From: a virus
Taxonomy: Duplodnaviria > Caudoviricetes
Virus record (IMG/VR): IMGVR_UViG_3300048901_000130
Span: 1 to 28,605 of that record
Reading direction: 5' to 3' (one strand)
DNA length: 28,605 nucleotides
The position numbers and the translations under genes are program-made. Every line of letters begins with the position of its first letter. The first letter of the stretch is position 1. Below the pieces are notes generated by a model that was not told the origin of the DNA, made no database searches, and was given only the letters and a program-made list of their open reading frames with translations. This document shows positions 1 through 28,605 of the stretch, in pieces.

Positions 1-1
1 A

Positions 2-151
2 AAACACCATGCGCTCACGGTGTACTTCGACGACGAGCTCTGGACTACGATGCAACGCGCGGCGTTCGGGCGCTGCGCTTCGATGCCGTCGTACATCCGA
101 TCTCTGGTGATGCGTGACTGCGGTCGTCCAACAACGCGAGGTGCAGCATGA
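2..151 (+). CDS. Partial (5'-truncated) small protein, ribbon-helix-helix/CopG-like
   Basis: Frame 2 is open from the window edge: KHHALTVYFDDELWTTMQRAAFGRCASMPSYIRSLVMRDCGRPTTRGAA*. The strand-helix-helix pattern fits RHH proteins. Its TGA overlaps the next ATG (ATGA). Confidence 0.5.
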   Translation, partial: KHHALTVYFDDELWTTMQRAAFGRCASMPSYIRSLVMRDCGRPTTRGAA

Positions 152-450
152 GCGACCGCGTTCCTCTCGGCAACAGGCGAGCAAACGAGACCTTCGAGGT
201 GAAACACGGCTCGCACGCCGTGACTGTCACCGTCGGTTATTATGCCAACGGCAGCCTCGGCGAAGTGTTTGTCAGCGATCCGAAGGTGGGATCGAGCATG
301 GAAGCCATCGCCCGCGATGCTGCGGTGCTGCTCAGTCTCTCCATGCAATTCGGCGTGCCCATCGACACCATGCGCCACGCCATCACCCGCGAGCAGGACG
401 GATCGCCCTCAAGCATCATCGGGGCGGTGCTGGACCAGTTGGGGAAGTGA
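148..450 (+). CDS. Stand-alone TSCPD-domain protein (class II ribonucleotide reductase C-terminal-like)
   Basis: 100 aa with R..L..RR, VTVGYY..G.LGEVF, LLSLSMQFGVP and SSIIG motifs resembling the NrdJ C-terminal domain. GAGG RBS upstream. Confidence 0.7.
   Translation: MSDRVPLGNRRANETFEVKHGSHAVTVTVGYYANGSLGEVFVSDPKVGSSMEAIARDAAVLLSLSMQFGVPIDTMRHAITREQDGSPSSIIGAVLDQLGK
421..450 (+). repeat. Degenerate direct repeat, copy 1 (encodes GAVLDQLGK*)
   Basis: ggggcggtgctggaccagttggggaagtga; 24/30 nt identical to 1304-1333. Confidence 0.8.
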
Positions 451-452
451 CC

Positions 453-707
453 ATGATTTGCAGATATGAAGTTGAAGTTCGAGCGCAGTGCCCGGTAAAC
501 CCGGACGATCGCGACATGTATGCCTTTGTCATCGAGACGCAGGCGATGATCGAGGTCGAGCGCATCGTGGCGTTCTTTGGGGAGCACGCCGGAACGCGCA
601 ACGTCTTTCAGGAGGCCCTGACGCAGAAGTGCGCCGTCACACTTGGCGCGAAGGTGATCAGTGTCGGCTGGCACTCGGGCGTGAAAGTCACCTGCGAAGC
701 ACCGTGA
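453..707 (+). CDS. QueF-like (T-fold) protein, probable preQ0 amidinotransferase
   Basis: 84 aa from ATG 453. CPVNPDDRD (catalytic Cys/Asp position), FQEALT (cf. QueF FHE) and a C-terminal HSGVKV strand. Lacks the QueF ESKSLK NADPH motif. Confidence 0.7.
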   Translation: MICRYEVEVRAQCPVNPDDRDMYAFVIETQAMIEVERIVAFFGEHAGTRNVFQEALTQKCAVTLGAKVISVGWHSGVKVTCEAP

Positions 708-1333
708 TCTATCTGAGCGGGACCATCCGCCCCAACATGAAGCCGCACCCGATGCTGGGATTCATGAACACTCCGAGGCGGCGCGAGGACGTGCCCGATG
801 GTGCTGCGTGGGCGGCCGACACCGGAATCTTCGGTTGCCCGCAACTGCACGACGACGACGCCTATCTGCGGTGGCTCGACGGGAAGCCGCGAGAGCGCTG
901 CCTGTTCGCGACCGCGCCCGACGTGGTGGGCGATCACGCGGCGACGCTGGTGCGCTCGATCCCGATGCTGCGGCGCATCCGCGACGCCGGTTACCGCCCG
1001 GCGCTGGTCGCGCAGGATGGTTGGGACCCGCGGTCGGTCCCGTGGGAGGACTTCGACGTGTTGTTCGTCGGTGGCACCAACGGCTTCAAGCTCGGCGTGG
1101 CCGGGTTCGCGGTCGACCAGGCGCTCGCGCGCGGCAAGGCGGCTCACATGGGACGCGTCAATTCATACAAGCGCCTGCGAGTGGCAGCGGCGCTCGGCTG
1201 CGATAGCGCAGACGGCACGTTCTTGAAGTTCGGCCCCGATGTGAACGAGCCGCGCTTGCTGCGTTGGTTCGAGCAACTGAGGGCTGAGCCGTTGCTGCCG
1301 TTGGGCGCCGTGCTCGATCAATTGTGGAAGTGA
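704..1333 (+). CDS. TGT-fold DpdA-like deazaguanine DNA transglycosylase
   Basis: 209 aa from GTG 704 (GTGA overlap with the upstream stop). Ordered motifs AADTGIF, APDVVGD, VAQDG, FVGG, HMGRVN, DSADGT parallel the TGT/DpdA barrel motifs. Confidence 0.65.
   Translation: MIYLSGTIRPNMKPHPMLGFMNTPRRREDVPDGAAWAADTGIFGCPQLHDDDAYLRWLDGKPRERCLFATAPDVVGDHAATLVRSIPMLRRIRDAGYRPALVAQDGWDPRSVPWEDFDVLFVGGTNGFKLGVAGFAVDQALARGKAAHMGRVNSYKRLRVAAALGCDSADGTFLKFGPDVNEPRLLRWFEQLRAEPLLPLGAVLDQLWK
1304..1333 (+). repeat. Degenerate direct repeat, copy 2 (encodes GAVLDQLWK*)
   Basis: ggcgccgtgctcgatcaattgtggaagtga; 5 of the 6 mismatches to copy 1 are synonymous third positions. Confidence 0.8.
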
Positions 1334-1348
1334 ACGCAATGGAAACTA

Positions 1349-1391
1349 ACAAACAATGTTGGCGACGCAATCAATGCGGGACTGCGTCGCC
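1349..1391 (-). terminator. Probable terminator hairpin between convergent genes
   Basis: Perfect 9-bp stem GGCGACGCA (1361-1369) / TGCGTCGCC (1383-1391), followed on the - strand by aacattgtttgtt. Lies just downstream of the micro-ORF stop. Confidence 0.55.
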
Positions 1392-1400
1392 GTCGTTCGG

Positions 1401-1493
1401 TTATCGGCCAGGCTGTCCGGGCTGGTTCGGTTGTCCTGGCTGTCCGGGCTTCGGGTTCGGATCGCCCGGGTGCGGGTCCTTGGGGTCTGGCAT
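1401..1493 (-). CDS. 30-aa Pro/Gly/Gln-rich micro-protein
   Basis: MPDPKDPHPGDPNPKPGQPGQPNQPGQPGR*. Perfect AAGGAGG RBS (1505-1499) 5 nt from the ATG, with a promoter motif upstream and a hairpin downstream. Confidence 0.65.
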   Translation of the reverse strand: MPDPKDPHPGDPNPKPGQPGQPNQPGQPGR

Positions 1494-1527
1494 CGCTGCC
1501 TCCTTGGTTTTGTCACGAACGTGGCAC

Positions 1528-1553
1528 AACGCGGCGATTGCCAAGGCTGTTCC
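1528..1553 (-). promoter_or_regulatory. EcfG (general stress response sigma)-type promoter
   Basis: GGAAC-agccttggcaatcgccg(17 nt)-CGTT matches the alphaproteobacterial GGAAC-N16/17-CGTT consensus and lies 22 nt upstream of the RBS. Confidence 0.65.
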
Positions 1554-1582
1554 GGTTTGATGGTTTTGCTGGGGAACATCGC

Positions 1583-2056
1583 ATGAGCTACTGGACCGTG
1601 GTGCGAACAACATCGTTTCGGGAGAACGCCGTTGCGGATCAACTGCGGCGCGCCGGCTTTCCGGTCTATCTGCCACGCACTCAAGAACGCGCTCGCGATC
1701 GTCAGTTGCGGACCGTGCCGTTGTTTCCCTGCTATCTGTTTGCTCAGGTGGTGGAACGCTGGGCGCCGATCGTTGCCACCGTTGGCGTGGTGCGATTGCT
1801 GCGTGCTGGTGATGGACCAGCACGATTACCCGATTACGTGATCGACGAACTGCACAAGCGCGAAGTAGATGGCATCGTTCGGTTGCCACCATTGCGTCGC
1901 GGTCAGGCGGTTCGGATCGTGCGTGGCAGCCTCAAAGGTCAGTTCGCAATCTATCAGGGGATGTCGGGTCGTGACCGGGAACACGTGCTGCTGTCGTTCC
2001 TCGGTCGTGAGGTGCATGCCGAGATCAGGGCAGGCGATGCGGTTGCCTACCACTAG
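1583..2056 (+). CDS. NusG/RfaH-family transcription elongation/antitermination factor
   Basis: 157 aa from ATG 1583. NGN domain (W.VV.T, GFPVYLP, PLFPCYLF, GVVRLL) plus KOW-like GQAVRIVRGSLKG and C-terminal LLSFLGR. Confidence 0.85.
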   Translation: MSYWTVVRTTSFRENAVADQLRRAGFPVYLPRTQERARDRQLRTVPLFPCYLFAQVVERWAPIVATVGVVRLLRAGDGPARLPDYVIDELHKREVDGIVRLPPLRRGQAVRIVRGSLKGQFAIYQGMSGRDREHVLLSFLGREVHAEIRAGDAVAYH

Positions 2057-2293
2057 GGCTTGTGTTCCGGCTCACCATAGCCTACAAGGCACACCGCGAT
2101 GCAGTTGATCCTGCTACCGAATTGCCATCACGCTAGGCAATCCCGGCCTGCGGATGCGTCCGAAGCCCCAACATAATACCACATACTTGATAGCCTCTCA
2201 TTCGTTCACAATTAAATGCTGATGCGTTTTGGTTTCGATGGCTATCCTGCTAGGGGCCACCTTCAGCCAGCGAATGTGGAGCCAACGTAGTGG

Positions 2294-2365
2294 CCGGGGG
2301 GGCCCCAAAAAAAAGCAGGAACCGCCGACGTATGACCGCGCGCATAGCTTCGCGTTAGATTCCGC
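2294..2365. other. Candidate cos/packaging-initiation region
   Basis: Non-coding G7-C4-A8 run followed by gaccgcgcgc, upstream of the MTase-terS-terL block. Position and composition resemble cos regions of P27/HK97-type terminase phages. The exact cut site cannot be determined. Confidence 0.4.
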
Positions 2366-2403
2366 AGGTTAGCAACCGGGGGTAGGTATTGGAGCCCGCT
2401 ACA

Positions 2404-3681
2404 ATGCAATGGCCGGCGGACCAGGTTGAGCGGCGGCCGGTCTCGGCGCTGGTGCCGAGCGCGCGCAACGCGCGAACCCATTCGGATGCCCAGGTGGCGC
2501 AGATCGCCGCCTCGATTCGCGAGTGGGGTTGGACCATGCCGATCCTGGTCGATGAAGCGGGGATCATCATCGCTGGGCACGGGAGAGTGCTGGCTGCCGC
2601 CCGGTTGGGCCTCGGTGAGGTGCCGGTGATGGTGGCTCGCGGTTGGACGGAAGCGCAGAAGCGCGCCTACATGCTGGCCGACAACAAGCTGCCGCTCAAC
2701 GCCGGCTGGAACGACGAACTGCTGCAGATCGAACTAACAGACCTCGCGAGCATGGGGTTTGATATTCCGTTGGTCGGTTTTTCCGAGCGCGAGTTATCGG
2801 CGCTCAACGTCTCGGGCAATCCGGGGCTTACCGATCCCGACGAGGTCCCGGACGCGCCGGCCATTCCGGTAACGCGCCCGGGCGACGTGTGGATGCTCGG
2901 CCCGCACCGCCTGCTGTGCGGCGACGCGACCAAGCCCGGCGACGTTGCCAAGGCACTCGGCGGTGTGCGCCCGCAACTGATGGTTACCGATCCGCCGTAT
3001 GGGGTGAATTACGATCCAGACTGGCGCAACCGCGCGGATCGAGCGAACGGAAAGCCCTATGGCGCGAGCGCCATAGGGCAGGTGTCGAATGATCACCGCG
3101 CCGATTGGCGTGAAGCGTGGGCGTTATTCCCTGGCGATGTTGTCTATGCATGGCACCCGCCGGGTGCCATGCAAGTTAATCACTACGAGGCGCTGGTCGC
3201 CGCTGGGTTTGAAGTTCGGATGCAAATCATCTGGGCCAAGCAGCAATTCCCTATTGGTCGCGGCAACTATCACGTTCAGCATGAGCCGTGTTGGTACGCC
3301 GTACGCAAAGGCAAGACGGCACACTGGCAAGGCGACCGCACGCAATCGACGCTTTGGCAGATCGACAAGCCGGTGAAATCCGAGACCGGTCACTCTACCC
3401 AGAAGCCGGTCGAGTGCATGAAACGCCCGATTGACAACAACTCCTCGCCCGGCCAGGCGGTCTATGATCCGTTCGTCGGCTCGGGCACCACCATCATCGC
3501 CGCCGAGATGACCGGCCGGGCTTGTCACGCCATCGAGATCGATCCCGTCTATGTCGACGTTGTCATCGAGCGTTGGCAAAACTTCACCGGCGAGCAGGCG
3601 GTGCTGGACGGGCAAACGTTTGAGCATATCAAGGCGGCGCGACATTCCGCTGCCGGCGCCGAACTGGAGGCTGTAGGTTGA
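2404..3681 (+). CDS. ParB-like N-terminal domain fused to beta-class N6-A/N4-C DNA methyltransferase
   Basis: N-terminal NARTHS..QVAQIAASI..GW..PILVD...IIAGHGR, then TDPPY (motif IV), HSTQKP and DPFVGSGTT (motif I). GGAG RBS before ATG 2404; alternative TTG start at 2389. Confidence 0.92.
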   Translation: MQWPADQVERRPVSALVPSARNARTHSDAQVAQIAASIREWGWTMPILVDEAGIIIAGHGRVLAAARLGLGEVPVMVARGWTEAQKRAYMLADNKLPLNAGWNDELLQIELTDLASMGFDIPLVGFSERELSALNVSGNPGLTDPDEVPDAPAIPVTRPGDVWMLGPHRLLCGDATKPGDVAKALGGVRPQLMVTDPPYGVNYDPDWRNRADRANGKPYGASAIGQVSNDHRADWREAWALFPGDVVYAWHPPGAMQVNHYEALVAAGFEVRMQIIWAKQQFPIGRGNYHVQHEPCWYAVRKGKTAHWQGDRTQSTLWQIDKPVKSETGHSTQKPVECMKRPIDNNSSPGQAVYDPFVGSGTTIIAAEMTGRACHAIEIDPVYVDVVIERWQNFTGEQAVLDGQTFEHIKAARHSAAGAELEAVG

Positions 3682-4448
3682 GCGGTCCAAATAAACTTCC
3701 AACGCATCTGAAACTGCTGCGCGGCAATCCGGGCAAACGCGCGCTGCCGCCCGAGGCTGAGTTCGAGAACGCGCCCGACGTCCCCGAGCCGCTGGCCTTC
3801 CTAATGCCGGCGGCGAAGGCGGAGTGGCGGCGCATTGCCGGCGGGCTGTATCATATGGGGTTGCTCTCGTTGGTCGATGAGCATCCGTTGGCCGCGTACT
3901 GCCAGGCGGTTGCGCGTTGGAAGGCTGCGGAAGATGCGATCGCGGAAATGGCCAAGCGCGATTTGCTCACCAAGGGATTGATGATCAAGACTACTGGCGG
4001 CAACGCGATTCAGAATCCGTTGGTGGGTACTGCTAACAAAGCGGCTTCGGATATGGTGCGATATGCCTCAGAGTTCGGATTTACTCCTGCCGCCCGCGCC
4101 CGCATCGCCGCCGGCAATACCAGCAACGGACCGCAATCAAAGTTCGCCGGCCTCATTGGCGGCCTGGGCGGAAGTGAAAGTGACACCGGCCGGAAAGCGG
4201 CGCGCCGCGCGCGTTATCAAGTTCATCGAAACCCTGACGGTCCCGAGCGGGATGGGACAGGGGAAGCGATTCAAGCTGGCGCCGTGGCAGAAGGCGTGGA
4301 TTCGGGACATCTACGAGCCGCATCGGAACGGCCGTCGGGTGGTGCGCCGGGCGATCCTGTCCATTGGTCGGAAGAATGGGAAGACCGCGCTGATCGCGGC
4401 GTTAGCGTTGGCGCATCTGATCGGGCCGGAAGCGATTCCGAACGGTGA
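3678..4448 (+). CDS. terS: Terminase small subunit, P27 family, with an unusual C-terminal extension overlapping terL
   Basis: PTHLKLLRGNPGKR, LAAYC, IQNPLV and EFGFTPAARARI motifs. GGAGG RBS at 3666-3670; TTGA overlap with the MTase stop. Confidence 0.88.
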   Translation: MSGPNKLPTHLKLLRGNPGKRALPPEAEFENAPDVPEPLAFLMPAAKAEWRRIAGGLYHMGLLSLVDEHPLAAYCQAVARWKAAEDAIAEMAKRDLLTKGLMIKTTGGNAIQNPLVGTANKAASDMVRYASEFGFTPAARARIAAGNTSNGPQSKFAGLIGGLGGSESDTGRKAARRARYQVHRNPDGPERDGTGEAIQAGAVAEGVDSGHLRAASERPSGGAPGDPVHWSEEWEDRADRGVSVGASDRAGSDSER

Positions 4449-5742
4449 AATCTACAGCGCGGCGAACGATCGGGATCAGGCAGCGATCGTTTTCAAGTTT
4501 GCGCGTCAGATCGTCGAGTGCGATCCCGAGTTGATGGCGATGCTGGAAGTCGTGCCGTCGACCAAGACGATGGTGGCGCCGATCACTGGCTCGATCTACC
4601 GGGCGGTGTCGGCGGAAGCGGGAACGAAGCACGGATACCTGCCCAGCGTCGTCATCTACGACGAGCTCGCGCAGGCTAAGAACCGCGATCTCTACGACGT
4701 GCTCGATACCTCGTTCGGCGCCCGCGACGAGCCGTTGTTCGTCACCATCAGCACGCAGTCGAACGATCCCGAGCATATCCTCTCGAAGCTGATCGACGAC
4801 GGGCTGTCGAAGACCGATCCGGCGATCGTCTGTCACTTGTACGCCGCGGACGAGGACTGCGCGCTTGACGATGAGGCGCAGTGGGCCAAGGCGAACCCCG
4901 CGCTCGGCATCTTTCGCGATCGCGAGGACTTGGTCACCGCGGTGCATAAGGCGATGCGGATGCCGGCCGAGGAGCCCAAGGTCCGCAACCTGTTTCTCAA
5001 TCAGCGGGTGTCGCCATCATCGCCGCTGATTGCCCGCGCCGAATGGTTCGCCTGCGCCTCGACCGAGCCGGTCGAGTTTGCCGACGGCGAGGAGGTCTAT
5101 CTCGGGCTCGACTTGTCCAGCGTGCTCGACCTCACCGCTCTGGTCATGGGCTCGGTCGACGCACCGATGCGCGTTCAATCGTTCTTCTGGAAGCCGGCCG
5201 AACTCTTGCGCGAGCACTCGGATCGCGACTTCGGCGCCGGTAACCAGCGTTATGTCGAATGGCACCAGGCCGGCCACCTCAACACCAGCCCGGGCAGGAG
5301 CATCGCGCCCGAGGTCATCGCGCTGTTCATCGCCGAGCTCACGCAGCGCTATCGCATCCGCGGCTTGGCTTACGATCGCTGGCGCATCGATGAGCTAATG
5401 CGCGAATTCGATCGGCTCGGGCTGCAGACCTACAAGGACGGGGAGACCGGCGACGGGCTGCGCGTGGTGCCCTGGGGCCAGGGTTTCAAGGACATGGGGC
5501 CGGCGATCGACGCGCTCGAACTCGCGATCACCGAGCGCTCGTTGGTGCATAGTAACAATCCGCTCTTGAACTGGAATATCGGCAACGCCATCGCCACCAC
5601 CGATCCGGCCGGCAATCGCAAGCTCGACAAGGGCAAGGCACGGTTTCGGATCGACGGCGCGGTGGCGCTGGCCATGTTGCTCGGGCTGCGTGGGCGCGAT
5701 CGCGTGGAAGAGCCGATCGATATCGCAGCGCTGATCGGGTGA
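4156..5742 (+). CDS. terL: Terminase large subunit
   Basis: Walker A GRKNGKT, Walker B VVIYDE, motif III TISTQ, nuclease GLDLSSVLDLTA and RIDGAVA. Start uncertain (TTG 4156 or GTG 4174). Confidence 0.95.
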   Translation: MAAWAEVKVTPAGKRRAARVIKFIETLTVPSGMGQGKRFKLAPWQKAWIRDIYEPHRNGRRVVRRAILSIGRKNGKTALIAALALAHLIGPEAIPNGEIYSAANDRDQAAIVFKFARQIVECDPELMAMLEVVPSTKTMVAPITGSIYRAVSAEAGTKHGYLPSVVIYDELAQAKNRDLYDVLDTSFGARDEPLFVTISTQSNDPEHILSKLIDDGLSKTDPAIVCHLYAADEDCALDDEAQWAKANPALGIFRDREDLVTAVHKAMRMPAEEPKVRNLFLNQRVSPSSPLIARAEWFACASTEPVEFADGEEVYLGLDLSSVLDLTALVMGSVDAPMRVQSFFWKPAELLREHSDRDFGAGNQRYVEWHQAGHLNTSPGRSIAPEVIALFIAELTQRYRIRGLAYDRWRIDELMREFDRLGLQTYKDGETGDGLRVVPWGQGFKDMGPAIDALELAITERSLVHSNNPLLNWNIGNAIATTDPAGNRKLDKGKARFRIDGAVALAMLLGLRGRDRVEEPIDIAALIG

Positions 5743-5748
5743 CGGAAA

Positions 5749-6132
5749 GTGATTGAACGTGCACAGCCGTCGATCGATGTCCTTAACGGCCCGGTCATCG
5801 ATGCCGGCCAATCTTATTCGGCGGTGGTGTCGCTCGGGGGAGCCTATGTCGTCGGCCTGATCACGCCGGATGGATGGACCCCTGCCGTGGTGACGGTCAT
5901 GGTGTCGGCAGAGGGGGACAATTACTGGGACTTGTTTGACGGCAAGGGTGGTGAGTTCGTTTTTAATATTACGCCCGGCACTATGATCAATGTCGATCCC
6001 AATCTGTTGATGATGGCGGCTCATCTCAGGCTGCGGTCCGGACGCCGTGGCGCGGAGGTGCCGCAGGAACACACGCGGCGCTTCTATCTCGTCACCAGGA
6101 ACAGCATCGCGGCGATCAGCGTCGAGAAATGA
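5749..6132 (+). CDS. Hypothetical beta-rich virion protein (paralogue of 7084-7533)
   Basis: 127 aa sharing GP.I.AG.S.S, T..VS..G..Y.DL and RSG.R...V.Q motifs with 7084-7533. Confidence 0.7.
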   Translation: MIERAQPSIDVLNGPVIDAGQSYSAVVSLGGAYVVGLITPDGWTPAVVTVMVSAEGDNYWDLFDGKGGEFVFNITPGTMINVDPNLLMMAAHLRLRSGRRGAEVPQEHTRRFYLVTRNSIAAISVEK

Positions 6133-7061
6133 CCGACTATCAGCCGCTCGATGACGATCTGACCAGTCTCGCTGCGGCATCGGCAGAAAACGCCATGTAT
6201 TACCGCAGCGGCAGGGGTGCATGGGCGCCGCTCGCCCTTGGCGGTGGTCTGATTTTCGATACCGGCACGTTGTCGGCACCAGGAGGTGGCGCAACTGAAT
6301 ACGGGTTTGAATCGCTAACCACGGCACCACCGAATGCGCGCAGGATACGCTTCAACAATGCCACCCCAGCAAACACGACCGCGATCTACATCTACAACAC
6401 CACCGCCGGGCGAAATGACATCAGGTTGATTTTGCTCGATCTGCCCGTCAATGCCTTGATCTACATTCAGGACAAAAACAACAGCGGCAATTTCGTCAAA
6501 TTCCTGGTGACCGCACCGACAATTGACCGCAGCAGCTATATTGAGATTCCGGTTGTCGCGATCGCTTTCGGTGGCGCCATTCCCAACGATGGACGCGCAC
6601 TCCTTTATGTGTCCAACAGCGGCAGAGGTGTCACTAATGGGAGCAATGCCGCCGCCGGCATGGTGGGTGAATTCTTGTCGGCCAGCAACACCGCCGGCAG
6701 CGCTCTGACCACCGGCGTTGCGCTCAACGTGGCGTCGCTAACATTGACGGCGGGCGACTGGCACGTGTGGGGACAGACAATTTTTGCGGAGGCAAACAAC
6801 ACTATCCCCAGCATGATGGCTACAGCCACCAGCCCTTCTTCGGGGACTCTTCCAACGCTGGCGCAACTTGCATCGGGAATAGGGGCGATGACGCAAATAG
6901 TGGCAAATTTCACCAAGGGTGCGGCCAACCAAATCATGCAGACGGGGCCAGACCGCTATAGCTCAAACGCATCACAGAATGTCTATCTCGTAGCCCAGGC
7001 CGCCTTCGGCGGCGGGGCTTTGACTGTAACGGGCTGCATCTCAGCAAGACGAGTCCGATGA
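6129..7061 (+). CDS. Probable head/fibre-type virion protein
   Basis: 310 aa. N-terminal YQPLDDDLTSLA fibre-like motif, and GVTNGSNAAAGMVGEFLS followed by a beta-rich C-terminal domain ending ISARRVR. ATGA coupling to the upstream gene. Confidence 0.6.
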   Translation: MTDYQPLDDDLTSLAAASAENAMYYRSGRGAWAPLALGGGLIFDTGTLSAPGGGATEYGFESLTTAPPNARRIRFNNATPANTTAIYIYNTTAGRNDIRLILLDLPVNALIYIQDKNNSGNFVKFLVTAPTIDRSSYIEIPVVAIAFGGAIPNDGRALLYVSNSGRGVTNGSNAAAGMVGEFLSASNTAGSALTTGVALNVASLTLTAGDWHVWGQTIFAEANNTIPSMMATATSPSSGTLPTLAQLASGIGAMTQIVANFTKGAANQIMQTGPDRYSSNASQNVYLVAQAAFGGGALTVTGCISARRVR

Positions 7062-7083
7062 GGGACGAATAAGGGAGCCTGCC

Positions 7084-7533
7084 ATGTCGCTGCAAATCAT
7101 CGATGGGCCAACCATTGCCGCCGGTGAGTCGCTCTCTGATGGAGTCGATTGTTCGGCTGGCACTATTGTCAGAATTACCGTTCCTCAAGAATTCACGTCA
7201 GCTAATATAACTCTACAAGTGAGCACAGACGGCAACCTCTACAACGATCTCCACACCGCCAACGGCGAGGCGGTAACCATTACGGCCAGGCCGGACACCG
7301 GCATCGTGGTGGCAGAGGCGTGGACCAAGTCCATCAACTTCATCAAATTCAGGTCCGGCACCCGCAGTCATCCGGTCGCGCAAAAGGAAGCCTGCAAGTT
7401 CGCCATTGCGGTCGAGACCGCGCAAGCGACAGCGCCGGCCGCGACGAGATCTCCGACGTCCACGTCGGCTTCGCGGGGCGCCGAGCCTCCTGCGCGCCGC
7501 GAGCCCGAGCAATTTTCAGAGCCGCGGCGCTGA
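7084..7533 (+). CDS. Hypothetical beta-rich virion protein (paralogue of 5749-6132)
   Basis: 149 aa; AAGGGAG RBS; low-complexity C-terminal tail. Confidence 0.75.
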   Translation: MSLQIIDGPTIAAGESLSDGVDCSAGTIVRITVPQEFTSANITLQVSTDGNLYNDLHTANGEAVTITARPDTGIVVAEAWTKSINFIKFRSGTRSHPVAQKEACKFAIAVETAQATAPAATRSPTSTSASRGAEPPARREPEQFSEPRR

Positions 7534-7540
7534 AGCAATC

Positions 7541-7648
7541 GAACCTCCCGGTCCCTCCCGGGGCGATCCACTCTCGTCCCTTGATCGGGAGCGGCCGCGC
7601 GGCGGTCCCAGGGTTCGGCGAAGCCCTCGCCGCGCGGTTCCCTTTTCC
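7541..7648 (+). ncRNA. Candidate structured RNA/leader: three hairpins each carrying UCCC
   Basis: Stems at 7546-7563, 7571-7591 and 7595-7637 (perfect 10-bp CCGCGCGGCG/CGCCGCGCGG), followed by ttcccttttcc. gtccc occurs in each hairpin. Confidence 0.45.
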
Positions 7649-7668
7649 AAAATCATCAGGAGACAATC

Positions 7669-8217
7669 ATGAAACGTCTGGCACTTGCCTTCGCTGTACT
7701 GTCGGCCTTGGCGACGCCTGGCCACGCCAACGTGATCCAAGACCTCGGCGTCAATCCGACATCGGCGGCTGGCGCATTCAGTCACTCGCCCGGAGCCGGG
7801 CCGTTCGATGATCAACTGACCTTCCGGCTGGTCGGCGGGCCGCAGTTCATCACCATCGCGTCGGTGACCAACACCTTCGCCGATCCGGTTGCGGACTTCA
7901 TCGCCAACTTCAGCGGGTCTGTTTTCAATACCGTCGACGGCATCATCGGCAACGGCAACGATGTGCGCGTCATCGGTCCGGTTGCCGCCACGGCCTGTCC
8001 GCTGACGCCGGATTGCCAGGGCTTTGCCGGGTCGGCACTGCTCAATGCAGGCAGCTATTACTTGGATATCAGCGGCACTGCCGGCGCGACCGCAGGCTAC
8101 GGTGGCAACCTCTCAGTTGCCGCGGTGCCTGGGCCGCTCGCCGGTACTGGGCTGCCTGGCTTAATCGCCGGGTTCATGCTGCTCGGGCTGCGCCGTTTGC
8201 GACGACGCTCTCGCTAA
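7669..8217 (+). CDS. Secreted FxDxF-type PEP-CTERM-like (VPGP-CTERM) exosortase substrate
   Basis: Signal peptide MKRLALAFAVLSALATPGHA, FDDQLTF motif, L.AGSYYL.ISG...GYGGNL, then VPGPLAGTGLPGL + hydrophobic helix + RRLRRRSR. AGGAG RBS. Confidence 0.85.
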   Translation: MKRLALAFAVLSALATPGHANVIQDLGVNPTSAAGAFSHSPGAGPFDDQLTFRLVGGPQFITIASVTNTFADPVADFIANFSGSVFNTVDGIIGNGNDVRVIGPVAATACPLTPDCQGFAGSALLNAGSYYLDISGTAGATAGYGGNLSVAAVPGPLAGTGLPGLIAGFMLLGLRRLRRRSR

Positions 8218-8281
8218 TTCCTTTTGCTGCGGCTTGCCGAACACCTGCCTCGCAGCGGCACTCATTGAACAGTCGGGGCTG

Positions 8282-8563
8282 ATGTCCGAGCGATGGCACC
8301 ACTTCTATGGCGGCTATTGGCAGCGGCGCCGTCGGCTGCATCTGCTCGAACATCCGCTCTGTAAGTTCTGTGCTGATGGCGGCGCGGTGACGCGCGCAAC
8401 AGTGGTCGATCACGTCGATCCGCACGGCGGCGACTGGAATAAGTTCGTGTTCGGCAAGCTGCAATCGTTGTGTGCGCACTGCCACGATTCAATCAAGCAG
8501 CGGCACGAGAAGACCGGCGTGAGCGCCATCGACGCCGACGGCTGGCCGCTCGATCGCCGATGA
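8282..8563 (+). CDS. HNH endonuclease, HK97 gp74-like terminase cofactor
   Basis: 93 aa from ATG 8282: W.RRR..L...PLCKFC, VVDHVDPHGGD, LQSLCAHCHDSIK, DADGWP. Confidence 0.88.
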   Translation: MSERWHHFYGGYWQRRRRLHLLEHPLCKFCADGGAVTRATVVDHVDPHGGDWNKFVFGKLQSLCAHCHDSIKQRHEKTGVSAIDADGWPLDRR

Positions 8564-8824
8564 AAGGGTTTGGTGAGAGAAGTTGGACCGTCGTAGGCAC
8601 AACCTGCTTTCAGGGTCAGCTAGCCCGGCTCATAGTCCGGGGGAGTCGCCGTCCGCGGATGGGTCACCCTTCTCTCACTGACAGTAATATATAGCACTGG
8701 AAGAATTAATCAAAGTATAAAAACGCTAATACTCAAAATCATCGCATCTATATTTTGGACTAGACAGTATTCAACTCCAAGTGAAAGCACTTGGTGACGT
8801 TGAGCCGGAGCCAAGGAGGCCAAG

Positions 8825-10957
8825 ATGCGTAAGCGTTTGCGCCAGGGCGATCTCTATCCCGACGACACCGAATCCCACGATGACTTCATCTCTCGCTGTA
8901 CCGATGAGATCGGCGACGAGGAAGTTTGCGAACTCATCTGGGAAGACGCCTGGGATACGGAAAGCGCCGGCGGCATCCTGCACAAGACACATGCCGGCAA
9001 AGTAAACGGGCGTGAATACGTGCTGTCGGACGAGACGCCCGATCGCATGGGCGACGTCATCATGGCCGATGGCTGGGACATCACCGACTTCAAGAAAAAC
9101 CCCATCGCCCTGTTCGGACATCAAAGCGGATTTCCGATCGGCACCTGGAACAACGTTCGCGTTGTCGACAAGCAACTGCGCGGTACGCTCGCGCTCGCGG
9201 CCGAGGGCACCAGCCCGCGTATCGATGAAATCCGCAAGCTCGTGGATGCCGGCATTCTGCGCGCCGTCAGCGTCGGCTTCAGCCCGAAGGAGTCGCGACC
9301 GCGGCCGGAAACTGATTACGGGGTGTTTTTCACCAAGGCCGAACTTATGGAGACCAGCCTGGTCTCGGTGCCGGCCAATCCGAACGCGCTGCAGATCGCC
9401 AAGTCACTCAACATTTCACCTGCGTTCATCGATGTCGTTTTCGCCGGGAAAGGCAATGGAAACGGCATCCGACGACGCAGGTTCACCGGCGGGCAAGCCA
9501 ATACGATACCGCAAGCTAGAAAGGGCACGACCATGTCGTCGTATGCTCAACGCATCACCGCTACCGAACAGCGCATCAACGCGCTGCGCGATCAACTCAA
9601 CGAGCACTGGACCAGGACCGACGAAACCAACATCAGCGACGAGCAGTTGGCGACCGGCAACGGGCTCACCGACCGGATCACCCAGGAGGAGCGCGCGCTC
9701 GCCGGCCTGCGCGACGCCGAACGGCACCTCGGTGCCACTTCGGACGATGCCAACAGCAACGGCAGCCGCGCGCTTGCCGTGCGAACCACCACGGCGGCAA
9801 CGGTGGCGGCCACTGCATTGTCGAGCACGCGGCCGTTTAGCATGCCGCCGAAAAAGCCACTGAGCGCACTCGATCACATGGTGCGCGCCGGAACTGTGCA
9901 GCTGCTCGCGCATCGCGATCGGATGCCGGTTGCCTTGAAGATGCGGGAAATCTACGGCGAGGACGAAGGCACTCGCGCGATGCTCGAATGGTCAACGCGC
10001 GCGACCTCGACGATCGCGACCACGACGCAAACCGGTTGGGCCGCCGAGCTCGCCCAGACGCTGTTCACCGCTTTCATGGAAGTGCTCTATCCGAAGTCGG
10101 TCTATCCGCGGCTGGCAGCGAAGGGGTTGTCGCTCTCATTTGGGAACTCCGGCAAAATCCTCATTCCCACGCGCGCGACCACGCCGACCATCGCAGGATC
10201 GTTCGTCGGCGAAGGATTGCCAATTCCAGTCCGCCAGGGTTTGTTTACTTCGCAAACGTTGACGCCGAAGAAGATGGCGGTCATCACCACCTGGACCCGG
10301 GAAATCCAGGACCACTCGGTGCCGGCGATCGAAGGCTTGCTGCGCGATGCAGTGCAGGAAGACACGGCAATCTCGCTCGACTCGGTACTGCTCGATGCCA
10401 ACGCCGCGACCGTCGTGCGTCCGGCCGGCATCCTCAACGGCGTGGCTGGCTTGACGCCCACCGCCGGCGGCGGCTTCACGGCTCTGACCGCCGATATCAA
10501 GCAAATCTCGGGTGCCTTGCTCACCGGCACCAGGGGCAATGTTCGCAACCCGGTTTGGCTGATGAACCCGCAGCAGATTAACAGTGCTCTCTATGTTGCT
10601 GCTCCTGGTGCCGGGGTGTTCCCGTATCGTGGCGAAATCCAAGCCGGGCAGTTGGGCGGCTGGCCGATCATCGACTCGGGTACGGTTCCGGCCGGTACCG
10701 TGATTGCTATCGATGCGGCGGACTTCGTGGCGGTGGGCGGCGACGCGCCACGCTTCGAAATCAGCGATCAGGCGACGTTGCACATGGAAGACACGACGCC
10801 GCTCGATATCGGCACGGCGGGCTCGCCGGCGACCGTGGCGGCGCCAGTCAAATCGATGTGGCAGACCGACTCGCTCGCTCTTCGGCTGATCCTGCCCACC
10901 AACTGGACCATCCGGCGCGCGGGCGTCGTCGCCTGGGTCGCCGGCGTCACCTGGTAA
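8825..10957 (+). CDS. Prohead protease (HK97/S78 family) fused to major capsid protein
   Basis: DRMGDVI, NPIALFGH, LRAVSVGF and ELMETSLVSVPANPNA protease motifs, then a coiled-coil delta-like region and HK97-fold motifs (FVGEG, LTPKKMAVI, PAGILNG, WLMNP, SMWQTD). AAGGAGG RBS. Confidence 0.93.
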   Translation: MRKRLRQGDLYPDDTESHDDFISRCTDEIGDEEVCELIWEDAWDTESAGGILHKTHAGKVNGREYVLSDETPDRMGDVIMADGWDITDFKKNPIALFGHQSGFPIGTWNNVRVVDKQLRGTLALAAEGTSPRIDEIRKLVDAGILRAVSVGFSPKESRPRPETDYGVFFTKAELMETSLVSVPANPNALQIAKSLNISPAFIDVVFAGKGNGNGIRRRRFTGGQANTIPQARKGTTMSSYAQRITATEQRINALRDQLNEHWTRTDETNISDEQLATGNGLTDRITQEERALAGLRDAERHLGATSDDANSNGSRALAVRTTTAATVAATALSSTRPFSMPPKKPLSALDHMVRAGTVQLLAHRDRMPVALKMREIYGEDEGTRAMLEWSTRATSTIATTTQTGWAAELAQTLFTAFMEVLYPKSVYPRLAAKGLSLSFGNSGKILIPTRATTPTIAGSFVGEGLPIPVRQGLFTSQTLTPKKMAVITTWTREIQDHSVPAIEGLLRDAVQEDTAISLDSVLLDANAATVVRPAGILNGVAGLTPTAGGGFTALTADIKQISGALLTGTRGNVRNPVWLMNPQQINSALYVAAPGAGVFPYRGEIQAGQLGGWPIIDSGTVPAGTVIAIDAADFVAVGGDAPRFEISDQATLHMEDTTPLDIGTAGSPATVAAPVKSMWQTDSLALRLILPTNWTIRRAGVVAWVAGVTW

Positions 10958-10987
10958 CAAATACTCGAAGCAAGGAAAGGACTGCAC

Positions 10988-11305
10988 ATGGCAGAGCAAC
11001 ACGACGCCGTTGCCGAGGCGACGAAGAAACGCCTCGCCGACGAGAAGCAGGCGCGCGAGAAGGCGCAAGCCGAACACCGTGAGGTGCTCGCGGGCGCCAA
11101 GCCGACGCCGACGCAGGATGAAAACGATCTTGCGGCATCTGGCGTGCACATCATCGAGCACGAGCCGGACGGCTCGCCGCCAGATCCTGGAATCACGCCA
11201 TTGGCGCCAGAAGGCACCACCCGGACGCGGCAAGTCGAGGCGAAGAAGCCGGCAACAACCCGCAGCGATTATCAGACCCGGGCCGCTACGCCGCATCATG
11301 ACTGA
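10988..11305 (+). CDS. Hypothetical charged protein following the capsid gene
   Basis: 105 aa; AAGGAAAGG RBS; KPTPTQDENDLAA motif. Confidence 0.75.
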   Translation: MAEQHDAVAEATKKRLADEKQAREKAQAEHREVLAGAKPTPTQDENDLAASGVHIIEHEPDGSPPDPGITPLAPEGTTRTRQVEAKKPATTRSDYQTRAATPHHD

Positions 11306-12758
11306 AACGGCTGTCGCCAAGCCGCGCTTTCGCGTCAAGGCCACGAGCGTTCCGACGTTCGTCGCCAAGGCCGAAGGCGAGGCGCACGCTGGCCCGTGGC
11401 TGCTGCCGGTTTCCGGCGGCTGGTTGCCGGCCGACGTTGGCGATAGCATCAACTGGTGGCAGAACGGCCACAGCATCCAGGGCACGTCGACACAGTCGGC
11501 GATGGTCGAGGCTTGCGTCTCGGCCTATGCGCAGACCGTGGCGATGCTGCCGGGTGATCATTGGCGGCTCAACGACAAGGGTGGCCGCGACCGCGTTACG
11601 ACCTCAGCGCTGTCGCGGCTGCTGCGCCACCCTAACGACTATCAGTCGAACAGCGACTTCATGCTGAACCTGACGCGCTCGCTCTATCTCGAAGGCAATG
11701 CTTATGCGCTGGCGCTGCGCAACGCGCGCTTCGAGATCGACGAGCTCCACATCATGGACCCGTTGCTGTCCTATCCGCGGCTCGGCAGCAACGGCGAAAT
11801 CTTCTATCAGTTGTTCGGCAATCAGGTGATCGAACGGCGGCTCGGCGGCGAGCCGCTGATCATTCCACAGCGTGACGTGCTGCACATCCGGCTACATACG
11901 GTAAAGCATCGCTGGCCGGTGCCGTTGATCGGCGAGAGCCCGATCGTCGCGGCCTATAGCGACATTGGCGTCAACGCTGCGATCGCGCGCCAGCAGTTGG
12001 GTTATTACCTTAACCAGGCGCGGCCATCGGCGGTGATCTCGACCGATCTCAATCTCACGCCGGTTCAATTGCAGGAGTTGCGCTCGCTCTGGGACGAGCA
12101 ATCCAAGAAGCTACACCAAGGCGGCACCCCGATCATGACACGGGGCATCAAAGTGCAGCCGTGGTCGCAAGGCGGCAAGGATGCCGCCACCGCCGACATG
12201 ATGAAACTCTCGAACGAGCACATTGCGCTCGCATTTCGCATCCCGCTGCAAATCCTCGGCATCGGCGGCACCCCGTATGGTTCGACCGAATTGCTGATGC
12301 AGAGTTGGATCGCGAACGGCCTCGGCTTCGCGCTCAATCACATCGAGGAATCGATCGGGTTGCTGTTCGGCCTCAAGGGTCAGCCCGAGGAGTACGTCGA
12401 ATTCGACACCGCGGCGCTGTTGCGCTCGGCGATGAAGGACCGCATCGAGAGCCTCGCGCGCGGGGTGCAGGGCGGCATCTTCGCGCCGAACGAAGCGCGC
12501 AATTCGGAAGGCTACGACAGCGTGCCATTCGGCGACGAGCCGCGCGTGCAGCAGCAGGTCGTGCCGCTCAGTCAAATTGGCAAGACACCCGCACCGCCCG
12601 CACCCGCAGCACCACCGCCCGCGCCGGACGGCAGCAAGCCTGCTGCGCCCGAACCCAAGCCGCCGGCACCGCAAAAGGGCTATCGCGATGACACTGCACG
12701 AAAGAGAAGAATTCTTGCCAGCGCCGCCCGCGTCGGACGACTCCGACGATCTGCTTGA
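11298..12758 (+). CDS. Portal protein, HK97 family
   Basis: ATG 11298. VEACV...AQTVA.LP, LL..PN.YQ, LYLEGNAY, VLHIR, GESP, IALAFRIP..LG and PNEAR..EG motifs; Pro-rich C-terminal tail. Confidence 0.93.
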   Translation: MTETAVAKPRFRVKATSVPTFVAKAEGEAHAGPWLLPVSGGWLPADVGDSINWWQNGHSIQGTSTQSAMVEACVSAYAQTVAMLPGDHWRLNDKGGRDRVTTSALSRLLRHPNDYQSNSDFMLNLTRSLYLEGNAYALALRNARFEIDELHIMDPLLSYPRLGSNGEIFYQLFGNQVIERRLGGEPLIIPQRDVLHIRLHTVKHRWPVPLIGESPIVAAYSDIGVNAAIARQQLGYYLNQARPSAVISTDLNLTPVQLQELRSLWDEQSKKLHQGGTPIMTRGIKVQPWSQGGKDAATADMMKLSNEHIALAFRIPLQILGIGGTPYGSTELLMQSWIANGLGFALNHIEESIGLLFGLKGQPEEYVEFDTAALLRSAMKDRIESLARGVQGGIFAPNEARNSEGYDSVPFGDEPRVQQQVVPLSQIGKTPAPPAPAAPPPAPDGSKPAAPEPKPPAPQKGYRDDTARKRRILASAARVGRLRRSA

Positions 12759-13164
12759 TGCGTGGAGCGAGGCGCTTGGCGAGGTGCTCGATACTGAGCG
12801 GCGGCAATGGCAGCGCGAGCGCGCTCTCATCGAGGCGCAGGCGCAGGCGTCGATCACCGAGGTCCGGGCCGGCTGTGCCGAACGGCTTGCCGCGTTTGAG
12901 CGCCAGGTCGCCGACCGTTTAGCGTCGGTGCGCGACGGTGCGCCGGGACCTGCTGGGCCTCCCGGTGAAAGGGGTGATGCGGGACCGCCTGCCGTCGATT
13001 TGCTTCTCCCGCCGGAACTTGCAACAGAGATCGCGAGTGTATCGCGTCTGCTGCATGAATTTCCGCTTGCGGCGATGCGTAACGATGCGGCCGGTCGGGT
13101 GACTCGCATCGAGCGGGACGAGAACGGCGCGCTTGTGCCGGTCTACGAAGAGCCGCAGCCGTGA
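12688..13164 (+). CDS. Hypothetical coiled-coil protein with a short collagen-like stretch
   Basis: ATG 12688 with AAAGGG RBS; GAPGPAGPPGERGDAGP; C-terminal RIERDENG. Confidence 0.7.
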   Translation: MTLHEREEFLPAPPASDDSDDLLDAWSEALGEVLDTERRQWQRERALIEAQAQASITEVRAGCAERLAAFERQVADRLASVRDGAPGPAGPPGERGDAGPPAVDLLLPPELATEIASVSRLLHEFPLAAMRNDAAGRVTRIERDENGALVPVYEEPQP

Positions 13165-13526
13165 TCGTCAATCTTTCCGAAGAGGCAAGCAACGCCATGC
13201 TCGACGTTCTCGCCGGCATGATGGATGGCGGCAGCATCAAGCTATTTTCTGACGAGGGGAAAACGCTTGCGGTGCTCAAGCTGTCCGATCCGTCTGTTAG
13301 AGCAGCGATCGACCGCGAGCTTGTATTCAACCAGATTGCCGAGGAAGACGCCGCGCTGGCACAGGGGACTGCCTCGTCGGCGCGGGTCGACGCCGCGGAT
13401 GGCACCGAGGTGTTTTCTTGTGATGTCGGCGATCAGAACTCCGACGCGGTGATCAAGCTCAATACGACTAAGATTTATCGTGACAGTCCGGTGCGGCTCG
13501 CGTCGTTTCGCCTGGGCATGCCCTGA
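13161..13526 (+). CDS. Small virion structural protein (paralogue of 13526-13903)
   Basis: 121 aa; LSDPS, GTA..AR and I.LN.T motifs shared with the next gene; GTGA coupling. Confidence 0.72.
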   Translation: MIVNLSEEASNAMLDVLAGMMDGGSIKLFSDEGKTLAVLKLSDPSVRAAIDRELVFNQIAEEDAALAQGTASSARVDAADGTEVFSCDVGDQNSDAVIKLNTTKIYRDSPVRLASFRLGMP

Positions 13527-13903
13527 TGGCAGTCAACTACGACGCGGCCACCAAAACGGCCCGGATGGCCGCCACGATCTTGCAGATCGACGCCAATGCT
13601 GCTCCTGCTTACATCGAGATTTGCACGGCGTCGTTTGCGGCGACACTGGTGACCATCACGTTGTCTGACCCAAGTTTTACTGAATCGAGCGGCGTGATCA
13701 CCATGGCGGGGGCGCCGAAGTCCGGCGTTGCGGCCAATGCCGGGACCGCGACAGTGGCGCGCATCAAGGATGGTGGCGGCGCCACGAAGGTGAACAACCT
13801 GACGGTTGGTATCAGTGCTGCTGATATCATTCTCAACAGCACGACCGTCAGCGTGGGTCAGACCGTGACCCTTACTTCGGCAACGGTCACGCACGCAACA
13901 TGA
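13526..13903 (+). CDS. Small virion structural protein (paralogue of 13161-13526)
   Basis: 125 aa; LSDPSF, AGTATVARI, DIILNSTT; TGATG coupling. Confidence 0.75.
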   Translation: MAVNYDAATKTARMAATILQIDANAAPAYIEICTASFAATLVTITLSDPSFTESSGVITMAGAPKSGVAANAGTATVARIKDGGGATKVNNLTVGISAADIILNSTTVSVGQTVTLTSATVTHAT

Positions 13904-14745
13904 CCGCCCATCTCATCAGCGACGAAAATGTTGTTCACACCACCGAACAGCATAGTGGGAAGGTCCATACCAATAGCGGTCATCCGGTTGTCGGGACGCT
14001 GCCCGAGTCATTTGGCACGCTGGCGGCGACTGAGGCCGGCGATACCGCGGCAATCGCTGGACTGGCCGGCCTTATCGGCACGCTCGGCGCCACAGAAGGC
14101 ATCGATGCTGCCGCCTTTGCTGGGCTTGCTGGTAGCATCGGCACGCTCGCCACGAGTGAAGCGGCAGATACGGCAGTGTTTGCGGCGGCAGTCGCAACAC
14201 TCGGCACACTGGCGGCAACGGAAGGCCCGGATGTTTTTGCTGCTGCCGGTACGGTCGTATCAGCCGGTGCGATTGCCGGTTCACTCAATGCCGTAGAGGG
14301 TGCCGATGTTGCGGCATTCGTCGGCTCCGTTGAGTCCGATGCCGTGGTCGGTGTTGTGGTCGGTGGCTATTACCAGCCAGAACGGCCGCCGCTTGTCGAA
14401 GGCATCGGCGATGGCATCCTGCCGCGACTTATCGGTGAGGCGCACGGTGTCGTTGTCGCGGCAAGTGCCGGCGCCGGCACGCTGCGCAGTCTCGTCGCGG
14501 TGGCGAACGGCTCGGCCGGCGCCGTCGGGCATAGCGCGGCGCAGTTGGTTATTCGCGCGGCAGCGGTCGGAGCGCGCGGCCATGCCGGGTCCGCGGCTGC
14601 TGTGCTCGACGGCCTCGGCGCAGCCGGCTCGGGTGCGGTTATCACACGCGGCCAGGGTTCGGGCGTGATCGCCAATCTCGAAGCCGCTGCCATTGGACGG
14701 TGTGACGATGACGAAGCCGTCGTCGCCTGGCTCCTGGCCGCATGA
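13900..14745 (+). CDS. Ala/Gly-rich repeat protein, probable virion fibre
   Basis: 281 aa with five GTL.A.E..D.A.F.G repeats; ATGA coupling at both ends. Confidence 0.7.
   Translation: MTAHLISDENVVHTTEQHSGKVHTNSGHPVVGTLPESFGTLAATEAGDTAAIAGLAGLIGTLGATEGIDAAAFAGLAGSIGTLATSEAADTAVFAAAVATLGTLAATEGPDVFAAAGTVVSAGAIAGSLNAVEGADVAAFVGSVESDAVVGVVVGGYYQPERPPLVEGIGDGILPRLIGEAHGVVVAASAGAGTLRSLVAVANGSAGAVGHSAAQLVIRAAAVGARGHAGSAAAVLDGLGAAGSGAVITRGQGSGVIANLEAAAIGRCDDDEAVVAWLLAA
14014..14325 (+). repeat. Coding tandem repeat, 63-nt (21-aa) period
   Basis: Units start at 14014, 14077, 14140 and 14203 (exact 63-nt spacing), with a fifth at 14278. Confidence 0.8.
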
Positions 14746-14762
14746 AGGGCAAAGGGCATGGC

Positions 14763-15533
14763 ATGAGCGAGAAACCGGCCATTCCTGCGCCGCAGTACAC
14801 GCTGCTCGAAGGGTTCGGCACGTGCCTCGCGCTGGCCCGGCGCGCGCTGGAAGAGGTGCGCACCCTGGCGCGAATTCCGGGACCGGAAGGCAAGCGCGGG
14901 GCAAGGGGCGACATTGGCGAAAAGGGCGAGCGTGGCGAGCCGGGTAAGCCCGGGCCGGCGGGCCGCGATGGCGCCGACGGCAAGGACGGTGAGCGCGGTC
15001 CACAGGGCAAGACCGGGGCGCTGCCGGTGGTGCGCGAGTGGGCGCCTGACGCCGTTCATTACGCGGGGACGGTTGTTGCCCATGCTGGTGGGGCTTGGCA
15101 GGCCGCCCGCGATACCGGGCAGGCGCCGGGGCACCCCGACTGGGTGTGCCTGGCGCGCCCTGGGCGTGACGCCGCGATGCCCAACGTCCGCGCCACATGG
15201 GCCGAGACCGAGACCTATGCGGCGCTCGATATTGTCGCGCTCAACGGCTGCAGCTTCATCGCGCGGCGCGACCAGCCTGGGGTTTGTCCGGGGGAGGGCT
15301 GGCAACTGATCGCCTCGGCCGGCAAGCCGGGCATCAAAGGGGCGGCCGGTGAGCGCGGCGACCGCGGCGAACCTGGTGCGCGTGGGCTGCCGGGTGCGTC
15401 CGCACCGCTAATCGTCGGCTGGACGATCGACCGCAAGACCTACACCGCCACGCCGGTCCTGTCGGATCAGAGCCCGGCGGCACCGCTCGAACTGCGCGGC
15501 CTGTTCGAGCAGTTTCACGACGAGGCACGCTGA
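14763..15533 (+). CDS. Collagen-like protein with carbohydrate-binding-like (W..Y..G/D.V) modules
   Basis: Two Gly-X-Y tracts flank WAPDAVHYAGTVV...W and WAETETYAALDIV...GW modules. Start at ATG 14763 or 14742. Confidence 0.8.
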   Translation: MSEKPAIPAPQYTLLEGFGTCLALARRALEEVRTLARIPGPEGKRGARGDIGEKGERGEPGKPGPAGRDGADGKDGERGPQGKTGALPVVREWAPDAVHYAGTVVAHAGGAWQAARDTGQAPGHPDWVCLARPGRDAAMPNVRATWAETETYAALDIVALNGCSFIARRDQPGVCPGEGWQLIASAGKPGIKGAAGERGDRGEPGARGLPGASAPLIVGWTIDRKTYTATPVLSDQSPAAPLELRGLFEQFHDEAR

Positions 15534-16177
15534 TGGCCGACGTCTGGGTCAAGGTCCTGGTGCCAGCCGACAGCTATGCGCTGCTGACGCTCGACGAGCT
15601 CAAGGGCATGCTCAACGTGCCGCTGAGCAACACCGGCGAGGATGCGCAGTTGCAGATGTGGATTGACCAGTACAGCGACGTCGTTGCCACCATGTGCAAT
15701 CGCGTGTTTGCGTATGAGACGGTCGCGGAGACCTGGCGCAGTGAGTCAGCGCCATTCGATCGCGCGCTGTTGTTCCTGACGCGCTATCCGGTCGCCGATG
15801 CGGACATCACCGCGGTGGAGTCGCCGAGGGGCAACATCCTCGATCCGGCTGGCTACGAAGTCGAGAACGTATCCGGCAAGCTGCGCATCGAGGGCGCCTG
15901 GACCGAGCCGGTCACAGTGACCTACAGCGGCGGCTATCATTTGCCGGACGAGGCGCCACCGGCACTCAAGGCAGCGACCGGGCTGTTGGTCCAGGCGGCG
16001 CAGATGCAATCGAAGGTTCCTGCGTCCAGCGTCCGATCGGTCGCGCATGGTGAAACCCGCGTGCAGTATTTCGATCCGGTGCAGATGTTCGGCAAGGCCG
16101 GCGGCGCCGCGCCATTGATGCAGGCGACCGATACCGTCAACGCCCTGCTCTACAAATACATGCGGTTCTACGCATGA
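15533..16177 (+). CDS. Head-tail connector/adaptor (gp6-like)
   Basis: LLTLDELK..L, CNR.F, VTVTYSGGY, P..LK.A and terminal LL..Y motifs. Confidence 0.82.
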   Translation: MADVWVKVLVPADSYALLTLDELKGMLNVPLSNTGEDAQLQMWIDQYSDVVATMCNRVFAYETVAETWRSESAPFDRALLFLTRYPVADADITAVESPRGNILDPAGYEVENVSGKLRIEGAWTEPVTVTYSGGYHLPDEAPPALKAATGLLVQAAQMQSKVPASSVRSVAHGETRVQYFDPVQMFGKAGGAAPLMQATDTVNALLYKYMRFYA

Positions 16178-16536
16178 CTATCGACTATAGCGCGATGTTG
16201 TACGACCCGGTCTACGCGGAACTGGGCGTGTCCGCGGTAATGACTGTGGTGGGGGCCGATACCGGGGCCGATATCACTGTCATCGACGACACGAGGCCGA
16301 AGCTACTGACGACCGGATCGAATGCCGGCGCCGAGGTGCAAACCGTCGGACCGGGCGCTTTTGTTCGCATTCCCGAGCTAACCGGAAAGGGCATCGCGCG
16401 CGCCAACTATTCCGACGCGGTGCTTTCGTTCAATGGTCGCTCCTGGATCGTGCGGTCGTGGGAACTGCGCGGCAGCCCGAACGGCGAGGATTTTGGCGAG
16501 GTGCGATTCAGTTTGAAGGCTGACGCCGTTGGTTGA
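16174..16536 (+). CDS. Probable head-closure/head-tail joining protein
   Basis: 120 aa, beta-rich, located directly after the adaptor gene; ATGA coupling. Confidence 0.6.
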   Translation: MTIDYSAMLYDPVYAELGVSAVMTVVGADTGADITVIDDTRPKLLTTGSNAGAEVQTVGPGAFVRIPELTGKGIARANYSDAVLSFNGRSWIVRSWELRGSPNGEDFGEVRFSLKADAVG

Positions 16537-16984
16537 TGTTCGCGAGGACATTCTGGCGCGGCTGCTCGTGGTGGTCGCGACCATTCCGAACATCCGCTCG
16601 GCGCAGCGCAACAACGTCGAGATCCCGGAAGACCAGTTGCCGGCGGCGATCGTGTTCGATGGCGACGAGGAAACCGGCGATGCCTCCGATCTGTCCATGC
16701 GGCCTCCTAACCGGCCGACAATGGTCCGCATGCATCCCGAGATCGTCATCGCACAGCAGGCGGACGAGGCTGGATCGGATCTCACCACCCTGCGGCGCGA
16801 GCTAATCAAGCGGGTGCTGACGGACACCGAGCTTAATGAGACGATCGTTAAGACCGGGCGGTTCGGCAATGGCGCTATCCGGTATCTCGGCTGCCAGACC
16901 GACCTCGGTTGGGGACGGTCGCTGCAGGGGGCGCTGCGCGCTCAGTTCATGTTCAAGTACGCACTCAAAATAGAGGAGCTATAA
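16529..16984 (+). CDS. Probable tail terminator
   Basis: 151 aa with RE.IL..L and LPAAIV.DGDE; immediately upstream of the tail tube gene. Confidence 0.6.
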   Translation: MVDVREDILARLLVVVATIPNIRSAQRNNVEIPEDQLPAAIVFDGDEETGDASDLSMRPPNRPTMVRMHPEIVIAQQADEAGSDLTTLRRELIKRVLTDTELNETIVKTGRFGNGAIRYLGCQTDLGWGRSLQGALRAQFMFKYALKIEEL

Positions 16985-16987
16985 ACC

Positions 16988-17521
16988 ATGCCCGCGTCAC
17001 CGAGCATTCAGAACTATCACATCGGCAAGGGAATCGTCTCGTTCAAGGAAGATGGCGCCGCCGACTTCCTCGATCTGGGCAACGCGCCGAGCTTCGTGTG
17101 GTCGCCGACCATCGAGAAGAAGGAGCACTTCTCTTCGCGCGAGGGCGTGAAAGTGAAAGACTTCTCTGCCATCACGCAAACCGGCGCCACTATCAAGTTC
17201 ACGCTGGACGAGATCAACGCGCCTAACCTGGCGATCTTCACGCTGGGCGAGCTGGAGGCACCCGATGTCGACGGCAGCATCTCGATCGCTGCTTTCAAAA
17301 AGAACGAGGTTGCCGGACTCATCAAAGTCGAAGGCACCAATGATATCGGCCAGCACGTTGACTATACCGGACGCATCTCGATCAACCCCACCGGCGACTT
17401 CTCGTTTATCACCGATGCGGACGACTTCTCGACGCTGCAGATCGAGGCCGAGGTGCAGAAGGATGACACCACTGGAGACTTCGGCGTGTTCACCGTGCAC
17501 GAAGCACCGGTGGTCCCATAG
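16988..17521 (+). CDS. Major tail (tube) protein
   Basis: 177 aa, acidic; NY.IGKG.V.F, DLGN.P.F, EH.SSR.G...KD and TLDE...NLA motifs; GAGGAG RBS. Confidence 0.8.
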   Translation: MPASPSIQNYHIGKGIVSFKEDGAADFLDLGNAPSFVWSPTIEKKEHFSSREGVKVKDFSAITQTGATIKFTLDEINAPNLAIFTLGELEAPDVDGSISIAAFKKNEVAGLIKVEGTNDIGQHVDYTGRISINPTGDFSFITDADDFSTLQIEAEVQKDDTTGDFGVFTVHEAPVVP

Positions 17522-17532
17522 GAGCTGCGGTC

Positions 17533-18006
17533 ATGGCCGACCTGCTGGATATCGCACCGTCAACGGCGGTCGAGGTCGTCAGGATCGACGGCAAGCGGAT
17601 CAATGTGCGTGGTGTTTCTGTTGACGCCATCGCCTCGATCGTTGCCCGGTTTCCAGAGTTGAAAGCGCTGGTCAGCGGCGGCCTCGGCGACAACCTGGTC
17701 CCGCGATTGATCGAGGGCTGCGGCACCGCCATTGGCCCGATCATCGCAGCGGGCTGCGGGCACCTCGCTGACGAGACCTACGAGCAACACGCGGCGAAGC
17801 TGTTGCCCGAATACCAGTTGAAATTTCTCACGTCTATTTTTCGGCTGACATTCCCAAACGGGATCGGCTCTTTCGTCGAGGCGCTGACGGGCCTCATCGG
17901 CGGAACGGACGAAAGGGCAAAGCCAGTGAAGGTCCGCTTGCGGAAATCGCCGTCGCCGTCGTCGCCCTCGGCCGACGAGCCGGCTTTACACCCGACTATG
18001 CAATGA
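17533..18006 (+). CDS. Tail assembly chaperone (gpG-like)
   Basis: 157 aa following the tail tube gene; AGGAG RBS; contains an in-frame slippery heptamer. Confidence 0.75.
   Translation: MADLLDIAPSTAVEVVRIDGKRINVRGVSVDAIASIVARFPELKALVSGGLGDNLVPRLIEGCGTAIGPIIAAGCGHLADETYEQHAAKLLPEYQLKFLTSIFRLTFPNGIGSFVEALTGLIGGTDERAKPVKVRLRKSPSPSSPSADEPALHPTMQ
17853..17859 (+). other. Candidate -1 ribosomal frameshift site C CCA AAC
   Basis: XXXYYYZ heptamer in the correct phase (TTC CCA AAC). The -1 frame stays open to TGA 18153-18155. Confidence 0.65.
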
Positions 18007-18155
18007 CGCTGACGCCGCGGCAGATCGCAGCCTATCTCGAATTCGGCGAGCAGCTCGACCGGAAGGATCGGGCGAACGATCTGGTGATCGCCGCGATGGG
18101 CGCGCAGGGCGATCAGAAATCGATCGATAAGGCGCTCAAGGAGTTGGGCGGGTGA
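17859..18155 (+). CDS. gpT-like -1 frame extension of the tail chaperone
   Basis: ...PLAEIAVAVVALGRRAGFTPDYAMTLTPRQIAAYLEFGEQLDRKDRANDLVIAAMGAQGDQKSIDKALKELGG*. Not in the ORF track because only 50 aa follow ATG 18003. Confidence 0.7.
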   Translation, partial: RDRLFRRGADGPHRRNGRKGKASEGPLAEIAVAVVALGRRAGFTPDYAMTLTPRQIAAYLEFGEQLDRKDRANDLVIAAMGAQGDQKSIDKALKELGG

Positions 18156-18342
18156 CTTTAGTTGCGGAAAGTTTGGTCCCATAAGGGATCATGCCCATTG
18201 CGGCACCCCAAAGATTTACAAATCCGAGCCACAGAGGGCCGAAAAGGAGCCACAGCCAGGGGGTTGTTGACCAAGCGATGAGCGCGAAGACGCCACCCAA
18301 GACGAGCCAGGCGATGAGGAAAAACTGAGCAGCTGATTTCAT
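18136..18342 (-). CDS. Small Trp-rich membrane protein (moron)
   Basis: 68 aa from ATG 18342 with two hydrophobic segments; GAGGA upstream; antisense to the late operon. Confidence 0.6.
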   Translation of the reverse strand: MKSAAQFFLIAWLVLGGVFALIAWSTTPWLWLLFGPLWLGFVNLWGAAMGMIPYGTKLSATKVTRPTP

Positions 18343-18407
18343 GACTGGGTTTATTCCTCGCAAATCGCATGGGCATCAAGGTCTATTTTTTGGATAATGG
18401 TGATGCA

Positions 18408-18677
18408 TCACCTCCCTCCTTTGCGCTCACTGGCGGCGCGGCCACCGCAACGATGACCACGGGCATCGCGGTCATTCGGGGTTTGACATGGTCCGGTAGT
18501 TGCTTTTGCTGATGCGTGAGCCGCGAGTGTCGCAGGCGTGGGTTGAGTGATGGCTACAGGCGTGGGTTGATTGGCGGATTGCGTACTGGTCACTTTTCCG
18601 CAAGCGGCCACTGAGAGCACCGATCCAATGCCACATATCAAGCATAGAAATTTAGGCACGATTTCTTTCCCTTTCAT
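18408..18677 (-). CDS. Small lipoprotein (moron)
   Basis: Hydrophobic leader + VAAC lipobox, Thr/Pro linker, C-terminal CQTPNDRDARGHRCGGRAA module. Start may be GTG 18659. Confidence 0.65.
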   Translation of the reverse strand: MKGKEIVPKFLCLICGIGSVLSVAACGKVTSTQSANQPTPVAITQPTPATLAAHASAKATTGPCQTPNDRDARGHRCGGRAASERKGGR

Positions 18678-18764
18678 TCCGACGTGCTTCGCTATCCGAT
18701 GTCAAAGCGCCCGTCTTGGCGTCCCGTGCCAAAACTTGCTCATTCGTGCCAATCCTGACCTGAC

Positions 18765-19301
18765 ATGAAACTCGTATTCTCTGAGCAGGAAGGGGTGCTT
18801 GAGCGGCTGATCAAGGAAATCGCGCGGGATATCGACGAGGCCAGGGCCGGCGCGGTGCAGGATGCTGCTGCATTCGCGGTAGAGCAGGGCCGGGCCAATA
18901 TCGCGGGCGCGGGTTTCCCGGCACGCTGGCGGGCGGCGCTAACGTCGAAGTTCTTTCCGAACAAGGGCGGCGATCCCGCGGCGCTGATCTTTGACACCAT
19001 CCCGTTCGCTAGGGTGTTCGAGAGCGGCGCCACAATCCGCGGCCGGCCGTTGCTGTGGTTGCCGCTCGAACGGAACCTGCCGGGCGGCATTCATTCGCCG
19101 AGGCAATACGGTCGCCGGTTGGTGTCGGTGAATGTTGCCGGCAAGCCGCCGTTGCTGTTCGACGCCGCCAACCGGAAACTGGGACCGCTGTTCGTCGGCG
19201 TCAGCCAAGTCAACATCCGCAAGCGGCTCGATCTCTATAGCATCTTCGCTTTAGCGGCAGGGCGCATGACCGAATTCTACGAGAAACGGATCAGGGGCTG
19301 A
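18765..19301 (+). CDS. Probable neck/tail-completion protein (DUF6441-like)
   Basis: 178 aa, basic; VFESGATIRGRPLLWLPL and PLFVG..QV.I.KRLD; coupled to the tape measure start. Confidence 0.55.
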   Translation: MKLVFSEQEGVLERLIKEIARDIDEARAGAVQDAAAFAVEQGRANIAGAGFPARWRAALTSKFFPNKGGDPAALIFDTIPFARVFESGATIRGRPLLWLPLERNLPGGIHSPRQYGRRLVSVNVAGKPPLLFDAANRKLGPLFVGVSQVNIRKRLDLYSIFALAAGRMTEFYEKRIRG

Positions 19302-22078
19302 TGGCGACCATAAGCCAACGAATAAGCCTGGAGGGCGGCGACGACGTCCGCAAGGCGCTTGAAGACCTCGGTAAGGCCGGCGAGAAGTCGTTCAAGCAAA
19401 TTCAGGATGCCGCCGAGAAAACCAAGGTCGATCCTGCGCGCTTTCAGCAAGCTCAGAAGGCGATCAGCGACCTCATCACAACCGGCACGCAACTCGGCAA
19501 TAAATTTCAGGAGCTCGCCCGAGCCGCGACAGCGTTCGGCACACAAGGAGCCGACGCCGCAAGGCAGGTCACGACTGGACTGAATGCGACCAATGACGCA
19601 GCGGCACAGGCTGCGGGAACCATGGCTAAGGCCGGACAAGAGGCCGCCAACGTCGGTAAGACGGTTGGGTCCAGCCTGATCTCGGGTGCAACCGCATTCA
19701 AGATTGCCGCTGCGGGCGTTGTCGCTGCTGTCGGTGCCATGGTGTCGGCGCTGACGAAGGGCGCAGCCGAAACCGGCGCAAAGATTGCTGATCAGGCTGA
19801 AAAGCTGAAATTGAGCACGGAACAATGGGTTCAGTTGCGAACCGCCATCGCAGGCACGGGCGGATCGTCCGATGATTTCGCGAAGTCGTTAGAACAAGCG
19901 CTGAAAGTGTTGGACAAGGCCAAGGGAGAGGCAGCGGAGGTATCAAAGGTTTTCACGGTGATGGGGGAAAACGGCAAACAGGTCTCCGTTGTCAACACGA
20001 ATCTGCAGGCACTGGCTAAGGCCATGAAAGACGGAGACCTGGCAACAGTAAAATTGTTCAACGACTTGGGCATCGCTCTTCAGACGCTTCAAACTGGAGA
20101 TCCTCTGACCATTCTGCGCACCGTCGCGGAGGCGATCAACAAAATGCCGGAGGGGGCGGCCAAGGCGGCGGCCGGAGTTAAGTTCTTCGGCGACAGTTGG
20201 AAGGACACTATCAAGGCTCTGCTCGCCGCAAAGACGGCAACGATCGATACCGCGGACACGATGGCGAAGAAGGGTCGTGAATTGTCCGCCGACCAGGTCG
20301 AGATGGGCAAAAAAGTCACGGATGCGTGGAAGGACCTCGGCGCTGCGATCCGCGCCACCAGGGATCAGATCGGCGCGGTGTTCCTGCCCGGCCAACTGGC
20401 GAAGACAGAGTGGCTGACGAAACTTGTCGATGACTCGCGCGAGCTATTGAAGACCTGGCTCGGACTGGGCGAGGCCGGACGTTCCGGGTTTCTGAAAGAC
20501 CTCGCTGGCGATGAAACGCCGGCTGCGACTGCATTCAAGATTCTGCTTGAAGTCGGCAATCAGCTTGCGGGACTTTGGAATGACGTCCTCGTTCCGGCTG
20601 GCGAGAAACTGGGAGAGATGATCGGCCAGATTGCCGAGAGTTTCGAGGGTGTGTCGAAAAGTCAGGTCGCGGCGTTTTTCATCACCGCGACGATCGCCGC
20701 GATTGGGCTGGCGGTTGCACTCAAGGGCATTGGATTCGTGCTGTCGCCGATCACGACATTGATTTCGCTGTTCGTTTCCTTGTCTCCCATTCTGATTCCG
20801 CTCATCGTGCTGGTGGCGTTGTTCTGGGATCAACTAAAGGAAGGTGCGCAGACGGTAGCGGCATTGGTTCCGGGCGCATTGGAGAAGGTTAGCGAAGCGA
20901 TCAAGGCATTGTTCGCTGGTGACTTTGCGGGAGCGTGGGCGAAGTTCAGCGAGGCTGCGGTCGAGGCATTCAAAACGATCTCGGATGAGGCCATGAAGGT
21001 TCCATGGGTGAAAACCCTTGTCGACGGCTTCAAGGAAATTGGCCAACAAATTCCGGGCACTATTAAACTGATTGCGGAAGCTCTGATTTCTCTCGGACAG
21101 GTCGCCGAGGGCGCGGCCACATCGCTTAACAGGATTTTTGGCACGCAACTGACGGGGACCGATGTCGCCGCGATTGCGATCATCGCGCAGTACACAGGTG
21201 CGCTGCAGGCATTGGGGTCCGCCGCGACCGTCGTTGCCGCGACATTCACAACTCTCGGCGTCATAATTGGAGGGATTGGAGTTGTATTTGGCAGTACGGC
21301 AGCGGCAATCGCCGTGGGCGTTATAGGGATCATCGCCGCAGGGATTGCGATTGCTGTGTTTTGGGATCAGCTCGTCGCACACGCAAAATCCAAAGCAGAC
21401 GAGGTTGTCGCCGCATTCAAGGACATTGGCAACAATATCGCTCAAGCCGTCACGGACTGGGTCACCACGCCGGTCTCGAATGCGTGGGCATGGATCGTCG
21501 ATACATTCAAGAGCGCCCTTGACGGGCTCGGCTCCGCTATTTCCGCAGCGTATGGCGCCATTGTTGAGTTCGTCACCACCCCGGTTGCGAGTGCCTGGCA
21601 GTGGATCAAGGACACGTTCAACGCGATGATCAGCAGCCTGGGCTTCAGCAGCGGCGGCGCGGTTGGGGGTGGCGGTGGCGGCGATGGCTTCGCGGGTGGC
21701 GGCCTGCTCGGCGGTCGTGGCACCGGCACGAGCGATAGCAATCTGGCCTGGGTCTCGCGCGGGGAGTACATCACGCCGGCCAGGGCGGTGGCGCAGCCGG
21801 GTGTGCTCGCCTTCCTGGAGGCGCTACGGCGCTCGGGCGGCAATCTGCGCAACGTGCTCGACGGCATGGGGCGGTTCGCGCTCGGGGGGCTGGTGGCGCC
21901 GACGCTCTCGATTCCGGCGCTGGCCGGCGGTGGCATGAATAGCGTCACCATTAATTTCCCGGGCCTGCCAGAGATTACCGGGCTGCGGGCCTCGTCCGAC
22001 GTGGTCGACCAATTGCGCAAGGCGGCGGCCATGTCGCAGGTCAGAAGTGGCGGCAGAAAGCCCAGCAGGTATTCCTGA
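19301..22078 (+). CDS. Tail tape measure protein
   Basis: 925 aa, Ala-rich and helical, with hydrophobic segments, repeated VTTPV..AW.WI units and C-terminal GRGTGTSDS..A..S.GEY. Confidence 0.92.
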   Translation: MATISQRISLEGGDDVRKALEDLGKAGEKSFKQIQDAAEKTKVDPARFQQAQKAISDLITTGTQLGNKFQELARAATAFGTQGADAARQVTTGLNATNDAAAQAAGTMAKAGQEAANVGKTVGSSLISGATAFKIAAAGVVAAVGAMVSALTKGAAETGAKIADQAEKLKLSTEQWVQLRTAIAGTGGSSDDFAKSLEQALKVLDKAKGEAAEVSKVFTVMGENGKQVSVVNTNLQALAKAMKDGDLATVKLFNDLGIALQTLQTGDPLTILRTVAEAINKMPEGAAKAAAGVKFFGDSWKDTIKALLAAKTATIDTADTMAKKGRELSADQVEMGKKVTDAWKDLGAAIRATRDQIGAVFLPGQLAKTEWLTKLVDDSRELLKTWLGLGEAGRSGFLKDLAGDETPAATAFKILLEVGNQLAGLWNDVLVPAGEKLGEMIGQIAESFEGVSKSQVAAFFITATIAAIGLAVALKGIGFVLSPITTLISLFVSLSPILIPLIVLVALFWDQLKEGAQTVAALVPGALEKVSEAIKALFAGDFAGAWAKFSEAAVEAFKTISDEAMKVPWVKTLVDGFKEIGQQIPGTIKLIAEALISLGQVAEGAATSLNRIFGTQLTGTDVAAIAIIAQYTGALQALGSAATVVAATFTTLGVIIGGIGVVFGSTAAAIAVGVIGIIAAGIAIAVFWDQLVAHAKSKADEVVAAFKDIGNNIAQAVTDWVTTPVSNAWAWIVDTFKSALDGLGSAISAAYGAIVEFVTTPVASAWQWIKDTFNAMISSLGFSSGGAVGGGGGGDGFAGGGLLGGRGTGTSDSNLAWVSRGEYITPARAVAQPGVLAFLEALRRSGGNLRNVLDGMGRFALGGLVAPTLSIPALAGGGMNSVTINFPGLPEITGLRASSDVVDQLRKAAAMSQVRSGGRKPSRYS

Positions 22079-22458
22079 TGCCGGCCTATACGCTGCTCGC
22101 GATCGACGGCATCGACTTCTCGCAATATGCCGTGCGCGGCATCACCATGACGTTGGCGCCGATCGATCAAGCCAAGAACGTCGCGCGGGACTGCCGTGGG
22201 GCATTGGCCGACATCTCGGTCGCGCAATTCAGGCAATACAAGGTCACCATCACCTGCACCGATCACGAGGCGCCGGAACTCACTGACGTGTGGCCGGGCC
22301 AGGATGTCACCATCACCTGCATTCCAGGTCTAGGTGCCGCCAATGGGGCTGGCGACGTGTTGACCATTCTTGCGAAAGTGACGTCCTGGCATACGTCGCG
22401 CGACGAATGGGCGGCCGAGGTGGCGTGGACGCTTGAGGCCGAGCAGAGGACCGTCTGA
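22078..22458 (+). CDS. Probable distal tail protein
   Basis: 126 aa directly after the tape measure (TGATG coupling); beta-rich, ends W.LEAEQ. Confidence 0.6.
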   Translation: MPAYTLLAIDGIDFSQYAVRGITMTLAPIDQAKNVARDCRGALADISVAQFRQYKVTITCTDHEAPELTDVWPGQDVTITCIPGLGAANGAGDVLTILAKVTSWHTSRDEWAAEVAWTLEAEQRTV

Positions 22459-22461
22459 GCG

Positions 22462-24417
22462 ATGCCGGCCGGGATGCCTTACTTCGCCTGGATTGATCCG
22501 GACGAGACGACGTTCGGGGCTGAGCACATGCGCTGGGATGAGGATGTGTTCTCGTTCACGCTGGCGCAGGACGAAGGCGACCCGGCGAGCCTCACTATCG
22601 TGGTCCGTCGGCCACGCAATACGGCGGGCGATCCGATCGGGCTGCTTGGTCCCGGCCGCAAAATCTGGGCGTGGTTCGCGCTCGATTGCGGGCCTGACTT
22701 GATCCGGTTTCGCGGCCGGTTGGTCGGTGTCCCCACAAGCATCTTCGAAGAGTTGGTGACCCTGGAATTCGTCGCCCGGCCGATCGACCTCACGGCGCAG
22801 AAAAATGCATTAGCCGACAGCCTTCGCGTGCTGCCGTATTATGATGAGGTGGTTATCGACCCGTCGCGTCGCGCCGATCCGGAGGTCGTGCTGGAGGGCT
22901 ACAGCGCCATCTGGCATTACGATCGCGAGACCCATGTCCTTACGGTCTCAGATGAGATCACCGGTGAGGACGGTCTTGTTGAATTCGACGGCGCCAGCGA
23001 AGATGGCAAGGTGCTTTATGACGGTCTTGCTCTTAGTCTCACAAGCGGACCGCTCACACAGGTTGATGTCAGCGCCACATATACCTGGACACAATCGGCA
23101 AGCGGAAATGTTGACCTAACTAAATATCTCATCAGAAACTGGCCGGGCTCTGGACCCAACTATATTACTTCGTTCACCTTGGACGCTAATTCATGGCCGA
23201 AGACTGGGGCAACGCTCGGCGATGGGTGGGTCGCCGCCGATGCGACGGCTTCTTCGAAATACAGCTATACGATGACGACGGCGACGGGAGGCAGCACATT
23301 GACTGTCAAGTTCCCGGATACATCGTGGTTTGGCCCGTCAAGTTGGACTACAACCGCTACGACGACCGTTACGGGCTTCGTTCCGCCGCCGGGCTCAATT
23401 ACTTATCCAGATACATATTCAGATAAAATTGTAGTAAAAACGTCGCCCGGTGAAACGACCGATGTTGGAACATCAACTTATACGTCCTCATACAGCCGCA
23501 ATACCACCGCAACCGCTTCTGTGCTAACGCTTAATACGTTCGTCGTCACGCTGCTGGCAGGCTACTCGGCCAATCGCCAATGCACCGAGCGCGTGTCGCT
23601 CACGCTTGTAGCCGATGTCCAGCATGTTCTGACTACTCCCGAGGATGGTGAGGCGCTGCAGATCGCCGATATCAACTCGGTGAACCTGAGTCAAACGATT
23701 GGCGATGGCGCCGCTGCCTATCAGCCAATCGGGGACGCCCGGCGTCGTTCCTATATCGCCACCGAGCGAGGCAACGGCAGCATCGAACATCTGATTGCGT
23801 TGGCGCGCGCACAGTTGATGCATCGCGCGCGGGTGGTGCAGATCGCGTTTGCGCCGAAGCTTTCGCGCATGCCGGAAATAACGCTGCGCAAGAACGTGTT
23901 TCTGGTCGAGCCAAGGGTCGGCGAGGCATTGGGCAAGATCATCGGATATTCATTGGCACTCGATGGTTCCGCCGGTCGGATTGGTTGCGAGGTCCGCATT
24001 GGATGTTCCATCGGCCGTGGTGGTTCGGCCGTCGCTTCCGGTGGAGCGCCGACCTATTGCACCATCGATTATACCGGAGCCGATTATCAGCAGTTCACAG
24101 AACGCACGGTGCTTTTTGATTCCTCGGTAGGCTACCAGCCTCCGAGCGCCAATCCGAACGACGACGGTATTGATTTTCTGTCGGTGCTGCGGGCTGAAGA
24201 TGTGATTGAGACACCGCTTAACGTTGAGAACCCAGCATTTGTGCAGTCAAGTCATCTCGCTCATTTGCCTCTCGCTGTGGCTCGCGAGGAGATAAAAAAA
24301 GTTCAGACTCGCGCGACTTTCAAGCTCAAGAGCATGACGCGCGAATTTACCAGCGACTACGATCTGCAGGTGACCGATCTGAAAATTCCCACTGGCTATG
24401 ACCTGGAGGCGGCGTGA
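22462..24417 (+). CDS. Probable tail-tip/hub protein
   Basis: 651 aa in the canonical post-Dit position, with a Thr/Ser-rich lower-GC central insert. Confidence 0.65.
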   Translation: MPAGMPYFAWIDPDETTFGAEHMRWDEDVFSFTLAQDEGDPASLTIVVRRPRNTAGDPIGLLGPGRKIWAWFALDCGPDLIRFRGRLVGVPTSIFEELVTLEFVARPIDLTAQKNALADSLRVLPYYDEVVIDPSRRADPEVVLEGYSAIWHYDRETHVLTVSDEITGEDGLVEFDGASEDGKVLYDGLALSLTSGPLTQVDVSATYTWTQSASGNVDLTKYLIRNWPGSGPNYITSFTLDANSWPKTGATLGDGWVAADATASSKYSYTMTTATGGSTLTVKFPDTSWFGPSSWTTTATTTVTGFVPPPGSITYPDTYSDKIVVKTSPGETTDVGTSTYTSSYSRNTTATASVLTLNTFVVTLLAGYSANRQCTERVSLTLVADVQHVLTTPEDGEALQIADINSVNLSQTIGDGAAAYQPIGDARRRSYIATERGNGSIEHLIALARAQLMHRARVVQIAFAPKLSRMPEITLRKNVFLVEPRVGEALGKIIGYSLALDGSAGRIGCEVRIGCSIGRGGSAVASGGAPTYCTIDYTGADYQQFTERTVLFDSSVGYQPPSANPNDDGIDFLSVLRAEDVIETPLNVENPAFVQSSHLAHLPLAVAREEIKKVQTRATFKLKSMTREFTSDYDLQVTDLKIPTGYDLEAA

Positions 24418-24830
24418 TGGCTGGTTTTGAGGTTATCGTTAGGCCGGTCATCCTCCCTAACATTCGTCCCGCTCTACCTCGCATTCTTCCGCCTGTACCT
24501 GATCCGAGTCAGGGCCTTTTTGTTCTTAGCGGCGGCGACGGCAATTTCCTCGGCATTTCATCAACGTTCAGTGTCAGCTTCTCACAAGAGCAGCCCCATA
24601 AGGAAGCCGTGCGGCAATACGATACAGAAAGGGTCTACAAGAAGAACGATAAGCAGCAGGGGGGCTCGACCCGCGAGGATACAAGCAACATCGACAAGAA
24701 CACCTACGTCGACGTGGAGCGCCTACGGGGAGTTAGATTTGACACCTCTGCTGGACCGATAAAGGTGGTTTATAACGATCCGCCGGAGGTCGACAACGTC
24801 AAAACGTTGCAGCGGGGCCTGGTGCGGTAA
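24414..24830 (+). CDS. Hypothetical tail-tip protein
   Basis: 138 aa; GTGA/ATG coupling and GGAGG RBS. Confidence 0.65.
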   Translation: MMAGFEVIVRPVILPNIRPALPRILPPVPDPSQGLFVLSGGDGNFLGISSTFSVSFSQEQPHKEAVRQYDTERVYKKNDKQQGGSTREDTSNIDKNTYVDVERLRGVRFDTSAGPIKVVYNDPPEVDNVKTLQRGLVR

Positions 24831-24831
24831 C

Positions 24832-25626
24832 ATGAGCTTAGTCTTCGTCACGAGTGGGGCTTGGGGGTCCGGCACCGGCGCGCCGAATAGCGCTGCCCAG
24901 GTCGATGGCAATTTCTATGATGTCGATCAGCGCATTGTCACGCTGAATGCGGACTTGGCCGAAGGCAAGCGCATCGACACCGTTACCTATACGTCAAATA
25001 GCATGACGTTCCATTTCACCGATGGAACGACTCAAACTATTCCGTTGCCGATCGCGATTGTTTCTTATGTGGGGCAGTGGACCAACAGCACTCCATACGC
25101 CCGCGGCCAGATGATCTCGGTTCGCAGTATCGGCATGTTTCAGGTGCTGGTGGATCATACGACGCCGCCACTGCCGGCGGCCTTCGACCCGAACGCGACC
25201 GATGGCAGCGGCAATCCGCTCTATCAATTCTGGATGCCGCTCTACGATGTTAATTACGACGCTGCGATCTTTGTGCCTGGCAGCATTCAGCGCACGGCTG
25301 GCGAGGTGCTGTTCCAGGCGGCGGCCAATCGGACCATGCAACTGCCAAGCGGCAATGCTCATGCTTATGCTTATCTTGATGTTGGGATCGGCACGGGGGC
25401 CAACATTATCCTTTCAATCCAAATAAACCGGGTCGAAATCGGTACCATCACATTCACCGCCGGCGCCACCCTCGACGCTGGCGGCGGACAGAGCGGCGCG
25501 TTCAATATTCCTGCCACTGTCGCTCTCGCCGAGGGCGACATCTGGTCGCTTAAAGTCACGCAATCCAATAACGCCACCCCGTCTGGGCTCTCGGTGACGC
25601 TGCCGTTTTTGCGTACGGATATCTGA
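24832..25626 (+). CDS. Hypothetical tail protein with a carbohydrate-binding-like module
   Basis: 264 aa; N-terminal G.G.P.SAAQVDGNF fibre-type motif and GQWTNSTPYARGQMI module. Confidence 0.7.
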   Translation: MSLVFVTSGAWGSGTGAPNSAAQVDGNFYDVDQRIVTLNADLAEGKRIDTVTYTSNSMTFHFTDGTTQTIPLPIAIVSYVGQWTNSTPYARGQMISVRSIGMFQVLVDHTTPPLPAAFDPNATDGSGNPLYQFWMPLYDVNYDAAIFVPGSIQRTAGEVLFQAAANRTMQLPSGNAHAYAYLDVGIGTGANIILSIQINRVEIGTITFTAGATLDAGGGQSGAFNIPATVALAEGDIWSLKVTQSNNATPSGLSVTLPFLRTDI

Positions 25627-26237
25627 TGGCATATTCCCAGGATGTATTGACGCGCTTCGTCAATGTTCACTGGCCTGAGCCAGCGGCCGGGTTAGCACCA
25701 TTATCACTCGGGTTTTCTGCTACACCGACAGGCCTTTATAAAGACGGCACTCCGACCGTTGCGACATTATCGGTAGAAGGTCTTCCCTTACTTAGTCCAA
25801 ATACATTCAAGGTAAACTTACCGGAAGGTTTTACAAAGCCGCCCTTTTTTACCGAGGCTGATTATGGCGGTACGACCGATCTGACCATGCCGGATGGGTC
25901 AGGTACGCTTACAGCGAATTGGGAACTTGCACAGCACTTCGGAGGAGCCGCGGCGGGCAGCGTTAGATACCGCAGTTCTGGAGCCGAAACGCCGTTTCTG
26001 GGCCAGAAGGAAATTAGTATAACCGTCGTCATGCAATTGAGACCGCTGGACTTTCTTTCTTCAACTTCGCAAGACAATCATTATGAATGGGGCGCCGGCG
26101 CGGTCGCAGGTATACCCGGAATACCATCTGACGAGCAATCGATGTCAAAATCTGGACGGGCCGAGACTGGAGAAACCCTGACGTTCACATTGAGTGTGAT
26201 CATGGACCCACCAAGCGCCACGTTTACTGCTGGCTGA
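25626..26237 (+). CDS. Hypothetical protein, lower GC
   Basis: 203 aa; TGATG coupling; beta-rich. Confidence 0.65.
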   Translation: MAYSQDVLTRFVNVHWPEPAAGLAPLSLGFSATPTGLYKDGTPTVATLSVEGLPLLSPNTFKVNLPEGFTKPPFFTEADYGGTTDLTMPDGSGTLTANWELAQHFGGAAAGSVRYRSSGAETPFLGQKEISITVVMQLRPLDFLSSTSQDNHYEWGAGAVAGIPGIPSDEQSMSKSGRAETGETLTFTLSVIMDPPSATFTAG

Positions 26238-26243
26238 CCTTGA

Positions 26244-26678
26244 ATGCTTGTCTGTCATGTCGTCCAACAGGCCCGGCGGGCGGCGATCGCAGCCGATGTC
26301 GCCGAGCTCGCTGCTGCGGTGGATGCGCCAGGGACCGGCAACGTCGTGTTCGCCACGCTCGTCGATGACCCGGCATCGGTGCGCGAGTTCGTCGACGCGT
26401 ACCTCGGCCAGATCATGGTCGAGGCGGCGAGCGCTGCGGCCATCGTCAATGCTGGGCTGGTCTATGCCGTTCGCATCGATGAGGCGGGGCATGCTGTCGA
26501 GTTGCTGGCAGGCTCGTTGCCCTCGATTCTAAGCGCGGCAATAGTCGAGGCGGCAAGCGCGACTGATTTGGTCGACAATTCCGTGACTGCTGGGGCGCCC
26601 TTTAACGGGATAGTCGCGCTCGACGGCCCGATCATGCCGTCCATCCCGCAACCGACTGTGATCTATATCGAGGGATAA
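26244..26678 (+). CDS. Hypothetical Ala-rich protein with EAASA repeats
   Basis: 144 aa; VEAASA occurs twice, with related DEAGHA and DDPASV units. Confidence 0.65.
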   Translation: MLVCHVVQQARRAAIAADVAELAAAVDAPGTGNVVFATLVDDPASVREFVDAYLGQIMVEAASAAAIVNAGLVYAVRIDEAGHAVELLAGSLPSILSAAIVEAASATDLVDNSVTAGAPFNGIVALDGPIMPSIPQPTVIYIEG

Positions 26679-26683
26679 AAGAC

Positions 26684-28605
26684 TTGGCCTTCGCAGACAC
26701 CACCTGGTACGCAAACGCGGGTGACCAGTCGACAACTGGTTATTACGCCGTTGCCAAATGGGCGACCGGCGCGACGATAGCGGCCGGCGCGCTGCGGCGG
26801 CAGAACACTGCGCCCGCTGTCGGCAGTGAACGAGTATTTGTTTGTATTGTCGCCGGCACCACGCACGCAACCACCGAGCCGACCTGGGTTTTAACCCGCG
26901 GGGCCAAGACCACCGACAACACAGTGACGTGGCAGGAGTGCACCGGCGCGTCTGCCATCAATGGCGATCTAACGAACACTGCCAATTGGACCGCGATGAA
27001 GGCGCTTAGCGCACCGACGCTCGGTGCGATCATCCAGCGCAATAACGGTGCGAGCTATTGGATTTGCACTACCGCTGGCACGATGGGAGCGAGCGAGCCT
27101 GCATGGCCGAATAACACTGCAGGCTCGACACAAGCTGACGGGACGACGACATGGACCTGCCTGGGCGTGGTGGGCAACTTCACCGGCGGCCAGGCCCCGC
27201 ACGCGCGGCTCGCCAACGCCTGCGCCGCCAATTGGTTCGCGGCCGGCAACACGGTCTACGTCGGCGATAACCACGCGGAAAGCCAAGCGACGGCGATTAC
27301 GATCGCGCCTGCGGGTTCTTCGTTAACGACTGTTGGCAAAATCATTTGCCACAATCATTCCGGCAGCTATCCACCGGGGACGAGCGATCTCACAGCAGGG
27401 GCCTCAATCTCGACGACGGCTGGGGTGAATATTACTTTCAACCCTACAGGGGGGGGGTCGGCATTCTATCTTTATGGCATTTCATTTGTGGTCGGAGCCG
27501 GCTCGGCCGGTGTCGCATCCTATGTAGGAGGGCAGCTTAGTTGCTTTATTTATTTCGACAGATGTTTATTCAAACTGGCGACCACTTTTGCTGGAGCCGC
27601 ATTGATACAAGTGTCCAACGGTGGCGTGAGTGTGGTGACATGGAATAATTGCACCGTCTATTTTGGCAATGCTCTTCATTACATTGACATAGGCAACGGC
27701 GTTTTTACTTGGCAGAACACAGGGCCGGTGCTGGCAAGTGGCTCGGCGGTACCAAGTGGGCTGCTTGGGCAAAGCTCCACCGGCCGTTCATATAGTCTCA
27801 CATTGGAAGCGCTCGACCTCAGTCAGATAACAGGCGCACTCGACAAGCAAGCCTCTGCTTTTCAAATGGGACCGTGGCTGATTAAAGACTGTAAGTTGAA
27901 TGCATCCATGACGATACCAACACCGCAGGCGTGGGGAGAAATAAATCAACTCGTCCGTTCCGACAGCGCCGCTACCGCCTACAAGTCCACGCGGTATGCC
28001 TACGAGGGAACCGAGACCACGGAGACCTCGATCACCCGCGTCGGCGGGGCATCCGATCCGACCGGGCAGGCGCAGGCGAGGAAGATCGTGACGACGGCCA
28101 ACGGCCAATGGCTGCGGCCTTACAAGGCCGAGCCCTATGCGATCTGGAACCCAACCACGGGCACGAACGTCACGGTGACGGTCTATGGCACGGTCAACGC
28201 CGGCACGCTCCCAAATAACGACGATATCTGGTTAGAGGTCGAATACCTCGGCTCCGCGGCGTCACCACTCGGCACCATCGTCACCACCACCAAAGCCAAC
28301 CTGCTGGCGGCGAACGCGGGGGTCGCGTCGGATGGATCGACCTGGAACGCACACACAACGCTTGATGGCGTGCCTTCGGCTGGTGTCGTCATGTCGAACG
28401 GAAATCTTACCGCAACGCACGGTACAATCAACACCAGCACAGGCGTGTCCTCCACGTCGTTTTATGGTACCGGGAAATATTATTTCGAAGTCGCGATACA
28501 AGCAACGACGACTGCCGCGAATGGTATTGGCATTATGCCGACAGGCGCGACGTTCGGTGCTTCTGATCTGCAAACGCTTTGGACCTCGCTTAATCTAGGC
28601 CCGAC
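26684..28605 (+). CDS. Tail fibre/receptor-binding protein, 3'-truncated by the window
   Basis: TTG 26684 after GAGGG; the frame read as open to the window end (>=640 aa), so it is missing from the ORF track. Two C..AGT....EP.W......T.D..TW repeats, a beta-helix-like middle, and a SPRY-like start (MSNGNLTAT...GKYYFEV) at the end. Confidence 0.8.
   Translation, partial: MAFADTTWYANAGDQSTTGYYAVAKWATGATIAAGALRRQNTAPAVGSERVFVCIVAGTTHATTEPTWVLTRGAKTTDNTVTWQECTGASAINGDLTNTANWTAMKALSAPTLGAIIQRNNGASYWICTTAGTMGASEPAWPNNTAGSTQADGTTTWTCLGVVGNFTGGQAPHARLANACAANWFAAGNTVYVGDNHAESQATAITIAPAGSSLTTVGKIICHNHSGSYPPGTSDLTAGASISTTAGVNITFNPTGGGSAFYLYGISFVVGAGSAGVASYVGGQLSCFIYFDRCLFKLATTFAGAALIQVSNGGVSVVTWNNCTVYFGNALHYIDIGNGVFTWQNTGPVLASGSAVPSGLLGQSSTGRSYSLTLEALDLSQITGALDKQASAFQMGPWLIKDCKLNASMTIPTPQAWGEINQLVRSDSAATAYKSTRYAYEGTETTETSITRVGGASDPTGQAQARKIVTTANGQWLRPYKAEPYAIWNPTTGTNVTVTVYGTVNAGTLPNNDDIWLEVEYLGSAASPLGTIVTTTKANLLAANAGVASDGSTWNAHTTLDGVPSAGVVMSNGNLTATHGTINTSTGVSSTSFYGTGKYYFEVAIQATTTAANGIGIMPTGATFGASDLQTLWTSLNLGP

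Follow-up and report, generated by a model that had tools for sequence, protein, structure and literature searches.

The window analysed here, a stretch of 28,605 nucleotides, belongs to a virus record with an estimated completeness of 53%, and its source phage occurs in root and soil metagenomes. Near the start of the window lie two small genes, ORF A and ORF B (Table 1), each enclosed in a longer, mis-started open reading frame (114-707 and 488-1333, respectively). An earlier note on this DNA had picked them out of these frames as a translationally coupled pair, and its gene calls hold: homologue alignments begin at residue 1 for both proteins, which fixes their starts.

ORF A and ORF B are real genes. 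An E-value of 0.001 or lower was reached by 298 of 299 ORF A candidates and by 2,888 of 4,052 ORF B candidates, the relatives of ORF A amount to 424 representatives at 50% identity, and mean pS/pN was 0.71/0.20 for ORF A (12 pairs) and 0.65/0.28 for ORF B (11 pairs). The homologues and the excess of pS over pN rule out shadow ORFs, and contigs from runs X2 and X8 that cover both genes at about 99% identity rule out an assembly artefact. A contig from run X16 matches the window up to position 450 and again from 1420, with 494 different letters in between, so that a related phage carries other content in exactly this slot; the evidence for the slot is this one contig, in which the short side of the joint measures 36 letters.

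Table 1. Features of the ORF A-ORF B locus, in window coordinates
Feature	Position	Strand	Remarks
Purine-rich ribosome-binding-like stretch GGGGAAG	441..447	+	Ahead of the ORF A start; overlaps the end of the TSCPD gene
Exchangeable slot containing ORF A and ORF B	451..1419	+	Related contig, run X16
ORF A, 84 aa, predicted minimal T-fold, QueF-L closest, phrog_37496 family	453..707	+	
ORF A key residues: C13, D21, E36, Q53, E54, H74			
GTGA, in which the ORF B start overlaps the ORF A stop and couples the genes	704..707	+	Sequence
ORF B, 209 aa, predicted minimal DpdA/TGT-like (beta/alpha)8 barrel, phrog_15826	704..1333	+	
ORF B key residues: D39, F43, D73, Q104, G123-G124, K129, H148-M149-G150-R151, N153, D170			

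Upstream of ORF A lies a TSCPD-domain gene (148-450; PF12637, E 5.5e-7), whose stand-alone product of 100 aa resembles the C-terminal part of class II ribonucleotide reductase. In near-identical phages (contig L007, 2834-3733, and the X2 and X8 contigs) a 299-aa radical-SAM ORF is inserted directly 5' of ORF A, and a duplication of the TSCPD gene's 3' end flanks it. Seven further loci have a comparable radical-SAM gene in the vicinity of ORF B, and this ORF may be a mosaic insertion or an additional modifying enzyme. The spacer 3' of ORF B (1400-1500) contains short tandem repeats, with a 9-base insertion at 1428 in a related contig. A NusG-like gene, a ParB-methyltransferase gene and the terminase genes follow in that order; the methyltransferase starts at 2389 or 2404, about 1.06 kb from ORF B, close to the distance of 1 kb given in the earlier note. 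We rejected a functional link between the pair and this methyltransferase, given that its family, phrog_498, is a common packaging-region gene and that the NusG-like gene intervenes. Comparison of the terminase gave a best match of 45.6% and indicated no host. Elsewhere in the window, as read from the translations, positions 8825-10957 form a single ORF of 710 aa resembling a fusion of prohead protease and major capsid protein, and 7669-8217, which lie among the packaging genes, encode a protein of secreted appearance that ends in a VP-x-P tail like a sorting signal.

ORF A carries the features listed in the earlier note, namely C13-P14, D21, IEVERI (33-38) and FQE..T (52-57). Single-sequence scans of ORF A and ORF B against Pfam, NCBIfam, PADLOC and PDB sequences returned nothing informative, with no PADLOC match for either protein, and a search of ORF A against 50,697 phage records gave zero matches. 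We therefore describe the family through a wide alignment (A3) of 140 rows, 132 of which match phrog_37496, a family without assigned function. C13, Q53, E54 and H74 are invariant in it, D21 and E36 are kept in 138 rows, and all six residues occur together in 136. Against the PDB, the A3 profile matched QueF-L (5jyx, E 3.4e-6), with GTP cyclohydrolase I next at E-values of 0.03 and above; only this wide profile reached QueF-L, the close-family profiles A1 and A2 having no PDB match. The profile alignment pairs the residues of ORF A and QueF-L as C13/C21, D21/D28, E36/E46 and E54/E63. Gln53 and His74 replace QueF-L His62 and Tyr90, which we take to be part of its ammonium pocket, and none of the 140 members has His at the first of these positions or Tyr at the second. 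The combination of Gln-Glu with this His is common to GTP cyclohydrolase I. The zinc ligands of FolE are a Cys-x-His-His and a second Cys; we rejected ORF A as a FolE surrogate since it has none of these ligands, C13 being followed by P-V-N/D and H74 by S-G, as against HYC in FolE.

The predicted structure of ORF A (pLDDT 94.7) runs strand-strand-helix-helix-strand-strand, and QueF-L takes all ten best Foldseek rows (TMq 0.76-0.79), so that the T-fold of QueF-L type proposed in the earlier note is borne out by profile and model. Modelled in three copies, ORF A scored 0.47 against 0.00 for the best control, relative to a mark attained by 20 of the 30 solved homo-pairs and one of the 23 single chains; the score may pass through likeness to solved T-fold rings, and three copies were modelled as against the QueF-L homodecamer, whose active sites lie between subunits. 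Across these runs contact agreement was at least 94% and partner pLDDT at least 80, with head-to-tail joining in which E36 of one copy shares an interface with E54 and H74 of the next. The protein is net acidic (8 K+R, 11 D+E), which does not suggest DNA binding. By sequence profile and model, ORF A would be QueF-L-like in its fold and in its first catalytic step, yet not a member by its full active site.

ORF B shows TGT-like motifs in the order that the earlier note had given, DTGIF (39), PDVV (72), QDG (104), VGG (122), HMG (148) and DSADG (167). It matches phrog_15826, a family without assigned function, at 5e-60, and 12 of 27 phage records bearing an ORF B relative label it "DpdA-like tRNA-guanine transglycosylase"; a cluster look-up placed one relative in a Xanthobacteraceae MAG. 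Its predicted structure, at pLDDT 95.8, is a barrel of eight strands. The first four Foldseek rows are other barrels, with TGT fifth and DpdA (7ui4) eleventh. In the VIA-align comparison, which covered Foldseek-ranked structures, TGT holds 47 of the 50 best rows, with Z about 14.5 and an rmsd of 3.6 over 199 aligned residues, but pyruvate kinase II and ribulose-phosphate epimerase score equally well. On its own, the predicted structure is suggestive of TGT/DpdA and not diagnostic.

Profile comparisons are more specific as to kin. The motifs fell in register when the ORF B profile was matched to that of the MED16/7-11 DpdA group (95.2%, E 2.6e-8); together with the barrel, this match agrees with the DpdA/TGT-like assignment of the earlier note. 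The MED16-group profile in turn matched the DpdA of phage 9g at 1.5e-10, a protein that the ORF B profile matched weakly (E 4e-4, one sequence). Four bacterial TGTs gave no match to the ORF B profile (0.2%), and Pfam TGT matched none of the 116 members of the family alignment A1. Comparison with one representative each of the other DpdA types, nt-1 DpdA2 (E 0.076), phiST CGPG_00065 for DpdA3 (0.05) and HVTV1_69 for DpdA4 (0.095), gave nothing significant; in the Atlas, DUF6610 (DpdA4) is the nearest named cluster at 0.90, which we treat as a lead only.

A CxCxxC zinc subdomain is a feature of bacterial tRNA TGTs, and its motif occurs in none of the 172 rows of the ORF B alignment (not dereplicated). 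In these same rows the aspartates D39 (169), D73 (172) and D170 (171) are kept, as are the positions of the base sandwich (F/Y43 in 168, M/V149 in 155). DpdA and TGT share three invariant aspartates, serving as acid/base, base-edge ligand and nucleophile, and a Phe and Leu/Met base sandwich (PMC10164549). Q104 is found in 172 of 172 rows and aligns opposite the His-bearing segment of MED16 DpdA; the base-pocket His of DpdA1, the type of 9g, CAjan and 7-11 (9g H196, S. Montevideo H181), is not found in the ORF B family. K129 is likewise present in all 172 rows, at the register of the glutamate in TGT GGL...E as judged by motif spacing only. ORF B thereby appears to represent a large, nameless subfamily of about 200 aa, with a median length of 201 aa and a GRVN motif, that is missing from the published DpdA tables examined.

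The pairing of the two families, whose conservation the earlier note left to a neighbourhood survey, is upheld by that survey. The 78 ORF A loci found fall into 56 groups at 95% identity, 31 of which have flanks of 700 bases or more on each side; the other 25, with shorter flanks, were excluded from the neighbour count, and the set is biased to close relatives. A DpdA-type gene lies within 1.5 kb of ORF A in 28 of the 31 groups (21 of ORF B type, 8 of MED16 type, one group having both) and was not found in the other 3. Adjacent pairs, counted without dereplication, share a strand in 63 of 63 cases and lie within 120 bases of each other in 52. Vut_1 and QueE each accompany ORF A in 4 of the 31 groups, and no match to QueC, QueD or FolE was seen in any ORF A locus.

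Seen from the side of ORF B, a queuosine-pathway gene is the neighbour in 43 of 50 viral groups drawn from the best 80 of 550 loci (Vut_1 34, ORF A 9) and in 37 of 54 genomic groups drawn from the best 80 of 208 (Vut_1 35, ORF A 1). Pfam confirmed the identity of Vut_1, which we take to be YhhQ, in all 4 members tested. YhhQ is a preQ0 transporter family (PMC5699537, PMC7544227). These queuosine-pathway neighbours link the two families to the metabolism of 7-deazaguanines without recourse to their folds. A tree set of 126 rows, biased in that its rows were drawn from separate ORF A and ORF B queries, comprises 25 cases of ORF A without Vut_1, 70 of Vut_1 without ORF A and 4 of both. In a quick tree the ORF A partners sit on several branches and at least four changes are forced, which gives no order of events.

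Other arrangements were seen in the same surveys. Many hosts of the ORF B family are actinobacteria, and an ORF B-type gene with Vut_1 is common in genomes of Streptomyces and other actinobacteria (L169-L248; 35 of 54 groups among the best 80 of 208 loci); a large Streptomyces subset of ORF B-type genes has no recognised partner. A second small QueF-like family, of the His-Glu type and about 105-110 aa long (L002, 3607-3936; L059, L069, L070, L077, L175, L227), reads ELHSLR at the position of the QueF NADPH motif and is placed between Vut_1 and ORF B in phages of actinobacteria, Aoka among them. Locus L084 (37-1346 and 2726-3292) holds three ORF B-type genes, one of them split, and two queC within 4 kb. 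Sonali, phiG7 (in which the gene is split) and R29Z have an ORF B-type gene in or near a full preQ0 cluster, alongside a canonical DpdA. In the Seuratvirus phiG7 this second gene (L264, 5932-6524) is frameshifted, lies between the clamp and DNA polymerase genes and adjoins the canonical dpdA; the R29Z copy is intact.

As to the source of the base, no match to folE, queD, queE, queC or Vut_1 was found in the window, in line with the absence of the four synthesis genes recorded in the earlier note, and none to que genes or Vut_1 in the 3.7 kb upstream on the near-identical contig L007. QueC, FolE and QueD are also absent from five of five pair-bearing virus records, four of which are at least 90% complete. 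The sole bacterial genome found with the pair, an Acetobacteraceae MAG, contains QueC and TGT; a strong QueC match is missing from 3 of 5 host genomes checked, whose completeness is not reported. Going by these gene contents, host supply of the base is likely for the two-gene module, favoured by the four near-complete relatives without folE, queD and queC. The host scavenging of preQ0 put forward in the earlier note therefore gains support for the module and can be no more than presumed for this very phage, about half of whose genome is missing.

We propose, as reasonably probable on the strength of profiles, predicted structures and neighbourhoods, that the pair is a swappable phage module in which ORF B would insert preQ0 in place of guanine and ORF A would convert its nitrile. 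The base would quite likely be drawn from the host queuosine pathway. ORF B would exchange some guanines of replicated phage DNA for preQ0, very probably by the double displacement of TGT and DpdA enzymes, in which D170 would be the nucleophile, D39 would act as acid/base and D73 would hold the edge of the base; DNA is taken as the target because the nearest characterised kin of ORF B are phage DpdAs. ORF A would likely form a ring with active sites between subunits, in which C13 makes a thioimide with preQ0. QueF and QueF-L have in common a Cys thioimide and an Asp acid/base, and QueF-L uses ammonia as nucleophile and preQ0-tRNA as substrate (PMC5485725). Ammonia might similarly resolve the thioimide of ORF A after insertion, as QueF-L does on tRNA, a step we put forward tentatively. 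By this analogy dG+ would be the single most likely product, at a confidence somewhat short of even, with the amide or the acid next. It is not established, because all 140 members carry Gln and His at the positions of QueF-L His62 and Tyr90 and because published product predictions have failed: the base was mispredicted from gene content for Dp-1, HVTV-1, 7-11 and STSV-2 (PMC6884629, PMC10516641). Mycobacterium phage Orion, which has DpdA alone, showed no modification (PMC6884629), which counts against our explanation given the many actinobacterial hosts of ORF B. The purpose of the module is presumed to be protection from host nucleases. It is no more than presumed because low-level dADG in MED16 did not noticeably affect the restriction enzymes tested (PMC8306585); the same result tells against the layered anti-restriction that the earlier note had read from the position of the ParB-methyltransferase alone.

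Other readings keep the module and change its chemistry or its substrate. ORF A may add water to the thioimide, as a nitrile hydratase or nitrilase would, with H74 as water activator and dADG or dCDG as product. The invariant Q53 and H74 in place of the QueF-L residues would fit such a step, the invariant K129 of ORF B, at its spacing-based register, would suit a neutral or anionic 7-substituent, and QueE, which makes CDG, accompanies ORF A in loci that have no QueC, QueD or FolE; in the literature available, no enzyme is assigned to dADG in DpdA-only phages or to dCDG in STSV-2. We nonetheless consider this route unlikely, since the closest structure to ORF A is an amidinotransferase and the MED16-type DpdAs paired with ORF A lack the lysine. 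Furthermore, MED16 and 7-11 make dADG and a search for ORF A in both, run with no positive control, found nothing, so ORF A may be dispensable for dADG. Alternatively, ORF A might act on the free base before insertion, trapping or converting cytoplasmic preQ0 so that it is kept from host QueF and supplied to ORF B, the role that Vut_1 has in other members. That ORF A and Vut_1 mostly alternate in the biased tree set, that ORF A is acidic and that the free base is the substrate of bacterial and phage QueF (PMC10516641) speak for this. It appears quite improbable to us given that the nearest relative, QueF-L, takes preQ0 in tRNA (PMC5485725), that ORF A and Vut_1 do co-occur, and that K129 should be unfavourable to a free base carrying positive charge, as G+ and preQ1 do.

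Two further readings depart more widely from the proposed module. We hold it very improbable that ORF B acts on tRNA of the host or the phage, or does no more than excise guanine, with the pair modulating translation or damaging foreign nucleic acid: Q104 is of TGT type, where 9g and MED16 DpdA have His, and the ORF B-type genes that Sonali, phiG7 and R29Z keep besides a canonical DpdA may mean a different job, but the family has no CxCxxC zinc motif, ORF B is about 160 aa shorter than TGT, and its sequence links lead to DNA-acting DpdAs and not to TGT. To ORF A as a stripped NADPH-dependent preQ0 reductase, which would leave dPreQ1 in DNA, we give next to no weight. Phage proteins initially named QueF-L, in Dp-1 and HVTV-1, did accompany dPreQ1 (PMC6884629), and 6 of the 140 ORF A members match Pfam QueF weakly. 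However, the Dp-1 and HVTV-1 proteins retain E(S/L)K(S/A)hK, the core of the QueF reductase NADPH motif E(S/L)K(S/A)hK(L/Y)(Y/F/W) (PMC10516641), whereas E[SL]K[SA] occurs anywhere in just 4 of the 140 members and is absent from ORF A, which reads ERIVAF; we rejected the reductase on this ground.

The proposed insertion and nitrile conversion can be set beside several known systems. QueF-L of Pyrobaculum calidifontis (5jyx, 5k0p) resembles ORF A in its single T-fold, the equivalents of Cys21, Asp28, Glu46 and Glu63, the absence of the NADPH motif and the self-association predicted for ORF A. It differs in length (109 aa against 84, at about 20% identity), in His62 and Tyr90, and in acting on tRNA, whereas ORF A is viral and paired with a DpdA, so that its presumed substrate is DNA. 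Enterobacteria phage 9g (DpdA1, FolE, QueD, QueE, Gat-QueC) likewise combines a DpdA with a nitrile-converting enzyme to give dG+, but has its own preQ0 synthesis, Gat-QueC and a DpdA of 317 aa. In DpdABC of Salmonella Montevideo, too, preQ0 insertion is followed by a separate enzyme that alters the nitrile in DNA, DpdC giving dADG (PMC10164549); its DpdA has 413 aa (7ui4) and depends on the DpdB ATPase.

Closest in logic is the "DpdA-only" group (Hutinet 2019 group 3), including Salmonella phage 7-11 and Pantoea phage MED16, which have no preQ0 synthesis genes and for which host or salvage supply has been proposed. Both contain low dADG (PMC6884629, PMC8306585). Their DpdA is the nearest characterised relative of ORF B (95%), and MED16-type DpdAs stand beside ORF A-family genes in 8 of the 31 groups, and also in Pseudomonas phage Epa33; it differs in its 234-261 aa, as against the shorter ORF B family, and ORF B has Gln for His, K129 and GRVN. 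In SEA-PHAGES, genes called "DpdA-like tRNA-guanine transglycosylase" (Sonali 81, Aoka 40, cluster P mycobacteriophages) belong to the ORF B family at about 50% identity. The name is a database label, for which our searches turned up no experiment, and what accompanies these genes is Vut_1, in some cases along with a longer QueF-like protein of the His-Glu type, instead of ORF A.

Earlier publications already cover DpdA-only phages, supply of the base by host or salvage, and the pairing of DpdA with YhhQ, and the two genes described here would combine a known logic with nameless parts and a putative product. The small, under-described subfamilies suspected in the earlier note are consistent with two phrogs that have no assigned function and with the supplements examined: five names of ORF B-bearing phages are missing from those of 2019, in which the control Orion is present, and six from sheet DS1 of the 2023 supplement, which is not a full DpdA census. 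We found no literature on either family, subscription papers lying outside the scope of the search. The ORF B family has thousands of members, with cultured representatives in the cluster P mycobacteriophages, Sonali, Aoka, ReqiPine5 and CRP-701; an ORF A relative is present in Epa33.

Finally, according to Cui et al. 2023 (PMC10516641), no phage QueF-family protein could be aligned with QueF-L. The ORF A family does align with it, which would make it the first candidate that we could find for a genuine QueF-L analogue in phages, one that works on DNA. If true, a two-gene writer of 881 bases would be the smallest tool for placing a hypermodified guanine in DNA. The largest published group of DpdA phages is without recognised partner genes or side-chain-setting enzymes. 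In the most far-reaching reading, which we regard as doubtful when taken whole, ORF B would stand for a fifth DpdA subfamily, nameless and highly abundant, which at about 200 aa would be smaller than any so far and is marked by invariant Gln, Lys and GRVN, and ORF A would be a T-fold enzyme with a new Cys-Gln-His chemistry. The pair would then write a 7-deazaguanine into phage DNA by an undescribed route or as an undescribed base, and ORF A-like enzymes would explain the side chains of the "DpdA-only" phages.
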